In this document: positions 1 through 64,000 of the stretch, piece by piece | Numbering within the stretch: position 1 is the first letter of the stretch | How the letters are laid out: the number at the start of each line of letters is the position of its first letter | DNA from: a virus | Length of the DNA: 64,000 nucleotides | Reading direction: 5' to 3' (one strand) | IMG/VR virus record: IMGVR_UViG_3300044658_000141 | Location: 39,077 to 103,076 of that record | Notes under the pieces: model-generated | Databases searched by the model: none | Told to the model about the DNA's origin: nothing | What the model saw: only the letters and a program-made list of their open reading frames with translations | Made by a program: the position numbers and the translations under genes

Positions 1-1
1 T

Positions 2-892
2 GAAGGAAATCGTGCTCGTGCTACCAGTCGTAACTTGTGTAAGTGCAGTCGGAGTGGAACCGCCAAATGCCAACGTTTCGCCTTGCGCATTCACGGCTGT
101 TACAATAATCCAGTACGTTGCAGCAGAAAGCGTGCCACCCGTGGTTGTAGTGGACGCGCCAACAGCAGGAGGAGGAGCCCAGAGATTCTGCGCACCATTT
201 AGGTATGCCACTTCCTGACCGAGCATCAATGATGGTGCCAACTTCGAGGCAACTTTTGCGCGAACATCAGGCTCAAACATACGCCCGTAGAGTTCGCTTT
301 CCATTGTCACGACATCACTGAAAGCCAATTGCCGCAACACATTGGATTTATTGACCCAGGTGTAACTGGCCTTCTGCGGCGCGGTTTGCTGTGCCAGGAT
401 GAACGAGCCGAGAGTTGGACCACTTCCACCAAACACATCTGTAATAGCACGCCAGTTCTCAACATCGATGCCCACGCTTGGCGTACGTGGAAGCATGTTT
501 CTGAACGGGGTATCGAACGGGACAACAAACTTGGCAAGCGGCTCAAGGTAGTAGCCAGTCCAGTCCGCGTTATTGCCAATATACTGCTGATCGCGGTTCT
601 GACTACCTTGCTGGATCGCGTTAATTGTTTCTTCGTTGAGATGTTGATGAACGAACTGCTTGGGCATGTTCATTCGGCGCATCTCTTGCACAAAGCGATC
701 TGAGAACTCGGCTCCGTCCTCATAGGCGATACCGTGACGAGCACGCGCCATAATGAGAGCCTGGTTTTTGAGGATGTCACCTTCGGTATACAGTCCTTCA
801 TCGATGACACCCACTGCTACGCGGGAATCGCCGATGCTTTTTTGTGCACTTTGGGGCAACTGTTCCTTGATGGATGTATCAGTTACTGCCAT
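2..892 (-). CDS. Major capsid protein (N-terminal part; C-terminus runs off window start)
   Basis: Not in the ORF track because it has no stop in the window. ATG at 892 reads MAVTDTSIKEQLPQ...YLEPLAKFVVPFDTPFRNMLPR... open to position 2. It lies directly downstream of the protease/scaffold gene and ends in an Ig/FN3-like insert (TTGGTLSAATYWIIVTAVNAQGET). Confidence 0.75.
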   Translation of the reverse strand, partial: MAVTDTSIKEQLPQSAQKSIGDSRVAVGVIDEGLYTEGDILKNQALIMARARHGIAYEDGAEFSDRFVQEMRRMNMPKQFVHQHLNEETINAIQQGSQNRDQQYIGNNADWTGYYLEPLAKFVVPFDTPFRNMLPRTPSVGIDVENWRAITDVFGGSGPTLGSFILAQQTAPQKASYTWVNKSNVLRQLAFSDVVTMESELYGRMFEPDVRAKVASKLAPSLMLGQEVAYLNGAQNLWAPPPAVGASTTTTGGTLSAATYWIIVTAVNAQGETLAFGGSTPTALTQVTTGSTSTISF

Positions 893-897
893 TATTT

Positions 898-2640
898 TTA
901 TCTCCGGCGTTGCGCTGCAAGAGCTGCAGCCATCGCATCTACTTGTTTGTCAGGAGTATCCAACTGGCCACGCTTGGAAAGTTCAGCCATCGCCTGGTAA
1001 ACAGCGCCATAAGTGAGGGCTTCATCATTGCGTGGTAGTGGATCAGTAGCCAACTGCTTTTCAATTGGCGGACGAGGCATCACACTCGCATTCAAAACCG
1101 GGCCACCAGGCATCGGCTGTTCCGCAATTTTGTCAACTTGACCTTTTACCGCTGACAATTCAGCGCGTACTTCGTCTAAGCTTGATTTGGTTGGGATCTC
1201 AGCAATGCGAGCCTCAAATGTCTCGAACGCCCTGGTGATTGAAGATGTAATAAGTTGGTCGATATTGGTCGGAGCGGCGTTGACATTACTGCGTGCTAAT
1301 GTGCCTGCAATGCTCTGTAGTCGTGAATAAACGGGCTGTAATGAGCGCTCAATAAGAGAAGTAACAACCCGCTCCATGTCCTTCTCTTGGCCGTTGTAGA
1401 GTGATTGCCAGTCGTTGTCTGGATCGTCATAGCCACCAAGATCAACATCACCATCATTGTCAGGATCGATGATCTTCATGGCGGCTGCACACTGCGGGCA
1501 ATCGTCTTTGCAGTTTTTCATCTGCGCCACAGCTGCGTGCAATGTATGTGCTATGGCTTTATGGTTCGCATCCTGTGTGCCTTTACCAACACGTGCTCCT
1601 GCTCTTTCCAAGGATCGGGAAGCTTCTGGCTCGTCTTCTGTCGTATCCAGCACATCGGTAGCAAATCCGTCAGCACGTACAATGGTGACATCGCAACCAG
1701 GACAGGCCGGGTTATCGACTAACGACAACTCAGCAACGGTATATCTTGGCAGGTAAGGGTATTCTTTGCCCTGGTACTCTTTTTTTGGCCAGCGGCGTGG
1801 ATCGTTGCCAAACTCAGGATCAGGGATAATCGATGCAGAGTAGCCAGTGAGTACGTTGTCCTCAACTTTGAGCCAGGTGTCCTGCGCACCACGCGAGACG
1901 CGAGATCCGACATAAATAGCGCGTTCTTCAGGATCGGGCGTGATGTCAACAGCCTTGCCAACAGCTTTCTTTGGATCGTGCTGCTCGCGGATATTGCCAC
2001 GCCATTTGGTCCAGGCTTCAGGATAATAGCCGAAGATCGTGCCGTATGAGTCTGGCACTTCAGCGGTAGCCTGCCCCCAAACTTCGCGCTTTGCGGCATC
2101 GATACGCACCAATGGCAGGCTCATCACATGGCGATCTGTGGTCTGGATAGCAGCGACAGGTTCGTGCGTACGGCTATGGGAGTGGGCTCGTTCCTGCGCG
2201 GCTTCTTCGTGGCTGTGTTTGTGGTCTGCATCATTGTCGTGGCTGTGCTCGTGTTCGTGGTTCTCATCATCGCCTTGACCGCCAAAGGCCGGGTGGGCAT
2301 GTGAGTGTTTGCCAGTAAATGCATCGTGGCCACCATCGGCGCGAATGAGTACGCCAGTAGTTACGCGCTCTTTGGAAGTGTCATCTTCTTTTGCTGTATC
2401 TGGCAATGAGCCCTCCAGTCCAAGTCGTTTAGCTATGGATTTAATCTTGCGGCGTACTGCGTCAGGACTATCTGCATGACCTGCAAGCCCCCATGCATCT
2501 TCAACATCGCTACCATCCTCGATAGGATAGCTACCATCCGGCCCTGCAAAATTTTCAGGATGCTCTTTAAGATAAGCCTCCCGTTTTGCAGTTGTCCACT
2601 TGGCACGATGAAGTTCCAAGAGATTATCTATCTCTACCAT
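898..2640 (-). CDS. Prohead maturation protease/scaffold fusion (HK97-type), with N-terminal FAGPDGSYPI domain and His-rich linker
   Basis: Protease motifs NIREQH...AVGK, LTGYS and ELSLVDNPACP; C-terminal coiled-coil scaffold; position between portal and capsid. GGAGG RBS before ATG 2640. Confidence 0.8.
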   Translation of the reverse strand: MVEIDNLLELHRAKWTTAKREAYLKEHPENFAGPDGSYPIEDGSDVEDAWGLAGHADSPDAVRRKIKSIAKRLGLEGSLPDTAKEDDTSKERVTTGVLIRADGGHDAFTGKHSHAHPAFGGQGDDENHEHEHSHDNDADHKHSHEEAAQERAHSHSRTHEPVAAIQTTDRHVMSLPLVRIDAAKREVWGQATAEVPDSYGTIFGYYPEAWTKWRGNIREQHDPKKAVGKAVDITPDPEERAIYVGSRVSRGAQDTWLKVEDNVLTGYSASIIPDPEFGNDPRRWPKKEYQGKEYPYLPRYTVAELSLVDNPACPGCDVTIVRADGFATDVLDTTEDEPEASRSLERAGARVGKGTQDANHKAIAHTLHAAVAQMKNCKDDCPQCAAAMKIIDPDNDGDVDLGGYDDPDNDWQSLYNGQEKDMERVVTSLIERSLQPVYSRLQSIAGTLARSNVNAAPTNIDQLITSSITRAFETFEARIAEIPTKSSLDEVRAELSAVKGQVDKIAEQPMPGGPVLNASVMPRPPIEKQLATDPLPRNDEALTYGAVYQAMAELSKRGQLDTPDKQVDAMAAALAAQRRR

Positions 2641-2716
2641 ATTGACCTCCAACTAATAACAGGGTATAATTAATGAGGATAGTATGACTTCTAGAGCGGA
2701 TTGAAAGGATTTTCCT

Positions 2717-3586
2717 GTGCAGACGACCACCTTCATTTATGCCTTGATTGACCCTATTACTGAAGAGGTTCGATACATCGGCAAGAGTAATAATCCTCGT
2801 AAGCGATACATCAACCATACAACGAGTCATCATTTTCAAGTGCACAAGAGTAACTGGATTAAGAAACTTCAAAGTCAGGGGATGCAACCCATACTTCTGA
2901 TTCTGGAAGAGGTTCCTATATCGAATTGGCAAGAGCGCGAACGCTACTGGATTAGTTATTATAGAGAGCATGGTTGCAACCTCATCAATCGTACCGACGG
3001 CGGCGATGGACTAACCAAACTCTCGCCTGAGCATCGTGCTAAAATAGGGCTTGCAGGTAAAGGCAAAAAACGTAGCCCTAAAACGAAAGAGCGATGCAAA
3101 ACAGCAGCACAAAACAGATCTACCAGTCCTGAGTGGAGAGCAAAATTGTCTGAATCCGCGAAGAAACGTCCTCCAATGAGTCCTGAGACGAGAGCAAAAA
3201 TAGCCGCGACTAAGAAAGCCCAAGCTGCTACGCCTGAGGGAAGGGCAAACATAGCAAAAATGCAGAAAGCTAGACCCTCCAAGCAATCACCAGAAATCTT
3301 AGCAAAAAAGTCTGAAACGATGAAAGCAAAATATGAAGCTGGATGGGACATAGGCGAAGAGGGAAGAACAAAGATATCAGTTGCAAAAAAAGGTGTCCCT
3401 AGATCTCCTGAAGTTATTGCAAAAATGTCAGCAGGGCGCAAAGGCAAGGGAACAGGCCCACATTCTCCTGAACATCTTGCAAAAATATCAGCAGCAAGAA
3501 AAGGCAAACCCCAACCACGACAGAGGTGTGAGAAATGCCATCGATTTAGCAAATCGCCTTTATGTGATAAATGTCGATCTTTGTAA
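2717..3586 (+). CDS. Freestanding GIY-YIG homing endonuclease with NUMOD3-like repeats
   Basis: FIYALID...RYIGKS..PRKR..H and ERERYWI...NLIN motifs; repeated SPE(H/T)RAKI(S/A) units; antisense to the head operon. Confidence 0.9.
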   Translation: MQTTTFIYALIDPITEEVRYIGKSNNPRKRYINHTTSHHFQVHKSNWIKKLQSQGMQPILLILEEVPISNWQERERYWISYYREHGCNLINRTDGGDGLTKLSPEHRAKIGLAGKGKKRSPKTKERCKTAAQNRSTSPEWRAKLSESAKKRPPMSPETRAKIAATKKAQAATPEGRANIAKMQKARPSKQSPEILAKKSETMKAKYEAGWDIGEEGRTKISVAKKGVPRSPEVIAKMSAGRKGKGTGPHSPEHLAKISAARKGKPQPRQRCEKCHRFSKSPLCDKCRSL

Positions 3587-3631
3587 AACAGTTTTCTACC
3601 CCTACACCCCACGGTGTTCATAAATTGCAAT

Positions 3632-3663
3632 AAAAAACCCCTGAGCGAGTGGCTCAGGGGCTC
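3632..3663 (-). terminator. Intrinsic terminator downstream of the tRNA-like gene, containing GAGCC-CCT-GAGCCA motif
   Basis: Minus strand CCCCTGAGC-CACTC-GCTCAGGGG followed by TTTTTT. Confidence 0.7.
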
Positions 3664-3693
3664 GATTCTCTTGCGAGAGAAATATTTCTTTGG

Positions 3694-3769
3694 TGGATTG
3701 CCTGGTAGGACTCGAACCTACAGCGCCTGCAGTATTCCGGCAGTGCTCTACCATTGGAGCTACAGGCAA
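3694..3769 (-). tRNA. 76-nt tRNA-like gene, nominal anticodon AAU, non-canonical anticodon arm (possible pseudo-tRNA)
   Basis: Cloverleaf: TTGCCTG/CAGGCAA acceptor stem, GCTC-CAATGGTA-GAGC D arm, GTAGG-TTCGAGT-CCTAC T arm, encoded CCA (then a second CCA). Anticodon loop GGAATAC lacks U33; C31-U39 mismatch. Extended -10 TGCTATACT just upstream. Confidence 0.8.
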
Positions 3770-3806
3770 TCTTTAGTCGAAGTATAGCACAGCATGCAAA
3801 GTTGTG

Positions 3807-4982
3807 CTAGTAATGTGCAGACAAGGGACTTCCTTGCAACAAATCCAGTAGCCGTTGAACTGCACTGCTATCTTCCGACAACAACAACGAGTGATACGGT
3901 TCCTCGTTTGCATTGACCAGTCGTACACCTGCTGACTCTGCCCACTCTCGCTCCTCTGGACTAAAACCATCCTGCAACCACACTGCCGATTGTACATCGT
4001 TCATATGCATACAATATTGTATAGCTAGTGGCTTCTTGTCCAAATTAGGATAGAGCCGTTCCGCTTCAATCTCATCCTCCTCTAGCGTGAGAGGGTACCA
4101 GACAGCCCAAGCGTGTAATCCGGCACGTACACACCAACCATTGGCTAACTGTCCCCAGTGCGTCATCCAGATAGGTCTAATATTCTTGTCTTGATCAATC
4201 GTTTGCAAGATTGCGTTTGCCTGCGGGATCGGCCACCCTTCTTTGCCATAAATTGTTTCTTGTGGCAGACCAGCACTGGCAACCGAAAACACACCATCTA
4301 CATCGAGGAAGAGATAAGTAATGTCCTGATTTGCTCGCACGCTACGTCTAATAGGTTGATCGTTCACGACGATGGTTTTGTAATGGATGCAGTTTATGTG
4401 CATTGGAAAATTTGGTACATCATCAGACAAATTATAAGTATTTCCGGCATAAGCGGCGCACGTGTCAGAACTGCTATGCCCAGGCTCAATCAATATCTGC
4501 AATCTGAGTAACCCATCATCTTCTAACTCTTCGGCATTGTCCTCGTCCTGCACGTCATCCACAAACTGATCAGTGCCAGCATTCTCACCAGTGCTCCACG
4601 TATTATCAGCAATCTGCTGCGTTTTCCACGGCAAGAAACCGCTAATCCAGTCACCAACAGCAGAGACAACATTCTTGATACCGCTAATAATATCGCCAAG
4701 GGCTCGCTCTTGTGGCATCTCTTCAAGAGCATGACGGAGCAAGGTCTCATACGTCTCTGCGATACTCTCAACCTGCTGAGAGGCCCATTGTTGCGATTTC
4801 TCAACCTCGGACTCGGTGACTTGCCAGGGCTTACGCATGCGAACCACGTGAGCGGTCTTTGATCGGGCACGTTGATAAGCTTGAGCTTTTGCGAGGAGAT
4901 AGCCTTTGGCAAGTATATTGATAAGTTGCTGTCTGTCTTCGTCAGTAAATCTATAAGCAGCAATAATGGAGTCCTTGTTCAA
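3807..4982 (-). CDS. MuF/SPP1 gp7-like head morphogenesis protein fused to C-terminal HAD (Swiss-Army-Knife type) phosphatase domain
   Basis: Directly after portal; Cys/His motif C...FPMHINCIH. C-terminal LFLDVDGV...W.THW...VWLQDG HAD signature. Confidence 0.65.
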   Translation of the reverse strand: MNKDSIIAAYRFTDEDRQQLINILAKGYLLAKAQAYQRARSKTAHVVRMRKPWQVTESEVEKSQQWASQQVESIAETYETLLRHALEEMPQERALGDIISGIKNVVSAVGDWISGFLPWKTQQIADNTWSTGENAGTDQFVDDVQDEDNAEELEDDGLLRLQILIEPGHSSSDTCAAYAGNTYNLSDDVPNFPMHINCIHYKTIVVNDQPIRRSVRANQDITYLFLDVDGVFSVASAGLPQETIYGKEGWPIPQANAILQTIDQDKNIRPIWMTHWGQLANGWCVRAGLHAWAVWYPLTLEEDEIEAERLYPNLDKKPLAIQYCMHMNDVQSAVWLQDGFSPEEREWAESAGVRLVNANEEPYHSLLLSEDSSAVQRLLDLLQGSPLSAHY

Positions 4983-4985
4983 CTT

Positions 4986-7900
4986 TTAATCCTCCATCGT
5001 TGCTGCCTGCCTATGTCCGCGTTGTGCTACACGCTCAAAGACAGCATTAACACTCTTCGCCAAATCATCCTTGTTGGCAATGGCTGGCTCTGCCTCTTTG
5101 CCACGTGCGCGATTGAACACATTACGGACCTGATCAGGCGTTGTACACTCCACAAGTTCGTCACTTATCCATTTATGAATATCTGGAGATATGAGTGTGG
5201 TGGTAAAGCCTCTCTGTGTACGCCCAGCCTTCACATCATCTATTGCCCTGGTCCGCCAGCGTTTGTACTCCTGTGAGATCGCCCGTTCATCATTGCCACC
5301 ACTTTGGGATGAGGCATCGGGCGTAGGATCGATTTGATGTGTTGCTCCCTCTGTTCTTGCAACCATTGTATTTTGCGTGGATCGCTCAAAATGCGCTCCA
5401 TCTTCCTGGCTTGCCTTTTCCTCTTGCATCTGTTGCGTGAGTAATTGAAGGAGTTCGCTAATCGTGTAGCGCTTCTCTTCAAGTCCCTTTTGCTCGTTGG
5501 TAGCATCTTCTTCTTCCTCCTCATCTTCGTAATAGTCATACTCACTCTCATCTGCCAACATGGCACGAAGCATCTCTGACTGTGCTTTCTGTACAAGCTT
5601 TTCCAGTACGCTCGCCCTGGCTTGTGTCATGCCACGCTGGCCTTGCAACTTACCAATTGCCGATGTCAGATTCTCCACGAGGCTAGCGGCATCTTCTTCA
5701 TTCTGATGAGAGTTGATAGCCTGCATTAAATCATGGAGATCTTGCGCGATATTCGCCGCTTCTTGCGACTCCTGAGTCGTCCACGTCTTTGATGGTTTGC
5801 GTCCTGACAGTGCATTGTAGAGTTGCGCTTTAGAACCGATCGTGTTCACCAGCGATTGCAATTGTTTGGCCGCAGCCTGTTGTGCTTTTGCCGATTTCAT
5901 AGCAACGTGGGACTGGGTATTAGCTGATTTTGCAGCAGTCTTAGCAGCCTTAACCGCAGCGGTCTGCGCCTTCTGTTGTGCCTTCGCTGCCATCCTCTCA
6001 GCTTTTGCCTTGGCTGCTGCTGCTTGTTTCTGCAATCGTGCTTTCTGAGCCTGGGCCCTGGCTTTTGCCTCCGCTGCTCTCTTCTTCGCTGCCGCTTTTG
6101 CTTTCTCAGCCTTCAATTTAGCGGCTTGCTCTCGTCTTGCCGCTGCTTCCTTTTGCTTCTGCTCGCGTTCCGCCGCTTTCTCAGCGCGAATCTTTGCCAT
6201 CTCCTGTTGCCGTTGTTCGCGTTCCTGTTGGCGCAATGCACGCATCTGTTGTACGGCCTGATGCAAGTTTGCCTGAGCTTGATGGAGCGCTGCTCTTGCC
6301 GCCGCCTTCTCCCCCGGCGCAGCATTGTGCAGGTTCTGCTGTGCCTGGTGAAGTGCGTCACGGGCTGATTGCAATTTGGTTTCAGCGGCTTGTAACTTTG
6401 GTTGAAGTTGTGCCGTTGCCTGCGAGGCTTGTTTGGCTGCTGGTGACGTATCGTGTTTAGCTCCATAGGCCGGGTGTGCAAAATCGCCATGTGTTTTCTG
6501 ATCATGGTCATGACCACCGGGTTCATGGCGCGCAAAAAGAATGAGATCAGCAAAAGGATTGTAGCCATACTCATCAATACCATACACACGCTCTAGTTCA
6601 CTAAATGGCTCATCCTGGTCCGATTTGAGGAGTTGTAAGATCTCATCCTCGTATGCCAGATCTTCTGGCGTTGGAAGTTCACTCTCTTCTTCGTCTAGCT
6701 CGTCGGCTTCATCACCACTATCTGCATCAGCATCTGCTGAAGTATCCATCTGACCAGCAGTAGCGCGGCTCAACTCTTCCTCGTCGCTCTGATCAGATTT
6801 GCTCTGGCTACTCTTCTTCTGTGGTGGTATCTCTTCTTCTTCGCTATCATCCTGTTGTGGCTTCTGTTGCTGCGTAGATTGTTGCGGTTGCTGTAAGCCT
6901 TGCAATTTCGCTTGCAGGGCAGCATTGCGCATTTTATCGGAGGCCATGTCATCAAGAAAGATGGGACCATCTTTTGTTACCAGGATACGACCAATGTACG
7001 GAGCATTAGGATCGTCTGGAAGTTTCAACAATTTGCCAGCGTTAGTCACGCCTAAAATGCCTGATGTTACTAGTTCACTGTATGCACCTGCTAACTCTGA
7101 TACATCCTCCTCCTCTTCATATCCTCCAAAACTCGCCTCAAACATTTCACCATGTAAATCAGGGTCAAAGTCATTGTTCATACATTGCGTGAGGAAGCCC
7201 GCATACACCACTGCAAGCGGGTCAATAGTACGCCTGTATGTCACATTCTGCTGAGAGTCACCGCTACTCTTGTGGATATCCTCAGTAAATGCAACATCCT
7301 GCATACTTAGCCCATATGCCGCTACGCAGATGTTGATGAGGAACTTATCAAAGGTAGGATCAAGTTGGTACTGCTCAAATGCCTGATATTCCATGCCGGG
7401 TTGTGTAAAACGCATACGGACCTGCTGACTTTGATTGCCTGCAAGTAAAGCGTTCCACGCCTGTTCAAATGCATCGATCTGGTCAGGAGTCCACGTAGCA
7501 TCGGCTGGCACCTTCATCATGCCTTGTGGAATATTGCCCTCTGTGAAATGGCTCAAGTCTTTCTTCTGCTTGCGCAATGCTTGATTAACAAGCATGATGA
7601 TACGCTCGACTCTGGATTGTCCATAAGGATTGTCGGCGGCTGGTGACTCTTGGTAGTGGATCATCTCATCAGATCTGAACCACGCACCTGGCAGACCCCA
7701 TGGGTACTGCTGATAGGCATAGGATGGTGGCTGTGGTATCTTTCCCCAATCGTCCAATAGTGGTTTCATCTGATCGCCCGAAATTATCTCTAATGCATAT
7801 AGCCCACCACCACGCTTTTTACGCTTGTAAACATATAACTCATCAATTTGGGTTTGTTCCCGGAGGGCAATGCGTATCCAACTATGCAGGTCATGCATTT

Positions 7901-8384
7901 TATCTGGAGAGTCAAACCAACTGCGGAAGTACGCTATTTCGGTTTGATAGTCCTTGTCGTTTGCACCTGCGGCCACGTATTCGGGTTTGAGTGATATTTT
8001 GAGTTGCATACGTGGGACGAGATCGAACCAAGCCCTCTCGCAGAGAGTCACGCCAGAATATAATTTCGCCAAATTACGTAATTGCTGAAAACTAGGTATG
8101 TCGGGATTTTGATTAGTGCGATCAACGGGGAAGGTATTGTAGGCTGGAACGAATTTCCACTGGACGGGATAACCTAATGGATTTGCGGATGGTTGGGGTG
8201 CGAGCGGAATCCCAGGGCTGAACAGGGCCGCCTGTCCGGTGGGTATATTTGCTTGCGTGCCGTAAAAAACTTGACCTAGAGTGCCCTGCTTTTGGCCACC
8301 AGGCACGTACATTAAACCGTTCCCAATCGGATAGACAGCAGATCGATTTAGTGCTTCTCTTTTTTTACGGCTTCGCTTATTCAT
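4986..8384 (-). CDS. Portal protein with ~630-aa C-terminal extension
   Basis: HK97-like portal motifs (YGQSRVE, FTEGNIPQG, ICVAAYGL) in the first ~480 aa; follows TerL; then acidic, His-rich and Ala/Lys/Gln coiled-coil regions. Confidence 0.85.
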   Translation of the reverse strand: MNKRSRKKREALNRSAVYPIGNGLMYVPGGQKQGTLGQVFYGTQANIPTGQAALFSPGIPLAPQPSANPLGYPVQWKFVPAYNTFPVDRTNQNPDIPSFQQLRNLAKLYSGVTLCERAWFDLVPRMQLKISLKPEYVAAGANDKDYQTEIAYFRSWFDSPDKMHDLHSWIRIALREQTQIDELYVYKRKKRGGGLYALEIISGDQMKPLLDDWGKIPQPPSYAYQQYPWGLPGAWFRSDEMIHYQESPAADNPYGQSRVERIIMLVNQALRKQKKDLSHFTEGNIPQGMMKVPADATWTPDQIDAFEQAWNALLAGNQSQQVRMRFTQPGMEYQAFEQYQLDPTFDKFLINICVAAYGLSMQDVAFTEDIHKSSGDSQQNVTYRRTIDPLAVVYAGFLTQCMNNDFDPDLHGEMFEASFGGYEEEEDVSELAGAYSELVTSGILGVTNAGKLLKLPDDPNAPYIGRILVTKDGPIFLDDMASDKMRNAALQAKLQGLQQPQQSTQQQKPQQDDSEEEEIPPQKKSSQSKSDQSDEEELSRATAGQMDTSADADADSGDEADELDEEESELPTPEDLAYEDEILQLLKSDQDEPFSELERVYGIDEYGYNPFADLILFARHEPGGHDHDQKTHGDFAHPAYGAKHDTSPAAKQASQATAQLQPKLQAAETKLQSARDALHQAQQNLHNAAPGEKAAARAALHQAQANLHQAVQQMRALRQQEREQRQQEMAKIRAEKAAEREQKQKEAAARREQAAKLKAEKAKAAAKKRAAEAKARAQAQKARLQKQAAAAKAKAERMAAKAQQKAQTAAVKAAKTAAKSANTQSHVAMKSAKAQQAAAKQLQSLVNTIGSKAQLYNALSGRKPSKTWTTQESQEAANIAQDLHDLMQAINSHQNEEDAASLVENLTSAIGKLQGQRGMTQARASVLEKLVQKAQSEMLRAMLADESEYDYYEDEEEEEDATNEQKGLEEKRYTISELLQLLTQQMQEEKASQEDGAHFERSTQNTMVARTEGATHQIDPTPDASSQSGGNDERAISQEYKRWRTRAIDDVKAGRTQRGFTTTLISPDIHKWISDELVECTTPDQVRNVFNRARGKEAEPAIANKDDLAKSVNAVFERVAQRGHRQAATMED

Positions 8385-8427
8385 GCATCTTCACCTAAAA
8401 ATAGCGGAATCGGCAACTTATTATCAC

Positions 8428-9792
8428 TCATCTCGCACCTCCAGGCCACGCAGGTGCTGCGGTTCGCGTGCGGGACAACTCGACACGGCGCTTCATGGCT
8501 GCCACTTGTTCAGCTGCTGACAATTCGCCTCCACCCATTAACTCAGTAAGTGCCCATACAAGCGCATCCAGCCTATCTGGTGACTTCTGCCCTGTTAATG
8601 GCTCCCATTGACACATCTGATCTTCGAGTAAGGGAAACATACCTACATGATGTACTTTGCCCTGCTCATAGAATGAGGCTATAGGCTCAGCTCGTGTATA
8701 CTTTCCTCGACTTGCATAGACCTGCTTGTAAGAAACCTGCTTATCTACAGTACGAACATTCGACTCAACCAACTGCCCACCGTTATTCTGTTCGCCTATG
8801 ATGCGATCACATCGATATTTATGATAGGCTGTCACTGCTTCAGATGCCCAGGTGAGAGGTGAGGCATGTAAGCTCTTATCATCCAAGACATAACCATGCC
8901 CATTTCCATCAATACCAGCAACCACAATACCGGTCTCTGCACTCTCTTCCTGATCAGTAACAGCAGGATCAATAGCTACGACTACACGCAATAACTCAGG
9001 ATGTGAGGTTACACGGTATACCTCAATCATCTCCTCGCGTTTCCATAACGCACCCTCAACATCATCAAGAAGTTCAGCGTATAATTCTTGCCTTCCTAGC
9101 CTTGTCCCGGCATAACGCTGCTTAAGTGTCTCCAACGCAACGGAGGAGAGATTTGCGGCATTATCAAAAGTATTCCCTCTGGTAACATGTATATCTTTAC
9201 GTGCCAGCAGTTCTTTGAGCCACTTGATTGGCTTAGGAGTAGTAGTAACAACTGCTTGAGGTGATTGCCCTCGTGGACCTTTTAGACGCAACCCAAACAG
9301 TAACTGATCCCAGGTTTCAGATGGATATTTAGCGGCACATGGCTCATCGAACCAGGCCCGATGATGTTGTGGACCCCTTAATCGGTCGGGATCTTCAGCA
9401 CTAAATAGCTTGTACTTTGTTCCATTGGTAAGATATAGCTCACCTATTGAGCGGTTCCAAGTAGCAATCTTGTCTTTGGGAAGAATATTGAGCAGACCTG
9501 ATTCACCCTCGATACAGGTATCCCTGGCATCGGCAAACGTTGGAGCAACGATAGCGATACGGCTTTTCTTGTATTTGAGCCCGTATGCTTTCACATCTTC
9601 TGCTGCTGTCCGAGTTTTCCCGTACCCGCGACCCGCGAGTATCAACCACACATTCCAGTTACCTGCAGGAGTCATCTGTTCAGGTCGCGCCCATACAGAC
9701 CAATCATAGAGCAGTTCAGCCGCTTGCTCATCAGTAAGCTTTTCAAGCTCAGCACGGGGCAATCTGGCAAGTTGAGCAGCAAGAGTGGTCAT
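8428..9792 (-). CDS. terL: Terminase large subunit
   Basis: Walker A AGRGYGKT, LRGPQ..AWFDE, TTTP motif, RNase H-like VAIDPA and C-terminal SPDRLDA. Confidence 0.95.
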   Translation of the reverse strand: MTTLAAQLARLPRAELEKLTDEQAAELLYDWSVWARPEQMTPAGNWNVWLILAGRGYGKTRTAAEDVKAYGLKYKKSRIAIVAPTFADARDTCIEGESGLLNILPKDKIATWNRSIGELYLTNGTKYKLFSAEDPDRLRGPQHHRAWFDEPCAAKYPSETWDQLLFGLRLKGPRGQSPQAVVTTTPKPIKWLKELLARKDIHVTRGNTFDNAANLSSVALETLKQRYAGTRLGRQELYAELLDDVEGALWKREEMIEVYRVTSHPELLRVVVAIDPAVTDQEESAETGIVVAGIDGNGHGYVLDDKSLHASPLTWASEAVTAYHKYRCDRIIGEQNNGGQLVESNVRTVDKQVSYKQVYASRGKYTRAEPIASFYEQGKVHHVGMFPLLEDQMCQWEPLTGQKSPDRLDALVWALTELMGGGELSAAEQVAAMKRRVELSRTRTAAPAWPGGAR

Positions 9793-10316
9793 ATTTCATC
9801 GGACTCTTTCAACTGTTCTAGTTTCTGGAGTAATAACTCTTTTGCGCCGCCAACATCGATAGAACCAGAGTGTTCCACTTGTTGCTTGTCTCGAAATTCA
9901 GGAAGTCTCGCCTTTAATAACAAACTGAGCAAGGAATCGCTGTATACCCGCTCCATCAATGGCTTCTCAACCTCTTTGCCGTTTTCCCTGACTGTCACAA
10001 AAACTTGACGACCCATTGAGACTACCGGGCGTTCTGTCCCTTTTACACCACGCTCCCACGCAGCGGCGAAAAGCAGATCATTCGCTTCCTGGTTGGCAAT
10101 GTTAAAGCGCATCGAGAACGAGTCGTCATGCTCCTGCCAATACCAAACGGTGCTTCTGTCAACCCCTGCTGCCATACACGCCGCTCGTATATTGGCAGTC
10201 ATAGACAACGTTTTAAGGAACTTCTCTTGTATGGCTTCCCGCTCGGCTTTTGTAAGATGTTGCCCTGGTCTACGCATTGCACGTGGTGGTATAGGATTGT
10301 TGGATTGTTTAGGCAT
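9789..10316 (-). CDS. terS: Terminase small subunit
   Basis: HTH (ACMAAGVDRSTVWYW) and YSDSLLSLLLKA..PEFRD motif; overlaps the terL start (ATGA). Confidence 0.75.
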   Translation of the reverse strand: MPKQSNNPIPPRAMRRPGQHLTKAEREAIQEKFLKTLSMTANIRAACMAAGVDRSTVWYWQEHDDSFSMRFNIANQEANDLLFAAAWERGVKGTERPVVSMGRQVFVTVRENGKEVEKPLMERVYSDSLLSLLLKARLPEFRDKQQVEHSGSIDVGGAKELLLQKLEQLKESDEI

Positions 10317-11370
10317 GTGCCGCCTCCTCAACCCGTTCGAGTAGTGTGGCTTTACTGAGGATGTGAGTATAGATGTGTTCTGCTATAGCTTGCATAAAAC
10401 GTGGAGGAACACAGTTACCCATACGCTCTACAGCATTTTTTCTTTCACCAGGAAATTGAAATGCATCGGGGAAAGAGGCAATTCGTTTTATTTCACCAAC
10501 ACTCAAGTACCGTTCTCGATCAGGATGAATGAGTCCAGTTGTTGCAATTTCACTTTTCACCAGAGTGCAAGCACATTTATCCCAAGAGAGTAATTTTGTG
10601 TTTCTGGCGCCGCCAGTTCCACCTTTGTATTTTTGGAAAGCTTTCTCTGCATAGGCAGTATTATAGTTACCTGCTCTCATTTCTCTGCATGCTTTCCTCA
10701 ACCAATCCGGTAATGTAGGTGCAACCGTATCTTCAATACCCTCAAACGCAAGACGCACCGAAATAGGTCGCGTTTGTGGATCAGGGTAGGTAGGTTCTAT
10801 ATGCAAGTCATTATGCACACCAATAAAGATAACTCTCTCTCTCGCCTGCGGTACTCCAAAATAACTCATGTCAATTAAGCGACATTTGACCCAATAACCG
10901 CTTTCTTTCAACTCCCTCATGATCACAGCAAAGATATGCTTCTTATCTCCTTTAACCATACCGCTAACATTTTCCATTACAAATGTTTTAGGTTTAAGCC
11001 CACGTAACAATCGAACATATTCACGAAAAAGGTTATTACGAGGATCATCTATTTGTCTCTTACCTGCATCTGAGAAGCCCTGACAGGGTGGCGAGCCATC
11101 AAAGATATCTAATTGTCCCGGTTTCAATCCTGTAAGTTCTAACAACTCTTCAGCAGTAACCGTCTTGATATCTCTATGAAGTACAAGAGTTCCATCATGA
11201 TTAAGTCTATAAGTTGATACAGCATTATCATCCCACTCCACAGCCGCTAGTACTTTACCTCCAGCCCACTTATAGCCGAGTGATGAGCCACCACAACCTG
11301 CAAAAGTCGTTATCACGTTGAACTTATATGGCCCCGGTGGATTGATTGGCTTGTTCACAAAGTCAAGCAT
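10309..11370 (-). CDS. dcm: DNA (cytosine-5)-methyltransferase
   Basis: Motifs FAGCGG, GSPPCQGFS, ENV, Q.RER and GNCVPP; start coupled to the upstream stop (TAATG). Confidence 0.93.
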   Translation of the reverse strand: MLDFVNKPINPPGPYKFNVITTFAGCGGSSLGYKWAGGKVLAAVEWDDNAVSTYRLNHDGTLVLHRDIKTVTAEELLELTGLKPGQLDIFDGSPPCQGFSDAGKRQIDDPRNNLFREYVRLLRGLKPKTFVMENVSGMVKGDKKHIFAVIMRELKESGYWVKCRLIDMSYFGVPQARERVIFIGVHNDLHIEPTYPDPQTRPISVRLAFEGIEDTVAPTLPDWLRKACREMRAGNYNTAYAEKAFQKYKGGTGGARNTKLLSWDKCACTLVKSEIATTGLIHPDRERYLSVGEIKRIASFPDAFQFPGERKNAVERMGNCVPPRFMQAIAEHIYTHILSKATLLERVEEAAHA

Positions 11371-11981
11371 TACTTCTTGCCCTTCCCTGACTTCAAGCAC
11401 AACTTTCCGCACTGATCACACATCTCTGTATCCAGATCATCAGCAATAGACTCATCATACTCTTTGAAAGTGACTGATTTATCCTCTTTGTTCTCATCAC
11501 TTCCCAGATACTCATCACCCAACGCCTCCAACATCTGCCGCAGCGTCTCATCATCAGTACCGAGACTTGCCAGATCGTACCCGGCGTCTTGTTGCTCTTG
11601 CAAAAGCTGTGCGAGCAAAGTCTCATCATCGCTCGCGTGTTGAGCATGGTTGTTATCTGCAATGAGGTATGCCTCACATTCGATCATGGGCCAGGAGGAA
11701 GGAATCAGGTCACATCTCAGACTGCCTAGCTTTTCATAGTAGGAGGCATGAGCATTTACGAGTTCCTGAGCGGCAAGAACAATACCATGACCGGCGATAA
11801 TAGTATAAGAGCCATCACCATTCTCTTTTGCTACAATCGAACGTACTTGACCAAAACGTTCTAGTGAGGCTTTAAGCATCTTTAATTGCTCAGGAGGATG
11901 GCTTCGGTAGTTTCTTGCATGAGGATAGAGAGAAACTAGCGGTAACATAATATTCTTTTGTACGGGCTCAAGTTCACTCAT
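11370..11981 (-). CDS. ParB/Srx-like N-terminal domain protein (phage, methylase-associated)
   Basis: L.PHARNYRSH...SLERFGQ...IIAGHG...YLIADN. Confidence 0.75.
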   Translation of the reverse strand: MSELEPVQKNIMLPLVSLYPHARNYRSHPPEQLKMLKASLERFGQVRSIVAKENGDGSYTIIAGHGIVLAAQELVNAHASYYEKLGSLRCDLIPSSWPMIECEAYLIADNNHAQHASDDETLLAQLLQEQQDAGYDLASLGTDDETLRQMLEALGDEYLGSDENKEDKSVTFKEYDESIADDLDTEMCDQCGKLCLKSGKGKK

Positions 11982-12197
11982 CTCACTTCTCATCCTCACG
12001 TCTCGGCATCATAGCCATCGCACCCGGCATCTGCACGCCATGCACCAACGCATACTGTATCGTTACCAACATCACATCGAAGCACACACACGTCCTCACA
12101 ATCCTTGGAGGCAACAATCGACGCCAGATACCACACCTCGGCTCGCCCACATGTATCGGCGCATGGCAGATTGAACATCGTCCAATTAGCTTGCTAT

Positions 12198-12419
12198 TCA
12201 ATCATCACCTCTGAGGATGTCAATTTGCCTGCACGTATGCGCAGGATGGTAAGAGAGAACACGAACAACTAGACCTGCAAGGCAAATCACGCCAGCAACT
12301 GTTAAGAGTATAAGCGACAAAATAGAAAAATGGTTGAATAACATGACCACAATGGTAGTTAAGGTAAATACAAGCAGAGAAAATTTAGGATCGGATACAA
12401 AACTACTTATCGTCGGCAT
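12198..12419 (-). CDS. Small two-TM membrane protein
   Basis: AGGAG RBS; two hydrophobic segments. Confidence 0.55.
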   Translation of the reverse strand: MPTISSFVSDPKFSLLVFTLTTIVVMLFNHFSILSLILLTVAGVICLAGLVVRVLSYHPAHTCRQIDILRGDD

Positions 12420-12533
12420 AATAAATTCTCCTACTGTTTGTGTTGGCGCGTGGTTGCAGTGTTTGTCTGAGATGTGTGTTGGAAGGCACCTCAACATAAC
12501 TGATACTTCGCGGCTACCCGTGCCACGCGCAAA

Positions 12534-12581
12534 CAAAAAAAGCCATGAGTGTGGCTCAAGGCTCGTAATCAAAATATAGCA
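12534..12581 (-). promoter_or_regulatory. Extended -10 promoter plus GAGCC-TT-GAGCCA hairpin/U-tract leader
   Basis: Minus strand TGCTATATT...GAGCCTTGAGCCACACTCATGGCTTTTTTT, at the head of the packaging/head operon. Confidence 0.55.
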
Positions 12582-12598
12582 TACTTTGGCCGCTAGCG

Positions 12599-12889
12599 CT
12601 ATCCTACTCGTTTTGACCGCTGAAGGTCTGCCAGGTCCGTCTCCAGATCCAACGCCGCCTTTCTCAATCTCGTCAACTGTGTCTGCAGTGCCTGCTCATC
12701 ACCGCACGCCAGCTCGCGCCACGCTTGGAGCAATGTCATCATGCTGCACGAGCTGATCGTATCATGGCGGCGACAGAGCACGGTGAGCACTGGCTTGCCA
12801 GATTTATCATAGCCGATTTCGCCGATTTTGTGTGGATGATCTCTATCAAGGACGCAGTTGACTGGCAACATCTTTGACTTGTTATTCAC
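12599..12889 (-). CDS. Hypothetical protein (Cys/His motifs)
   Basis: Coupled ORF in operon; no family recognised. Confidence 0.5.
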   Translation of the reverse strand: MNNKSKMLPVNCVLDRDHPHKIGEIGYDKSGKPVLTVLCRRHDTISSCSMMTLLQAWRELACGDEQALQTQLTRLRKAALDLETDLADLQRSKRVG

Positions 12890-13233
12890 AGCGCTTGCTC
12901 CACATTCTGCATCTCTTCCCTGCTAGCCATCTCCTCCAGCATCAGCCGAACATCATCCACAGATCGACACGAGCCCAGACCAACAAACACATTGGCCAAC
13001 GTCTGTTGTACAGGATCTGGCATGCTCCTCTCTACAAAGCGTACATAAGACCGATGACAACGACAAAGAGGTGTCATTTCCAGCGAATCGACCCCGCCAG
13101 AGGAGAGCAAATGAAACATTTTTACCCCTCCGCAGAGAAGATGATAGAGATAGACAGCAGAACAATCAGCAATGAGTAGGTTTTCGTCGTCGGCCCAGAT
13201 GCGCGTTATTCCCTCGTTGAAAAGGTGCTTCAT
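12886..13233 (-). CDS. Hypothetical protein
   Basis: Overlapping start/stop coupling with both neighbours. Confidence 0.5.
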   Translation of the reverse strand: MKHLFNEGITRIWADDENLLIADCSAVYLYHLLCGGVKMFHLLSSGGVDSLEMTPLCRCHRSYVRFVERSMPDPVQQTLANVFVGLGSCRSVDDVRLMLEEMASREEMQNVEQAL

Positions 13234-13778
13234 GGCATCTGCTCCTGTTCCTGCGTACGTACCCGCCGTCGAGATGGAGGAGTGAGAAGCTGAGTAAGCA
13301 TCTCAGTCTGCTTGCAAAGTTCCTGATAGTGCACTTCGAGCATTTTACTCTGTCGGAGCAGTTCTTTGTCCTGTGCTTGAAGATGCTTAACAATATGCTC
13401 TATATCATGAAATGACCTTTGAGTTGTCTTGAACATTTCATCAGCTTGTATTTCTGCTTTTCTACCCAATACATTCTGACCAACAGCAAGAACTGGTAGC
13501 ATGGTTAGCTGGATGAACGTTTGTGATACCCATATTACATATATTGCAACAAGAGGGCCAAGCCATTGTGCAAACGCAGGAAAGCCAAGGATCGCGAGAC
13601 AGGCAAATGCATAAGCAGTCCACATCGTCCCGGTCATCCTAGTTATAATCACGGCAATCTTCTGATTAAATCCGGCTTGCTGACATTCTTCGTTATGAAT
13701 TATGTTAGGATTTTTTGGCACATGTGGATGATGAGGATGCCAGTAAATGACATTTTGTTCAAGCTCTTCTTTTGGCAC
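13230..13778 (-). CDS. DUF1003-like membrane protein
   Basis: FNQKIAV..T...GTMWTAY.F...W.SQTFIQL..LPVL.VGQN pattern; two TM segments plus coiled coil. Confidence 0.6.
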   Translation of the reverse strand: MPKEELEQNVIYWHPHHPHVPKNPNIIHNEECQQAGFNQKIAVIITRMTGTMWTAYAFACLAILGFPAFAQWLGPLVAIYVIWVSQTFIQLTMLPVLAVGQNVLGRKAEIQADEMFKTTQRSFHDIEHIVKHLQAQDKELLRQSKMLEVHYQELCKQTEMLTQLLTPPSRRRVRTQEQEQMP

Positions 13779-14099
13779 GGCTCACCTCATTTCTGCTCGT
13801 GCGACTCTCTTAAAATAGCTTCAGCTTCGTCCAACACGTCACGCTCATTGAGCGATGTTTCCTTAAGATGACCATACCCCCACCATCTCACAAATTGCTG
13901 ACATTCCCACTGACTATGATAGAACGGATTCACATAGTATCCACAGCCTGTGCACTCTATGCGTACGCATTCGCCTTGCGTCTGACAGAACAGTTCAAGT
14001 GCTCTCTGGCTCTGGACCATAATGATCATGCCTGGCGGCAATATATATTTTCCACAAGATGGACAAGTGGATAATATTCTCCTCATATCGCATTCTCCG

Positions 14100-15179
14100 C
14101 TATTTCCCGACCATCGCTGCATATTTGGCCAACGTGCTTTGATTTGCCGCATTTTGCAGATCGCTTGTAAACACCAGAATAGCAACAGCGCCATTGTTAA
14201 TCGCTGTAGACAAATCCGCATCAAGTTTATCCCCGCTAGTTCCTGTATCATTTCTCTGCTCCGCCAATATTGGCCAGCCCTTTGGCAAAACTGAAAAACT
14301 GCTTGGTAGTCCCTGCCCAGCAATAAGCCCGTTATCCTGAATCCAAATGTTTCTATTGTTGAGTTTAGCAATATAATTGATGACATCTTGCTCCTTCAGC
14401 GATCCGCCAAGAAAAGAAGCGTCAGGCATCAGTGCAAGAGGAGTTTTTGTGAAATTCGCTGCGTACATGGTCACAATCTGCTGAATGGTGTTGAACCAGA
14501 CCTGATCAGAATAGCCGATCGCCTGCCAGAGCTTAAGCATATTCGGATTCTTCATCGTGTCCACTTTCGTTTCGCCACCATCTCCTACGCCAATTTCTAT
14601 GCAAGTAATATTCGGATTGTCATCATAGCGGACGGCAAAAGCATGGATAAAATCAGCGAGTGAGGCCAGGAAGTGTGGGTTCCAGTACTGCGGTTTGATC
14701 GCTCCGTCTGTTTCCGTGACGTGCTGGACGCCCTGATCAAATACCCATTGCGGGGTGCCCTGCTTGCTGTTTTGCTCAGGCTGCCATTTGGCCCACCCAG
14801 CGGTAGAAATGCGAAGGATAACGGATTTACCGGCTTTTATCCACGGCTGCATATCATTATCGATCAGTGACCAGTTGAATTGTCCGCCTTGTGGCTCCAA
14901 CTGTGACCAATAATATGTGAGTGCTGTCCCGGCGACATTTGGATTATCTACAAAAAGCGAGGTCTTTGCCATGTTGTTAAAAGCAAAGATGCCACGGAAA
15001 CCAGTAGTTGCAGGCGGTGTAACTGGAGGTGGTGTGACAGGTGGAGTAGGGATCACGCCAGCATCTTGTTGAAGTTGTGTCAGGTTCGATTGAATTTTGT
15101 TATAGAGATCTAGCACATTAGCAGCGGTATCAACGTGGATAATTTCCCAGGTACCATCAGGCATACGTGTAAGGTCCAT
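14100..15179 (-). CDS. Glycoside hydrolase (GH-A clan, beta-galactosidase GH35/GH42-like TIM barrel) with Pro-rich N-terminal linker
   Basis: WSQLEPQGGQFNWSLID, VILRI, TPQWV, PQYWNP.F and RYDDNP...GDGGE motifs. Confidence 0.7.
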   Translation of the reverse strand: MDLTRMPDGTWEIIHVDTAANVLDLYNKIQSNLTQLQQDAGVIPTPPVTPPPVTPPATTGFRGIFAFNNMAKTSLFVDNPNVAGTALTYYWSQLEPQGGQFNWSLIDNDMQPWIKAGKSVILRISTAGWAKWQPEQNSKQGTPQWVFDQGVQHVTETDGAIKPQYWNPHFLASLADFIHAFAVRYDDNPNITCIEIGVGDGGETKVDTMKNPNMLKLWQAIGYSDQVWFNTIQQIVTMYAANFTKTPLALMPDASFLGGSLKEQDVINYIAKLNNRNIWIQDNGLIAGQGLPSSFSVLPKGWPILAEQRNDTGTSGDKLDADLSTAINNGAVAILVFTSDLQNAANQSTLAKYAAMVGK

Positions 15180-15183
15180 CCTT

Positions 15184-15495
15184 CTATTCTCCCCGAAGCC
15201 AAGAAATATGGCAATCGCCAAACTCTTCCAGAAAATCAATCATCTGCCGCAAGCTACGATAAATTTGCACTTGCAAATGGTTTGTATCGATATGCACATG
15301 ACCGCTCGGAAACAAAACGCCATAGGCTTCATGGCGCGCAAAACCTCGCAGTTGCTTTTTGCGATTGTCGAAGACCACATGGAACAGTCCATATGCTGGT
15401 ACCTCCTCCTCTGACACATCCACCACGACACGATCGAGAAACATGTCACGGTTAATTGGCAAAATCGTGATTTTCGGGTCTGCTTCTCTGGTCAT
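15184..15495 (-). CDS. Hypothetical protein
   Basis: GGGGAG RBS; in operon. Confidence 0.5.
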   Translation of the reverse strand: MTREADPKITILPINRDMFLDRVVVDVSEEEVPAYGLFHVVFDNRKKQLRGFARHEAYGVLFPSGHVHIDTNHLQVQIYRSLRQMIDFLEEFGDCHISWLRGE

Positions 15496-16049
15496 AGTCT
15501 CCCCTCACAGATTAATTAAAACAGGCATAGCATGCAAATACAATATCGCTAATCCAGTAACACACAAAACAAACACGGCGATCGCTATAATGCCCAGCCA
15601 GAACTCCTCTTTTGAACTCATCGCCGCACAGCCAGAATGCTTACCAGAATGACAAGAGCTGCCGTGATGCCAATCGCGAACCGCCAAGCAGCCTCTCCAA
15701 TCACCGCTCCACGCGCGAGCAGGACAAACCAAAAATCGAGAATCATGAGCAACTGCACCGCACAGGCCAATGATTTCCATCCGGGTTTCATCCATCGCGG
15801 CTCCGTGCAGACATGCCGTTTCTGTTGTCGTCCTTGTGGACCTGGATAGCCCCATACTGTCATATCACTTCTCGCTGCTATTGCACAAAAATTGACATGC
15901 TCCCCATGTCTAAAGACAGGGGCTTCTCACAATCACGCACCGGGTCTTATGCTCTCTCCACAGGCAGCCACCGCTTGTCCAGCGGCCAGAATGTTGTTTA
16001 ATCGAGGAAAAGCGCTTAGGCGTCGTCTGTCTTTGTGGCAACACGCCGC

Positions 16050-16265
16050 TCAACTCCTTGCTCGCAGCAGCAAAACCACTAGTACAAGGACTTCCAGCGA
16101 CAGAACGAGCCCAATCAGCCAGCAGCTATATCCTATTCCTGGCACCATCGTCATAAATTGGCAAATCAGGACCAATGCAAACAGACCAAGGATCAACCAC
16201 TCCAATACCCGATTTCGTGGTGCATCCCAGCAAGGCGTTGTCGCTGCATAACGATAGCGCGCCAT
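16050..16265 (-). CDS. Small two-TM membrane protein
   Basis: AGGAG RBS; hydrophobic; first gene behind the 42-nt leader element. Confidence 0.55.
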   Translation of the reverse strand: MARYRYAATTPCWDAPRNRVLEWLILGLFALVLICQFMTMVPGIGYSCWLIGLVLSLEVLVLVVLLLRARS

Positions 16266-16289
16266 GTCACGACTCCTACTATCAAAACA

Positions 16290-16360
16290 AAAAGGCACCG
16301 ATCTCCCATAAAAAGAGATCGATGCCCGATGATTGGCCGCAGCCCTCTAGTTCAGCATCT
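16290..16360 (-). ncRNA. Copy 1 of 42-nt conserved leader/sRNA plus intrinsic terminator
   Basis: 16319-16360 is the exact reverse complement of 50449-50490; followed by hairpin GGCATCGATCTC/GAGATCGGTGCC and a U-tract. Confidence 0.65.
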
Positions 16361-16405
16361 ATGCAGGAGTTTCGTCCCTGCTCGAACGGATAGATAGCAC
16401 TATCA

Positions 16406-16828
16406 TTATTTCTTTGCTGGTCTCTTCCGATGTTTCTTGAGCCTCGGCAAGATCGCCTCGATGAAACCGTTCACCAGAAGCAGACATGCCTCACCAGTTC
16501 CATGATCATAACTGCGCACAAGAGCCACCGCCTCACCTATATCTTTTGCTTCCGAGACCGATAGTTGCACGCGCGTCATTTTACTGGTATCAATAGCAGG
16601 AAGAGCAGCGTCCGTATCGCAACAAAACATACTACAAGCCCACCTTCTCGTATGCTTTGTATAAGCATAGCAGATAAGCGGGCCATTTTCAATTGTGCCA
16701 GCGTGTACCATATTTTGATGTTCATTCACAACCCATCGCTCCACTTCTGCCGCCAACTCATCATACCGTTGCTGATCCGCACTCTTTTCCTGATTGCCGC
16801 TAAACAGATTACCTAAGAAACTCATCAT
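16406..16828 (-). CDS. Hypothetical protein
   Basis: AAAGGA RBS; 140 aa. Confidence 0.55.
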   Translation of the reverse strand: MMSFLGNLFSGNQEKSADQQRYDELAAEVERWVVNEHQNMVHAGTIENGPLICYAYTKHTRRWACSMFCCDTDAALPAIDTSKMTRVQLSVSEAKDIGEAVALVRSYDHGTGEACLLLVNGFIEAILPRLKKHRKRPAKK

Positions 16829-16856
16829 CTTATCCTTTCACTTTGCTGTTCAACTC

Positions 16857-17152
16857 TCAGCCCATCGGCCTGCACTTACTTACCAGTTGCCCGAATAGCC
16901 GAAATCAAATTCCTCATCTCCCCAAATGTCGTTTTCAACCTGCTGCCTGGCTTCCCGCTCGGCAGACACCCTGTGCCAGATCGCGCCAAAGTCTATACGC
17001 GGTATAGGTTTTCCTTCTGCATGAGCCTGTAGCTGCATCTGCGTAAATGGAGAGATCTCTCCATTTAGTGCCATCTCCTGATCAGCCTGCTCTACTAACA
17101 AATCGAATTCGTCCATGTCTTTGTCCTTTCATCAGCCCATCGGCTTGCACTT
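16857..17152. repeat. 21-bp direct repeat pair in successive intergenic spacers
   Basis: TCAGCCCATCGGC(C/T)TGCACTT at 16857-16877 and 17132-17152, each just upstream of an RBS on the minus strand. Confidence 0.75.
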
Positions 17153-17652
17153 GCCACGCATCACACTGACGAGTGGCAAAGACCAACCGACAAACTACTC
17201 TTCGTCAGAACTAGAACCGCCCAATACACTGCGCACACCACGATTGAAAGCCACCCAGTTGCCTTCATAGCCATTGTTGATATGCCACCTGCGTAACGCC
17301 TCATCGTTGATGTCTTCCCCGCCTTGTTCCTTCCACGCATCTCCAAATTCCTGGCCTTCGCTATAGGCCACAGCAGCATCAATGTTATCCTTAATCCAAT
17401 CAAACAATTTCATCGCTTTGCTCTCCTTTTCTTTGTTAACTTCTTTGGCGCTTTCCCAGTGAAGAACGCCTTTAACTTTGCCCCAAGAGGCTGTTCGTAA
17501 ATCGTCGCTTCCCGTTCACGTTTGGTGCGTGGTTTGCGTGGTTTCGCCTGCACACTCTTTGCTGGTAGGTCTGGCATCGCAGTAGCAGGTTTTCGCGTTG
17601 GTTGCGCAGGCTGCGTGGTACCAACACGTTTGAAAGTATAGTCAGAGTGCAT
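16880..17652 (-). CDS. Three small hypothetical genes (16880-17116, 17195-17413, 17410-17652)
   Basis: Each has an RBS; two acidic, one basic; downstream of parR. Confidence 0.5.
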
Positions 17653-17666
17653 CGTGCTGCTCCCAT

Positions 17667-17963
17667 TCAGTCAGGCCAGGCATCATCAGCATCGGCAGCA
17701 TTAGACATCGCATCAGAGAACTCTTCTCCAACCGTATCATTCTCCAATACCGGATCTTGAGCATCAGCCTTTTGTGATGAGACACTCATATTTAACAGGC
17801 CATTCCGCTTTAGCTGGTAATACTCACTCAGCCGTATTCCAGCGATAGTAGGAAGTTGCTTAGTATTGTGCTCTTCGGCATCTGCAAGTAACGCTTTGTG
17901 CGTCTCAGAATTGCGAAGTATGCCTATCGTGAGATAGACATACTTCTTGTTGTCCCTTGCCAT
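17667..17963 (-). CDS. ParR-like centromere-binding adaptor
   Basis: Small protein with beta-strand/helix (RHH-like) N-terminus and acidic tail, directly after parM; GAGGTG RBS. Confidence 0.55.
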   Translation of the reverse strand: MARDNKKYVYLTIGILRNSETHKALLADAEEHNTKQLPTIAGIRLSEYYQLKRNGLLNMSVSSQKADAQDPVLENDTVGEEFSDAMSNAADADDAWPD

Positions 17964-17975
17964 ATCGCACCTCTC

Positions 17976-19025
17976 CTATGCAATGCGCAGACGCTGTAAT
18001 TGCTGCTCTGCAAACACAGCATACCCATAAGCATTGGCTTCTTCAGGATGTGCAATAAATTGCAGGTTGGGAATCCGACTATGAAGTTGATCATAAAAGT
18101 AGTAGGCCCCGCCGCCGATGCACAAGACCGAGGAGAAACTACTGGCAACTTCACTACCCGTCTCAGACTCGCTCCAGGTCGAAGAGACAAATGAGGCAAT
18201 CTCATTGCCGATTTGACGCAGTGCGTCTTTTGTCAAACTCTCTAAATCAGTAACTTCTTCACCACGTGCTTTGATGACAGGGTACTCTGTTTGATGAGCA
18301 TACGCCCGCAAGATTCTGCGTATCTCCTGACCTTTCAGAGGACGATTGTATTTCTTCTGAAAATTAGAACTGAGCAAATCACCGGCAATTTCAACACCCA
18401 AAGGCCTGCCTGCGCACATATGCCGCTGAGGGGTCTGGCCTTCAGCAACAAACAGATCTGTCGTGCGCCCTCCAATATCAATAACCCCTTGCACCGTTTT
18501 ATCACGAGAGCCAAAAGCAATAGCGGCCCCGGCCCCTTCCATGATGACACGCTCCACTTTCACATGGATCGTACGAATCGTTCCATTGACGGCAAACACA
18601 TGAACGCCTTCAAGAGCGTTCTTAATTTTCTTGCGGCTGTCAGGGTCACCCAGGTAGGTTTGCACCGGTAATCCGGTGACGACATTCAGACCAAACTCAG
18701 CGTCAGGGACCAGAGAAGAAGCCACAGTGAGAAGCAAAATCAAAGATTTCTCACTCCAGTACCGGCTAATATCTCCTCGCCCACTAAATGACATGTTCGA
18801 TTGAGTCAGCGCCAAGTTCCCAACGTACAGCTCAGTATCGCTATGCCTACTCTTGAAGACATAATCATTCGGCTTGAGAACGATCCCCAGCTTGGCTAAG
18901 TCCTCAAGGCTTCCTCCCTGTGCGGTGACGCTGGGAACGGTTTTAGAAATCTTTTGATTGCGAACAATCATCGTTCCACAGGTCTCCGCGTTGCCAAAGT
19001 CGTGTCCGTACGCATACGTTTGCAT
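17976..19025 (-). CDS. parM: ParM/StbA actin-like partition ATPase
   Basis: GHDFGN phosphate-1, VVTGLP, IMEGAGA, IDIGGRTTD phosphate-2, IGGGA and ANAYGY motifs. Confidence 0.9.
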   Translation of the reverse strand: MQTYAYGHDFGNAETCGTMIVRNQKISKTVPSVTAQGGSLEDLAKLGIVLKPNDYVFKSRHSDTELYVGNLALTQSNMSFSGRGDISRYWSEKSLILLLTVASSLVPDAEFGLNVVTGLPVQTYLGDPDSRKKIKNALEGVHVFAVNGTIRTIHVKVERVIMEGAGAAIAFGSRDKTVQGVIDIGGRTTDLFVAEGQTPQRHMCAGRPLGVEIAGDLLSSNFQKKYNRPLKGQEIRRILRAYAHQTEYPVIKARGEEVTDLESLTKDALRQIGNEIASFVSSTWSESETGSEVASSFSSVLCIGGGAYYFYDQLHSRIPNLQFIAHPEEANAYGYAVFAEQQLQRLRIA

Positions 19026-19041
19026 GTGTTCTCTTCCTTTA

Positions 19042-19208
19042 CTAACAAGTGCTGTATTTTTACTGCCTATTTACAGCGCTCGTCAAACTGAGAATAAGTA
19101 TACCTGATAAATCCGTAAAAGTACAGCTTTTTCAGAGTAAATTTGCAGCATTTTTAGCAGCACCAACAAATCTGCTAACAAGTGCTGTATTTTTGCTGCC
19201 TATTTACA
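19042..19208. repeat. 34-bp direct repeat, parC-like centromere/operator candidate
   Basis: CTAACAAGTGCTGTATTTTT(A/G)CTGCCTATTTACA at 19042-19075 and 19175-19208 (1 mismatch), with short CAGC+T-tract units between; upstream of parM. Confidence 0.7.
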
Positions 19209-19295
19209 AAACCTCGCACGCTCAAGCGCTTCTTTTTGACTGGCTGAGCTTGTGCTTGCTGTTCCATCAATGTTGCCATGACTACAAATCCTTTC

Positions 19296-20945
19296 CTACT
19301 GTACAGCTTGCCGCTGCCGATCATACTCATCACACACTTCACGAACCATCCAATACTGGTCACCATTTATCTGTAAATCATCTCGAATGGCGGTGCGTTT
19401 CATACCATCAGCGTAGCGTTGCAGAATTTCGGTTCGGAGCATTTCCGGCACCTCTCTTTCAGGGCTTTTTTGTACCGAAATTTCGGTTCTGTGAAATTTC
19501 GAGATATTATCAATTGGCTCTATAGGCTGTCCGAAAGAATTTAAGCCGCCTGTCTGCTTTTCGGTGTTTTCGTCGAAAATTCCCCAGATTTCCGGCTCGC
19601 CTTTCGTGGCATTTCGGGCAATCTGGTGATGCCGTAATTGCTCCAAACCAGGAGTATTTGCTCCATGTGGAGAATGACGACGGCGAACCTGGATACGCTT
19701 CTTGCTCACACGACCGGTAAAAAGAAATGCCTCGCCGTTCTGCAATGAGAGAGACTCTTCTCTGGTAATCCCCATCTTGCGATAGCGCTCCAGATCAGCC
19801 TCTTCAGTTTGCCGATGAAGCAGTCGGCCATCCGACTGCATGGCCCGATTGTCCAACTCCGCTATCTTCTGGCAGACCAGTGTAATGCCAAGACCGCGCT
19901 TACGGCCCTTACGCACCATGTCATTAAAGAAAGTATTCTGTAGCGCAGCCAGCGTCTGCGGGTCCTGCGATTTCAAAGGACTCTCATTAACATATTGAGG
20001 AAGCCAGGTAACAGCCTCCTCCAATATGAAATCAGAAGGAATCCGCTTCTCATTGGGCAATTCTTCCTGCCATTCGCGCATGCCCTTGATAATCCCGATC
20101 ATCACCTGCGCAGCTTCAACCATCTCGTAAGACTGCAGATTGAGAATAACCTGCAGCAAATTATCAAGGACATAATGACCAAACTGTTCAGCGTTATCTA
20201 CAGAAACCGAATACATACCAGTAGCGCCTGCAAGGATGCCATTGCGCAACCAACGAGGATCACAGAGCGGTCGATACTCATCTTCAGTATCGGCAAGTAC
20301 AAAAGGAACCTCCAACCGCCCTAACTCTTCTCCATAGGTGCCGATGCTATTTGATTTGCCAGAACCTGAAACGCCAACAATCAACTTTCGTCCAGAGAGA
20401 AAGTCATCTGCTGGTACTAGATAGTCCTGAGAGAGGTTGATACTTTGCTCAAGATTTGAAGATGGAAGCATTTTGCGATCTTCAGTAGGACTAGGCTGTA
20501 CATCAACAGTGCCATACTTTTGCATCATGGCCAGCATGCGTTGATCAGTCGTCGCTGTCGTGCTGGCAATCTTCATGATCTTCTCTAGCAAAGCAATTTG
20601 TTCCATCGGGTCCATCTGCATCTGTCCAACGTTCAATTGTTCCACTCGCTGCTCAACCTGGAAAAATCCCTTACGCTCCTGAACAATGAGCGCCTGCGCC
20701 GGTCCATGTTTGCTCGGGCCAATCACTCGAACCTTTGATTTTTGCCTGATGATCACCAATCCATAAATGACGCCCAGACCCAGGGCAGTAAAGAACAGCA
20801 GTTTTACACCCACCCAGATCTCAGCAACCGCCTCACTCATACCAGACTCAAACCCCTTGAGATTGGCAAAGATCGCCACGAGCAGAATAGTGAGTGGAAT
20901 GGCAATGGCTCCCAGGATGAGCCCATCTTTTACTCGCAAGTTCAT
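19296..20945 (-). CDS. Membrane-anchored HerA/FtsK/VirD4-like P-loop ATPase
   Basis: Two N-terminal TM helices; Walker A GVSGSGKS, DTEDEY, ILEEA Walker B, RKGRKRG arginine finger, VCQ; C-terminal HTH-like segment. Confidence 0.8.
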   Translation of the reverse strand: MNLRVKDGLILGAIAIPLTILLVAIFANLKGFESGMSEAVAEIWVGVKLLFFTALGLGVIYGLVIIRQKSKVRVIGPSKHGPAQALIVQERKGFFQVEQRVEQLNVGQMQMDPMEQIALLEKIMKIASTTATTDQRMLAMMQKYGTVDVQPSPTEDRKMLPSSNLEQSINLSQDYLVPADDFLSGRKLIVGVSGSGKSNSIGTYGEELGRLEVPFVLADTEDEYRPLCDPRWLRNGILAGATGMYSVSVDNAEQFGHYVLDNLLQVILNLQSYEMVEAAQVMIGIIKGMREWQEELPNEKRIPSDFILEEAVTWLPQYVNESPLKSQDPQTLAALQNTFFNDMVRKGRKRGLGITLVCQKIAELDNRAMQSDGRLLHRQTEEADLERYRKMGITREESLSLQNGEAFLFTGRVSKKRIQVRRRHSPHGANTPGLEQLRHHQIARNATKGEPEIWGIFDENTEKQTGGLNSFGQPIEPIDNISKFHRTEISVQKSPEREVPEMLRTEILQRYADGMKRTAIRDDLQINGDQYWMVREVCDEYDRQRQAVQ

Positions 20946-21262
20946 GCAACACCCGCGCTTTTCTTCTGGACGCCAAGAATGCGTAAACTCTGCGCTACAA
21001 GGACCACACCCAGGAATGCCGCCAATAAAAGCGAAAGTGAAAAAGAGAAGAGAGAGCTATATATTGCCGCCGACAATGCGTGTACTGCCAACATCGCTAG
21101 CGTTACGACTAAATACGCGGCTCCTCCAACTAGAGCCAGCGCAGCCAACCCAACACACACCACTCCCAAAGTAAAAATTGCAGCGATGGCAACTAGTACT
21201 TTCATGCTCGGTTGCACCATCACGGCTTTCTCGCCGCCATTCCAGGCGATTGTTATTGACAT
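20942..21262 (-). CDS. Multi-pass small membrane protein
   Basis: Very hydrophobic 106 aa, coupled to the ATPase gene. Confidence 0.6.
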   Translation of the reverse strand: MSITIAWNGGEKAVMVQPSMKVLVAIAAIFTLGVVCVGLAALALVGGAAYLVVTLAMLAVHALSAAIYSSLFSFSLSLLLAAFLGVVLVAQSLRILGVQKKSAGVA

Positions 21263-21304
21263 CGCTTTAGAACTTCCTTTCCTCTAGTCCAGCCCCACAA
21301 GCGA

Positions 21305-21397
21305 TGTTACAATACCTGCGGTCACTGGACGGCATTGGTTTGAGACACTACCCGTCCGTTCGATCTTCCCGGCGTTGCTGTAACTTCGCCGGGTTTT
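21305..21397 (+). ncRNA. Putative antisense sRNA (two hairpins)
   Basis: TGTTACAAT extended -10, hairpin GGACGG/CCGTCC, terminator CCCGGCG/CGCCGGG-TTTT; antisense to the intergenic leader of the ATPase operon. Confidence 0.5.
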
Positions 21398-21403
21398 ACC
21401 TAC

Positions 21404-21604
21404 TTAATCTTCGTCTTCTCTAATTCGATTAATATCTTCAATCAATCGTTCAACGTCAGAGCGTTTGTACATCACTCGCAAGCCTTTTCTATATCGTTTA
21501 ATCCGACCTTCGGAAGTGTATCTTTCCAATGTTCGTCTTGAGCGACCCATCAAAGCGCTTGCCTCCTCAATGGTCAAGAACTCTTCCCCATCTTGTTGTG
21601 TCAT
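21404..21604 (-). CDS. Excisionase-like HTH (HTH_17) DNA-binding protein
   Basis: FLTIEEASALMGRSRRTLERY...G.I...YKRSDV. Confidence 0.8.
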   Translation of the reverse strand: MTQQDGEEFLTIEEASALMGRSRRTLERYTSEGRIKRYRKGLRVMYKRSDVERLIEDINRIREDED

Positions 21605-21668
21605 AGTTACCTCACTGTCATAATTGATATTGAAATCTTACATGATTATGTCGCAGTTTGTCAACCCC

Positions 21669-21697
21669 TTGACTTACACAAAATTGGAAGGTATACT
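21669..21697 (+). promoter_or_regulatory. sigma70-type promoter
   Basis: TTGACT-17-TATACT. Similar promoters at ~29079, 31208, 38494, 41971, 50409, 52919, 55116. Confidence 0.7.
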
Positions 21698-21821
21698 TTG
21701 AATACCTGATAACGTTTCAGGCAAAAAGAAAAGCCCTAGCTCGGGAAAGCTAAGGCTCTAATTGAACCGATACGTCTTAAGTTCTTCAGGCTATGGGGCG
21801 TATCTAAGGAGAGTTTATATC

Positions 21822-22193
21822 ATGTATACCCCTATGCGCAAGCCCTCATTACGCAGCGGCAAAGCCTGCACGTTTGTTCCTCGCAGTCAACACGTTTTGG
21901 TAGTTGAGCACGACAGCCCAGAGCGGACCACCGAGCTAACCACCCAATCCTTCCGCGCCCATTACCTCAACGTATTTAGTGGCGAGATTGAACATTCAAA
22001 AACCTTCAACCTCAAAGCACCTGTTCATCTGTACCTCACACAAGCTCGCAATTTCCCAGGATTTGCCTATCTCTGCCACTGGACCGGCGAGCGTTTCGCT
22101 TGTTCGTGTAAAGAGGGCAAGCAGAACGCATCGTGCCCACATATTGAAGAGTTAACCAACCTCCATACACCTGAAGTATTGGAGGTGTGTTAA
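21822..22193 (+). CDS. SWIM zinc-finger protein
   Basis: FACSC...SCPHI motif; paralog at 29867-30211. Confidence 0.65.
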   Translation: MYTPMRKPSLRSGKACTFVPRSQHVLVVEHDSPERTTELTTQSFRAHYLNVFSGEIEHSKTFNLKAPVHLYLTQARNFPGFAYLCHWTGERFACSCKEGKQNASCPHIEELTNLHTPEVLEVC

Positions 22194-22351
22194 TGGACGA
22201 ACAAGCCAAGACCGTCGCGGAAATCGAGACACTCATCTTCACCGACTCAGAAGAACTCACTGAGGAAGATTTGGAACGCTATCTGGCATTCTCTGAAGTG
22301 CAAGAAAAGCTGGATTGTGAAAATATGCTGGCCGCAATCTCTTTGATGTAG
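22193..22351 (+). CDS. Small acidic protein (52 aa)
   Basis: GGAGGTG RBS; TAATG coupling; MDEQAKTVAEIETLIFTDSEEL... Confidence 0.5.
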   Translation: MDEQAKTVAEIETLIFTDSEELTEEDLERYLAFSEVQEKLDCENMLAAISLM

Positions 22352-22422
22352 CGAGGTAGAAAGGAGCGGGAGGATATCTAGCCCCTGCCTTTAGGCATGG
22401 GGCGACCCTCCCAGGGGAAAGC

Positions 22423-22839
22423 ATGAAGAGGGAAAAGCGCCGGATCGATCGCTACTACCGCTCCAACAATAATGTGTATTTCGCTTGCTTCTATCATATC
22501 GTCTGGTGTCCTAAGTACCGAAAAAGAGTGCTCATAAACGGAATAGAACAGCGAGCGGAACAGATCATTAGGGGAGTATGTCAGGAGAGGCAAGCCTATA
22601 TCGTGGCACTTAAGGTCATGCCTGATCATATCCATATGCTTGTAAGTGTTGATCCTCAGTTCGGAGCCCACCAACTGATTAAGCTCATGAAAGGACGATC
22701 TTCATTTCTACTGAGAAAGGAGTATCCACACTTGAAGAAACTGCACTCGCTCTGGACGAACAGTTACTTTATTTCAACGGTAGGCAAACCAACTATGGAT
22801 GTTGTTAAGCGTTATATCGAGAACCAAAGAGATGTCTAA
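22423..22839 (+). CDS. tnpA: IS200/IS605 Y1 (HUH) transposase
   Basis: YHIVWCPKYR, DHIH (HUH), LKLMKGRSS, LWTNSYF, catalytic YIENQ. Confidence 0.95.
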   Translation: MKREKRRIDRYYRSNNNVYFACFYHIVWCPKYRKRVLINGIEQRAEQIIRGVCQERQAYIVALKVMPDHIHMLVSVDPQFGAHQLIKLMKGRSSFLLRKEYPHLKKLHSLWTNSYFISTVGKPTMDVVKRYIENQRDV

Positions 22840-24103
22840 CAAAGCATACAAATTCAGGTTATACCCGACGAGGAAGCAGATCGCTTCCCTGCAATGGACT
22901 TTGAACCGTTGCAGGGAGCTTTATAACGCTGCTTTGCAAGAACGCAAGGAGGCATATAAGTATGCCAAGAAGTCCATCAGCAAGTTTGAGCAGATGCGCG
23001 ATCTAACCATTATCCGCAACGAAATCAGGACAGAGTATCAGGAGATTGGTAGTCATGTCCTGCAAGATGTCATTAAGCGAGTGGACAAAGCCTATCAAGC
23101 TTTCTTTCGTCGGGTCAAGAACGGAGAGAAGCCAGGCTATCCCCGATTTCAAAATGAGGGTCGCTATTGCAGTTTTACCTATCCTGACCTTCAAATGTGG
23201 GACTTAGAAGGCAACAAAATCCATCTCCACAAAATCGGTAGTATCAAAATCAAGCTCCATCGAGAAATTGCAGGCAAAGTGAAAACAGTAACCATCAAAC
23301 GAGAGGGAAAGCACTGGTACGCGGTTTTTAGTTGCGATCTGGAAGGGGTTAATGAACAGCGAACCCCGTACACCGATGACGCCATAGGGGTAGACCTCGG
23401 GTTGCACCACTTTGCAGCATTGTCCTCTGGGGACATCATTGATAATCCCCGCTACTATCGGACCTCTGAGGCAAAGTTGATCAAAGCTCAAAAAGTCTTG
23501 GCCCGCAAACAAAAGAAAAATCAGAAAACCGGATGCAAGGGCAATCGGCGCAAGAAGGCTATTCAACGGGTCGCCAAACACCACCGCAAGATCAGGAACC
23601 AGCGTCAGGACTTCTTACACCAGTGGTCCCGCAGGTTGGTAGACACCTATGAAACGATAGTCTTTGAAGATCTGGCTCCATCAAAGATGAGTAAAGCTCC
23701 CCGACCCAAACAGGACGAAGAAACCGGGCAATACTTACCTAACGGAGCCAGTATCAAAGCTGGACTGAACAAAAGCATACTCGACGCGGGTTGGTCCACT
23801 TTTATCTCCATGTGTGAACACAAGGCAGCATGCGCCGGTGTCGTGCAGGTGGTGAAAGTGGACCCGTATAAAACCAGTCAAGTATGTAGCGGATGTCTCC
23901 ACGAAGGACCGCATAAGGACTTGAGTGAGCGGGTTCATACCTGTCAAGAATGCGGCCTTGTAATCGACAGAGATGTCAACGCAGCGGTAAATATCCTGGC
24001 TGTGTCACAAGGTTTGAACTTGCGTCCTGAGAAGAAAACGAAAAGAGCCCGGGCTCGGACGGAGCCTGCAGAGGACGCGCCTCTGCGAAGCCCCCGGCTT
24101 TAG
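22832..24103 (+). CDS. tnpB: RNA-guided endonuclease TnpB
   Basis: YKFRLYPT; RuvC residues GVDLG / VFEDL / DRDVNAA intact; CxxC..CxxC zinc finger. Confidence 0.95.
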   Translation: MSNKAYKFRLYPTRKQIASLQWTLNRCRELYNAALQERKEAYKYAKKSISKFEQMRDLTIIRNEIRTEYQEIGSHVLQDVIKRVDKAYQAFFRRVKNGEKPGYPRFQNEGRYCSFTYPDLQMWDLEGNKIHLHKIGSIKIKLHREIAGKVKTVTIKREGKHWYAVFSCDLEGVNEQRTPYTDDAIGVDLGLHHFAALSSGDIIDNPRYYRTSEAKLIKAQKVLARKQKKNQKTGCKGNRRKKAIQRVAKHHRKIRNQRQDFLHQWSRRLVDTYETIVFEDLAPSKMSKAPRPKQDEETGQYLPNGASIKAGLNKSILDAGWSTFISMCEHKAACAGVVQVVKVDPYKTSQVCSGCLHEGPHKDLSERVHTCQECGLVIDRDVNAAVNILAVSQGLNLRPEKKTKRARARTEPAEDAPLRSPRL

Positions 24104-24254
24104 CCGTGGTGGAGTCGTCACTTCGCGGCAAATCCACACAAAGATCCAAAGTATCTGGCCAGTTTGCAAGAAGCGCTCAAACTGTTGCTCGGACCAGAGG
24201 ATATCATGAAGAGAGGGCGGGATCGTGAATCGCCTGCGCAGGAGAAGTAATACC

Positions 24255-24674
24255 ATGCGGCACTACAATCAGAATTTACAGGACTGGGAGGGAACCTGGT
24301 CCTATCATCTCATTCCTGCCGGACAGTGGCTCAAATCGTTTCTTGAGGCCGAATGTTCGCTAGAGTTTCTGGACAAGTATCATACGTGGTTCTCTGCCAG
24401 GGATGTGACGCTCAGGGATTCGTATATCATCATCAATTTCATCAGTTATGGGAAAGATGCTGATGGAGAGATCTACCACCACTACTGGGAACTACAAAAC
24501 ATTGGCCACTCGGAGCGTCCACGTTGGCGACTCTCGACACGTGACTGCCGGGATCGCTGGATATCGTTGATATTGCCAGAGGGCAGGCCGTTACAGGCGA
24601 TGTTGGAGAAGTGTTTCACGTTGCACAGGTGGCTGATCGATAGAGAGACATTGCAGCGGATTGTGGAGGGATGA
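24255..24674 (+). CDS. Hypothetical protein
   Basis: AGGAG RBS; Trp/Tyr-rich. Confidence 0.5.
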   Translation: MRHYNQNLQDWEGTWSYHLIPAGQWLKSFLEAECSLEFLDKYHTWFSARDVTLRDSYIIINFISYGKDADGEIYHHYWELQNIGHSERPRWRLSTRDCRDRWISLILPEGRPLQAMLEKCFTLHRWLIDRETLQRIVEG

Positions 24675-25084
24675 TGGACACCATTCATACAGTTACGATT
24701 GCCATATTCGCCAATGGATGCGTGCTCCTCCTGCAGCGCAACCCTGATGAATACCCTGGTCATGGTGACAAGTGGGAGTTAATCGGTGGACACATCCATA
24801 TGGGAGAAGCTCCAATACTAGCAGCCATACGCGAAGCAGCCGAAGAGACAGGTATCATTGAGTTGCCATCGATGCAACTGGTAGACATTTGGCCCTGGCC
24901 TGTTGGCGATGAAACAGCTGAGAACTGGATTTATACGACAACTCTCGAACAAGAATTGCCGGTCCAAATTAGCCATGAGCACCAGGCGTATCGCTGGACA
25001 CCGATAGAGGAGGCGTTACAGATGTCACTGGCGTGCAAACATTCGGCTATTCTGAACGATATAGTCAGCAGCAAGCTTGTCTGA
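24671..25084 (+). CDS. NUDIX hydrolase
   Basis: Nudix box GGHIHMGEAPILAAIREAAEETG; ISHEHQAYRW. Confidence 0.9.
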   Translation: MMDTIHTVTIAIFANGCVLLLQRNPDEYPGHGDKWELIGGHIHMGEAPILAAIREAAEETGIIELPSMQLVDIWPWPVGDETAENWIYTTTLEQELPVQISHEHQAYRWTPIEEALQMSLACKHSAILNDIVSSKLV

Positions 25085-25416
25085 TATACTGAGCCTGGGG
25101 TTTAGAACATAAGAAACCGCCTTTTTAAAGGGACTATTCATGTTGGAAAGTCCCTTCCACTTCCCTCACAGTCTGCCAAATCGCCCATTATCGAGCATCT
25201 CACACAACACAGCCAGTACTGCCAACATCTCGCACGGTGAGGGTTGTGTGAGCGAGCAGTGAGGTGTATCATAGGTTTGGTAAGATAATCATTATTTCCA
25301 TGTACACATGGAGACGCAGCCGCCGAGTCTGCGCACTAACTCGGTCCCCTTTTCTCGCATTGACAATCCTGCTATGCTACGCCTGAGTTAAAATTTGTCA
25401 TGTCGAGGAAGTGTGT

Positions 25417-25899
25417 ATGTATTATCCACCTGGTCCACCTCCGCAGCGCCCAAAACTTGCCCACGAGCAACTCTGGGAATGGTTTCAACGTCGCAGCCGA
25501 TCAGGGAAGATCATGGTCTGCTGTGTCGTGCTCTTTCTCACGCTCTCGTGCTGCATGTGTTCCACGACTGCCCACACCAGTAACCAGACTGTAGCGCAGC
25601 CAACCGTTGTTGTGACCGTCCTTGTCACTCGGCAATCAGAACAGCAGACCGTACCGACGTTACAGCCAACTCCAACGCCGAGTCCTACTGCTACGCTCGT
25701 GCCTACACCAACGGATACACCTACTCCTGTACCAACTCCACAGCCCACAGAAGCACCTGCTCAACCGGCACTGCCTGTTCAAGCACCCTCGACAGGAGAG
25801 CGTACTGGAGCCGTATGCAATGACGGGACAACATCAATGGCGACAGGAAGCGGGGCCTGCTCACATCATCATGGAGTCAATCACTGGTTGTATAACTGA
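25417..25899 (+). CDS. Membrane-anchored Pro/Thr-rich protein with C-terminal DUF3761-like Cys/His domain
   Basis: TM helix, PT linker, GAVCNDGTTSMATGSGACSHHHGV; paralog at 49892-50386. Confidence 0.7.
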   Translation: MYYPPGPPPQRPKLAHEQLWEWFQRRSRSGKIMVCCVVLFLTLSCCMCSTTAHTSNQTVAQPTVVVTVLVTRQSEQQTVPTLQPTPTPSPTATLVPTPTDTPTPVPTPQPTEAPAQPALPVQAPSTGERTGAVCNDGTTSMATGSGACSHHHGVNHWLYN

Positions 25900-26036
25900 T
25901 ACACAAATACATATCCTGAAATCTAGCTAGAGAACCACCAATGTGGTAAAATCAGCCTACCAATCTAATTAGAGATTGACAAAACGCGCCATCGTGCCAC
26001 AAGCCGATGGCGCGTTTTGTCGTTTTGGGGATATAC

Positions 26037-27350
26037 ATGATAGGGACAACAAAAACTACTCAACTACCTCTCGATAGTATCCGCATTGATGGTGGCACGC
26101 AGCCACGCGCAGCCCTGGACCAGAATGTTATCCACGAGTACGCACAAGATATACTGCTCGGTGCAACCTTCCCACCAGTCACAGTCTTTTATGATGGCTC
26201 TGACTATTGGCTAGCAGACGGATTTCATCGCTATCATGGCGCGAAACAGATCTGCAGAGAAACTATTGATGCTGAGATAAGACAGGGCACTCGCCGGGAT
26301 GCCGTATTATACTCGGTAGGAACAAATGCTACACATGGACTGCGGCGCACAAATGCGGATAAGCGCAGAGCGGTGGAGACATTGCTAAGGGATGAGGAAT
26401 GGAGCAAGTGGAGTAACAGGGAGATTGCCCGTCAAAGTGGTGTTGACGAAGGAACTGTTAGAAACATCAGAAGTACCTTCACTGCGGAAATTCCGCAGTT
26501 AGAACGCCATTACATCACCAAGCATGGCACGGAAGCAACCATGAACACTGCCAACATTGGACAGCAACAGCAAAATCTTACCCCACAAAAGTTCGTTGAT
26601 GAAGTCATTCCCGGCTTTACCCAGTGGCAGAAAGACAACACAAAAATAGGGCTGGATGAATGGGCAGATCCGCTCTCTTCCGACAACCAGGGACCAGAAG
26701 AACCACCCACACAACCGCTTACAAGCAATACAGAACTTGACAAAGTATTTCCTGGTTGGCACAGAGAACCAGTTCCATTCCAGCCTATAACCGTTGCTCC
26801 TGTTGTAGAGGATACACCAGATAGCCCACAGTTAGACGCCAAAGAGCGACGTGATGAACACGTAATGCGAGTGATGGGCAGCAGTGACAGCCCAGAATGG
26901 TACACACCACAGGAAATCATTGATTTAGCCTGCCAGATGTTCGGCACCATCGACACCGACCCCTGTTCCAACAGCCACGAAACACCAGCGGTCCCGGCTC
27001 GCACACTCTACACCAAAGAAGATGATGGACTTGCCCAAACCTGGATAGGCAAAACGTACTTGAACCCTCCATATGGAGCGGAAATCAGCAAATGGACAGA
27101 CAAACTTGTAGCTGAGTATAAATCTGGCAACGTGACCGAGGCCCTGGCACTCCTGCCAGCTCGCATTGATACCGTATGGTTCAGCCCACTCTATGAGTAC
27201 CTCATGTGCAATGTACGCGGCAGAATCCAGTTTGCTAACTCTCCCTATCATGCACCATTCCCCTGTGTCATTGTCTATCTTGGCGAACACACAACCAATT
27301 TCATCAATCACTTCAAATCACTCGGCCCCATCATGAGGAGAATTGCATGA
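26037..27350 (+). CDS. ParB-like domain fused to phage DNA N6-adenine methyltransferase (Dam-type)
   Basis: N-terminal GGTQPR...LADGFHR...NATHGL; C-terminal EWYTP, DPC, catalytic NPPY, LLPARIDT.WF. Confidence 0.85.
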   Translation: MIGTTKTTQLPLDSIRIDGGTQPRAALDQNVIHEYAQDILLGATFPPVTVFYDGSDYWLADGFHRYHGAKQICRETIDAEIRQGTRRDAVLYSVGTNATHGLRRTNADKRRAVETLLRDEEWSKWSNREIARQSGVDEGTVRNIRSTFTAEIPQLERHYITKHGTEATMNTANIGQQQQNLTPQKFVDEVIPGFTQWQKDNTKIGLDEWADPLSSDNQGPEEPPTQPLTSNTELDKVFPGWHREPVPFQPITVAPVVEDTPDSPQLDAKERRDEHVMRVMGSSDSPEWYTPQEIIDLACQMFGTIDTDPCSNSHETPAVPARTLYTKEDDGLAQTWIGKTYLNPPYGAEISKWTDKLVAEYKSGNVTEALALLPARIDTVWFSPLYEYLMCNVRGRIQFANSPYHAPFPCVIVYLGEHTTNFINHFKSLGPIMRRIA

Positions 27351-27955
27351 CAGACATTCGCTATAGCTTTAATGACTGTTATGCACGTGGGCGAGTGGGT
27401 GAAAGTCTCTGCGCCCGCTGGCTCATCCATCGAGAGGGCTGGTCCATCCTACCAGCTTATGAAATCGAAATTCCATCTGGTAAGGGACCTCGCCTCTTCA
27501 CGCTGGATGGCAAACTTATTGCACCTGATATCTTCGCCATGAAGTACCAGAAGAGGAAATATCTTTTCAAGTGGTTTGAAGCTAAACACAAAACCCGCTT
27601 CACCTGGCATCGCAACTCTGGCAACTGGCAAACAGGCATTGATATCAAACACTATCTCGATTACATCAAAGTACAGGAGCAAACGAAAACAGAGGTATTC
27701 GCCCTCTTCCTGCACAACTGCTCGGAGCCTTCAAAGGGTGATTTAGCGTATGGGAGCCCTGGCACCTGCCCGACTGGACTCTATGGGCGCCCTCTTAGCT
27801 ATTTGATAGAGCATGAACATCATAGAGACGCATATGCCCGAGGTGACCGTAGTTATCCAATGGTGTACTGGAATGAAACCGATTTAGAGAAGTTAGCAAC
27901 GCTGGATGAGGTAAAGGTATTACCTGTGTCTTTGTGGGAAGGTGGCGCAGCATGA
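27347..27955 (+). CDS. PD-(D/E)xK nuclease-like protein
   Basis: GRVGE...APDIF...WFEAKHK...TGID; coupled (ATGA) to the methylase. Confidence 0.6.
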   Translation: MTDIRYSFNDCYARGRVGESLCARWLIHREGWSILPAYEIEIPSGKGPRLFTLDGKLIAPDIFAMKYQKRKYLFKWFEAKHKTRFTWHRNSGNWQTGIDIKHYLDYIKVQEQTKTEVFALFLHNCSEPSKGDLAYGSPGTCPTGLYGRPLSYLIEHEHHRDAYARGDRSYPMVYWNETDLEKLATLDEVKVLPVSLWEGGAA

Positions 27956-28425
27956 CTCTTTCCCTCACCCTCTGTGCCATTTGCGGCTCCGCATTTGAAG
28001 CCAGGACCAGTTACGGCCTGTGCAGTGCGTGCATATCGAAGGACAAATTGAGAGAATTCGATAGATGGCACTCAGCCGTTAAGCAGGCCCAACGCCAGAA
28101 CCTGCCTGCTGATTTGAAATTGATACACTGGCTCAGTACCTTGTCCGATTTCAGGGGCTGTTGTGCGTACTGCCAACAGCCATCATACAGCGTCATCGAC
28201 ATGGTTAGCCCTATCGCTGGCCTGGTCTGGTCCAATGTCGTGCCCGCCTGCCGCAGCTGCTCGGCAATCAAGCGCATCGGGTGGGAGAATGCTTGCGCTC
28301 GCGTGATGCTGTACTTGACCGCCAACATGGACCGAGATGAGAGTGACGCGAACCTGGAATATTTCGCCGAATCGCCTGATGATCCGTACATTGCCGCGCC
28401 AGTAGGAGAAATGCCGCATGACTGA
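27952..28425 (+). CDS. HNH-like zinc-binding protein (catalytic His apparently replaced)
   Basis: CAYC...IDMV.P...SNVVPACRSC; paralog of 42403-42948. Confidence 0.6.
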   Translation: MTLSLTLCAICGSAFEARTSYGLCSACISKDKLREFDRWHSAVKQAQRQNLPADLKLIHWLSTLSDFRGCCAYCQQPSYSVIDMVSPIAGLVWSNVVPACRSCSAIKRIGWENACARVMLYLTANMDRDESDANLEYFAESPDDPYIAAPVGEMPHD

Positions 28426-28627
28426 CAAGAAAATACCCAAACGTCGCAACCGCAACCCACACGGCTCGTCCCGGCTCTCCGATGAGCAGTTGTGTGTGAT
28501 GGGCGAACTGTTTCCCGGTTTCCCCGAATGGTACAGACAAAGCCACGACTCGGAGGGGAAAGTACTGCCATCGGCGTTAGTGCCAGGGACGCCTGCACAA
28601 TATGAGCCCGAAGAGGAACGCAAATAA
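28418..28627 (+). CDS. Small hypothetical protein, paralog of 50680-50988
   Basis: Shared RLS.EQ/QGL....(E/Q)(L/I)FPGF.EWYR...D.(E/Q)G. Confidence 0.55.
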   Translation: MTDKKIPKRRNRNPHGSSRLSDEQLCVMGELFPGFPEWYRQSHDSEGKVLPSALVPGTPAQYEPEEERK

Positions 28628-28732
28628 AATAGGACCAGACTCGCAGCTGATCCTGTGCTATACTTTCTTTGAGTTGTCATGGGTGGCTGCTGATGATACC
28701 TCTTGCCGGAGTGTGAGCAGCAGCCACCAGGG

Positions 28733-29005
28733 CTACGCCGCTTCTTTTATCTTCTTCGGCCTGCCTGGTCGTGGCGGCGCGATCTGCACTCCTGCCAAAT
28801 CATCCAACTGTACCTCTTGGCTGTTTATCATTTTCTTAAGCGCCTCAGTAAGCCGATAGGCCACACCATGCGAAATGCGATGTTTGCGCCCCTGTCGTTC
28901 TGCAGTCTCAATACGAATAAGCGTAGACTCTGAGATATCCAGCCTTTTAGCAAAATCTTCTACGCTCAATCGAGACTTGAACCGTAACTCTTCTAATCTG
29001 ATCAA
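28733..29005 (-). CDS. XRE-family HTH regulator
   Basis: LEELR...LSVEDFAKRLDISESTLIRIE; TTG start after GGAGG; paralog at 42033-42290. Confidence 0.8.
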   Translation of the reverse strand: MIRLEELRFKSRLSVEDFAKRLDISESTLIRIETAERQGRKHRISHGVAYRLTEALKKMINSQEVQLDDLAGVQIAPPRPGRPKKIKEAA

Positions 29006-29285
29006 TGTATACCTCCCACTTCGTGTTAAGAAAATAGTATCATAACTTATCTTAATTTTCAATACCATCATCATATCCTTGACTTTCACGAATTAATTAG
29101 GTATACTAGAAGTACCCCGTAAATGATGGGGCAAACAAAAACCCTCTCAACCGGGCGAAGGCGAGAGGGCATCTGTTAAAGCAATACATCTAGTAGATTG
29201 GAACCCTGCCTGATGTATTACCCAAGTTTTGTGGTGGCTTCATGTCTGGAAAACTACGAGTCACCGACAGGAGAATCATACACTA

Positions 29286-30211
29286 TGCAAACCACGATTA
29301 CAAGCCAACCAATCAAGCAGGCTACTCAACCAACCACCACTGTCAATCGTCCCCAACCCTCACCAACAGCACGCCCTGCGGTCAAACCCGTGTACGGCAT
29401 TTGCGGGCACATCGCCCGGTCTAGCAAGCACACCTGCGGCTCGTGGTCCTGCCTGCAAATGTGGGGGTGGTAGCGATGGAACACACCTTAGAACATCCCT
29501 ACTGTGATGATCCATTCTGCTGGTGCCACAACAAGGATAACTATCATCTCAGTTTCACGAATGATCTACTGTGGATCGAACCTGATCAACAGAATGTGAC
29601 CATTGCCATTGAAGTGCTCGGCGACCACTCAACAGACTGGCAGGTGGCAGCATGAGCGACATTGCAGATTTCCGGGCTCGACAGTCCGCAGAAGAAGAAG
29701 CCGCCCGTGCTGGCCTCTATGGGTTCTCCATGACGGCACGCCACGATTTCATCAATGCTCGCATGGGTCAGGGAGGGCAGGATCTACTTGACCTGATCAA
29801 CAGTGGGCGCGGCGATGAAGCAATGGCACTCTGGGAGAGTGGCTATCTGGACAAGGAGTGGCAGGCATGAGCCAAACGTTTAGCGCAGGGCAGTCTCTCA
29901 AAAGAGATTGCCTTGCTCCCTACCACATCACGCTCGCATGGTGCCCCGGTGAGACAAAACAGCGTTTTCCCGTCCCTGCTGGAGTCGATGGCAAAACATT
30001 GGTAGCGTATCGGGTCAATCGGTGGACTGGCCAGAGACTGCGAGAAAAGCCGTTCCACATACTGCCTGATAGTCGGGTGGAGTTGTTCAAAAGCCAATGG
30101 ACGGATTTGTTCTACATCGTTGAGCTTGATCGGTATCGTCAAAGATGGCTGTGCAGCTGCGAACGGGAATTGTGCGAGCACATCAAAGCAATGAGAGGTA
30201 TTTCAAGATAA
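29286..30211 (+). CDS. Cluster of small early genes (29286-29473, 29476-29655 His/Cys-rich, 29652-29870, 29867-30211 SWIM)
   Basis: Coupled ORFs with RBSs behind the promoter at 29079; the last has WLCSC...CEHIKA. Confidence 0.55.
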
Positions 30212-30283
30212 GATCCAGGCGTTGCCACGAAGTAGAGACCGATGGCAACGCCTGCCCACTGTTCAGAACAGGAGTATCATATC

Positions 30284-31168
30284 ATGGTTACGGCAGAACA
30301 AACAATTGAGCAGCAAAACGAACAATCAGTATTTGACGGTTTCAATGGCTTAGTTTGTCGTGAGGACTGGTTCGCCCTGGCCGCTTTTATTGACAACCTG
30401 GCTGAATTCAAAATTGTGGAGTGGCTGCTGCGTCATACCTGGGATGAGTGGGTTGAGGTGACCACAGAGGTATTTATGCATGGCTACTATGAAGAGGAGG
30501 GCCTGAAAATCGACTATGGCACTGGCATGTCAAAACCGTCTGTGCTTCTGGGTATCAAGAAAGCAGTGCAGCATGGTTTGATTGAGCAGTGGGTGGATGA
30601 GACGGATAAGACCAGGATCAGGAAGTTTTATCGGATCAGGGTGTGTGTTGCTGTGGATGAGCAGGTTGAGCCACAGTTGGAACAGGAAGTTGGAATAGGG
30701 GAGCCGTTTGTTGATGAGTGGGAAGCCGATGTAAAGGATCTTAACGAGGAAGACTTTTTGCTGGATGAAGAAGCTTTACCTCCCTCTATGGAGATATCGA
30801 ATAACTCGAACTATCCACACAATAATATTACTTGTGAGAATATATCTCGAATTCAAGAGATGGATATTTTACCTGAGAGATGTTACTCGAATAAATCCAG
30901 ATGTAAAAGCAAGTATCCTGCATTTCTTCGATCCATCATCAAAGAGCTATCAATTGAGCTAGGAGATGGTGACCATATTGGGCCCAATATTTCCCATGCA
31001 ACCAGGCTCTATAAGCAATCTGGCCTCACTGAAGATCAGTTTATCCAGCTGCTCTATGACTTGAAGGCTTTGGCATTTAGCAAGGCAATCAAGAAGAAGA
31101 ATAAGCAGGGTGGGATCAATAGGATGCCTTATGTATTCACCTGCCTCACTAGGTCAGTGGCAGTATGA
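30284..31168 (+). CDS. HTH-containing protein, replication-initiator-like architecture
   Basis: wHTH-like GTGMSKPSVLLGIKKAVQHGLI; acidic linker; C-terminal helical NRMPYVFTCL domain. Confidence 0.45.
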   Translation: MVTAEQTIEQQNEQSVFDGFNGLVCREDWFALAAFIDNLAEFKIVEWLLRHTWDEWVEVTTEVFMHGYYEEEGLKIDYGTGMSKPSVLLGIKKAVQHGLIEQWVDETDKTRIRKFYRIRVCVAVDEQVEPQLEQEVGIGEPFVDEWEADVKDLNEEDFLLDEEALPPSMEISNNSNYPHNNITCENISRIQEMDILPERCYSNKSRCKSKYPAFLRSIIKELSIELGDGDHIGPNISHATRLYKQSGLTEDQFIQLLYDLKALAFSKAIKKKNKQGGINRMPYVFTCLTRSVAV

Positions 31169-31289
31169 CCAATTTTCCAACAACTTCAAAATTCATCGCC
31201 AAACCCCTTGCATATCTAACAGATGTCTGTTATAATTCAGATAGTTAAGAAAACACAAAACTACTTCAACAAACAAGGAGATCAAAACA

Positions 31290-32162
31290 ATGGCTACATA
31301 CATCAACTGCACAGAGACAGCGAAACTCATTCGTAAGGCACTCAAAGAAAACTTCCCTGGCACCAAATTCTCAGTCAAGAAAAGCGCTGGTGGTTCTTCC
31401 GTTTACGTACGCTGGACAGATGGCCCTGCTGAAACAAAAGTAAGCAAGGTGGTCAAATTCTTTGAGGGTGCGACGTTTGACTGCACTGTTGATCTGAAAT
31501 CATATGTCTCCGTAGAGATTGACGGCGAAGAAGTCCAGTTTGGCGCTGATTATGTGATCTGCCAGCGCGAAATGACACGGGCATTTGTTGAGGCCATCAT
31601 GCGCCAGTACAACAAAGCCCACGGCTATGATTGCGGTGTCAAGATTTGCGGCACCGAAGAGCACGCCTATATCGAATACAACTACCTCAAAGACAGCCAT
31701 ATCCACTGGATCAATGAACTTCTCCACAATACCGACGCCAAAGACGCCGAGCGTGTGTACGAGGCCGAAGAAGAGCGCAAAGCACAAGAGCGTGCTGAGT
31801 GGGAAGTTGGAGCCGCCGAGCGTGAGCGCCAAGCGAAAGAACAAGCCGCCAAAGAAGAGAAAAAACGTCAAGAGCGTGAGGCACGCGAGCGCAAAGCCAG
31901 CGAGGAGCGCCGCCAGCGTGAGGAGAAAGAGCGCCAGAGCAGGCAACAACAGCAAGAACGCGATGCATTCAAAGCAGCACAGAGGATGGTTCTCTCATCC
32001 AAATACTCAGCACTCATTCACCTTGGATTGTCGGCCAGCGCTAGCAAGTCTGATGTTCTCAGCGCATTTCGCAAGAAAGTACACGAGATGTCAGATGGCA
32101 AAGGTGGATATACAGGCGATATGGATTTTCTGGTACAGGTGAAAGAGAAGGCATTGCAGTAG
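31290..32162 (+). CDS. LPD29-like domain protein with coiled coil and degenerate J-domain-like C-terminus
   Basis: TAKLIRKALKENFPGTKFSV...VRWTDGP; C-terminal LGLSASASKSDVLSAFRKK lacking HPD. Confidence 0.6.
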   Translation: MATYINCTETAKLIRKALKENFPGTKFSVKKSAGGSSVYVRWTDGPAETKVSKVVKFFEGATFDCTVDLKSYVSVEIDGEEVQFGADYVICQREMTRAFVEAIMRQYNKAHGYDCGVKICGTEEHAYIEYNYLKDSHIHWINELLHNTDAKDAERVYEAEEERKAQERAEWEVGAAERERQAKEQAAKEEKKRQEREARERKASEERRQREEKERQSRQQQQERDAFKAAQRMVLSSKYSALIHLGLSASASKSDVLSAFRKKVHEMSDGKGGYTGDMDFLVQVKEKALQ

Positions 32163-32265
32163 GCAGAGGCGGCTAACCTCTGCCAAGACACCAACAAGAG
32201 GGCTGTGGTTTCTCAGGCTCGCAGCCCTCTCTACTAACAGAGTATACCAGAAGGAAAATAGACAT

Positions 32266-33411
32266 ATGGAAGATAAGAAAAAGCATGGGCATCCCGGCAA
32301 CCAATTCAACCGAAAAGCACCGCTGGGGAAAGAGGGGTATAACTTTGGCGTCTCAATCACCTGGCAGGAACGCGCCCAATTAGAACAGGAACTTGCACGT
32401 CAAGGGAAAGAGCCAACAAAGGAGGAAATATCAGCGCTGGCCAGAAAGATCATGAAAGAGGGTATAGCTAATCTTGGAAAGGAGCAATAACCAATGGATG
32501 CAAAAAAATCATCATGTCCTTTCTGTCCAGATGGACACGAGCACCCCTGTACACATCCATGGGCGGTTTATATTGGCCCCCAACGAGATGGTGATGGACA
32601 ACCTACCCACCTTATCGTTTGTAAAACGGGACTGCAACACATGGCTGAGAGCGATGCTGAATGGTTGAGACAATTGATACGGAATGCAAGAAAGGAGCAA
32701 TAACCTATGTGGAACCCATTCAAACGATCCCGTGAGGACCGAGCACTTATCAAAGCCGTGGATCTGCTCAAGGCCAACGAAGACGCCATGAGTGCTATGT
32801 TGGAGCTAGCGTTTCTTGAGGCTGAGTTGAAGATTGCGGCAATGACGCCGGAGGAGAAGAGGGCGTTTCTGGAAAAGCTAAGAGGGGGGGGGGAATAAGC
32901 TCATGAAGCAGTTTAATCGTGGTGATCGCGTAGAATACGTATCCGGGTACTACGGCATTGGAACCATACGTTACCTCGATGATGATCTGATGCCTGATAG
33001 CTCAGGGCGACGATACAACTGGCCTAATCAGTTCTGCGTTGAATTTGACAACGAAATCGAGGGAAAGAAACCATTTTTCTGGTGTAAGCCAGAGGAATTA
33101 CGTGAGGCAAGCAAATCATTGTAGTTGGGACGGGCCAATGTCGAGGAACACTGAACTTTAGCATCTCAAGGAGATTAAAGAAGATGGATTTTCAATTAGG
33201 TGATCAGGTTGAATTGACAGATGGTGTCCTGGCAGGAGAAAAAGCCAGGATTGTCACTGATGAAGAGGGTTTATGGTATACGAACGAACCTGAATGGGGT
33301 GAAGAAGTATACATTCAGTTTGATCGGAAAGATGCACATTTGGGACAAGATAAAGGCTTTGCTATTCTACGTAATCGTTGGGGAAGTGTCGAGGCGTTGC
33401 GCAAAATCTAA
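32266..33411 (+). CDS. Five small hypothetical genes (32266-32490, 32494-32703, 32707-32898, 32903-33124, 33184-33411; last two SH3/KOW-like)
   Basis: Tandem ORFs with RBSs; F..GD.V motif in the last two. Confidence 0.5.
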
Positions 33412-33539
33412 GGAGAAGAGAATAACTTTTCCTAAATTGCAATTCTATGCCGCTAATTGCGTTATATTCAGTACAGTGCTGAAACAGTAGCTCATTGACA
33501 CACTCTGGTAAAATATACTCAAACTGAGGAGGGGAGCCG

Positions 33540-33737
33540 ATGCCGGACGAAGTATATACCGTTCAAGAAGTCGCCCAACAATTTAAGGTCGCCGAGCGCA
33601 CCGTGCGTAACTGGATTGAAAAAGAGGGGCTAGTAGCTTTCCCTATTGGTAAGCGCGGCTACCGTATTGCTAAATCTGACCTGGATGCGTGGGTGGAGGA
33701 GCGGAAGAAGCGGCCAAGTGGAGATAAAGAGAACTAG
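33540..33737 (+). CDS. Excisionase-like HTH_17 protein
   Basis: YTVQEVAQQFKVAERTVRNWI..GL.A....YRI..SDL. Confidence 0.85.
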   Translation: MPDEVYTVQEVAQQFKVAERTVRNWIEKEGLVAFPIGKRGYRIAKSDLDAWVEERKKRPSGDKEN

Positions 33738-34131
33738 ATATAGCGCCCGCTCCGTTACTACGAAGGTCTTGGAGGACTCAATGGCAACCACAAAGAAGCC
33801 TGCAATCGGTGAGTTATTGCATCGCATCAATGATGACGCCATACGAGCTCGGATACAAAAAAGGTCAATGGAACAAAAAAGAGTTAAAAGACAGCGGGTG
33901 GGGAGTCGATGCGAGGGGATGCCTTGAGAATATTGAGAAGGTATACGCGGCTGATGAGGGAGAGTTTTATGATGGCTTGCGTCAAGCTGCGCGTGACTCT
34001 CTGGAGCCAATCATAGAAGAGCAATCAAAGAAGCCTTGGTGGCATGTTTGGTAAGAAAAAAGGAGTGTAAAACGGTTCTGTAAGCGTCTTTAAGTAGTTT
34101 TAACAACAGAAAAAAAGAAAGGAACAAGCTA

Positions 34132-34503
34132 ATGGACGAAGAAGAAACTGAAGGATGGCAAGAATACTGGTTCGTATGCGGCGGTGTCAGCGAGCAGGCG
34201 CAAGAGGCTATTGAGTCAGTGGATGGAAAAGTACAACGTGTGACGAATGTCAGAGGCTTTTCTACGCCTGCTCTATATGCTGTGTGCCTGCTCCACCATC
34301 CAGACGATGATGATCAGGGCTTCTGCTGGTACACTGATGACGGAGAGAAAGCACGCAAGCTCTTCATCAGGTCAGCAGACGAATGGCACGATTTGTACAT
34401 CTATTGCGAGGACGGCTCCATCCCTCGGTTTGAGTCGGATGTAACGCAGTTGCGGATTGTGACCGAAGCCGAGTGGTTTGCTCTGGCAGACGCGCAGAAG
34501 TAG
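34132..34503 (+). CDS. Acidic hypothetical protein
   Basis: AAGGA RBS; 123 aa. Confidence 0.5.
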   Translation: MDEEETEGWQEYWFVCGGVSEQAQEAIESVDGKVQRVTNVRGFSTPALYAVCLLHHPDDDDQGFCWYTDDGEKARKLFIRSADEWHDLYIYCEDGSIPRFESDVTQLRIVTEAEWFALADAQK

Positions 34504-34758
34504 ACAGAAAGGAAGATAACAATATGAGCAAGAAAAGACCTGCACCCGGATCAAGCACTGATGAAATTTTAGACTATGCGATTGAGCAAGGAGCTTTTCA
34601 TGACCATAGTGATCTGCCAGGTGTCGATAAGGCCGAATATGCCGGTTTTGTAGCCGACATTGACTGGACAGCGGATTTTGGCTATACGGAAACGGAGCAT
34701 GACATCTTTCGTGCAGGATATTATCATGGTATGAAATCGCAGGATAAAGGATAGCAAA

Positions 34759-34794
34759 AGAAAGAGGGCTGGTTGAGTGCCAGCCCTCTTTCTT
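34759..34794. terminator. Bidirectional intrinsic terminator
   Basis: AGAAAGAGGGCTGG-TTGAGTG-CCAGCCCTCTTTCT between convergent genes; a similar one lies at ~35998-36031. Confidence 0.75.
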
Positions 34795-35511
34795 GCCCTT
34801 CTAAATTGTCCATGCTTCATTTGTCCATGTGCCATCTGGATAAGGACAAACCTCAGCATGATTGGCACAAATCCCGAAGAAAAGGCTTTGTGTTTCCCCA
34901 TTGGCCTCAACCTCTGCTTCGACAGCTTTAACTGCCTTGGATTTTTGGTCCGAGCAATAAAAGCAATCAGGAGATTGAAACATGACCTGTTCCTGATGGA
35001 AATCGACCAGGCGCATTCTGGCAAAATTCAAAGGCTACTCCTCTGCTGCTTCTTGCTTCAGATGTGGGCGTTGTGGTCTAGATGACGGTTGTGTCGATCG
35101 CCGTGCACGTTTGGCATATTCACCATAGTCGAAACCATCGCCGTAATTTCTGTCTATGTCATCTTTTTCCGCGAAAGCGAATTCTTTGTGGGATAAAAAT
35201 CCATTAGACGGCTGATGTGGACATGAAAGCCCTCTTACGGCATTGTGGCAGCAATATGTGCCATCTTCAACTAGGCAGGTGCCATTCTGGCATGTACCGC
35301 AGTAGAGGCCGTTGATTTTGTCCTGATAGGCCATGTCTCCAGGTGTTAAGTGTTTCATTTTGTATTTCCTTCTTTCTCTGCTAATTTTCCGTCGTACCTC
35401 ACTTGGTACGCTTTTATAATACCATGATTTCATGGTATTTGTCAAGCCTTTTAGCATTGAATTTTCCATGAAATCATGGTATTATAAACCATCAGAAAGG
35501 AAGGTAAGATT

Positions 35512-35808
35512 GTGTTACATAATCAGGAAAAAGAGCGCTCTACCAGGAAAGCCGTGACGCTCTTAGAGCAGCATGAAGAGGCTTTGAAAGCAGAATTAGG
35601 TCAATCGTCCTATGAGCTGCTTTCGCCAAGGCAGACATCCGTTATTCTGGGCGTCGAGCCTGGGCGCATCACTGATCTGACGCGGCAAGGCTGGCTAGAA
35701 CCTGCGCCAGTCGAGAAGATTGGGCCGGCGAAGTTGTACTATCGCTGGCGCGTCGAGTTCGTAAGGCGGTATCGTAAAACGTATAGTAAAAGGGAAAAGG
35801 AAAAGTAA
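35512..35808 (+). CDS. HTH DNA-binding protein
   Basis: LLSPRQTSVILGVEPGRITDL.RQG.L.P......LY...V. Confidence 0.6.
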   Translation: MLHNQEKERSTRKAVTLLEQHEEALKAELGQSSYELLSPRQTSVILGVEPGRITDLTRQGWLEPAPVEKIGPAKLYYRWRVEFVRRYRKTYSKREKEK

Positions 35809-37665
35809 ATGTAGATGGGGCTTTAACTGAAACAAAGTCAGGCGCGACATTCCGAAAAAGCGCCGACGACTGGCAGCTCTTGCCAGGTCGTCTGGAAAAG
35901 CTACAGCAGTTGAAAGCGCAAGGGGTCCGGCTTGCACTGGCGACCAATCAAGGCGGGGTTGCTTTCGGCTTCGAGGTATTCGGGCCGAAGTGGTAAAGAG
36001 AGAGGGCTGGTGATGTACCAGCCCTCTCTTCTATTTATGTCCCTTCGCTTGCTCAATGCGCGCATCGATAGCCGCGTAGGCTACGCGACGAGCTTCTTCC
36101 CTGACCTCATCGTCATTAGGCCAGTGGTCGCGCTTTTCGGCAAACATTGCCCGGCGCAGACCCTCACGGCGCTCCTCTTTGAGAGAGACTTTGACATAGC
36201 CGCGCTCCTTGACTTTCTCTGATTTGACGGCTCGTTGATTGCCCTGCAAAGCGGCGGACTTTGCAGGACTCTTCTTTGCAGTCACGCTCTTCCCGGCCAT
36301 CTTCTAACCTGTTCCTCTTCTTCGGCAGGCAGCGGACCTTCATTGGCCTGCTCAGCCTCACTGATCCAGCGCTCAACCTGCGCTTGCTCTGCCACGGAAA
36401 GATACTCAACAATGGTTTCGCTTCTCCTCACGGGCTTATAGGTGCCCGTGAGAGGCTCGTAGCTGTCCAGGCGGCGAGGCCTGGACACTGGCAAGCCATA
36501 CTTTTTCATGACTCTTTCTTTCCTTTCGTTTCATACTCGCCAGCCCCAAGATATTGAAGCGAAGAATCAGCCTCTAAAATTTCTCTGACACGACTACGAA
36601 GCTTTGCCGTGTTTCCGTATCCCTGCTCTGCCAGCAGGAGGATAACATCGGCATTGGAAAATTGCGGACGCTTCTTCTTGACTTCTTGAATGGCCGCAAG
36701 GATAGACAGTTCTCCCGGCAATTGCTGACTATATGGGACAAATGCCTGCTTTTGCTCTGGAACGCCACGGACGAGCACAATCTTGGTTTCCCATGGCGTG
36801 CCACCTATAGCAGCGCACATGGCATTTTGTCGCTTGTCCAGTTGCGCTTTTTTTGTCAGCGCAACTTCTTCAGAAGAGGCTTCCAAAACGTTGCGCCAGC
36901 CATGCGGGGAATTGGCAAGGACAACATAGGCGTCCTCGGTTATAGGCTTGTTGAAATCAACGCCAGCAGCGCTGACACCTTGGAAGTCTTTGTCGCTTCT
37001 CTCGCGATTTGGCAACTGATCAATGGTCATTTCTTCGTACATTTCTTCATCTCCATTGTGTTTTTGTGGTACGTTCTTGATGTCTGAATAGTACCACAAA
37101 AACACAATGCTGTCAACACTTTTTCATTGGATTTTCAGCGCTTGACTGGTGGCTCTTTGCTGAATTTCGGTCTTTTGCAGATGAGGATGTATTCTTCAAT
37201 CGATTCAGCCGGAATTGACACCGAATTCTGACTCTCGATGCCGATGCATTTGACGCCACCGTCTGCAATTTCGCGGACACGTAGCAATTCCAGGTCTCCA
37301 TCGTAAATGAATGCTAGCGTGTCGCCAATGCTGATATCTTCGCCGTAAAAATCCTGCATGTTTAATCTCCATTCATATTAGCTATGACTTGCCATTGCTG
37401 CTGTTCTTCTAAATCCAGGTCTGACCAGTCAAGTTGGACGCCTCCAGAGTGAGAGGAACGCCACCACTCATAAGCTTCCTGCGCATCAATGATTTGCTCA
37501 GCCTGCTCAGTGAACGATTGCTCAATCTGATCCCACCGCTTGCAATCGGTACAGGTACATCTACCTGAGTGGTTGCGTACCTTGTCCCATGCTGTGATTT
37601 GCTCAGGTGTCATGCTTGTTGCTCCTCCAACATAGATAAGATGTGCTTATTGTACATGTCATTAA

Positions 37666-38112
37666 TCATTTGTCAACTATATTCCACCCTAGTTGATCTA
37701 TAGTCATTGCTGGGAGCTGCTTTTCCTCTCTTAAGAGATTAAAGGCAGTGAATAGCTTGTCAGCAGTCTCTTGGCTAATAGGTTTTCCTGAAAATGCATT
37801 CCATACAGTTGTTTGTGATACACCAGCCCGATTAGCTATCTCCAATCTGTTAACACCAGTACCAGCAATGCCTCTCTTTTCTCTAGTGGTGGGATTGCCC
37901 TTCTTAGGATATATCTTTAATTGCTCAACATCTTTAGGTAGAAAGAAATTAGCGCCTCCTACCGTCTCAACTGGCTTAAGCCTTCCTGCATAAACCATTC
38001 GATTAACGCCTATGTTTGTATAGGTACGTATTCCGTTAGATCGTTTAGTTAGTATTTCAGCAACTTCTTTACTGGAAAGAAGCTTGCCGTGTGTCTCTGA
38101 GATAATTGCCAT
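37666..38112 (-). CDS. Double-HTH DNA-binding protein
   Basis: N-terminal MerR/HTH_17-like (LSSKEVAEIL...GRLKP) and C-terminal XRE-like (EIANRAGVSQTTV). Confidence 0.65.
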   Translation of the reverse strand: MAIISETHGKLLSSKEVAEILTKRSNGIRTYTNIGVNRMVYAGRLKPVETVGGANFFLPKDVEQLKIYPKKGNPTTREKRGIAGTGVNRLEIANRAGVSQTTVWNAFSGKPISQETADKLFTAFNLLREEKQLPAMTIDQLGWNIVDK

Positions 38113-38152
38113 TGTAAACCTGCCTTCCTTTTTGTGTTCAAACATACTCGGT

Positions 38153-38393
38153 TGCTGTGAATACTCAGCACATCGCACGGGATCGCCCGTGTATGCCCCT
38201 AGCCGGGGAAGATACCGCTTCCAGGTTCCAATGGAAGCAAAAGCCGTGAATGCGGCTTAGTGGCGCATGTACGCTGCCTTTTGCGATGATCCGCTGTGAT
38301 GGATTTCGGTTGCACCGTCAGCCGACTTGCCAGAGTTCGCTACGCTCTGATGTGTGAACTCCGCACACATTCGGGTACTTTTGAGTACCTTTT
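38153..38393 (+). ncRNA. Candidate structured RNA: chain of 11 short stem-loops ending in hairpin+U-tract
   Basis: Back-to-back inverted repeats; G-T wobble pairs occur on the + strand in five stems; see findings. Confidence 0.5.
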
Positions 38394-38605
38394 CAATCAC
38401 AGTTTAACCCTCCTTATTGGCAATGATTTGACATTAACATAGTGACACACTACATTAATTTTATTAAATAGTCAATATCTGGCCTTAAACCTATTGACAA
38501 ATGATTAGTGACATGTTATACTTGCCCTTGTGAGGCAGCATAAGCATCGTAGTAGTTTAGCGTCGTGGTGGGATTTCGGCTTCACCACGGCATAAGAGAA
38601 GAGAC

Positions 38606-39250
38606 ATGAGTATCACTGAAAAGACAAATGAACGTCTCGCCCGTATCCACTCAGCATTACAGGCTCAGGACTGGATACCTGAAGCCATGTATGATGAGGC
38701 TCAACACATCACTATGAATGCGTGGGCATTGATGGTAGCGAATGAGATTAAACGAAGAAGTCTTGAGAGGAGAGTAGCGTAATGCAAGGATACATCTACG
38801 AGCATGGGCAATGGTGGAAAATTGAGGTGACAGGACCGTTTAAGACCGATGGGCAGTCCTGTTTTGAGTGGGCAGAGTCCTACTATCCTCCTGAACAGCG
38901 TGTCGTATGGGAGAAGTTGACCAAGCAAGAACAGGCTGAATGGGAACAAATAGCGAGAGAAGTGGAGGAAATTGTCAATGGCTAATTCCTGTCCATTTTG
39001 CCCGATCATGGGCATTGATGAGAGTGAGTACCGGAATATCGAACAGACATTTTATGGTGAACAAGCAAATGTTGAAGGTATTCTCTGCTGTGATCCATGT
39101 ATGCAAGTGATATATATGTGTGGCGTTGCTGAACATATTCTCTGCCTGGCAAAGCATCTAGGCATCGTTATCACTCAGGATATGGACATCTCACAGGTAA
39201 CAGATGCCGTACAGAAACACCGGCAGGAGCTAGTGCGAAGGCAGGGTTAA
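38606..39250 (+). CDS. Three small coupled genes (38606-38782, 38782-38985, 38978-39250); last one truncated by the tnpB remnant
   Basis: TAATG-type coupling behind the promoter at 38494. Confidence 0.5.
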
Positions 39251-39574
39251 ATCGAAGCATCCTTGACGCGGGGTGGAGTCAATTCGTCACATTTTGCGAG
39301 TACAAGGCTGAGAGCGCTGGTACTCAGGTGGTACGAGTTGACCCGTACAAAACCTCGCAAGTGTGCTCAAGTTGTGGCGTCGAAGGACCACACAAGGACC
39401 TCTCAGAACGCACACATACCTGTACCAGTTGTGGAGTGGTTCTGGATCGAGATCACAACGCTGCGATAAACATCAAAAACATTTGGCTTGGACGGAGCCT
39501 ACGCAAGACGAAGCGGGTACGTTCCGTTGCGTAACTACGTGAAGCCCCTGGATTTATCCATGGGGAGTCGTCAC
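39226..39574 (+). pseudogene. tnpB: 3' fragment of tnpB plus intact IS200/IS605 right end (omegaRNA scaffold)
   Basis: GASAKAGLNRSILDAGWSQF...DPYKTSQVCSSC...DRDHNAA, homologous to 22832-24103; right-end hairpin GCCCCTGGATTTATCCATGGGG-AGTCGTCAC. Confidence 0.9.
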
Positions 39575-40257
39575 CCAGGGGCAACTAGACGACGATGAAG
39601 ACGATGATGAAGGATGGAATGGTGGAGGCGGTGACGATGATGGCCCTCGTGATGAAGGCCCCGACAAACCGGGTGGTGTAGTCATATCTTGGCAAGCATT
39701 GTTAGAGGAACTGGAAAACAAAACGCCTGCGTCCGTTTAGCCCTGAGTGAGTGTGTAGTAAACAGGTAATTGGAAGTCCATATCACACATCAACAAAGCA
39801 AACAATCGTAGCGCATTCTTGTTCGTTTGCCGTCTGGCCTCTGCCTCTCTTTGCTCTTCGATGCGAGGGGAGGCAGGCGCAAGCCGACAAACAGGTAGTG
39901 CGGCTTGGTACATTTACAGATTGGCTCGTAGCGAGCCAGGAAGGTCAAAAGACAATGCCACGAGACAAACATTCAGTTTCAGGTCAATTAATTAAGGCCG
40001 TTCGTGAGGGTGAAATCACTCTCGATGACTTACGAGCGGAGCGTGACGCTATCCATGAGCGGCGGGATTTTACCGAAGAGGAGGAGGAGCGCTTTGAGGC
40101 GCTCAATCGCGCCATCCTCTTTTCCCCGGATGGGGCGCAAAACAAACACTCGTAGCGCATTCTTTGTATCAAAAAGTCTGCTGGTGTTCGCAGCGCCAGC
40201 AGACTCACCAAACTTGTAGCCTGTATTAAGACGAGACTACACAAGGAGTATATCATT

Positions 40258-40458
40258 ATGCTATTCAACCATCAAAATGAGCAAGATGAGAATGAGGACT
40301 TTGTCCTGTTTCCCCACACGCCAGATCACTTTTGCCCGGACATGTCCTGCCCTTGCCACGAAGATCAAGATGCCATTGGGCAGGTGGCACAATGGTTTAA
40401 TGATGGGCTGATGTCCGTTGACGATGCCGACCGATTTTATCGGGGAAAGGTTCTGTAG
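40258..40458 (+). CDS. Small His/Cys-motif protein
   Basis: HTPDHFCPDMSCPCHED; related to HPYCDDPFCWCH at 29476-29655; AAGGAG RBS. Confidence 0.55.
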   Translation: MLFNHQNEQDENEDFVLFPHTPDHFCPDMSCPCHEDQDAIGQVAQWFNDGLMSVDDADRFYRGKVL

Positions 40459-42032
40459 ATGCTCGATCAAGAACTCTCTCGTATTCCGCAAACCCCGCAA
40501 GAAGCCCGCGCTATAGCTTGGGCCATTGCGCAAGGTTGGAATTTGAATGTCCAGCTTGCTTCTAAAGACGATCGTGACGAAGATGATGGCGAACCAGGAA
40601 CGGAAGAGTGTCCGTTCCCAGTGCGCACGCCAACCCATTCTGGTGTGGGCCAGCTATCGCGTTGATAGCCGCCCGTCTTGATAGCATCACACTGAGCTTG
40701 AGTTAAGTTGCCTTGTTGCAGTTCTTGCTCTAGGTAACTTTCAGGTAGATCCTCAAGCAAAGCTTTCTCTGCAATTTTGAGCCATTTTTCCATGTTATCT
40801 TCCTTTCTTGCGATTGCTGATTTGTCCCCCAAATCAGCAATCCCTTTCCACTGAGCAGGTTGAGATGTGTGCTCAACCTGCTTGCTTGTTGCTACTCGTC
40901 TTTCTCCATTTGTTCTGTTGCAGTCTCACGCCTTCTTACCAGTCCGTAGATGTCAGATCGACGCTCATGTAATCGTTGGTAGATGCTCCAAGCTTCTTCA
41001 GGTGATATGATGAGAGTACCGTGTGTGGTGTGTTCAATATAGATTTTCTCTTCTGAAGGCGAAACATGAACGGTGATCATGGCTATATCTCCCTGTAGAA
41101 TCCAGCCTCAACTAACATTTCCTTGAATTGACGTGTGTTGGCTTGTCCTCTTTGCTGTAAACATTGTTCTTTTCTGGTTGCAAGTTCCTGTATGTCTTGT
41201 AGTTGGTAGATTTCGGCATAAGTTATCTCGAATAGTGTACCTCCGTAGCACAGGATGTTGAGTACCTCCCGTTTAGGTTGCTTACGTGCCTCCAAGTCAA
41301 GCGTTCTAAGCTGTAGGCGAAATTGTTCGATAGTCATTTCTTACTTACCTTTCATGATGTTTTGAGGTGTAAAAGCCTCTTTGATGGTTCGTGGACTCTC
41401 GCATCGTTTGTTCTGGCATTTGTGGCAAAGGGTATTGTGAACCAAGTCAAGTGTCTCTTCTGAACAGGTAATATAGTCGTACTTGTAGTAATTGCGGCCA
41501 CAAAGCGTTAACCATGTTCCTGTTTTGATCTGATGGACAAAGCTTGTTGGTGTGAGCTTGACGTATCTCGATGATTTGCTCATGATTGATCATTCCCTTT
41601 CTACTTCACTAATCCGTGATACTTACGACCATCCCACGACTTCACCCAGATACTCAATCCCTTGTACTTCTTCTTGCTTAACTCTTTAGCTATGGCGTTG
41701 GGTGTGTCTGTGCAAGTACCAACGGTGTCCCATTTGTTTGTTTGCTCATTGATCACTTGCAATTGTGCCTCAGTTACGGTGTTGCCTAGCCATGAGTTGT
41801 TGTATGCTGCTGGCTTCTGTTTGGTTGTCATGGTTCTATCCTCTCTTGCTACTTCTTCGTAAGCACATCGCTCACATGAATAAGAATAACATGGTTGGCG
41901 ACACTTTGTCAAGATATATGTCACGAATATTTACGTAAGATACAAAAAGACGAATTAAAAGCTAGATATCTTGACAAATATAACGACAATCATTATACTG
42001 TTGGTATACCTAGAAAGAAAGGAGTTACAGCA

Positions 42033-42290
42033 ATGGCAAATATACGAGACTTACGAGAAGAGGCTTTACTTTCTCGTAAAACCCTGGCAGATAAAGCTAA
42101 GGTTTCAGAGTCTACGATAGTTCGCGTTGAGGATGGGCAACATCGTACTCAACAAGAAGTTGTTGATAAGTTGTTGAAGGTTCTTAGTAAAGAACTAGGA
42201 AGAAACATCAATATCAAGGATGTAGAGGGCTTGCAGTTCTATAACGTGATGCGAGATCGGAGGAACAGACGAAAAGCAGTAACACCATAG
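42033..42290 (+). CDS. XRE-family HTH regulator
   Basis: IRDLREEALLSRKTLADKAKVSESTIVRVE; AAGGAG RBS; promoter TTGACA-17-TATACT at 41971. Confidence 0.85.
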   Translation: MANIRDLREEALLSRKTLADKAKVSESTIVRVEDGQHRTQQEVVDKLLKVLSKELGRNINIKDVEGLQFYNVMRDRRNRRKAVTP

Positions 42291-42402
42291 AAAGCTAAAT
42301 TTTTGATAAGTCAGGCATATAGTGTTGAGACAGCCTGAGAAACTGAAGCACTATACGCCTAAGCAATCGATGCCAGTATAGCATCTAGATTTGAGCAGAA
42401 CA

Positions 42403-42948
42403 ATGAAGAAAAACGCTGAAGCTCTACGTGTAGAGGCTCATGTGAGAATGGCTAGGAAGTTAGGAGTTATAGCAAGCTTAACTCTTGAAGAATGGGAACA
42501 AACCATTTCAGATTTCGGAGGTATATGCGCTTACTGTCGAGTAAAACCTTTCACTGTTTTAGAACACTTTGTTCCTGTTGCTATTGCAGGCACTCATTCT
42601 AAAAATTGTCTGCCAGCCTGTAAAGATTGCAATATCAAAAAGAGAAATCGTCAGGGAGATAAGTTAGTGGAGGTGTTTGGACAAGAGCGAATAGACAGTC
42701 TACAAGCTTATCTACAATCACGTACTATAGTGCCAGCAATTGAGCGTCCTTTATCGCTTCCAAAGAAACCTAAACGCGAACCGAAGGTCATAGCAAATCC
42801 TCGTCGCCCTATTAAAAACTTTGATATAGATAAAGAATATTATTCCATTGAGGACTATTCTCTTACGCCCACAAACATGTTATACTCAGGGCAGCGAGCC
42901 GACGAGCCACAAGCTATCGGCTCATTTTTTGCTTTTTGGAGCATGTGA
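42403..42948 (+). CDS. HNH endonuclease
   Basis: CAYC...LEHFVP...GTH...CLPACKDCN..K. Confidence 0.85.
   Translation: MKKNAEALRVEAHVRMARKLGVIASLTLEEWEQTISDFGGICAYCRVKPFTVLEHFVPVAIAGTHSKNCLPACKDCNIKKRNRQGDKLVEVFGQERIDSLQAYLQSRTIVPAIERPLSLPKKPKREPKVIANPRRPIKNFDIDKEYYSIEDYSLTPTNMLYSGQRADEPQAIGSFFAFWSM
42878..42930 (+). promoter_or_regulatory. Extended -10 plus GAGCC-GAC-GAGCCA hairpin/U-tract leader of the lysis operon
   Basis: TGTTATACT...GAGCCGACGAGCCACAAGCTATCGGCTCATTTTTT. Confidence 0.55.
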
Positions 42949-43118
42949 TGAGAACATTCTTGCAGCCACTCATGGCACTGGTCGCCTATGCTCTGGTCCG
43001 TTCAGCAGATCTGGCTATCAGTGCGGCCATCAGTCGAAGCGTGATTCGCGCTGTTTGTTATGGCGTTGTGGCGGTATTTCTGCTGCTGATTGTCGTCACT
43101 GCTTTGTTTGGGATTTGA
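42948..43118 (+). CDS. Small two-TM membrane protein (holin/antiholin-like position)
   Basis: GGAG RBS; hydrophobic; first gene of the lysis cassette. Confidence 0.5.
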   Translation: MRTFLQPLMALVAYALVRSADLAISAAISRSVIRAVCYGVVAVFLLLIVVTALFGI

Positions 43119-43282
43119 GGCGTTGTTCAAGTATATTTTCTCATTGGACGTGCCATGATGTGCTGGAAAGAATTTCCTGCTGGAGAACCAGATAATGAGA
43201 AAGCACAGGAAATCGGCAAACAGTTGATAGCATTCATCAGGAAATACGTCAAGCAAGAACCACGAGCGCTCAGGTGGCTCAT

Positions 43283-44803
43283 ATGACTGATTATGCAAAT
43301 GCAATTTGGATGCCCAGCCCTTTTCATTGGACTGGTCGCGAGGGGCAAACACCAAAATGGATCGTATTGCATGGTACAGCAGGAGGCACTAGCGCTCAAG
43401 CTATATCTGAGTGGTTTCAAAATCCCGCTGCACAAGTATCAGCAAATTATACTGTTGGAACAGATGGAATAATTGTACAATCAGTCCTTGAACAAGATGC
43501 CCCATATGCAAACGGTTTTATCAGTGGCCAGAGTGGCACATCCGGCGATGGTTATGGCAATGGTTTTCATGATGGCTGGTGGGATAGTGGCATCAATCCG
43601 AATCTGCTTACCATCTCAATTGAACATGTCAAGCCTGCGACTGACAATTCTAATCAGTTGACCGATGTGCAGAAGCAGGCCAGCTTTAGGCTTATTCGAG
43701 ACATCTGCCAACGGCGCAATATCCCGATGCGTGAAGCCGATGCCAGTGGTGGCATTACCGGTCACTATGCTCTCGACCCACAGAATCGCCCAAACTGCCC
43801 AGGCCCTTATCCATGGAATGATCTTTTCATCTTCTTAGCAGGAGCCCCTATGACAACTCTTGAAGGCTTCCCGATGGTGTCACAACTCGACAGCGATATC
43901 AACGCGCAATTTGACTGCATAGCAGCAGCTATAGCGGCATCGCTGGAGTACCTGACAAAGCAACCGTACACGTCTGCTCAGGTCAAGGACGCTGTGTACG
44001 GCAGCAACTACCAAGGCAATACTGACACTGTACGATACGTGACTTACTGCGCTCAACATGGCGTGCAGCTCTCGCCGATCAATGGCAACAATACAGCGCT
44101 CGTCCAGGAGACGAAGCAGCAACTAGCGCAGGGACACCCCGTCCTGCTCACTGAGATTGATCCCTACATGCCTGCTAGTTCTGGCGAGACGCATGTAGTA
44201 GTAGCTTACGCGTGCAATGCGGATAGTGTCACTGTGATGGATCCGTATATTGCCGCTCCGGTCACTAAGACAGATCAGCAATGGCAGAGCGATTTACGTT
44301 CTAATCAGATCTGGATGTTACAGAAAGAGGAGATAGTGTTAGACATTTCTCAGGTTAGCGACCTTTTTACTGAGGTACAGAAAGATGCTAGGTGGCACTG
44401 CAAGCCAACTGGCTATGATATCGCATACGGCATCTTGACCTACTACCGCACCTGCACAGCTACCGGGTTGAATGGCTTGTCACAATTCGGCTTGCCGACT
44501 AGCGGAGAGCAACCGATACTTGGCACACCAGGGGCAACCTATCAAGTGTTCGAGCGTGGGATCATCGTTTATGATGCTGCGCACAAAGTTGATAGCGTTC
44601 CCGGCATATCCGGTCCCTGCTATCCTGGTCACCTTGATAAATTCTTGTCACAATCAGCACCAGTGCCCGCAAATATCGCATCAGCTATTAGTACGCTCCA
44701 CTCGGCACAAGCCACAGCAGCAACGCTACAGGCTGGTTTCGGGGCATTGAACACGGGGATACAATCGGCGTTGTCTGATTTAGGGCAGTTCGTCGGGAAG
44801 TGA
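43283..44803 (+). CDS. Endolysin: N-acetylmuramoyl-L-alanine amidase (Amidase_2) + C39-like peptidase + LGFP-like binding region
   Basis: IVLHGT, SANY, ISIEH, ITGH...CPG; second domain DC..AA...GHPV...HVVV...VMDP; FGLPTSGE...QVFERG. Confidence 0.85.
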   Translation: MTDYANAIWMPSPFHWTGREGQTPKWIVLHGTAGGTSAQAISEWFQNPAAQVSANYTVGTDGIIVQSVLEQDAPYANGFISGQSGTSGDGYGNGFHDGWWDSGINPNLLTISIEHVKPATDNSNQLTDVQKQASFRLIRDICQRRNIPMREADASGGITGHYALDPQNRPNCPGPYPWNDLFIFLAGAPMTTLEGFPMVSQLDSDINAQFDCIAAAIAASLEYLTKQPYTSAQVKDAVYGSNYQGNTDTVRYVTYCAQHGVQLSPINGNNTALVQETKQQLAQGHPVLLTEIDPYMPASSGETHVVVAYACNADSVTVMDPYIAAPVTKTDQQWQSDLRSNQIWMLQKEEIVLDISQVSDLFTEVQKDARWHCKPTGYDIAYGILTYYRTCTATGLNGLSQFGLPTSGEQPILGTPGATYQVFERGIIVYDAAHKVDSVPGISGPCYPGHLDKFLSQSAPVPANIASAISTLHSAQATAATLQAGFGALNTGIQSALSDLGQFVGK

Positions 44804-44944
44804 CACCTGTGGAGAGAGCAGCTCTGGCCTTGTCAACGGACAAGGTGAAACTGCTCTCGTTGAAGCAGGAACTAAAGGCGATATTTGTGGCTTGTCCCAA
44901 ATGTCCATGTTTTAGAGAACGGAAATCGTAGAAAGGCAGGCACT

Positions 44945-45286
44945 ATGACACCCGCAACCCTATCACAACTCTGGACACTTTTGCTGCCCCTGCTCGTCCT
45001 GATCATCTCGTACATCATCCAGCAGGAGCGCTGGTCAGCCACTATTAACGGCCTTATAGCACTCATCATGGTCATCATCGCCACCATCGCATCACTCATC
45101 CTGCAAGGTGGCAATCTCACCGACGCCAGTGTCGTGGCGGCATTCTCAGCTGCGCTCCAATCTGAAGCACTTGCGCCATTGATGCCATACCTGCGATCAT
45201 TCCCGGCATTGCCAGGCTCTACATCGCCATCAGCCACATCGCAGGCTACATTGCCTGCTACCGACTCGCAGAAGCCGAGCGCGTGA
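44945..45286 (+). CDS. Holin-like membrane protein
   Basis: Two TM segments; directly after the endolysin. Confidence 0.6.
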   Translation: MTPATLSQLWTLLLPLLVLIISYIIQQERWSATINGLIALIMVIIATIASLILQGGNLTDASVVAAFSAALQSEALAPLMPYLRSFPALPGSTSPSATSQATLPATDSQKPSA

Positions 45287-45364
45287 TGGAGTGTAGTAGC
45301 ACCTAGCGAGTTTTCATCGGACAGGGTCTTGCAAGGGGCTCCCCTGTTTGTTACCATGGCTGTC

Positions 45365-45892
45365 ATGCAACAGACATCCCTTTTTGAATCTGAAGAGCAG
45401 CAGGGGCCAACCTGCCCGCTCTGTCATTCCCCTGTCCGGCAACTCCCGGACAGCCAATTCGCCGATGTGGTGGCGATCGGCCAACAGCTCATGTGGCTGC
45501 ACCTGCATTATGAGCAAGCCTTGCCATTTCCCCTGCGCAAAATCACAAAGTCAGGCGTGCCTGTTTCGTATCGCGTGGAAAAGATGCGCATGTCGGACGA
45601 TAAAACATCTCTGTTTGTCAATGAGACGCTCACCCTGGCCGGTATCCCGCCAGAGGTGTACGAGTATCGCCTGGGTGACAAATCGGCGCTAGAGTGGGTC
45701 GTAGACCAGTACCAGGTCACAACTGATAAACGCAGCGGCCTGGTCAGCGATCCGAATAACCAGGATGATGAAGAGTACATTGTCCGGTTAGTCTGCCAGG
45801 TCGTGGCTGTTTCGCTGGAGACGGTGCGACTGACGAAGTTGCTGGACGAGCTGGTGGCACCGGAGGACTGGCTAGGAGTGGAAGCTATATAG
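45365..45892 (+). CDS. Stand-alone C-terminal specificity-domain fragment of a type ISP restriction-modification enzyme
   Basis: VEKMR...TLAGIPPEVYEYRLGDKSALEWVVDQYQV.TDKRSG...DPN...YIVRL...V.VSLETV; N-terminal QTSLF and CPLC. Likely leaderless (TTGCAA-18-TACCAT, ATG 7 nt downstream). Confidence 0.75.
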   Translation: MQQTSLFESEEQQGPTCPLCHSPVRQLPDSQFADVVAIGQQLMWLHLHYEQALPFPLRKITKSGVPVSYRVEKMRMSDDKTSLFVNETLTLAGIPPEVYEYRLGDKSALEWVVDQYQVTTDKRSGLVSDPNNQDDEEYIVRLVCQVVAVSLETVRLTKLLDELVAPEDWLGVEAI

Positions 45893-45901
45893 AGGGAGCT
45901 G

Positions 45902-46687
45902 TCAACTGTAGCTTGCGATTACGGAAAAAGTAGCAGCCAACTTGTGATAGAGCGCAGGCCAGCCACTTCTGAGCCACACATGAGATCCGTACTGCATGAC
46001 ACGATAGCAGGTAAGTGGGGCCACGCGTCGATGATCCAACGGTATGCCTAGTTCTGCAAGCTTGTCATAGACTGGATTGTATGGTAATTCCCTACTCACA
46101 ATATACCCCCAGACGTCCCGCTTCGACCAATGAGCTAGCGGCGAGCAGTGCCACCTATCGCCTTCGCTTTTTACCTGGTAAAGCGGTTTTGTACCGCCTT
46201 TGAGTGCATAGGTACGGCTTCTGCTCTCAGATGCCAGCAGTCCCAGGAACGTACCATCGTAGCCGCCTGAGAGATCCTTGAGAGAGTCCTGTGTCTCATC
46301 CCAAACAGGAGGATTGCCCCATATTGCCAACGCTTCAGGATCTTCGCACAGATCAGGACGCATCATTTCCTTACACCAATCGCGCCACGGTTGCATACAG
46401 CGTACACGATGGAGATGGAAGTTGTAGCGCTCTTCAGTGTCGGAGAGGAACTGAAGACTTTCTGGATAATCGTAGCCATCGTCACCAAAGACGACAAACA
46501 CACGATTACCGGCAGAATAAAGCAAATCAAGAAGAACGTATGAATCAATGCCACCTGAAAAAGCAAGATATGGATGGTCAATTTTGCTTATTGCCTCGTC
46601 AATGATCGCTCTAGACTTCTCGACCTTTCGTTGAAAATGTTGCAGTTTGGCATGGTAGATATGTTGCAGCTTTTCTATTTCAAGCAT
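45902..46687 (-). CDS. cysH: CysH-like (PAPS reductase family) accessory protein of type IV-B CRISPR-Cas
   Basis: PP-loop AFSGGIDS, LGL.ASES..R, PLAHWS..DVW.YI...LPYNPVYD; last gene of the csf operon. Confidence 0.88.
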   Translation of the reverse strand: MLEIEKLQHIYHAKLQHFQRKVEKSRAIIDEAISKIDHPYLAFSGGIDSYVLLDLLYSAGNRVFVVFGDDGYDYPESLQFLSDTEERYNFHLHRVRCMQPWRDWCKEMMRPDLCEDPEALAIWGNPPVWDETQDSLKDLSGGYDGTFLGLLASESRSRTYALKGGTKPLYQVKSEGDRWHCSPLAHWSKRDVWGYIVSRELPYNPVYDKLAELGIPLDHRRVAPLTCYRVMQYGSHVWLRSGWPALYHKLAATFSVIASYS

Positions 46688-47441
46688 CTTTTTTTCTTGC
46701 CTTTGTTACACACCATGATTGATTGATCGAATGCCACTGCGGAGCACGATAGGCAATGTGTTGGATATCAAGCGGCATAGCGATAGATTGATCAAACAAA
46801 GGACCTGGTACTGGTCGCATTAAATTTGCATCAAGCCATTCTGATTGATCTTGTTCAATTGGCTCTACATGCCACGCGAGCACATGCCCGTTTCCCTGGC
46901 TTCTCTTTTTGGCCAGTCCAACAATAGGCTGGATAAGCTCTGTTATCTGCTCTCTATCGCCATAGGCGTACCAGACAACCTTATCTGTTACGAGAGTAGG
47001 CAGTGGCATATGATAGGCTTTATAGCGGCCTTGCTCAATGATGATTTTCTCAACTCGACCGCCAAAGTCGATGTGATCAGAAAGAGATGGTTGTGTGTCA
47101 AAACGCTTATTCCAGTACTGCGTGTCTCTCGCCTGGATTTTGATTTGGGCTGAGGAACATGACCAGTACCAGAGGCTCTTATCCTGTATCTGTTCTTTGA
47201 AATCAAACCAGACATCGCCGGTTCGCATCTGCTGAACTTCAGGCGATGGCTTGCCTCTCATCTCAAGAGGCAAGCGAGCAAACATCACACATTCTTTTGG
47301 ATCTGGCAGATAGTAGAACTCATCTCCATAATGACGCCGGAGGACCTGAGCGGCTAAAATGCCATCCAGTGAGAGATCTTCTGGGCGTGCCAGGGCAATA
47401 GAGCCAGCAAGATGGGCAGTGATTTGGAGCGCTTCAAACAT
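46680..47441 (-). CDS. csf3: Type IV Cas5 (Csf3)
   Basis: LQITAHL...LSLDGILA, LPL, WSCS, GRYKAY.MP, WYAYGD, GLAKKRSQGNGHV..W, RPVP, YRAPQW. Confidence 0.85.
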   Translation of the reverse strand: MFEALQITAHLAGSIALARPEDLSLDGILAAQVLRRHYGDEFYYLPDPKECVMFARLPLEMRGKPSPEVQQMRTGDVWFDFKEQIQDKSLWYWSCSSAQIKIQARDTQYWNKRFDTQPSLSDHIDFGGRVEKIIIEQGRYKAYHMPLPTLVTDKVVWYAYGDREQITELIQPIVGLAKKRSQGNGHVLAWHVEPIEQDQSEWLDANLMRPVPGPLFDQSIAMPLDIQHIAYRAPQWHSINQSWCVTKARKKDA

Positions 47442-48394
47442 CAGCCTATCTCACCCAACACTTTTAGGATGTCCTCTTTATTCGTTTGTAAATGCTCAGA
47501 ATATGCCTGTCCGAGAGGCAGACCAACCTCTTGATTACCAGCCCTGGCAAGAGGCGATACAGACATCCAATTGTCAAATTTTAGCTCAACTTCGCCGCAA
47601 CCATGCCGGGATTGACCACCAATAAACGGGGCCTTACTCCACTCGATCAACGCGCTAGCAAAGGCTTCATACTCCAGATCGGTCACATCCTCTAGCTGAA
47701 GCCAGCAGTAGAAGCGTGTACCAGCAATCAGCACCTCTTGTGAATAGCGCATCTGCTGCGCTGTACCCGGCTTCTCTGCAATCTCTGTTCCGTCTTTTGC
47801 TAGTTTCGTCTTTGGCGCTTCTAACAGTGTTCGCTCTGGGGCTGGAAGATATTGCTGCCATTTCTCAGATTTAGCGTCATCTGTACGCGTGAAACTGTGT
47901 ACGTCCGTCATGTCGTAGATGCTCAGATACGACTCTGGGAGATGCTGATAGTGTGCAGGGAGGAGATGCATCATCTCTTTGCAGACGGGATACCACTTGC
48001 CTACTTTTAACTTGCCTTCGAGGATTTGACGACCACATGCTCCCCCAAAGACGCCCACAAGCGGGATGAGTTCGCGCAATTTACGCGCCTGCCCCATATC
48101 CAGACCACGACCGGCTTCTTTTGTGAGAGCACCACCGGATGTCAAAAAGTGAAATGCCGCCGGGGAAAGCGTCGGGTCCCCTAGCTCACGAAGCATATAG
48201 CGCATACCGGTATCGCGTAATTGACCACGAAACGAGTTACCTGAGATCATCGCTACATCAATGATTTTGCCATGAGAGATAACTTTCTCGCGACGTAGAA
48301 TTGACGTTGTACCGCCAGTGCTATCACCCAGATGAGACACCGCACTTAAGGCTGTAGCAATGCCCTCAAACCTGTAACTATTTACCTGCTGCAT
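47441..48394 (-). CDS. csf2: Type IV Cas7 (Csf2)
   Basis: ALSAVSH, ISGNSFRGQLRD, FL.SGG, IPLVGVFGG, TRTDD, QMRY..E.L..GT, IGGQSRHGCG. Confidence 0.9.
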   Translation of the reverse strand: MQQVNSYRFEGIATALSAVSHLGDSTGGTTSILRREKVISHGKIIDVAMISGNSFRGQLRDTGMRYMLRELGDPTLSPAAFHFLTSGGALTKEAGRGLDMGQARKLRELIPLVGVFGGACGRQILEGKLKVGKWYPVCKEMMHLLPAHYQHLPESYLSIYDMTDVHSFTRTDDAKSEKWQQYLPAPERTLLEAPKTKLAKDGTEIAEKPGTAQQMRYSQEVLIAGTRFYCWLQLEDVTDLEYEAFASALIEWSKAPFIGGQSRHGCGEVELKFDNWMSVSPLARAGNQEVGLPLGQAYSEHLQTNKEDILKVLGEIG

Positions 48395-48806
48395 TGGCAA
48401 TCCATCCTTTCTCTTGCTTTTCTTCGTCTTTAGCTATTCTCATGAGCATCACACAGACCTGTGGATCACGCCGTAGTGCCTCTAGGATGAGCATAGGGTC
48501 ACCGTGTTTTCCTGCAAGGCAATCGGCCACGAATCGGCGTTCATCATCATCCTTGCCAATCTCAGCCACTTGGAACATCTGTGAGAGCCTAGAGAGAAAA
48601 AAGGTCAAGCTGTTCGTAATTCGTGCCGCCGTCGCTACTCTCTCTTCGTACATTCTCCAGATCTCCATGCGATACTTGCTCAGATATTCTTTGTCGATGC
48701 CGTTCCACACGGCTCTCAGCAGGCTTGCTGCTACTTTTCGTATCTCTAGTTCCTGCTGAAATGGCTCCAGGTCCATCTCCTGCGCTAGGCCGTTCTCCTG
48801 TTGCAT
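48378..48806 (-). CDS. cas11: Type IV-B small subunit (Cas11-like)
   Basis: Helical ~142-aa protein between csf1 and csf2 (LLRAVW..ID..Y...IW..YEERV..AA...L..F...L). Confidence 0.7.
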   Translation of the reverse strand: MQQENGLAQEMDLEPFQQELEIRKVAASLLRAVWNGIDKEYLSKYRMEIWRMYEERVATAARITNSLTFFLSRLSQMFQVAEIGKDDDERRFVADCLAGKHGDPMLILEALRRDPQVCVMLMRIAKDEEKQEKGWIANAAGK

Positions 48807-49473
48807 CTTTTTCTTCCTTTTCAACTATCGTGATATAGCTGTACAATTCGATTTGCGGCGAGTTGCGCCATTGCTCCAATTGGCGACTGAGCAAAAGCGC
48901 CCAATCCCATTGGCCATGTTTTTTAAGCGTCTGGCCATAGAGATTACCGCTCAGGATCTCTCCTTTTCCATGTCCGAGTTGAAGCAGCCCCATAAACGGC
49001 ATCTCAATTGCTTCCCAGATTGACAGATTGAGATGTGCAACCTGCTCCTCAACCTGTATGGACAATTGATGGCTTCTAGTGGCATTCAATGGAGCTTGTA
49101 GCAGCACATGCTTCTTTTTGCTCAGAGATATCACGAGATAGCAATCTTCTTCCAGACCATGCCGCAATGCATGCAAGATATCGTCCTTCATCTGTTCGCG
49201 CTGCCAATTCTGCCAGGAATGAGGCTGGACAATAAGCGACATCTTGCGAAATTCTGGATGGCCTGCTTTATTGTCAAAGTACCACTGGCAGGCATCACAG
49301 AGATAGGCTGATGTTGGACATGCTGCAAGATAGTGGCTGTTGAATGTATCAGCTAGTCCACGAGCAACAGTATGCTGTTCAGTACATCTCGTTGCACAGA
49401 GATAGCATTGTGCTGTCCCTATGCTGTTATCGTTCTGGAACTGGCTGTAGAGCCAACCGATAGATTTATTCAT
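48589..49473 (-). CDS. csf1: Type IV large subunit Cas8 (Csf1)
   Basis: CYLC...TFN......CP.S..LCDAC zinc motif; S.KKHVL..AP.N; C-terminal ~72 codons overlap cas11 in another frame. ATG 49473 has a GAGG RBS. Confidence 0.8.
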   Translation of the reverse strand: MNKSIGWLYSQFQNDNSIGTAQCYLCATRCTEQHTVARGLADTFNSHYLAACPTSAYLCDACQWYFDNKAGHPEFRKMSLIVQPHSWQNWQREQMKDDILHALRHGLEEDCYLVISLSKKKHVLLQAPLNATRSHQLSIQVEEQVAHLNLSIWEAIEMPFMGLLQLGHGKGEILSGNLYGQTLKKHGQWDWALLLSRQLEQWRNSPQIELYSYITIVEKEEKDATGERPSAGDGPGAISAGTRDTKSSSKPAESRVERHRQRISEQVSHGDLENVRRESSDGGTNYEQLDLFSL

Positions 49474-49497
49474 CTCAATCGCCTCTGGAGACCTGCA

Positions 49498-49752
49498 TGC
49501 TGATCTGATTGGCGCTCGCAATGTCACCATGAGAACGCTCCTGGTCCGGCAGGACTGGATCAGGACGGGGTTTGTGTCAATGGCCCCTGATGCCTCGGAC
49601 CGTGAAGCCAAAGCGGCACGTCTACGAAGATCTGCCGAGTTGCGGTGGAGTCCAGGGGCGACGACACAAGCCTCCGCGATCTTCGCGGGGGTCGTTGACT
49701 CTTCTATCGCTTTCCTGATTATTGGCTCTAGCTCTGGCCTGTCAGCAATCAG
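49498..49752. ncRNA. Highly structured region upstream of csf1 (candidate ncRNA)
   Basis: Nested stems 49572-78/49663-69 and 49583-89/49653-59; hairpins 49539-65 and 49671-91. Minus-strand extended -10 TGATAAAAT at 49795-49803. Confidence 0.5.
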
Positions 49753-49891
49753 CGTATCGAAGAGAGAATAGCACAAACGTCCGTGAATGCCAACATTTTA
49801 TCACGATTGACACGTTGTGCTATACTTTCTCTTGTTTCTATGTATTTCTCGATTAACACTATTTGCACAATTGTTCAAGAAAGGATTTGTT

Positions 49892-50386
49892 ATGCAACCA
49901 GGCCCGCCATGGCCTCCATACTCACAGCCACCGGCGCGTCCACAGCTTGCGCATGAAAAGCTCTGGGCATGGTTCCAACAACGTGGCAAAGCAGGCAAAA
50001 TTGCAGTGTGTAGCATCGCGCTGTTTCTCTGTTTCTCCTGCTGTATTTGTTCCGCTGCTGCCAACTCTGGAAGCCAAACTGCAGTAGCACAACCAACCGC
50101 TATTGTGACCCAACCGCCCGTACGGCAGATCGCACCAACTCAAAGCCCGATAGCAACGCCACGACCTACACCTGTACCCACGCCAACGCAGCCGCCCATA
50201 CAACAATCTGCACCGGCAGAACAAGCGCCTGCACAAGTGCCAACGTCGCCATCGGTGCAATCGCCTCCTCCAGAAGAGACAGGCCAGCGAACCGGTGCCG
50301 AGTGTAATGATGGCACGACATCGATGGCGACAGGAAGCGGCGCTTGTTCTCATCATCATGGAGTTAATCACTGGCTGCATAATTGA
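49892..50386 (+). CDS. DUF3761-like membrane-anchored protein (paralog of 25417-25899)
   Basis: LAHEKLW.WFQ.R, TM helix, Pro/Thr linker, CNDGTTSMATGSGACSHHHGVNHWL. Confidence 0.7.
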   Translation: MQPGPPWPPYSQPPARPQLAHEKLWAWFQQRGKAGKIAVCSIALFLCFSCCICSAAANSGSQTAVAQPTAIVTQPPVRQIAPTQSPIATPRPTPVPTPTQPPIQQSAPAEQAPAQVPTSPSVQSPPPEETGQRTGAECNDGTTSMATGSGACSHHHGVNHWLHN

Positions 50387-50408
50387 CAGAAGTCACACGC
50401 TATGGACC

Positions 50409-50522
50409 TGGACAAAGGCCAGTCTGTAGCATAAAATTAAGCTCACAAAGATGCTGAACTAGAGGGCTGCGGCCAATCATCGGGCATCGAAGCGTTTTTT
50501 TATGCGCTTCGATGCCCTTTTT
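50409..50522 (+). ncRNA. Copy 2 of 42-nt leader/sRNA with promoter and terminator
   Basis: TGGACA-17-TAAAAT (50409-50437); core 50449-50490; 13-bp stem GGGCATCGAAGCG/CGCTTCGATGCCC plus U-tract. Confidence 0.7.
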
Positions 50523-50679
50523 GTTTGTTTGAGGCATTCGTACCGGCTTTGGCACGCTACAAAAGCGAGTGCTGAAGTACCTGCTCGCGAACGAAGGCTG
50601 GACGCAGGACGACATCAACCTGGAGTACTACTACGAGCCTGAAGATGGCCCAGAACTGATAGCCCCGTGGAGATACCTC

Positions 50680-50988
50680 ATGACTAACGAACGCGCTTCT
50701 AGACACCGCCGCAGGCGCGCTCCAGCACCGCAGCGCCTGAGCGAGCAGGGGTTGACCGCACTCGACCAAATTTTTCCAGGCTTTGCCGAATGGTACCGTG
50801 CCAATTACGACGAGCAGGGCCGGTTGAAACTAGAGTGGTCTTGTAATCCTTCTCACCTCATAGACGACGCGCCGGAGGACCTGAGCCACAACCGGTTGAA
50901 ACTAGAGTGGTTTTGTAATCCTTCTCACCTGCCGGAAGCACAGCCACCACCCACAAATACCGAGGAGGGAAAAGAAGAAAATGCATGA
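50680..50988 (+). CDS. Small hypothetical protein carrying an in-frame 72-bp insertion/duplication
   Basis: Paralog of 28418-28627; RLKLEW(S/F)CNPSHL occurs twice. Confidence 0.55.
   Translation: MTNERASRHRRRRAPAPQRLSEQGLTALDQIFPGFAEWYRANYDEQGRLKLEWSCNPSHLIDDAPEDLSHNRLKLEWFCNPSHLPEAQPPPTNTEEGKEENA
50820..50930. CRISPR. Candidate mini-array: 39-bp repeat / 33-bp spacer / 39-bp repeat
   Basis: CCGGTTGAAACTAGAGTGGT(C/T)TTGTAATCCTTCTCACCT at 50820-50858 and 50892-50930; spacer has a 17-nt match to csf3. Could also be an intragenic duplication. Confidence 0.35.
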
Positions 50989-51227
50989 AAAATTTGTGAG
51001 ATTTAGTGATGCGGAATATAGCATCATCGTGCTGCAAGGTTTAAAGCGTATGGTACGCAGGTCTGACTATTTCACTGGATATGTAGTACCACGCGATGTA
51101 ATGCGTGACAGCGCCACTGCCAGCGAAGTAACCGATGCATTGCAATATGCGATAGAGAAGATACGTGTGCAATTGCACATGAGCAGCGAAGAATTGGCAA
51201 AGAAACTAAAATACGAGGATATCACAT

Positions 51228-52016
51228 ATGACAAGTACTAATAATTACCGCTTTGGCTGGCGACGAGATACCCCAGATGGCCGCGATCTGCTCTTTACAA
51301 TCCCTGAGGACGTGGCACAATCCTTGCCCGCACAGGTCGATTTGACAGCGCAATGTCCGCCGGTGTACGACCAGGGAGACCTTGGTAGCTGCACAGCGAA
51401 CGCTATTGCAGGAGCATTTGAATTCGATGTATTACGTCAAAAGCTTCCTGATTTTACGCCATCGCGGCTTTTCATTTACTACTTCGAGCGTGCACTGGAA
51501 GGCGATGTGAGCCAGGACAGCGGTGCGACATTGCGAGACGGCATGAAGGTGATGAACAAGCGCGGTGTCTGTCCTGAGTCGCTCTGGCCGTACGACACCA
51601 GCAAATTCGCTGTGGAACCGCCAGTACAGTGTCGTGTTGATGCGCTCGATCATCGTGTGGTGAGCTATCGACGCATTACCAAAAATCTCACGATGATGAA
51701 AGCGTGCTTAGCATCTGGGCTGCCGTTTGTTTTTGGCATTAACGTATTCCAATCATTCATGGATGCCAATGATGGAGTCGTTCCAATGCCGGGACCGGAT
51801 GAGCCTCTGCTGGGAGGGCATGCCATTGTAGCAGTGGGATTTGATGATGCGACACAGCGTTTCAAATTCCGTAATTCGTGGGGAGAAAGCTATGGTCAGA
51901 ACGGATATGGCACAATACCATATGCATATCTGACATCATCACAAGCTTCAGACTTTTGGCAAATATCAGTCGTGGGCAATGTTTTAACACAAATTGTGGA
52001 GCGCCTCCACATCTAA
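51228..52016 (+). CDS. Papain-like (C1A, xylellain-like) cysteine protease
   Basis: DQGDLGSCTANA (Cys), SRLFIYY, GGHAIV (His), FRNSWG (Asn). Confidence 0.93.
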   Translation: MTSTNNYRFGWRRDTPDGRDLLFTIPEDVAQSLPAQVDLTAQCPPVYDQGDLGSCTANAIAGAFEFDVLRQKLPDFTPSRLFIYYFERALEGDVSQDSGATLRDGMKVMNKRGVCPESLWPYDTSKFAVEPPVQCRVDALDHRVVSYRRITKNLTMMKACLASGLPFVFGINVFQSFMDANDGVVPMPGPDEPLLGGHAIVAVGFDDATQRFKFRNSWGESYGQNGYGTIPYAYLTSSQASDFWQISVVGNVLTQIVERLHI

Positions 52017-52543
52017 CGAAAGAAAAGGGGCCGGGTTGATATTACCCGGACCTTTTTCTTCACACTTTTTTGCCTTTTGATGTCAAGGCAGGCACGTACA
52101 TGTTTGTGATACTATGGCTCGACAAACACGCCGGATGTATTAACATACACGAGATACACGGTATCTCGTCCGATACCTGTCATTAATGTCTCGTGCTCTG
52201 GATAAAACCACATGTTGCCAGAGCGGCGTTGCAGAGTGCGAACCGCGCCGCACTCTGGACACTTGGCCTTGGTTACGGTGGCGTACTTGCCGCTTGGCGA
52301 GCGAGAAACGCCAAACGATCCGTAGAATAAGCATTTCATATCATGTCCTCCATGCTATACAAACAGAATCTCCATCAAATTCTATTTCTCTTACATCATC
52401 CACTTCCGGCGGACCATACCGGAAATCGTAGCGCTTTTCGGCCCAATCCGTTAGACGTTGTAACGCCTGTTCAGGATTGTCGGCTCTGATATTTACCACC
52501 ATCAACTCCTCATCCAGAGACCTATATCCAACGGCGTAAAGTT

Positions 52544-52786
52544 TCATGATTTCACCTCATTTTTGAATGCCTCACACGATTTTTCGCTTCGTCGCTCCAC
52601 AATGTACGCCTCCACATCTCCCTTGTGATACTCTTTCTCTCGTTTATTTACTGGACGCGAGCGTATCTTTCCCTTCTTTGCAAGCAAACGAACGTAGGCA
52701 TCCTGCACCACATGATCTGTATTATCAGTCATGATCTGGGCTGCCTCCTTACCGCTGACCCATTCAATCTCTTTCTTTCGTGCCAT
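52544..52786 (-). CDS. HTH DNA-binding protein
   Basis: WVSGKEAAQIM...YVRLLAKKGKI...Y..GDV; GGAGG RBS. Confidence 0.6.
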   Translation of the reverse strand: MARKKEIEWVSGKEAAQIMTDNTDHVVQDAYVRLLAKKGKIRSRPVNKREKEYHKGDVEAYIVERRSEKSCEAFKNEVKS

Positions 52787-52989
52787 ACAAAGCACCTCCA
52801 AGTATTCGCCTAAAGAATATATGACAATGCTAAGTATACAGCGTGCTTGCATATTCGTCAAGAGAATACCAACATTCGCATTTAAGTTCAAAATTGGTAA
52901 AAATCGACCTAAAAACACTTGACTTATATATTCGACTGACGTATACTAAAAACATAGAAGTTGAGAAACAAACAAAGGAGAAAACAAAC

Positions 52990-53814
52990 ATGTTTAAAAC
53001 TTTATTATTTGGAACAAAAGCCGATACTGCAAAGGCCGAAAGAGTGCGCCTGGAGTTCTTTGATTTCGCCTCTGAGCGATTACTTGAAGAGGCTACCAGG
53101 CCAAATGGAAAAGGTGAGGCTTGGTATGAAAAAATGGAAGAAAGGTTGAGGCAAGAGTGCAACAAGCCTCAACTCGCAAGGACGTGGTTGAAGTTAGGAC
53201 ATTTCGGTCCTGCCTACAATGATTTCTTGTGGAATGATAGGATATTCCAGAAAGAAAGCTATTGGGATATCCAGGCTGAACAAGAGAAAGTCGAGCAAGA
53301 GAATGAATTTCTTGCTCATGTCGAAAAGTTTGGACTCGATCAATCTCGTCTTGAGAGTATTGTTAAGTTTGCCCATGAAACCTGGGAAGCAGAAAGGCAA
53401 ATGGGAGATAATCCCGCTTACTTTGGTAGAAGAGACGCTCTATTAGCAGTATCGAAGCTTCGATACAATGACGCAAAGAGTACGAGCTCTCTCAAGAAGC
53501 TCGTTAATATCATTGTTTCCAAGCTGGAGGGAGTAGAGCGCTTTCATAGCCAATTGAAAGAGATAAAAGAGAAAGGTCTAGAGGGATCTCCTGAGGCGCA
53601 TGAGATGATCATCAAGCGCTTCCGATATATCGGCAAAGGCTCTTATCATAGCGCTGGAAACAGCGACATGTGCTTTGATAGCGATACATCGTACTCATAC
53701 GATGCTATCCACTACAAAGAATATCTATTCGTCCCGTACGAGGATGCAGTGAAATTTGTGGAAGAGTATCTGCAAGCAGGCAAGCAGGCAATAGAAGAGT
53801 TGCTTGCCCATTAG
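52990..53814 (+). CDS. Hypothetical protein
   Basis: AAGGAG RBS behind promoter TTGACT-17-TATACT (52919). Confidence 0.6.
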   Translation: MFKTLLFGTKADTAKAERVRLEFFDFASERLLEEATRPNGKGEAWYEKMEERLRQECNKPQLARTWLKLGHFGPAYNDFLWNDRIFQKESYWDIQAEQEKVEQENEFLAHVEKFGLDQSRLESIVKFAHETWEAERQMGDNPAYFGRRDALLAVSKLRYNDAKSTSSLKKLVNIIVSKLEGVERFHSQLKEIKEKGLEGSPEAHEMIIKRFRYIGKGSYHSAGNSDMCFDSDTSYSYDAIHYKEYLFVPYEDAVKFVEEYLQAGKQAIEELLAH

Positions 53815-53827
53815 AGAGGTAGATAAC

Positions 53828-54391
53828 ATGCATTTAATACATAACGACGAACTAGAAGAGTTCCTTGATCGGAATGGTTTTATCTGGCATGGAGGCAAAG
53901 TCCAGGACCTTGCGGAACTGTACAATACCGCTATGCCAGTATCTGAAGTAAAAGAGCGTATCCAGAAAGAACGCGATCTTCGTGCAACTGGATTACGAAG
54001 TATCCCGCTGGCAGAGCAATATCGTAGGCTGTTTGAAGTAATTGTGGCTTCGGAGGATACGTTTGAAATCCTCCAAAACCCGATATACGATGAGCGGGAG
54101 GGAGAATCAGAAGAAGAAACGTACCAACGCCGCAGTGATCGATATGATAATCGCTTCAAATTGATTATTGGGAGAGATGCGCTGCCCGCAGATCTCTATG
54201 GATACACACCCCGGCCTGACGCCAAAAGCGTCGCATTCGCCGAGAAATATGGAGGAACGGACAACGATATTCTTATGTTTCAGTCTGGCGCAATGGAATA
54301 TAAGGTCCTTTTCATGTCGCTAGCAGAGACGTTTGAGACGCTGAAAAAAGGAAAAGTTGAAAATATGAAAAAGCACGGTTGGGACCTTTAG
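53828..54391 (+). CDS. Hypothetical protein
   Basis: GAGGT RBS; in operon. Confidence 0.55.
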   Translation: MHLIHNDELEEFLDRNGFIWHGGKVQDLAELYNTAMPVSEVKERIQKERDLRATGLRSIPLAEQYRRLFEVIVASEDTFEILQNPIYDEREGESEEETYQRRSDRYDNRFKLIIGRDALPADLYGYTPRPDAKSVAFAEKYGGTDNDILMFQSGAMEYKVLFMSLAETFETLKKGKVENMKKHGWDL

Positions 54392-54420
54392 GCAAGGTCT
54401 AAAGAAAGTGAGAACAAAAC

Positions 54421-54756
54421 ATGGCAACAATTCTTTGCAATACAATAGCGATGGCAATGTTTGATGCATCTCATCCTCATTCAGTACAGATGCATCCAAT
54501 TCAAGAGCATGAGGCAATATCGCTCTTGTCCAATGGCTTTGTACAGGCTGTAGGACATCCTGCTACAGCCGAGGTCCTGGCTCTGCGCACGGGATTGGAC
54601 ATAAAATTCAACCGAATGAATGTTTGTCTATCAAATGATGATATCCTCATCATTGCTCAGGTGGTCGTCCCTCGCCTGGCTGAAGGTCAAGTTCTCAGCA
54701 AGTCCTAAGTTGAGGCACTGCCTATACAGTGGTGGAAAGTTTGCGAAGTAAAGTAA
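54421..54756 (+). pseudogene. DUF1874 / STIV B116 / AcrIII-1-like viral ring nuclease, interrupted by TAA at 54706-54708
   Basis: FVQAVGHPATAEVL, FNR.NV.L...D..IIAQ...PRLAEGQVLS; the frame resumes VEALPIQWWKVCEVK* after the stop. Confidence 0.75.
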
Positions 54757-54851
54757 AAGTAGCAAGAAGATTGAAACGGGGAGCCGGTTCAGAAACGGAC
54801 TGGCTCCCCGTTTTTGTCCTCTCGAAGCACAAATCCGAAACGTTGGAGCAC

Positions 54852-54887
54852 GTGAAGTACCCCATCCCTAAAGGGCAGGGGGCTTAC
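54852..54887 (-). mobile_element. Orphan IS200/IS605-type end hairpin ending in TCAC (inverted relative to adjacent element)
   Basis: Minus strand AAGCCCCCTGCCCTTTAGGGATGGGGTACTTCAC. Confidence 0.65.
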
Positions 54888-55004
54888 GGCGCGGATGCTA
54901 AAACGAGGAAAGCAGGCCAACATGCAGAAACACGGGTGGAAATTTTAGTTGCCCAGAGAAAAAGGCTGATAGAACATCACTATCAGCCTTTTTGCATGTT
55001 TACG

Positions 55005-56288
55005 AAACCGGCGCGGGAAAGCCCCCGTCTTTCAAGCGGGGGATGAAAGCGCCGCTCCTTTCGGGCTGGCTGGGTAGAGTGGGATAGTACCACACCACAG
55101 GATTTTAAGCTGCATTTGACAATTTGCTTAAAATCTGCTAGACTAGCCACATGATCAAAAACTTTCAGTACCGAATTTATCCAACAAAGAAGCAGTTGAA
55201 GAAGCTTGAGGCAACCCTTGAGGAGTGCCGATGGCTCTACAATCATCTGCTTGAAACGCGCAAGAATGCCTATGAGCAGACCGGGGAAAGCTTGTCTTGC
55301 TATCAACAGCAAGCCACCTATTCGAGACTGAAAGAACAACGTCCCTCCCTCAAAACAGTTCATTCCCAGGTCCTGCAGAACGTTGCCGTCCGCATCGATC
55401 TGGCTTTCAAAGCCTTCTTCAGGCGATGTAAGAGCGGAGAAAAACCCGGCTTCCCTCGTTTTCGTGGCAAGAACCGCTACGATAGCTTCACCTTCCCCCA
55501 GAGTGGCTTTAGTATCACGCATGACGACCGGGTCTGCCTCTCCAAGATTGGCAGCGTGAAGATGGTCTACCACCGTGAGATCAAGGGAAAGATCAAGACC
55601 TGTACCATCCACAAAAGCAGTACCGGCAAGTGGTATGTCTCCTTCTCGGTAGAATGTGAACCTGAACGGCTGCCAGAGTGCTCTCTCCAAGTGGGTATTG
55701 ACGTAGGGCTCAAAACCTTTGCCACCCTCTCGACTGCTGAAGAGATCGAGAATCCTCGGTTCTTTCGCAAGGAAGAGAAAGCACTGGCTAAGGTCCAGCG
55801 CAAGCATTCTAAGCTTGCCAAAGGGACCCCAGAACGCCGGAAGCACCGTAAGGTAGTAGCCCGCGTTCATGAGCGTATCAAGTTCAGGCGTGAGAACTTC
55901 ACCCATCAGAATAGCCGTCAGATTGTCGATCATTTTGGCGTGATCTGCGTCGAGGACCTGACCGTTAATCGTATGGTACACAATCATTGTCTTGCGAAAA
56001 GCATTGCAGATGCCTCGTGGTCGGCATTCTTTGAGCAACTCTCTAGCAAAGCGGAAGAGGCTGGCAGAGTCGTTGTCAAAGTCAATCCAGCCTACACAAG
56101 CCAGACGTGCAGCCAGTGCGGACACCGGCAAAAGATGCCGCTCTCCGAGAGGATATTCGATTGTCCGTGCTGTCATTTGCATCTGGATCGAGACCTCAAT
56201 GCTTCTCTAAACATTCTGGCTCTGGGACTACAGAGCCTCGGTAACCAATCCGTAGAAGCCCCCGATCTTCAGTCGGGGGAGTAGTCAC
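55005..56288 (+). mobile_element. Non-autonomous IS1341-like element (tnpB only)
   Basis: Left hairpin AAGCCCCCGTCTTTCAAGCGGGGGA (~55019); right hairpin AAGCCCCCGATCTTCAGTCGGGGGA-GTAGTCAC ending 56288. Left boundary approximate. Confidence 0.85.
55151..56284 (+). CDS. tnpB: RNA-guided endonuclease TnpB
   Basis: FQYRIYPT; RuvC GIDVG / VEDL / DRDLNAS intact; zinc finger. Confidence 0.95.
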   Translation: MIKNFQYRIYPTKKQLKKLEATLEECRWLYNHLLETRKNAYEQTGESLSCYQQQATYSRLKEQRPSLKTVHSQVLQNVAVRIDLAFKAFFRRCKSGEKPGFPRFRGKNRYDSFTFPQSGFSITHDDRVCLSKIGSVKMVYHREIKGKIKTCTIHKSSTGKWYVSFSVECEPERLPECSLQVGIDVGLKTFATLSTAEEIENPRFFRKEEKALAKVQRKHSKLAKGTPERRKHRKVVARVHERIKFRRENFTHQNSRQIVDHFGVICVEDLTVNRMVHNHCLAKSIADASWSAFFEQLSSKAEEAGRVVVKVNPAYTSQTCSQCGHRQKMPLSERIFDCPCCHLHLDRDLNASLNILALGLQSLGNQSVEAPDLQSGE

Positions 56289-57325
56289 TCGTCAGCAAAC
56301 AACTGGATCACAGGCAACTGGCGATGAATGCGCGATTGATTGATCGCGTCCAGATGCTCGATCGCAGAGATGCGATGTTGCCAATCTGTCCAGTCCAAAT
56401 CAAACGTCTCTACGTATTTTTCCTCAGCTAATTTGACGGCATTATAGTGCTGTAGCAAGAAATCGTAAACATAGCAATAGAACTCCTCCGCAGTGGCAGC
56501 ATACACGGATATGGTCTGACCATCCACTGTGATTTTGCGGTGCAGAACCGTACTGTTATATTTCGGCCCGGCCACTTCGCCGCGATTGAGACGATGTGTT
56601 GCTTTTTGCTTGTAGTGTGCTGACACTGGTTATTTCTCTCTTTCTGCCCTAATTTTTTCTAGATAGGCCATAACAGTTGCCAAGCCTGGGTCTCTAGCTC
56701 GCTCGAAGTACGCCTGCCAGTTCTCGCGTCCCTGCCCCAGGATGATTTTGCATGGTTCATTATCTACTAGTGGGACAGCTATTTCTGGATAGTCCAATGC
56801 GGCCCCCAGGTCCATGCCTGCCTGCGCGTGTTGATGGCACAGGCACCAGTCGTTGATGATCGGCTTTTCTTGGCAGCGGGCCGATTTGACGCGGCCATTG
56901 CGATCAATGATCATTACTTGAAACGCGCAGGTAGGTGTTTGTGGCTGTGCTGCTGGTACTTGACCAAAAATTAATTTTTCTTGCATTATTCGCCCTATAA
57001 AAGGTGATCATCCTTGTTGTTTCTCCAATTCTCTTAACTTCGCCTCAATCCGCTCCACACTCCAACACTTAAACGTCTCCCACTCTGCCACCTCACTCAC
57101 TCCTACCTTGCCCTCTCGCCACGCAACCACCACATCCACCATCACATCCTCTCGTGGCATTCGCGCAATGCCCACACGCCAACCGTTCGGGCCTTCCCAA
57201 TCCTCGATGTTGCCCCGGCTCCAGGTGGCCCGATGCTTGCGTGCTGGCCTGGCTGGTTTGGGTTGCTCGTCGGTAGGGAGCAGGCCGAGCCGACGCGCTT
57301 CTTTCTCTGTAAGGGTGAAAGCCAT
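56285..57325 (-). CDS. Three hypothetical genes (56285-56626, 56630-56986, 57008-57325)
   Basis: Tandem ORFs downstream of the loader genes; the stop of the first lies in the IS right-end TCAC. Confidence 0.5.
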
Positions 57326-57328
57326 TTA

Positions 57329-57889
57329 TTATTCCTCATCAATGCCATATAATCTGTAATCTCGTACGTTCTCCATCTTAACGATTGTAACCAGGCTCTT
57401 TTCATTGAGGCGGGAATACGTACGAGGGTCAATGCTTTCTAAATCGACATTGCTGGACGCTATGACGGTAGACAAGTTTTCGTTGTATCTGTGATTTAAC
57501 AATTGGAATAGTTTGGCCCTTGCCCACATCGTACCTGGCTCATCGTAGTCATCCAGAACCAACACGTCCACGTCTTTGATCTGATCGAACACTTCATTGA
57601 AATTTTGTTCACTTAAGGAAACCGAACGCAGATAATCCAGTAACTCTGACACTGGGTAAACAAGTACCTGAAGACCTCTTTCTAAACACTTCTTGGCAAT
57701 GGACACCAGAAGATGTGTTTTACCACAGCCAATCGGCCCGGTGAGTACGAGCCATCCTGTGGGCTCATCAGCGTACTGCTTGGCCTGCAGGTAGGCATCT
57801 TGCACACCGCTCTGATCTGTCTCAAAACTTTCAAATGAAGCAACCGAAAATCGCGCAAACCTTGTTTCGAGAGATTGTTTGTTATCCAT
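57329..57889 (-). CDS. DnaC/IstB-like AAA+ ATPase (short)
   Basis: GPIGCGKTHL, VLVLDD, LNHRY, SRL. Confidence 0.88.
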   Translation of the reverse strand: MDNKQSLETRFARFSVASFESFETDQSGVQDAYLQAKQYADEPTGWLVLTGPIGCGKTHLLVSIAKKCLERGLQVLVYPVSELLDYLRSVSLSEQNFNEVFDQIKDVDVLVLDDYDEPGTMWARAKLFQLLNHRYNENLSTVIASSNVDLESIDPRTYSRLNEKSLVTIVKMENVRDYRLYGIDEE

Positions 57890-57916
57890 GTTTCATCCTT
57901 ATCCTTTCTTGTTCTG

Positions 57917-58858
57917 CTAAATTTTTCGGTTCCGCCTTCGGTAATCATCGCCATTCATCTCAACAACCTGTAGTCCACCATTCGACAGATCACAGAGTCT
58001 GGATGCAGCAGCTCGGCCTATGTAATCCGATATGCCCTCTACATCGTTGTCAGTCATCACCACCCGCGCATTTGTAGTGATGACCGTCGGCAGTTTACGC
58101 AGGTAGCGTTTATTGAGCACTTCAAAGAGAATACTCTGCTTAAACTCACTTTGAGCTTTATGCAACTTATCCAAATCGTCAATCACCAGGAGTGGCGTTG
58201 TACCAGCTTCCGCCAGCAGATCGCTATAGCCCTGGTGCTCATCCATCCGAGCGCCAAAAGCATTGAACATGTTCTGTGCAGTCGTGAACCGGCAAGGAAT
58301 GTTCTGCTCGATCAGTTGTTTACAGATCGCTCTTGCCAGGTGCGTTTTGCCAGTACCCCAGGACTTATCAGACCACAGAATGAGATTGCCACGTCTCTGT
58401 TCTGCCATATCCATCGCGGCCACCATCCCATCCATCTGAACAGAATAGTCAAAGTTCTTGAACGTCTTTTCCTTCTCGTCCAGATCCAGATCGCTCCAAT
58501 CAGGACCGAGCCAGGTGTAGCACTTCTCACAATTTCGCCGCAACTGTTGGGCCATAAGCTTGTACTGCTCTTCGCGTTCCCTGCGCTCGCGTTCGCGTGT
58601 AGCCATCTCTTGCTCACACTGACATTTGCCAGGGAGCCAACCGTTGGCAACCTTGCGCGGAGGCACCTCGCCACAGATAGAGCAGGTTTTTTGTACTTCT
58701 TCTGCTGTTGGCTTGCCTCCCATGCGATGAAACACCATATCGGGCAAACGTAGCATGTTTGTGCCGACCTGAACCGGACCTTTATTCACTGGCTGGATAC
58801 CCAGGCGTCTGCGCTGCGCCATAATGTCGGTAATCTTGTTTCGGTTGGTCTCTGCCAT
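57917..58858 (-). CDS. DnaC/DnaI-like helicase loader with N-terminal zinc finger
   Basis: CSIC..CQC; WGTGKTHL, LLVIDDL, RY..KLPTVITTN, SRL, GDDYR. Confidence 0.88.
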   Translation of the reverse strand: MAETNRNKITDIMAQRRRLGIQPVNKGPVQVGTNMLRLPDMVFHRMGGKPTAEEVQKTCSICGEVPPRKVANGWLPGKCQCEQEMATRERERREREEQYKLMAQQLRRNCEKCYTWLGPDWSDLDLDEKEKTFKNFDYSVQMDGMVAAMDMAEQRRGNLILWSDKSWGTGKTHLARAICKQLIEQNIPCRFTTAQNMFNAFGARMDEHQGYSDLLAEAGTTPLLVIDDLDKLHKAQSEFKQSILFEVLNKRYLRKLPTVITTNARVVMTDNDVEGISDYIGRAAASRLCDLSNGGLQVVEMNGDDYRRRNRKI

Positions 58859-58875
58859 GACTGTACTCCCTTTCA

Positions 58876-60690
58876 CTAAATGGCTTGTCTTTGTTGCATT
58901 CTGGCTAATCGCTCTTGAATTGCAGCATCCATTGCCGCTGCTTTTTCTGCTGTCTGCTCTTGTTGGGCAGGAGAAGCTGGACGTATTGGTGTTACGTTGT
59001 TTTTACTTCGCTTCACAATGGTCTGAGCAAACATCTGAAGCAAGGCATAAGCACCGAAACGGCTTTTATTATTTGGTTGCGACCAATATTTATCATGCTT
59101 CACGCTATAATCCCAAACAAAACTGAAATCATCCCAAGTACTACCCTCTTCTGTGTTCTGCTCATATTGCGCTACATAGAGCATATGTGCAAGTGTAATA
59201 CATGCTGTGTTTTCGTCAATAATTTGTTTCGTTGTTGCGCGATTCTGGAGAGAATACCCCCGGCGCTGATTGACCCAGACATGCAACTCTTTGCGCAGGG
59301 CTAACTCTTCATCTGGCACAACTGGCTTAACCTTCTTGGGCTTCTCAGCACTGCCGGCACCCTTGCCGCCACGAGTACGAGCAGGCTTTGCTGGTTCGGG
59401 AGTAGCAGGTACGGCAGGTTTTGTAGTCGAATTCGGGCTATAAGAATTGTCGCGCAATTTTTCGTTAGCAGTGCCCTGCGTCGGCTCTGCACCTATTGTT
59501 TCACCATCGCGAAGATTTTCGTTAGTTACACCAGTTGCCACTCCAGAACGAGTATCGCCAGCAGTGCCGTCGAGATGGTTGTTCCCCACAACAGCACTGC
59601 TCGCATCCTGCCGTAGATCCGTAGCCGAATGAGTATCTGGATGACGAGATAGATTGTCCAGATCACCATCACGGCTATCCATTGAATGGGCGCGATCTTC
59701 ATGGATGTCCTCTTTCTCAGATGCGGTTTCTTGGCTCTGTGGCGTGAATTCTGGCACTTGTGTGTTGAGACTCCCAACGCTACGACTCTCTTGCACAGGA
59801 GACACGCTAGCCTCAACAGGTGGCTCTTGTGCGGTATTCTGATTAGAGGGGGTGTCAGAAAATCTCCCGGCTGAAGTGGGGGATGCACCACCCTTTGGCA
59901 GAGTGTTTGTTGAGCCACCAGGATCGGTTGTATTTTGCATGTTGCCCTGGTAGGGTGTGCCATTCAATCGATTCAGTTCTGCTTGAAGTCGAGCGATTTG
60001 TTTTTCAATTTCTTCTGGCGAGGGTGTGGCGTTGTTTTTGTCTGACGACAAAACACTATTATTCTCTAAAGTAATATCTCTTTTATATCTCTTATTCTCT
60101 GTGTTTTGAGAATTGCCATCTGAGCCATCTTGAGAACTAGGTTTACGACCTCTTTGGCAATTAGAAATTTTTCTAGTATGAATTAGAACTTTTTCTAATT
60201 GCGATAAGAAATATTTCTTATCAATTAGAGATTTTTCTAATTCAGGTTTACCAATAAGAAATTTTTCTAATTGCGTAATGTCAATAAGAAATTTTTCTAA
60301 TTGCGGTTGGGATTCCTGGTTAGAAATGTATAAAGCCAGGGCCTGACGTATGACAACCAAATCGATGGTATAGCGATTGCTCTTTAATTGCTCCTCTAGA
60401 TCAAGAAAACCAGCAAGTTGCAGTGTTGGCACTGCAACATCATGCAACGTTTTCTCGCTAATATCACCGCACATATCCCTTACTAGTTGCTCCTGTGTGC
60501 GATACATGGTAAATGTAGGCTCTTGCTCGTTACACTTCCGGGCGTGGTAAAGAAATGTGCTCAGAAGTTTTGCAGCAGGGTAAATGTTGCGGCAAAACCT
60601 GAGTAGGCAGGGCCGCACAATAAGAATTTGCTCATTAGGGAACACAAAACCAGTCTTGAGATTTTCTTGCTTGTCTACATCTTGCGTCAT
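58876..60690 (-). CDS. Phage replication initiator (N-terminal wHTH, internal iterons, long disordered linker)
   Basis: Upstream of the DnaC-like loaders; internal LEKFLI repeats coincide with DNA iterons. Confidence 0.7.
   Translation of the reverse strand: MTQDVDKQENLKTGFVFPNEQILIVRPCLLRFCRNIYPAAKLLSTFLYHARKCNEQEPTFTMYRTQEQLVRDMCGDISEKTLHDVAVPTLQLAGFLDLEEQLKSNRYTIDLVVIRQALALYISNQESQPQLEKFLIDITQLEKFLIGKPELEKSLIDKKYFLSQLEKVLIHTRKISNCQRGRKPSSQDGSDGNSQNTENKRYKRDITLENNSVLSSDKNNATPSPEEIEKQIARLQAELNRLNGTPYQGNMQNTTDPGGSTNTLPKGGASPTSAGRFSDTPSNQNTAQEPPVEASVSPVQESRSVGSLNTQVPEFTPQSQETASEKEDIHEDRAHSMDSRDGDLDNLSRHPDTHSATDLRQDASSAVVGNNHLDGTAGDTRSGVATGVTNENLRDGETIGAEPTQGTANEKLRDNSYSPNSTTKPAVPATPEPAKPARTRGGKGAGSAEKPKKVKPVVPDEELALRKELHVWVNQRRGYSLQNRATTKQIIDENTACITLAHMLYVAQYEQNTEEGSTWDDFSFVWDYSVKHDKYWSQPNNKSRFGAYALLQMFAQTIVKRSKNNVTPIRPASPAQQEQTAEKAAAMDAAIQERLARMQQRQAI
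59526..59702 (-). CDS. Overprinted 58-aa two-TM peptide inside the replication gene
   Basis: AAAGAGGA RBS before ATG 59702; MKIAPIQWIAVMVIWTIYLVIQILIRL...LLWGTTISTALLAILVLEWQLV. Confidence 0.5.
   Translation of the reverse strand: MKIAPIQWIAVMVIWTIYLVIQILIRLRIYGRMRAVLLWGTTISTALLAILVLEWQLV
60160..60304. repeat. Six near-palindromic iterons (AGAAATTTTTCT consensus), likely replication origin
   Basis: Copies at 60163, 60185, 60207, 60227, 60257 and 60287 in an AT-rich tract inside the initiator gene (lambda O-like layout). Confidence 0.75.
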
Positions 60691-60702
60691 TGCTCCATGC
60701 CA

Positions 60703-61434
60703 TCACTTTCCATCTATATTTTTATCGTTATCTTGCCAGTCTTGAGCCGTTTGCTCAAAGGTATAGGGATAATTTTCATTGGGAGCAAACAACTTCTGTT
60801 CCCAGGCAGCCATAATCATTTCACAAATCTTGAGAAGATCATCTTCAGAGATATAGCGTTCTTTGCCTGTGATATTGCGATCCATAATTCCGGCTGCGAG
60901 TACGATTGCTGCTCCCGGTGGCATATTTTGTGAGCGGACAAGTGGAGCAAGGTAGTCCATCGCTACCTTTGCATGTGTGGCTATCCACTCTGGAGAATAG
61001 ATATCCGGGTCTCCACCTTGAAGGATTTTATTGGTGAGAGGCATGCTCTTAAAAATTTTGAAGCCATCATAAAAATCTTGTGGTGTAGTGGAAGTTATGG
61101 CATGCCAGTAAAGAAGAGCGAAGCGTTTATTAAACTTTTCCTCAAGATAATCCAGTATCAATATGTGAGGGTCATTTCTCATCTGAATCTCTTGAGTCGT
61201 GCCGTCTCCCATATCAAGATGTAAGGGTTGCCTGACAAGGAACGGTACTTTTCCCTCATGGATGTCTTGCATATATTGCGCGATCTCATAAGGGACTCTC
61301 TTTTTCAATGCTTCTTGAATAAGCTCAATCTCTTCTTCATTGCAGGAGAAGTCAGCGCGTAATGTCTGAAGAATTGTGGGGATAATTCCGATATTCCCTA
61401 TATGGCGTCTTTTTTGGCGATTGCGTTTACTCAT
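60703..61434 (-). CDS. Hypothetical protein
   Basis: GGAGGTG RBS; first gene of the replication operon. Confidence 0.55.
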   Translation of the reverse strand: MSKRNRQKRRHIGNIGIIPTILQTLRADFSCNEEEIELIQEALKKRVPYEIAQYMQDIHEGKVPFLVRQPLHLDMGDGTTQEIQMRNDPHILILDYLEEKFNKRFALLYWHAITSTTPQDFYDGFKIFKSMPLTNKILQGGDPDIYSPEWIATHAKVAMDYLAPLVRSQNMPPGAAIVLAAGIMDRNITGKERYISEDDLLKICEMIMAAWEQKLFAPNENYPYTFEQTAQDWQDNDKNIDGK

Positions 61435-61474
61435 AAATACACCTCCAACCACCGCCCTTGCTTGATTGGTAACC

Positions 61475-61614
61475 TTGACTTTTTTGGGTAAAGTCAGGTA
61501 GAATCAAGCTTAGACGGCGTAGTGAACTAAGCCTGCTCCTTGGCTGCTGGTCACATTCGGGGAGCAGGTAAACTGCCGTAACACTATTCAGGCTGGTATC
61601 GGCCTCTTTTTTTT
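61475..61614 (+). ncRNA. Putative counter-transcript RNA in the replication-operon leader
   Basis: TTGACT-18-TAGAAT; hairpin 61532-61568; terminator AGGCTG/CGGCCT plus T8. Confidence 0.5.
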
Positions 61615-61795
61615 GCCCTCTAGTACTGGTTACTTTGTAAAAATTGTCTATATTGTCAATTCCCGCCATTGTTATGTATAATATTTCCAATAGCGTTGAA
61701 TGACTAAGATAATTTGTAACCTTGAACATATTATACGACTTGACATTTTGAATGTCAATGGTATAGAATACAGACATTGAGAGAGGTGATTTCTT

Positions 61796-62026
61796 ATGGC
61801 TAGGAGCGACAAAGTGTTGACGACAGATCAAGCCATGCATCGGTTGAATATTAGCCGAGGAACATTTTTTACCAGAATAAAAGAGCATGGAATTAAGCCA
61901 GCGAATTATAATCCGAATTTGAAAAAGCAACATAATCCTGTGTGGAGGCAGGCAGATGTTGACACGTTGGGGGTTCCTATCAATGTTGAGGATGGCGAGG
62001 AACCCCATCCCGTGATAGCTGCGTGA
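61796..62026 (+). CDS. HTH DNA-binding protein
   Basis: LTTDQAMHRLNISRGTF...W...DV; GAGGTG RBS; divergent from the replication operon. Confidence 0.7.
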   Translation: MARSDKVLTTDQAMHRLNISRGTFFTRIKEHGIKPANYNPNLKKQHNPVWRQADVDTLGVPINVEDGEEPHPVIAA

Positions 62027-62173
62027 AACGCGAAATAATTGAGAAAGGAGGGATTGGAGCGTCCCTCTTTTTTTGTGCTCGCAACTACCCGAACTGCGCC
62101 GAGCGGAGTAGCCCAGTGAGCGAGTGGAGCGTGGTGGTGAAATAGTAGACATGGTTCACTTCCGTTGAAATAG

Positions 62174-63416
62174 TTATTCAGAGATAAAGTGTCTTTCCTG
62201 TTTGGGCAGAGCTTGATGTGTGATCAATTTCTTCATCTTGTTGCTACACCACTTGCAGACGTTATGAGAGCCTGCGTCACGCTCTCGATAGTAGCGATGG
62301 CAGATCGTACAGGTGTGCATGGGTGGCCTGTGTGCTGATTCATGATCAAGAATGTAGTTAGCTTCACGGCTGTCTAGCATCTTCCAGAAGCCCCACGGTG
62401 CAAGCCCTTCGTAAGTAGCTAACAAGATATCCACTTCATGTTCCAGTAGTGGCCTGCCCTCGTTGCGATCCATTGCGCCTCTTGCCCAGGCGTAGCAATC
62501 CAGGCACAAATAATGGTCATAGACGATTTGCTGGTACGGAAAGCGATATTTACATTGCATACAGCGAAATTTGCCAAACATGCTATTGCTCTCCCTGCTT
62601 TATTCAATACTTGCGCGTGTTTGTGTGATGAGTAATTTGCCGTTTGCAATCAGCCTGGCCCGGATCACCAGATGCTCAAGTGGGAGCTTCAACCGTTCGT
62701 TGAGAGACGTTTCGATCTCGCGTGGTTTGTCCTCAACGAGTTCAATGGTGAACTGTGCTTGTGCCTCTGCCATGATGTATTCAGGATGTGGCTGCGTAGC
62801 TGTTTTCTCGGTGTAGTCGTAGGTGGTTGTGCTGTCCTGTTCGATCTTGAGCACGCGCCAGCCTGCAAAGTGCTGCTCCACCGTTTGCCGCAGGATTTGA
62901 TGCTGTTTGATGAGCGGTTGCGCGACCTCGATATCGAGTTCTGAGTGTCCATAGGGATAGAATTTATCTTGTAGCATTGGATTGCTCCTCCGTTAGCCTC
63001 AATTCAACATGACCCCTGATTTGATAGGGCAAGAGCTTTTTGTGCAGTGTTTTGAGATATTCCATGCCTGCTAGCTCATGCTTACCAAGGTCTTCTGCTT
63101 CAGCCAATTTCATATTTTTGATGATTTGATCGCCAAGAAGTGAGAGCAGGGTATAATACTCGGTTGCATCAAGAATGATCTTTTCCGGTGGCTCGATGCG
63201 TTTGAGCTTGATGATGTGTTCCATTGGATCGTCCTTTTCTGGAGCAATGGTTATCTCTATTGGTGTATATCCTGTGTAACTGATTCTCTTTTGCATGGCT
63301 CGCACCATCGTCCATGCGTTGGGTGGCTTAACAATGCCATTGATAATGTCGGCTTCGGCTATGGTTTCCCATCCAGCGCCGTTGTTGACTTGAAATTGGG
63401 CTTTTGGGTTATTCAT
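62174..63416 (-). CDS. Three hypothetical genes (62174-62581 Cys-rich, 62600-62977, 62964-63416)
   Basis: Tandem ORFs with RBSs. Confidence 0.5.
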
Positions 63417-63608
63417 TGTTGTGCTTCCCTTATGAAACTGTTAGGTCAACTTCAATACATTGCCGATGCATCTCCTCAATCACCAAGCGGCAAAAGGCGC
63501 GGCGCACGTGCGCTTTGATGGCCCTGTCACTGCCTGTGGTAAACTGGGTGATGCTGTATCCTTCGGAATGAAACTCAAAAATGCCATTGTCCTGATGGAT
63601 GTCCATAT

Positions 63609-63884
63609 TTATCTCCAAGTAATCACCGATCTCATCCAATCTAGCTCTTGCTGGATCGGCCAAAATAAAACATGTTCTGGCCTGCTTAGTTCAATAAAGT
63701 CGGTAATCAACGCTTGCTTGAAATCGGCTAGAGCTTCGCCTTTGGTGGGTCCAGAACCAAAAATAGTTGTGTGCTCACTGGTAACGGAGTACCAACCATC
63801 AATATCATGATGAATAGTTACTTCGATAGGCCGGGCAAACCTGCGATGTGATGGCAGTCTGCCAAAGAGACGGTGTTTGCTCAT
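63609..63884 (-). CDS. HicB-like fold small protein
   Basis: DGWYSV......GSGPT..EALADF...L pattern. Confidence 0.5.
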   Translation of the reverse strand: MSKHRLFGRLPSHRRFARPIEVTIHHDIDGWYSVTSEHTTIFGSGPTKGEALADFKQALITDFIELSRPEHVLFWPIQQELDWMRSVITWR

Positions 63885-64000
63885 GGTTGCGGCTCCTGCG
63901 CAAAATAAATAACATTCTCATCTTCCATCATCTGTGCGAGTTGGTGGCTCTCAAAACCGAGGCACAGCAAGTTGTAGAGTGACATCTCGTATTTGTGCTC

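What the first reader, a model, noticed from the sequence alone, without database searches (positions are those of the whole stretch)
38153..38393. Chain of 11 sequence-unrelated hairpins packed back to back
Seen: stems at 38153-70, 38176-91, 38196-208, 38217-38, 38241-58, 38260-77, 38289-304, 38306-25, 38331-49, 38350-70 and 38373-90, mostly separated by 0-8 nt. Five stems use G-T pairs that work only on the + strand, and the last is followed by TTTT like a terminator. The opposite strand holds a 47-aa ORF (GTG 38400 to 38257) with an AAGGAGG RBS, upstream of a double-HTH gene. No sequence repeat explains this. Inference: an undescribed ~240-nt ncRNA (protein sponge, Cas-subunit decoy or antisense regulator) or an ssDNA structure.
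Basis: seen in the sequence. Interest (0 to 1): 0.7.

Follow-up and report, generated by a model that had tools for sequence, protein, structure and literature searches.

The report
Gene-less TnpB guide-RNA mini-transposon
The chain of hairpins is a 290-base, gene-less relative of TnpB jumping genes, wedged between the ribosome-binding site and start codon of a phage regulator gene; its hairpins are real and conserved, but it is a known kind of selfish element, not a new RNA class.

Summary
All 11 hairpins are present and they are not chance. They form a conserved fold, with many compensatory changes and a pseudoknot, shared by more than 20 homologous copies in Ktedonobacterales genomes.

The interpretation needs correcting. 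The unit spans window 38120-38409 and most probably reads on the MINUS strand.

- Its 3' ~105 nt are homologous to the 3' end of tnpB plus the right end of full-length TnpB elements in those genomes. That is where the guide (omega/re) RNA is encoded. At least one such element carries an IS607-type serine recombinase.
- The unit itself carries no tnpB.
- Two filled/empty site pairs in host genomes (groES, sodA) show scarless insertion directly after the Shine-Dalgarno core AAGGAG and before the spacer and start codon.
- AAGGAG contains the published AGGAG TAM of IS607 TnpBs (Ren et al. 2024).
- The right end brings a replacement Shine-Dalgarno. In 40 of 44 copies a start codon follows within 45 nt (median 8-9 nt).

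In the phage it splits AAGGAG|GTTTACA-ATG of the double-HTH gene. That also explains the "AAGGAGG RBS + 47-aa ORF", which is not conserved.

I found no link to Csf2/type IV-B and no conserved + strand terminator. Earlier notes of this scan describe similar RBS-splitting IS607/TnpB elements and guide-RNA-only minis in other phages. Verdict: new member of a known kind, moderate interest.

The parts
38120..38409 (-). Whole mini-element: 290 nt, no tnpB or tnpA. Left end at 38409, right end at 38120 (...AAGGAAGGCAG).
   Evidence: Homologous over its full length to TnpB-less copies in Ktedonobacterales genomes. Boundaries are inferred from two filled/empty site pairs in host genomes.
38410..38415 (-). 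AAGGAG (CTCCTT on the + strand): the original Shine-Dalgarno of the HTH gene and the TAM-like target motif next to the left end.
   Evidence: Empty sites read ...AAGGAG|spacer-start and filled sites ...AAGGAG|element|spacer-start. The published TAM of IS607 TnpBs is 5'-AGGAG.
38120..38224 (-). 3' module (helices Pk 38153-70, Pj 38176-91, Pi 38196-208, plus tail). It is homologous to the last ~105 nt of tnpB and the right end of full-length elements, i.e. the guide-RNA scaffold region.
   Evidence: In L058, L049, L047, L052, L013 and others, TnpB ORFs (Pfam OrfB_IS605 + Cas12f1-like_TNB) run through this module as ...DRDENSAVN..ARLGPHTGDPVRCA... A tblastn hit of the TnpB tail falls on window 38164-38235(-).
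38225..38409 (-). 5' module specific to the mini-elements (helices Pa 38373-90, Pb 38350-70, Pc 38331-49, Pd 38306-25, Pe 38289-304, Pf 38260-77, Pg 38241-58, Ph 38217-38).
   Evidence: Found in 20 of 169 genomes of the order, never next to tnpB. Covariation in most helices.
38284..38317 (-). Pseudoknot: the loop of Pd (38313-38317) pairs with 38284-38288, just 3' of Pe.
   Evidence: Three pairs covary with several pair types: GC 8/AU 6; CG 5/UA 4/GC 4; CG 8/GC 2/GU 2/AU 1.
38123..38130 (-). Replacement Shine-Dalgarno AAGGAAGG carried by the right end, 10 nt upstream of the HTH start codon.
   Evidence: Read from the sequence. In 40 of 44 family copies a start codon opening a long ORF follows the right end, median spacer 8-9 nt.
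38100..38119 (-). Predicted guide portion of the RNA (GTTTACAATGGCAATTATCT): the flank directly 3' of the right end, covering the HTH start codon.
   Evidence: Inference from the known layout of TnpB omega/reRNAs, scaffold followed by a 16-20 nt guide beyond the right end. Not tested.
37666..38112 (-). Double-HTH regulator gene (148 aa) whose ribosome-binding site is split by the element.
   Evidence: Pfam and PHROGs give weak HTH hits. Homologues start at the same Met. A 69%-identical homologue in metagenome contig L002 has no such element upstream.
38257..38400 (-). 47-codon ORF behind the displaced Shine-Dalgarno; probably not a gene.
   Evidence: No family hits. Read by eye from the copies printed, the ORF length varies (9 codons in L059, 19 in L068, 35 in L010, 39 in G004, about 70 in L061). 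Against L010, 13 of 16 differing codons are non-synonymous.

Best explanation
Window 38120-38409 (minus strand) is a non-autonomous, TnpB-less miniature element of a TnpB/omegaRNA transposon family. The family is IS607-type: one full-length relative carries a serine-recombinase TnpA. It is abundant in Ktedonobacterales (Chloroflexota), the probable host lineage.

**Shown:**
- Its 3' ~105 nt are homologous to the tnpB 3' end and right end of full-length elements.
- The whole 290 nt is homologous to gene-less copies in many genomes.
- The hairpins are a conserved, covarying fold with a pseudoknot.
- Family members sit scarlessly between the AAGGAG Shine-Dalgarno and the start codon of a gene.
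- The right end carries a new Shine-Dalgarno.

**Inferred:**
- In the phage it inserted into AAGGAG|GTTTACA-ATG of the HTH regulator gene.
- It is transcribed on the minus strand as the leader of that gene.
- The RNA is an omega/reRNA-type scaffold whose 3' guide is the flank GTTTACAATGGCAATT...
- A cognate TnpB supplied in trans by the host would use it to cut element-free alleles (AGGAG TAM + guide), so the element is retained or copied. The phage's own TnpBs are only about 28% identical to that TnpB family.
- The right-end Shine-Dalgarno keeps the HTH gene translatable.
For: **Dispersed copies.** Two sub-stretches occur in many unrelated soil-metagenome contigs at 3-8 times the phage's depth. 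An 18-mer led to Ktedonobacteraceae/Chloroflexia MAGs. Copies were found in 17 of 61 and 20 of 169 genomes of the order.

**Link to tnpB.** TnpB ORFs run into the 3' module. A Resolvase-domain TnpA lies upstream of one of them.

**Gene-less relatives.** No TnpB motif lies within 1.5 kb of the minis. Two near-identical copies with different flanks in one genome point to recent mobility.

**Structure**.
- 84.8% of cells are paired, against 36-44% when partners are slid.
- 32 pairs change on both sides, against 13-19 slid.
- Covariation score is 0.299 against at most 0.119; 0 of 500 shuffles reach it.
- The pseudoknot covaries.

**Strand.** G-U on the element's sense strand versus A-C is 54:26 in conserved pairs, and 4:1 in the window copy.

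**Insertion site.** Two filled/empty pairs were found. A start codon follows the right end in 40 of 44 copies. AGGAG is the TAM of IS607 TnpBs, whose reRNAs have stem-loops and pseudoknots (PMC11061315). Gene-less PATE-like elements that encode omegaRNAs used in trans are described (10.1101/2023.03.14.532601).
Against: - No RNA data exist for this phage, so neither transcription nor strand is shown.
- Thermodynamics do not pick a strand. The window copy folds 9 kcal/mol better on the + strand; the family mean difference is only -2.7 kcal/mol; alifold energies are about equal on both strands.
- Only the 3' ~105 nt match full-length tnpB elements. The 5' ~185 nt are mini-specific and of unknown origin. 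Similarity to the left end of one full-length element is weak (z = 4.7 for one copy, 0-2 for the others).
- No Rfam family, RAGATH-18 included, matches.
- No element-free allele of this phage was found, so the insertion site in the phage is inferred from host loci.
- No cognate TnpB is encoded in the 103-kb record, which is about 80% complete.
Confidence: 0.8

Rival explanations
1. Exapted cis-regulatory leader. The element now serves the phage as a long structured 5' UTR of the HTH (repressor-like) gene. It would stabilise the mRNA or tune translation through the short upstream ORF and the right-end Shine-Dalgarno, independently of any TnpB. This can coexist with a transposon origin.
For: - It lies in the divergent regulatory region, between a weak minus-strand promoter-like site and the HTH start and opposite two strong + strand promoters.
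- Family copies sit in the 5' UTRs of highly expressed genes such as groES, dnaK, sodA and ilvC and are evidently tolerated.
- The mini-specific 5' module is conserved by covariation although it is not needed for a minimal guide scaffold.
Against: - The same element precedes functionally unrelated genes. The placement is therefore explained by the AGGAG target motif rather than by shared regulation.
- The HTH homologue in L002 lacks it.
- No ligand- or protein-binding motif is known, and Rfam gives nothing.
Confidence: 0.25
2. One reading: an independent ~240-nt + strand ncRNA ending in a terminator, acting as a protein sponge, a Cas/Csf decoy or an antisense regulator of the HTH leader.
For: This copy folds better on the + strand (z -3.8 versus -2.0; 7 versus 1 G-U pairs). 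A phage type IV-B csf module lies about 8 kb away, according to an earlier first-reader note that I did not check.
Against: - No + strand promoter-like site lies upstream.
- The terminal T-run is not conserved.
- In conserved pairs wobbles favour the other strand.
- The family is collinear with tnpB and always co-oriented with the downstream gene.
- Homologues occur in bacterial genomes, in front of housekeeping genes such as groES, dnaK and sodA rather than beside a csf module in the loci I read.
Confidence: 0.05
3. Single-stranded DNA structure. The hairpins would be transposase recognition hairpins of an IS200/IS605 (Y1 TnpA) PATE, or a replication/packaging signal, rather than an RNA fold.
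For: - IS200/IS605 ends use subterminal DNA hairpins.
- The phage encodes a Y1 TnpA at 22423-22839.
- Watson-Crick covariation alone cannot tell DNA from RNA.
Against: - The only full-length relative with a visible transposase has a serine recombinase. IS607 elements lack palindromic ends and move as double-stranded DNA.
- Eleven to twelve helices and a covarying pseudoknot far exceed what Y1 TnpA needs.
- The homologous 3' module is the known guide-RNA region of tnpB elements.
Confidence: 0.07
4. The 47-aa ORF (38400-38257) encodes a small protein, and the hairpins are incidental to it.
For: Good Shine-Dalgarno spacing. The first 12 codons (MIEKVLKSTRMC) are shared with some relatives.
Against: - Read from the copies, the ORF length varies from 9 to about 70 codons.
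- Most codon differences from L010 are non-synonymous, and compensatory stem changes alter the peptide.
- No family hits.
Confidence: 0.03

Closest known systems
IS607-family TnpB elements with reRNA/omegaRNA and 5'-AGGAG TAM (ISFba1 type; Ren et al., Cell Res 2024, PMC11061315)
   Same: - The target motif deduced from two empty sites is (A)AGGAG.
- Insertion is scarless, with no target-site duplication.
- The guide-RNA region overlaps the tnpB 3' end and the right end.
- The RNA has several stem-loops and a pseudoknot.
- One full-length relative carries a serine-recombinase TnpA.
   Different: - The window element has no tnpB.
- Its RNA is not recognised by Rfam's models, RAGATH-18 included.
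- The related host TnpB matches ISDra2 TnpB best among solved structures.
- The RNA is about 290 nt, against a 187-nt scaffold.
PATE-like gene-less IS200/IS605 elements that encode omegaRNAs used in trans (Meers et al. 2023, 10.1101/2023.03.14.532601)
   Same: A gene-less miniature that keeps the transposon ends and the guide-RNA region, is multi-copy in genomes, and depends on TnpA and TnpB supplied in trans.
   Different: Classical PATEs belong to Y1-transposase elements with subterminal DNA palindromes. This family looks IS607-type, and it carries an extra ~185-nt conserved structured module not seen in its full-length relatives.
IStrons (IS605/IS607 elements fused to a group I intron; Zedaveinyte et al., 10.1101/2023.11.20.567912)
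   Same: A TnpB-family element that lowers the cost of sitting inside a transcription unit. The guide RNA and host gene expression compete for the same transcript.
   Different: There is no group I intron signature (no Rfam hit; the 5' junction follows G, not U). The cost appears to be offset by a built-in Shine-Dalgarno rather than by splicing.
Earlier notes of this scan on other phages (e1-5942805, e1-5942798, e1-5401882)
   Same: IS607-type TnpB elements, or guide-RNA-only minis, wedged between a Shine-Dalgarno and a start codon in phage genomes.
   Different: Those are different genomes and sequence families. They are AI notes that I did not re-test. This one is tied to a Ktedonobacterales repeat family and has the extra 5' module.

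Membership tests
TnpB/omegaRNA (OMEGA) transposon, non-autonomous derivative | Sequence homology of the element's 3' part to the tnpB 3' end and right end of bona fide TnpB elements | tested here: met
   Window 38120-38220 aligns at 75-88% identity with the ends of elements whose ORFs hit OrfB_IS605 and Cas12f1-like_TNB.
TnpB/omegaRNA (OMEGA) transposon, non-autonomous derivative | No tnpB or tnpA inside the element | tested here: met
   The 290 nt hold only a non-conserved 47-codon ORF. No TnpB motif lies within 1.5 kb of 25 mini loci, whereas positive controls were found.
TnpB/omegaRNA (OMEGA) transposon, non-autonomous derivative | Scarless insertion next to a fixed adjacent motif (TAM), without target-site duplication | tested here: met
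   Met for host copies: groES (L068 filled; L083, L085 empty) and sodA (L061 filled; L089, L090 empty). For the phage copy this is inferred only, since no empty allele was found.
TnpB/omegaRNA (OMEGA) transposon, non-autonomous derivative | Multiple copies in different contexts (mobility) | tested here: met
   Two near-identical ~430-nt copies with unrelated flanks in G004. Copies in 20 of 169 genomes.
TnpB/omegaRNA (OMEGA) transposon, non-autonomous derivative | Conserved RNA secondary structure with covariation and a pseudoknot | tested here: met
TnpB/omegaRNA (OMEGA) transposon, non-autonomous derivative | The RNA is expressed, bound by TnpB, and guides DNA cleavage next to the TAM | not testable with these tools
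   No RNA run is available for this DNA.
IS607 family (serine-recombinase TnpA) | Serine-recombinase TnpA in full-length relatives | tested here: inconclusive
   One full-length copy (L058) has a Resolvase-domain ORF ending at tnpB, with a MerR-like N-terminus. The other copies lack a visible transposase.
RAGATH-18-derived reRNA (Rfam) | Match to the Rfam covariance model | tested here: not met
   No Rfam hit at E <= 10 in the window stretch, nor at E <= 1 in 10 family loci.
IS200/IS605 PATE (Y1 TnpA, subterminal DNA palindromes) | Association with a Y1 transposase family and its end hairpins | tested here: inconclusive
   The phage has a Y1 TnpA at 22423-22839. However, no DNA similarity exists between this element and any other part of the phage genome, and the related full-length element uses a serine recombinase.
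Intrinsic terminator on the + strand (38373-38395) | G+C-rich stem followed by a conserved T-run | tested here: not met
   Not called by the scan. The T-run is replaced by TTTCCC or TTTCTGG in relatives.

The most novel reading that the evidence does not exclude
The phage may have co-opted the element in either of two ways.

(a) As a guide-RNA-only drive. Loaded onto a host-encoded TnpB, it would cut co-infecting or competing phage genomes that carry the uninterrupted AAGGAG-GTTTACAATGGCA site. That would be RNA-guided homing or exclusion without encoding the nuclease.

(b) The mini-specific ~185-nt module (helices Pc-Pg plus the pseudoknot) could be a functional RNA in its own right. It is conserved by covariation in about 20 genomes but absent from full-length tnpB elements. 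It might offset the cost of sitting in a 5' UTR or couple translation of the downstream gene to TnpB occupancy.
Probability: 0.15. Interest if true: 0.65.

Novelty: new member of a known kind. Interest (0 to 1): 0.4.

Why it matters
- **It resolves an apparent orphan ncRNA.** The feature becomes a recognisable selfish element, and the report gives its exact anatomy: ends, target motif, predicted guide, fold and pseudoknot.
- **It defines an uncatalogued RNA family.** More than 20 homologues with strong covariation are not in Rfam, so the set could seed a covariance model.
- **It illustrates a general point about this class of transposon.** With an AGGAG target motif, these elements land between the Shine-Dalgarno and the start codon, often of highly expressed genes. 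They carry a spare Shine-Dalgarno that keeps the gene translatable.
- **It points to the host.** The family's distribution suggests Ktedonobacterales as the probable host lineage of an uncultured 103-kb soil phage.
- **It raises a testable idea.** A phage-borne, nuclease-less guide RNA might exploit a host TnpB.

Tried and rejected
- **Rfam.** No gathering-score hit in the whole window; only chance-level hits (E 1.4 and 4.5) in the sensitive scan of 37900-38700. Nothing in 10 family loci.
- **tRNA.** ARAGORN found no tRNA or tmRNA here.
- **BLAST.** The intergenic region has no match in the phage (INPHARED) and plasmid (PLSDB) collections.
- **Repeats within the phage.** No second copy in the phage genome, even with short words.
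- **HTH protein as a handle.**
  - No relatives in viral contigs or genome contigs.
  - Three homologues in the protein database.
  - One metagenome locus (L002) lacks the element.
- **Exact-pattern scans of viral contigs**: no match to pieces of the element and no element-free allele. A family motif gave one chance hit inside a coding region.
- **Sequencing runs.** No RNA holder is listed. Contigs of four soil runs showed no joint that skips the element.
- **Strand by thermodynamics.** Per-copy MFE, alifold on both strands and G-U counts in MFE folds do not discriminate.
- **Left-end similarity.** Minis against the left end of the full-length element L058: weak.
- **Considered and dropped:**
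  - integron attC (no GTTRRRY at the boundary);
  - T-box or riboswitch (near-identical copies before unrelated genes; no Rfam hit);
  - group I or II intron (no Rfam hit; junction nucleotides do not fit);
  - attP/tRNA fragment;
  - REP/BIME-type repeats.
- **Not used.** One unpublished genome (G135, locus L060) matched; it supports no claim here.

Full report
**1. What is in the sequence**

The finding lies in a 490-bp divergent intergenic region.
- To the left, on the minus strand, is a 148-aa double-HTH gene (ATG at 38112).
- To the right, + strand genes start at 38606, behind two strong sigma-70-like promoters at 38428-56 and 38494-522.

All 11 hairpins fold as described. The + strand of 38153-38400 folds at -96 kcal/mol (z = -3.8), the minus strand at z = -2.0. 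In a scan of the whole 103-kb virus record, the stretch ranks 13th of 857 windows on the + strand. Rfam and ARAGORN give nothing, and there is no second copy in the phage.

**2. How relatives were found**

Laying Logan contigs of four soil metagenomes on the region gave the first lead. Two short pieces (about 38120-38180 and 38168-38221) recur at 85-90% identity in many contigs with unrelated flanks, at 3-8 times the phage's depth. Read on the minus strand, each copy is followed a few bases later by a different gene start.

An 18-mer from that piece hit two Chloroflexota MAGs, one a Ktedonobacteraceae bacterium. Whole-genome searches then found copies in 17 of 61 and, for the 5' part, 20 of 169 genomes of that order. 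One matching genome (G135) is unpublished and was not used.

**3. Identity**

In many copies, the stretch homologous to window 38220->38120 (minus strand) is the very end of a 400-510-codon ORF with Pfam OrfB_IS605 and Cas12f1-like_TNB domains.
- That ORF is TnpB. It runs ...CxxCG..DRDENSAVN..ARLGPHTGDPVRCA.. and stops about 20 nt before the conserved end ...GAAAGGCAG.
- A search of the phage genome with that TnpB protein also matches the tail on window 38164-38235(-).
- This is the region where TnpB elements encode their omega/reRNA scaffold, with the guide lying just beyond the right end.
- One full-length copy has a serine-recombinase (Resolvase-domain) TnpA directly upstream, so that copy is IS607-type.

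The window element has no tnpB. Its full 290 nt align with gene-less copies in many genomes: L010, L032/L048, L061, L063-L069, L072, L073, L075, L079, L080, L033-35 and L043. None has a TnpB motif within 1.5 kb. Two near-identical copies with different flanks in one genome indicate recent movement.

Only the 3' ~105 nt are shared with full-length elements. The 5' ~185 nt are specific to the minis. Their resemblance to the left end of one full-length element is weak.

**4. The fold**

- 84.8% of cells pair, against 36-44% when partners are slid.
- 32 pairs change on both sides, against 13-19 slid.
- The covariation score is 0.299 against at most 0.119, and no shuffle of 500 reaches it.

In addition, the loop of the 38306-25 hairpin pairs with 38284-88. 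This pseudoknot covaries through several pair types.

**5. Strand**

Thermodynamics do not decide the strand, and this copy actually folds better on the + strand. Three lines of evidence favour the minus strand:
- In the conserved pairs, G-U on the element's sense (window minus) strand outnumbers A-C by 54 to 26, and by 4 to 1 in the window copy itself.
- The family is collinear with tnpB.
- It is co-oriented with the gene downstream in 40 of 44 copies.

In two host loci (L048, L010) I also read sigma-70-like promoters on that strand upstream of the element (by eye). I put the minus strand at about 80%.

**6. Insertion site**

Two filled/empty comparisons in host genomes give the boundaries.

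| Gene | Empty site | Filled site |
|---|---|---|
| groES | ...AAAGGAG\|TAGACATC-GTG | ...AAGAAGAG\|CGAGAACAG...AAAGGCAG\|TAGACATC-GTG |
| sodA | ...TAAGGAG\|AAATGTTCT-ATG | ...TAAGGAG\|CAGTAAAACAG...GAAAGGCAG\|AGATGTTCT-ATG |

Insertion is scarless, directly after the Shine-Dalgarno core and before the spacer and start codon. The motif matches the published 5'-AGGAG TAM of IS607 TnpBs.

The right end itself ends in a Shine-Dalgarno-like AAGGAAGGCAG or GAAAGGCAG. A start codon follows at a median of 8-9 nt. The genes behind it include groES, dnaK, sodA, ilvC and a metG-like gene.

Applied to the phage, the pre-insertion site would be CAATAAGGAG|GTTTACA-ATG, a textbook ribosome-binding site for the HTH gene. 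The displaced AAGGAG now precedes a fortuitous GTG ORF.

**7. Mechanism, with shown and inferred steps**

Shown: homology, lack of genes, conserved fold, insertion geometry in host genomes.

Inferred:
- The element is transcribed as the HTH leader.
- The RNA is an omega/reRNA whose guide is GTTTACAATGGCAATT...
- A host TnpB of the cognate family acts in trans. The phage's three TnpBs are only 28-32% identical to it and lack the tail.
- That TnpB would cut the element-free allele and so favour retention.
- The right-end Shine-Dalgarno preserves HTH translation.

A purely cis-regulatory exaptation cannot be excluded and is compatible with this origin.

**8. Comparison and novelty**

Gene-less PATE-like elements carrying omegaRNAs, and IS607 TnpBs with an AGGAG TAM, are published. 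Earlier notes of this scan report RBS-splitting IS607/TnpB elements and guide-only minis in other phages. I used them as leads only; one pointed me to the Ren et al. paper after I had derived the motif from the empty sites.

New here are this particular RNA family (absent from Rfam), its extra conserved 5' module with a pseudoknot, and its presence in a probable Ktedonobacterales phage. Verdict: real feature, first interpretation largely replaced, new member of a known kind.

Noticed in passing
window 38428-38522: Two strong sigma-70-like + strand promoters (TTGACA-17-TACATT and TTGACA-17-TATACT). Each overlaps a repeated TAGTGACA motif (38440-52 and 38506-16), which could be an operator for the divergent HTH regulator, as in a phage immunity region.
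   Followed up: partly
window 22423-24103: An apparently autonomous IS200/IS605 element: a Y1 TnpA (22423-22839; Pfam Y1_Tnp, E 6e-40) followed by a full TnpB (22799-24103). This TnpB is only ~28% identical to the TnpB family that owns the mini-element's right end.
   Followed up: partly
window 55151-56284; G000:C1:2418-2873 (outside the window); window 39247-39534: Two further TnpB genes and a C-terminal TnpB remnant (Cas12f1-like_TNB, E 2e-17), the remnant only ~850 bp from the mini-element. The phage is unusually rich in TnpB-family elements.
   Followed up: partly
L010, L012, L014, L073, L075, L080, L032/L048 (host copies): Some copies carry a ~55-90-nt extra hairpin inserted in the loop of the helix equivalent to 38153-38170. 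It has a conserved ..GTAGCGC..CTGAGGCGC.. core. This is a modular expansion of the RNA that the phage copy lacks.
   Followed up: no
L013 (G001:C498): A copy whose tnpB 3' region has a perfect 18-bp inverted duplication across the DRDENS codons (GCTTGGTGATGGACCGCG...CGCGGTCCATCACCAAGC). This looks like a rearranged, probably dead, TnpB.
   Followed up: no
L002 (metagenome contig Ga0070730_10004383): A 69%-identical homologue of the phage HTH protein sits in a higher-GC, bacterial-looking context. Judging from its ORF translations, its neighbours look like GNAT-like, DinB-like and enolase-superfamily genes. It has no mini-element upstream.
   Followed up: partly
window 3694-3769: A tRNA-Ile gene with the unusual anticodon AAT, on the minus strand.
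   Followed up: no

Follow-up and report, generated by a model that had tools for sequence, protein, structure and literature searches.

Results and Discussion

Of all CRISPR-Cas subtypes, IV-B is the least well understood, and a partner RNA encoded in cis would have been valuable. The question raised by the phage locus studied here is whether its csf operon is accompanied by such RNAs. A first-pass annotation of the window, which is the whole stretch of 64,000 nucleotides analysed, had proposed three of them as candidate cargo upstream of the operon: a structured region of about 250 nt, a promoter-terminator sRNA and a repeat-spacer-repeat unit. Each of these elements has an ordinary explanation and none is common to the nine other loci compared below. 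Very probably, the locus is an ordinary complete IV-B cassette on a temperate phage of Ktedonobacteria, and the three supposed RNA partners are an unrelated insertion sequence remnant, a terminator and a coding insertion. The locus thus supplies no cis-encoded partner RNA; what it illustrates is that the right end of an IS605 element, or a duplication kept in frame, can be mistaken for an "RNA partner".

The phage and its csf operon

The phage record encodes a portal, a head protease and a large terminase and also carries an integrase gene, which together point to a temperate tailed phage. Its host is most likely a soil member of the Ktedonobacteria (Chloroflexota), since TnpB is 79–82% identical to copies from Ktedonobacteraceae and the insertion sequence remnant described below has copies in Ktedonobacteria genomes. 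The operon csf1-cas11-csf2-csf3-cysH spans positions 45902–49473 on the minus strand:

45902..46687, minus strand: cysH-like (CasCysH) gene, 261 aa; Pfam PAPS_reduct, 9.5e-20
46680..47441, minus strand: csf3 (Cas5 of type IV); PADLOC Csf3_0_IV, 1.5e-39
47441..48400, minus strand: csf2 (Cas7 of type IV); PADLOC Csf2_0_IV, 1.7e-73
48378..48824, minus strand: cas11 (small subunit); PADLOC Cas11_1_IV, 4.5e-18, match from residue 27
48589..49473, minus strand: csf1 (Cas8-like large subunit), 294 aa from ATG 49473; PADLOC Csf1_0_IV, 6.3e-17

The five-gene assignment made from the letters alone was upheld by the profile check that had been suggested for the Csf proteins and CysH, which gave matches for all five genes: the four Csf and Cas11 proteins matched PADLOC type IV profiles and the product of the last gene matched PAPS_reduct. 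The NCBIfam equivalogs for Csf2 and Csf3 were also matched, but under their curated cut-offs (6.7e-10 for the csf3 product against TIGR03116), which marks a divergent clade. In a motif check the CysH-like protein showed the PP-loop motif SGGIDS and lacked the reductase motif ECG[LI]H. It was identified as CasCysH on this basis, as the combination of a PP-loop with a missing catalytic cysteine motif in a cysH-like product is what has been described for CasCysH (PMC8175902). The start of csf1 was set by alignment to its relatives. An N-terminal extension of Csf1 from TTG 49776 was discarded: the relatives begin at the site corresponding to ATG 49473, and upstream of it the frame is the antisense of the insertion sequence remnant. 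The start of cas11 is ambiguous, with candidates at TTG 48824, ATG 48806 and ATG 48776.

Pfam searches of the 103-kb record, which is estimated to be about 80% complete, found no Cas1, Cas2, Cas6 or DinG/RecD-type (DEAD_2) helicase, and no CRISPR array was found across it. The lack of cas1, cas2, cas6, dinG and a long array that had been noted is therefore borne out over the whole record. The cassette is a genuine, complete, array-less type IV-B CRISPR-Cas module carried as accessory cargo by a temperate tailed phage.

The same genome was said to carry an AcrIII-1-like gene, and a profile match confirmed it:

54421..54753, plus strand: AcrIII-1-like (DUF1874/STIV B116-like) gene; PF08960, 2e-11, 44.4 bits, above the cut-off

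This gene is interrupted by an in-frame TAA at 54706 that removes the last 8 or so profile positions; when the TAA is read through, the match extends to positions 3–99 of the 101 in the profile (48.5 bits).

Elements between csf1 and the repeat unit

Upstream of csf1 the following features were identified:

49493..49699, plus strand: shortened right end of an IS605-family TnpB element (omega-RNA scaffold), with multi-copy host counterparts adjoining tnpB
49761..49830, no strand assigned: divergent promoter-like region of csf1 and the plus-strand gene, by consensus matches only
49892..50386, plus strand: P0001 gene, membrane-anchored proline-rich protein with a DUF3761-like C-terminus, from translation
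50482..50527, plus strand: intrinsic terminator of the P0001 gene, 14-bp stem and T-run

The structured region does fold better than its shuffled versions (z of −2.4 in sense and −3.0 in antisense), and it gave no Rfam match at E ≤ 1 in a search over 45000–52000. However, it is not specific to this locus. Copies of it were found in 73 of the 169 Ktedonobacteria genomes, several per genome, with identities of up to 88–91%, and over the best host copies the range is 82–91%. In at least 13 of 16 host loci tnpB-like matches finish inside the element in the same orientation, and Pfam OrfB_IS605 matched L129:278–1516, an ORF whose 3' end overlaps a copy of the element. All 17 aligned copies stop at TTGAC, beyond which their flanks are unrelated, and 17 of the 55 pairs in the consensus fold show compensatory changes. 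In the window, the final codons of tnpB (...CMLI, stop) are kept at 49493–49508 and the rest of the gene is gone. Judging from the multiple copies, the overlap with the 3' end of tnpB, the sharp TTGAC end and the covariation, the structured region is what is left of a decayed IS605/TnpB insertion sequence, namely its right end. Spurious "protein" matches to it in unrelated contexts point the same way.

The terminator of the proposed sRNA is real and strong (50482–50517, plus strand), but it begins 95 nt past the stop of P0001 and belongs to that gene; no Rfam match was obtained for it, nor any copy among the 169 host-class genomes. The promoter-like hexamers of the region (13 found, 7.6 ± 2.5 expected) were judged to be at chance level. 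The supposed sRNA is, as read from this arrangement, the ordinary terminator of a plus-strand membrane-protein gene. The match of P0001 to Pfam DUF3761 (1.1e-4) is under the cut-off, and the ORF opposite the gene has non-coding codon usage. The promoter-like sites of the divergent region lie at 49793–49765 on the minus strand and at 49798–49826 on the plus strand, and a 16-nt inverted repeat covers both −10 boxes.

The repeat unit within the P0005 gene

The third candidate and its surroundings comprise these features:

50569..50667, plus strand: C-terminal remnant of a P0006-like zinc-finger protein gene, the remainder of which is missing here; 33 aa align to the C-terminus of P0006 at 79% identity
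50680..50988, plus strand: P0005 small-protein gene, 102 aa, with a ribosome-binding site and a stop overlapping the start of the next gene (ATGCATGA overlap)
47335..47351, no strand assigned: 17-nt stretch in csf3, identical to 50870–50886 in the "spacer"

Two 39-nt repeats (50820–50858 and 50892–50930), differing at 1 of 39 positions, and a 33-nt "spacer" (50859–50891) exist as had been proposed. What did not stand is their reading as a non-coding array, since the unit lies in frame within a conserved coding gene. The P0005 family has 20 relatives at E ≤ 1e-3, mostly of 62–83 aa, without the 24-codon segment. Repeat 1 starts within the conserved ...YDEQG(K/R)L of the family, and the residues past repeat 2 align to its (I/L)PGL(R/K)P. 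The in-frame position, the relatives lacking the 24 codons and the conserved residues inside repeat 1 and past repeat 2 are best accounted for by an in-frame insertion or duplication of 72 nt in the gene of a small protein.

The repeat was not found in IMG/VR (exact match), in the rest of the genome, in the 169 Ktedonobacteria and 401 Chloroflexota genomes or in the related loci, and it is dissimilar to the repeat of L003, a related phage. Neither L002 nor L003 contains a match to the "spacer". In two Chloroflexota genomes it was matched weakly, and these matches were rejected, as they fall within ordinary coding genes that encode similar peptides. The ESM Atlas gave no result for P0005.

Several data count against the coding reading. 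The sequence between the repeats is not a copy of the one after repeat 2 and, as the repeats are near-identical, the unit is not a simple recent tandem duplication. In addition, its codon usage is not coding-like, although this was scored over just 14 codons and the scoring is noisy. Finally, 17 of the 33 "spacer" nucleotides match the phage's own csf3, where 0 were expected. The longest genome match of 300 spacer shuffles was 15, and the chance of a 17-nt identity is about 1e-3 or less genome-wide and lower for the adjacent operon.

Related type IV-B loci

Csf2 relatives with 73–81% identity were found in 10 viral or metagenome loci. The ten further locus records are nine distinct loci after merging duplicates (duplicate records: L096 and L097, L104 and L103, L099 and L003, L100 and L002). 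Wherever the contig is long enough, the related loci carry the same five genes, and the cysH-like gene closes the cassette in every one of them. The flanking genes, leader and repeat of the window are absent from all nine other IV-B loci of the clade, so that a comparison of upstream regions, which the first-pass annotation had suggested, revealed no shared element in the nine cassettes, an outcome that the annotation had itself named as speaking against its proposal. Their leaders are short and dissimilar to this csf leader. The members of the clade found so far lie solely on viral or metagenomic contigs, with different surroundings each time. No Csf2 relative was detected by profile search in the 169 Ktedonobacteria genomes or by peptide patterns in genome contigs, and a megablast of the locus against the phage collection gave no match. 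Matches of 16 nt between cassette and flank within L002 and within the Skermania phage SPI1 appear to be due to chance. The relatives of P0004 in IMG/VR were too distant to be informative.

The same five genes in ever-different surroundings suggest that the cassette works without an adjoining RNA gene, and the ten-locus comparison argues that this clade would need no cis-encoded partner RNA.

This comparison also bears on two other explanations of the upstream elements. The repeat-spacer-repeat unit could be a working mini-CRISPR, with a transcript that, once loaded into the IV-B complex, would pair with csf3 mRNA or DNA through the 17-nt match, tuning the operon as CreR-type RNAs do. Its sizes are CRISPR-like, it has the GTTGAAAC motif and lies 1.05 kb from csf1, the repeats are near-identical and the rest of the gene is an ORFan-like extension, the csf3 identity would provide a target, and a two-repeat mini-array beside a IV-B locus has a published precedent in Fuxivirus (PMC10848311). 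Nevertheless, this is highly improbable: the unit is in frame in a gene of a conserved family, and some of the conserved codons form part of repeat 1; Cas6 and any other processing enzyme are lacking; the repeat does not fold stably (z of about +0.9 to +1.1) and has neither a promoter-like site ahead of it on either strand nor a counterpart in the 9 related IV-B loci or 570 host-phylum genomes; and the gapped similarity to csf3 crosses the repeat/spacer border, extending past the "spacer" into the end of repeat 1. Slightly less improbable, but still very doubtful, is that the IS605 remnant was co-opted, either as an antisense-structured leader regulating csf translation or as a plus-strand omega-like RNA bound by TnpB of the host or phage, or by the Csf complex. 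The remnant lies antisense inside the csf 5' leader, 19 nt from the csf1 start codon and precisely in the interval that separates the csf promoter-like sites from the csf1 ribosome-binding site; its fold is intact, its identity to the best host copies is high, and host omega-RNAs would be mostly complementary to the csf leader. However, the element is scattered across host genomes with no link to IV-B, the leaders of the relatives are unrelated to this one, and no other IV-B locus has the element in its leader, the copy at L096/L097 being an entire insertion sequence downstream of cysH.

Possible function of the cassette

With the upstream elements read as an insertion sequence remnant, a terminator and a coding insertion, we tentatively favour as the most likely mechanism, at somewhat less than even probability, a Csf filament formed on RNA that is not encoded in cis. 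Csf2 and Cas11 would form filaments capped by Csf1 and Csf3, which would assemble on RNAs from elsewhere, as in the solved Mycobacterium complex, and would act jointly with the PP-loop CysH-like enzyme; this would favour the phage when it is in conflict with host defence or other mobile elements. The cassette could instead scavenge crRNAs from arrays elsewhere, in the host or in a phage as in L003, for RNA-guided interference with competitors. This hypothesis is already in the literature, and in L003 a genuine array of 8 repeats lies 3 kb away from the IV-B cassette. However, this array begins 22 nt past a 491-aa Cas12f/TnpB-like gene, to which it more likely belongs than to the cassette; it was not found in host genomes, and neither the window nor L002 contains a target of its spacers. 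Besides, 8 of the 9 other loci have no array in the contig sequence examined, and the solved IV-B complex did not take up co-expressed crRNAs (PMC8175902). Scavenging is thus considered unlikely.

The Csf1 tail offers a further possibility. The last 70 or so codons of csf1 (48589–48806) are read in a different frame from the cas11 gene that they overlap, and they end in QLDLFSL. This frame is open in all nine clade loci, whereas only 2.5% of comparable off-frame windows are open within the genes of this phage. The C-terminal motif is QLDLF in 4 of the 9 loci and QSALF, QxxLW or similar in the remainder. A complex predicted, with alignments as input, between DnaN of Ktedonobacter robiniae and the last 50 residues of Csf1 received a score of 0.26 against a mark of 0.32, a value that speaks neither way on binding. 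We regard it as unlikely that a IV-B complex working without a cis-encoded guide is tethered to the host replisome through this conserved, overprinted, disordered tail with its sliding-clamp-binding-type motif. If so, the CysH-like enzyme could act on nucleic acid at the fork, and the csf3 match could reflect antisense cross-talk between P0005 and csf mRNA. The clade-specific tail is, in any case, a testable handle on the binding partner of the complex.

Comparison with known systems

The degenerate mini-CRISPRs CreR and CreA, which regulate cas genes, are non-coding elements with matches in promoters, and they are conserved together with their cas operons. The P0005 unit resembles them in its two repeat-like units and a spacer partly matching the cas locus, but non-coding nature, promoter match and conservation with the cas operon are all absent from it. 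The structured region shares with the right end, or omega (re)RNA, of IS200/IS605 TnpB elements the overlap with the 3' end of tnpB, the multiple copies, the sharp right boundary and a covarying multi-stem fold. It differs from a full element in that tnpB is reduced to its last codons, and an omega-RNA role here is putative.

The cassette itself resembles the type IV-B system of the Mycobacterium sp. JS623 plasmid (PMC7937560, PMC7038947, PMC8175902) in gene set and order, including cas11 and the PP-loop cysH-like gene, in its carriage by a mobile element, and in being without array, Cas6, helicase and adaptation genes. In contrast, it is carried by a tailed temperate phage whose host is probably a member of the Ktedonobacteria, not by an actinobacterial plasmid, and its Csf1 has a C-terminal extension of about 70 residues overprinted on cas11. 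Chloroflexota are not among the phyla given for IV-B in PMC7038947. Fuxivirus, a virus of Bathyarchaeia, has a IV-B locus with a two-repeat mini-array (PMC10848311) and is similar in that the locus is virus-borne, a repeat-spacer-repeat lies nearby and no full protospacer was found; here, however, the unit is in frame in a conserved protein gene and the host is bacterial. The Skermania phage SPI1 (orf40–44, KR011061.1) also has a five-gene IV-B cassette in the genome of a cultured phage, but its Csf2 is only 35% identical, its genes are annotated as hypothetical, and its Csf1 is without the long tail and overlaps cas11 by 14 nt. IV-B loci on viruses have been published before, including one with a two-repeat mini-array; the useful yield of this analysis is ten phage-borne IV-B cassettes that form a coherent set and probably come from phages of Chloroflexota.

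Identification of the cassette and its carrier phage

Five close-packed ORFs are located on the minus strand at 45902-49776. Four of their products matched PADLOC type IV profiles, namely Csf1 (6.3e-17), Cas11 (4.5e-18), Csf2 (1.7e-73) and Csf3 (1.5e-39), and the CysH-like product of the last gene of the operon was assigned to the PAPS-reductase fold by Pfam (9.5e-20). The NCBIfam Csf2 and Csf3 equivalogs were also matched, with scores under the curated cut-offs, which makes this a divergent clade. The CysH-like protein contains the SGGIDS PP-loop motif and lacks the ECG[LI]H motif, both being traits of the IV-B CasCysH (PMC8175902). Alignment with relatives placed the csf1 start at ATG 49473 and ruled out an upstream TTG.

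The window comes from an IMG/VR record of 103 kb (about 80% complete), in which a portal, a head protease and a large terminase are encoded together with partition genes and an integrase. Neither Cas1, Cas2, Cas6 and a DinG-type helicase nor a CRISPR array were found in this record. The profile matches, the phage genes and the lack of adaptation genes and array together confirm a phage-borne IV-B module. The partition-type genes, a ParM-like gene and a ParB-methyltransferase fusion gene, are in the window (17976-19025 and 26007-27350), and the phage also has a tyrosine integrase (G000:C1:11466-11972); lysogeny may be plasmid-like or integrated. A stand-alone ORF (45329-45892) converges on cysH; its match to type ISP restriction enzymes covers only their C-terminal specificity domain (PF18135, 9.9e-29).

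The AcrIII-1-like gene reported for the same genome was borne out by a DUF1874 Pfam match at 54421-54753, 5 kb from the cassette. It carries an in-frame TAA at 54706, and read-through lengthens the Pfam match from 3-91 to 3-99 of 101 positions, which suggests either that the gene was recently hit by a nonsense mutation, or that the truncation is tolerated, or that the TAA is a sequencing error. This gene shows an investment by the phage in anti-CRISPR functions and does not tie these to the IV-B module.

Candidate RNA partners upstream of csf1

Three elements upstream of csf1 had been proposed by the first-pass annotation as RNA partners of the complex: a structured region, a promoter-terminator sRNA and a repeat-spacer-repeat unit. 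The features concerned are as follows:

49493-49699, plus strand: IS remnant, reduced to the scaffold and the final codons of tnpB
49892-50386, plus strand: gene of a proline-rich protein with a membrane anchor and a DUF3761-like end
50482-50527, plus strand: 14-bp hairpin followed by a T-run, 95 nt past the stop of the membrane-protein gene

The region 49474-49770 has a better fold than its shuffles, whichever strand is taken (z -2.4 and -3.0), and its codon usage does not resemble that of coding sequence. Once translated, it matched four "proteins" sharing only a segment of about 60 residues, the rest of their sequences being unrelated, a pattern that bears the signature of a conserved nucleotide element. 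As DNA, this element is multi-copy in Ktedonobacteria genomes, and there it extends over the 3' end of a TnpB-like ORF that has the same orientation; one such ORF matches Pfam OrfB_IS605. Seventeen aligned copies (G078 locus excluded) share a TTGAC end, beyond which they diverge completely, and their consensus fold comprises 55 pairs, compensatory double changes being present in 17. In the window, the csf leader has the remnant in antisense orientation, with 19 nt between the end of the remnant and the start codon of csf1. On these alignments, the structured region is a decayed IS605-family right end, multi-copy and abutting tnpB in the hosts, and not an IV-B-specific RNA. A full copy including tnpB lies downstream of cysH in one related locus (L096/L097), which shows only that this IS frequently hits these phages.

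A TnpB gene in the window is 79-82% identical to Ktedonobacteraceae copies, including that of Ktedonobacter robiniae, and the remnant reaches 88-91% identity to repeats found in 73 of the 169 Ktedonobacteria genomes; this tally takes in the unpublished genomes G078 and G116, on which nothing else presented here depends. These identities make Ktedonobacteria the likely host.

The hairpin at 50482-50527 is the terminator of the membrane-protein gene, and the ORF opposite this gene (49892-50386) is clearly non-coding. Promoter-like hexamers do occur between the gene stop and the hairpin, but 13 such sites were observed against 7.6 expected in the 7-kb region. The hairpin region gave no Rfam match and the hairpin no copy in the host genomes. 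What had been read as an sRNA is an ordinary terminator on the gene's own strand, preceded by hexamers of a kind common in the region. Between csf1 and the membrane-protein gene, a 16-nt inverted repeat (49761-49776 and 49815-49830, 88% complementary) covers the -10-like boxes of two divergent promoter-like sites and may be a shared operator.

The repeat-spacer-repeat unit consists of two 39-nt copies with one mismatch, separated by a 33-nt spacer. The repeats and the spacer are in frame within the ORF of a small protein (P0005); a good ribosome-binding site precedes this ORF, and its stop overlaps the start of the next gene. A word-index search with P0005 returned only P0005 itself; a full HMMER scan found 20 relatives at E <= 1e-3, mostly of 62-83 aa, with the layout IFPGFA.WYRANYDE.G(K/R)x, a short loop, (I/L)PGL(R/K)P and an acidic tail. 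P0005 aligns with this family on both sides of 24 additional codons: repeat 1 starts within the conserved G-R-L, and LPEAQPP after repeat 2 aligns to (I/L)PGL(R/K)P. Since the relatives lack the 24 codons, the family alignment identifies the unit as a 72-nt in-frame insertion in a real gene. No stable fold was found for the 39-nt repeat, which was absent from IMG/VR (exact match), the remaining phage genome, 169 Ktedonobacteria genomes and 401 Chloroflexota genomes. As a coding insertion whose repeat is in no other genome set searched, the unit is not supported as an RNA partner.

At 50569-50667 the window keeps, in frame, the 33 C-terminal residues of a zinc-finger protein, 79% identical to the C-terminus of P0006, with neither start codon nor N-terminal part; the first 33 codons of a longer GTG-initiated P0005 ORF are this leftover of another gene. 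The area around P0005 has clearly undergone rearrangement. An unrelated 96-aa protein (P0024) with three 19-residue repeats, probably a translated tandem repeat, contains KTKLEWNCN, which resembles RLKLEWSCN of the window; this likeness may be due to chance.

In the segment between the repeats, 17 nt (50870-50886) are exactly identical, on the same strand, to 47335-47351 in csf3, and the longest match to the genome in 300 spacer shuffles was 15 nt. The gapped alignment carries the csf3 similarity on into the end of repeat 1, and the segment is no copy of the sequence after repeat 2. The gapped similarity fits better with a patchwork insertion by template switching than with the acquisition of a spacer. 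The 17-nt identity may be a template-switch patch or chance. Among relatives no comparable self-match was detected, except in L103 (also L104), where about 77 nt comprising the csf2 ribosome-binding site and first codons are duplicated (4911-4987 and 6943-7020) 570 nt upstream of csf1. This duplicate is a rearrangement scar; an 18-nt-period repeat region lies at 4203-4845 of the same locus.

Related IV-B loci

Csf2 searches retrieved two loci from viruses and ten locus records from metagenomes. Duplicates were merged (L099 = L003, L100 = L002, L096 inside L097, L104 inside L103), and nine distinct loci besides the window were considered (Csf2 identity 73-81%). All nine carry csf1-cas11-csf2-csf3-cysH, to the extent of their contigs, and in none of them were the window's csf leader, its neighbours on either side or a CRISPR-like repeat pair present. 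The gene content and motifs of the cassette, and its independence of its flanks, are thereby shown. Gaps of 265-970 nt separate csf2, csf3 and cysH in L096/L097, L103 and L105, unlike in the window. No member of the clade was detected among the 169 Ktedonobacteria genome assemblies, nor by peptide patterns in genome contigs.

Near the relatives a single true array was found, 3 kb from the cassette of a related phage (L003:10197-10750). It has eight 37-nt repeats, unrelated to the window's 39-nt repeat, and 35-38-nt spacers, two of them identical, and it begins 22 nt past a 491-aa Cas12f/TnpB-like gene. This stretch (L003:8700-10750) may be a phage-borne miniature type V system.

In 9/9 clade loci, the window (48589-48806) counted together with L002, L003, L097, L098, L101, L102, L103 and L105, no stop interrupts the Csf1 frame for about 60-70 codons over the 5' half of cas11; in this phage's genes, just 2.5% of comparable off-frame windows are stop-free. 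Four loci have QLDLF at the end of the predicted tail, the others QSALF, QPxLW or a similar Qxx(L)(F/W), and this end resembles a sliding-clamp-binding motif.

Comparison with known IV-B systems

The identification as a phage-borne IV-B module was correct, and the claim of new RNA partners is unsupported. The IV-B proteins would form an array-independent ribonucleoprotein, which may act together with the PP-loop enzyme to the benefit of the phage. No report of IV-B in Ktedonobacteria phages was found in the literature searched. Plasmids, and in some cases prophages, are established carriers of IV-B loci, which there lack arrays and include cysH (PMC7038947), and the purified complex binds heterogeneous RNA (PMC7937560, PMC8175902). 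An IV-B locus accompanied by a two-repeat mini-array has already been described in a virus (PMC10848311). The cultured Skermania phage SPI1 (KR011061.1) also contains a complete IV-B cassette (orf40-44), annotated merely as hypothetical proteins; it is distant from the window's clade and, unlike this clade, its Csf1 ends without the tail.

Follow-up and report, generated by a model that had tools for sequence, protein, structure and literature searches.

The locus lies on a 103-kb IMG/VR virus record, part of which makes up the window (the whole stretch of DNA analyzed here, 64,000 nt), and consists of a compact operon on the minus strand. The first gene, csf1, encodes the type IV large subunit (48589..49473, 294 aa plus the stop) and matches the PADLOC profile Csf1_0_IV over residues 19 to 211 (E = 3.1e-17). 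Between csf1 and csf2 lies cas11, encoding the type IV-B small subunit (48378..48806, 142 aa; PADLOC Cas11_1_IV, E = 4.1e-18). The Cas7 gene csf2 (47441..48400) is recognized by PADLOC Csf2_0_IV (E = 1.7e-73), by Csf2 of 7jhy (E = 7.6e-28), and by TIGR03115 (E = 6.1e-19), and the Cas5 gene csf3 (46680..47441) is recognized by PADLOC Csf3_0_IV (E = 1.5e-39) and TIGR03116 (E = 6.7e-10), both NCBIfam matches being under their curated cutoffs. A cysH-like gene of the PAPS-reductase family (45902..46687; PF01507, E = 9.5e-20) overlaps the end of csf3 and completes the minus-strand series; such a gene is the usual companion of IV-B systems, with which it has co-diversified (PMC7038947). Because PADLOC makes four type IV calls, a PAPS_reduct gene is present, and Csf2 matches the solved 7JHY complex, the operon is, judged by its gene content, a subtype IV-B cassette. 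The identities of csf1 and cas11 within a type IV-B operon, as assigned in an earlier note on this DNA, are borne out by PADLOC, Pfam, 7JHY, and fold matches. No DinG/RecD helicase, Cas6, adaptation gene, or CRISPR array is found inside the five-gene operon, the remaining window being unannotated.

Two features of the surroundings deserve mention in their own right. About 1 kb upstream of the otherwise array-less operon, at 50820-50930, two 39-nt direct repeats (38/39 identical, including GTTGAAAC) are spaced by 72 nt, forming a repeat-spacer-repeat unit. Furthermore, the genes are tightly coupled in the window, whereas in the related operons L008, L011, and L019 gaps of 250 to 780 nt separate cas11 from csf2 or csf2 from csf3.

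The csf1 frame is open from 49776, and its homologues align from the ATG at 49473, near which 78 of them begin, yielding a protein of 294 aa; on the strength of this alignment, the open frame upstream of 49473 is outside the csf1 gene. At its other end, csf1 continues past the cas11 ATG at 48806 to a TAG at 48589-48591, while cas11, read in frame +1 relative to csf1, ends at 48378. The two genes therefore share 218 nt of the minus strand (48589..48806), in which the tail frame of csf1 runs over the first 72 codons of cas11. Just before the stop, the Csf1 C terminus reads GGTNYEQLDLFSL (final residues NYEQLDLFSL) and contains the candidate beta-clamp-binding motif QLDLF (48598..48612, minus strand; residues 288 to 292), two residues from the end of the protein. 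The ribosome-binding site of cas11, AAGGAAG (48813..48819, minus strand), is positioned 7 nt upstream of the ATG, inside the csf1 codons for VEKEEK. The earlier note had described a csf1 frame open for about 72 codons over the 5′ half of cas11 and ending in QLDLF, and the coordinates 48589-48806 that it gave delimit exactly the shared stretch. As a possible source of the extension, an assembly error or frameshift can be excluded, since a 644-nt contig from a different, independent rhizosphere sample spans 48323-48966 with zero differences or gaps and since the extension is conserved.

The AlphaFold2 models assign contrasting properties to the two products of the shared DNA. Residues 1 to 219 of Csf1 (48817..49473, minus strand), carrying two CxxC pairs, are modeled as a folded core with a pLDDT of 73 to 98 per 10-residue block; the four cysteines are nearly invariant in alignment A1 and invariant in A2. 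The only significant PDB matches of this core are the type IV-A effector-complex chains 7xg1_A and 8rc3_G (probability 1.00), which we take to be Csf1 given their length of about 240 aa. The following 75 residues, 220 to 294 (48592..48816, minus strand), are enriched in G, S, R, D, and P with few aromatic residues, and the model gives residues 220 to 292 a pLDDT below 50 and no secondary structure, in keeping with the disordered tail that had been suggested from the sequence. Cas11 is modeled as an all-helical bundle (pLDDT 88.9), with the overlapped residues 15 to 77 above 90; its best fold match is 7jhy_g, from the type IV-B complex (TM 0.54, probability 0.89, with a weak E value of 0.96). 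The disorder modeled for the tail, set against the confident helical bundle modeled for the Cas11 half that it overlaps, indicates that the tail frame is the younger of the two and Cas11 the older, which fits overprinting by csf1.

The same arrangement recurs in related loci. In 13 of 13 distinct loci holding both genes, taken from metagenomes and IMG/VR, csf1 and cas11 overlap by 167 to 242 nt with cas11 in frame +1, so the claim of an overprinted tail holds beyond the window. In all 13, the Shine-Dalgarno sequence and ATG of cas11 sit inside csf1 codons for VEK(G/E)E, AAAGGA- or GGAGG-like sites preceding the ATG. A word-indexed search retrieved 78 Csf1 homologues with 45 to 74% identity, mostly 280 to 315 aa long and ending mostly in QLDLFSL, QLSLFSE, QQSLF, or SQxSLW(D/E)V. 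Long tails are present in 70 of 75 close homologues in this identity range, the tail-less relatives being P0030, P0032, P0037, P0044, and P0050. The earlier note considered that its proposal would be refuted if the motif and the overlap were missing from close homologues; scanning the homologues for a terminal QxxLF and for the cas11 overlap found both to be kept, and the motif extends to distant homologues as well. Searches in other collections added nothing: two scans of genome contigs returned zero relatives, tblastn gave zero matches with the Csf1 proteins P0001 and P0104 against a plasmid collection and with P0001 against a phage collection, and searches of viral contigs with distant long forms found nothing.

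Two individual cases can be recorded here. L018/P0048, a candidate short form, was rejected because its sequence is cut by the contig end. In L008 (3779-4186), and also in L006 and L007, a 9-nt insertion in cas11 (SGR) coincides with the site of the motif, and the tail of csf1 closes with QPVRQIVFPW, which may represent a decayed or altered motif.

An overlap of this kind raises the question of whether the amino acid sequence of the extension matters at all. The extension could serve only to tune cas11 translation, or it could be neutral read-through whose motif is a by-product of Cas11. The cas11 ribosome-binding site inside csf1 would suit such an explanation, as would the behavior of most tail columns, which follow the conservation of Cas11. 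Indeed, Cas11 shows good conservation over its overlapped half (AVWNGIDKEY..SKYRMEIWR..EERVA..ARIT), column identity is higher for Cas11 than for csf1 along most of the linker, and, as far as the alignments tell, much of the apparent conservation of the tail follows from Cas11. Moreover, the overlap adds little synonymous constraint, the synonymous-codon identity of cas11 being barely raised within it (0.457 versus 0.429 outside). We do not count this difference as support for dual coding, and it suggests that the greater part of the tail experiences little sequence constraint in its own right.

The open frame and its tip behave differently from the linker. Holding the Cas11 protein fixed and redrawing synonymous codons from local codon usage, we found that the csf1 frame of this locus stays open for at least 72 codons in 1.2% of the redraws and is both open and terminated by QxxL[FW] in none of 3,000. 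Across loci, the probability under this null that the frame is open as far as observed ranges from 0.008 to 0.083, and that of an open frame with a terminal QxxL[FW] is at most 0.0003. The summed log10 probability of openness reaches -20.9 over 12 loci treated as independent, a value that overstates their independence, since the loci are related. For comparison, stop-free runs at other places in these genes, read in this relative frame, have a median length of 9 codons. An open frame carrying the terminal motif is thus far rarer under a Cas11-protein null than an explanation by irrelevance would need.

The motif columns point in the same direction. Identity in the csf1 frame is at least 0.9 at the Q, the second L, and the F, and about 0.7 at the first L, while the overlapped Cas11 residues vary. 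Exchanges in Cas11 at the motif are silent for csf1: S↔N corresponds to CAG↔CAA and leaves the Q intact, and S→F corresponds to CTC→CTT and leaves the L intact. The motif also recurs in a second register. In the first register, QL[DS]LF lies over the Cas11 residues SLxSF and the stop follows two or three codons on; in the second, this first motif is lost and the frame reads six codons further to SQxxLW over the Cas11 residues LCG. In these alignments, the Q1-L4-[FW]5 pattern is kept despite its shifted position on the DNA. From the codon-redraw null, the motif columns, and the two registers, we conclude that the open frame and its tip have been selected and that the tail is neither a chance open frame nor a mere by-product of Cas11. 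Selection keeps both frames over the shared DNA, as csf1 is open in every locus and Cas11 is, over its overlapped half, both conserved and modeled as a confident fold.

The distribution of the tail across the family allows an unbiased tally of the motif. An exhaustive profile search produced 277 Csf1-family representatives, and for the tally we sorted the 168 proteins with a matched core C terminus on tail length, calling long those with at least 25 aa. Long tails occur in 114 of the 168 and short forms account for the other 54. A QxxL[FW] within 12 residues of the end is present in 89 of the 114 long forms (78%) and in 0 of the 54 short ones, versus 0.1% of shuffled tails. Many of the misses among the long forms are near-variants, such as QLPLL, QLSLDL, and QLPLGV directly before the stop, or EPTLWEV. 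In 22 very divergent long forms, with a mean column identity of 24%, the only invariant columns are the four zinc-binding cysteines and the Q and L of the terminal motif. However, this set was picked for having the motif, and the evidence to rely on is therefore the unbiased 168-protein tally. The contrast between 78% and 0.1% in this tally, the near-absence of anything but the zinc-binding cysteines and the terminal QxxLF shared by the most distant proteins (with the same caveat of selection), and the fact that translational coupling needs no 200-nt overlap make it very improbable that the sequence of the extension is irrelevant. Accordingly, we hold with high confidence that the dual-coding tail is real and selected, with the reservation that direct evidence for its translation is lacking.

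In a tree of the core built from 140 sequences, short forms are nested among long ones and interspersed with them, requiring 18 parsimony changes. On this tree, made with FastTree, rooted at the midpoint, and with support values unexamined, the tail appears to have been gained and lost many times, as would suit a modular add-on. The csf1 genes of cultured plasmids are all short (7 of 7, 218 to 228 aa) and lack the cas11 overlap, the seven being those of JS623, Mycolicibacterium, Gordonia, Xylanimonas, Cellulosimicrobium, Rhodovastum, and Rhodococcus (an unannotated csf1 frame). A tether formed by the tail would therefore not be essential to IV-B function in general. The IV-B operons of the Cellulosimicrobium and Xylanimonas plasmids differ in another respect: csf1 and cas11 are separated by an additional conserved gene, whose product of about 77 aa has a Cys pair (L029, 1849-2082; L030, 1807-2037).

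What, then, does the tip bind? Clamp-binding motifs follow the consensus QL(S/D)LF, with QLDLF binding most strongly among the pentapeptides, and several clamp clients bear their motif in a C-terminal tail (PMC11139829), in agreement with the earlier note, which had called the motif canonical and often located at the end of such tails. The attributes expected of a clamp client are met here: the motif matches, its site is terminal and disordered in the model, and it is conserved above the Cas11 residues that it overlaps. The W that replaces F at position 5 in about a third of close relatives is less straightforward, F→W reportedly weakening clamp binding in E. coli Pol III alpha (PMC11139829), but it has a precedent in mycobacterial ImuB, whose QLPLWG is a functional clamp motif (PMC10421592).

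Docking of the tail was examined in silico. The 103-kb virus record carries no dnaN, and the host genome is lacking; the sole hint to the host is one 63%-identical homologue from Reticulibacter, which suggests that it may belong to the Ktedonobacteria. A stand-in clamp from another phylum was therefore used, and we modeled two chains of B. subtilis DnaN (Swiss-Prot) with residues 245 to 294 of Csf1. The complex scored 0.67 (runs of 0.68, 0.67, and 0.67) versus 0.00 for the best control, a mark reached by 58 of 80 solved complexes and by 2 of 110 mismatched pairs; replacing DnaN with an unrelated protein gave 0.00. At least 58% of contacts are shared between the runs, and the partner pLDDT is at least 42. 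Confident contacts join Csf1 residues 284 to 293 to DnaN residues 179-184, 250-255, 329-331, 355-357, and 373-378, which, going by E. coli numbering, we take to be the canonical cleft between domains II and III. Modeling the tail with DnaN, as the earlier note had suggested, thus places the motif on a stand-in clamp and leaves the cognate host clamp uncovered. Furthermore, because clamp-peptide complexes have already been solved, the docking result speaks for likeness at most and may reflect resemblance to known peptides instead of binding by this copy.

The terminal motif could alternatively dock another partner, such as a Csf subunit, the CysH-like enzyme, or some phage or host protein yet to be identified, with its likeness to a clamp motif being coincidental. 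Conservation attests to selection on the motif and not to its target, position 5 accepts F or W and position 2 is variable, and IV-B has co-diversified with cysH (PMC7038947). Nevertheless, clamp motifs are defined by exactly the features conserved here, namely, Q1, L4, and F/W5, with position 3 and the residues that follow the motif being small or acidic, and the variants QLPLL, QLSLDL, and QLPLGV resemble the hexapeptide form. The score of 0.00 obtained when DnaN was swapped for an unrelated protein bears on this alternative only in part, as no other partner was modeled. Taken together, we consider a different partner unlikely.

Other termini resembling clamp motifs were encountered along the record. 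At 45356-45892, on the plus strand and converging on cysH, a stand-alone fragment matches the specificity domain of Type ISP restriction enzymes (PF18135, E = 8.9e-29), of which it covers the C-terminal third alone. Its N terminus reads MAVMQQTSLFE, followed by CPLCH, placing a second clamp-motif-like terminus beside the operon. An N-terminal QxxS[LM]F[DE] is found in four of its six closest relatives (71 to 95% identity), the other two having been called from a later start; the fragment is absent from the related IV-B loci examined. Outside the window, a 137-aa open reading frame whose status as a gene is unverified (G000:C1:12035-12448, plus strand) ends in QLPMF, four residues from the C terminus. 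A scan of the whole record for other open reading frames with a terminal QxxLF gave few matches, all in unverified frames, and was uninformative.

The best explanation of these observations, which we regard as probable in the absence of binding data, is that the tip is a working clamp-binding motif that tethers the complex to replicating DNA. In the mechanism that we propose, csf1 reads past the point where short forms stop and on through 72 cas11 codons in a second frame, generating a disordered extension of about 75 residues. The bulk of this extension would serve as a linker under weak constraint, with Cas11 largely setting its sequence, and the QLDLF tip would be a selected short linear motif that enters the hydrophobic cleft of the host DnaN, between domains II and III. 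Since clamp loading on DNA takes place at replication forks and behind them, we propose that the tail tethers the Csf ribonucleoprotein (Csf1, Cas11, Csf3, the RNA-bound Csf2 filament, and possibly the CysH-like enzyme) to replicating DNA. A complex with neither helicase nor nuclease would thereby reach freshly unwound DNA. Physical binding to the clamp, recruitment to forks, and whatever the complex does there are inferred.

The same contact with the clamp could also be used competitively, the tail occupying DnaN clefts and slowing the replication of the host or of a rival element, or clamp-dependent repair, with or without RNA guidance. The element is a virus record, its motif is the strongest known clamp peptide (PMC11139829), and the docking model is equally compatible with competition. 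Three considerations make this use of the motif improbable in our eyes. An effector complex normally contains a single copy of the large subunit, and Csf1 would therefore be in short supply compared with clamps. A small protein dedicated to inhibition would be a simpler solution. Finally, the motif is always joined by a long linker to a nucleic-acid-binding complex, an architecture that suits tethering.

If the tether holds, it is tempting to extend the model, as a possibility rather than an expectation, to long-form IV-B as a replication-coupled machine for surveillance or modification. The clamp tether would replace the DinG/RecD helicase of IV-A and IV-D, and an RNA-loaded Csf filament with a CysH-like PP-loop enzyme would be parked at forks, within reach of exposed single-stranded DNA. 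There, rival elements in the course of replication, or host DNA, could be read, blocked, or given a chemical mark.

No CRISPR-Cas subtype is less well understood than IV-B: its function has been called unknown, it has no array, nuclease, or helicase, and it binds heterogeneous RNA (PMC7038947, PMC7937560). A conserved clamp-docking peptide, whose binding remains unshown, offers a cheaply testable lead. Clamp docking, if true, would place the complex at replicating DNA and suggest why a helicase is dispensable. The locus also represents a clean case of overprinting, in which the alternative frame of a folded helical protein gave rise to a disordered tail with its short linear motif, and natural tail-less relatives and the second motif register provide built-in controls. 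Full-text literature searches that paired Csf1 or type IV-B with clamp or DnaN did not turn up any published account of the feature.

The closest characterized system is the IV-B operon of the Mycobacterium sp. JS623 plasmid pMYCSM02 (PDB 7JHY; PMC7937560), which has the same gene set and order, csf1-cas11-csf2-csf3, a cysH-like gene nearby, and neither array nor helicase. It differs in its Csf1, a short form of 228 aa that ends before cas11, without overlap, long tail, or QxxLF; Csf1 is unresolved in the 7JHY structure (PMC7937560). The JS623 protein (L025, 2318-3004) terminates in RRGDDQSLL, a faint echo of a terminal Q-x-L-L that could be due to chance.

Among clamp clients, Pol II, Pol IV, the C terminus of Pol III alpha, and the N terminus of Hda (PMC11139829), as well as ImuB with its QLPLWG (PMC10421592), similarly carry QL[SD]LF or QxxL[FW] in a disordered terminal region. 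These clients are replication and repair enzymes, whereas the carrier here is a CRISPR-type effector subunit of a mobile element for which there are no binding data. The use of the clamp by mobile elements to steer their own machinery to replicating DNA has precedents in TnsE of Tn7, the transposases of the Tn3 family and of insertion sequences, and MuC of phage Mu (PMC12153342, PMC11417375, PMC3971601, PMC12867686). Those proteins are transposition or transcription factors, while the cargo in the present case would be an RNA-loaded Cas7 filament of unknown activity. The gene arrangement also has a parallel in types I-B, I-C, and I-D, in which Cas11 is produced from within the large-subunit gene (10.1101/2020.04.18.045682; PMC11899642), the coding sequences overlapping and cas11 having an internal start. 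There, however, Cas11 is in frame with Cas8 or Cas10d and identical to its C terminus; here, the frames are different, and the DNA shared by csf1 and cas11 therefore encodes two unrelated peptides.
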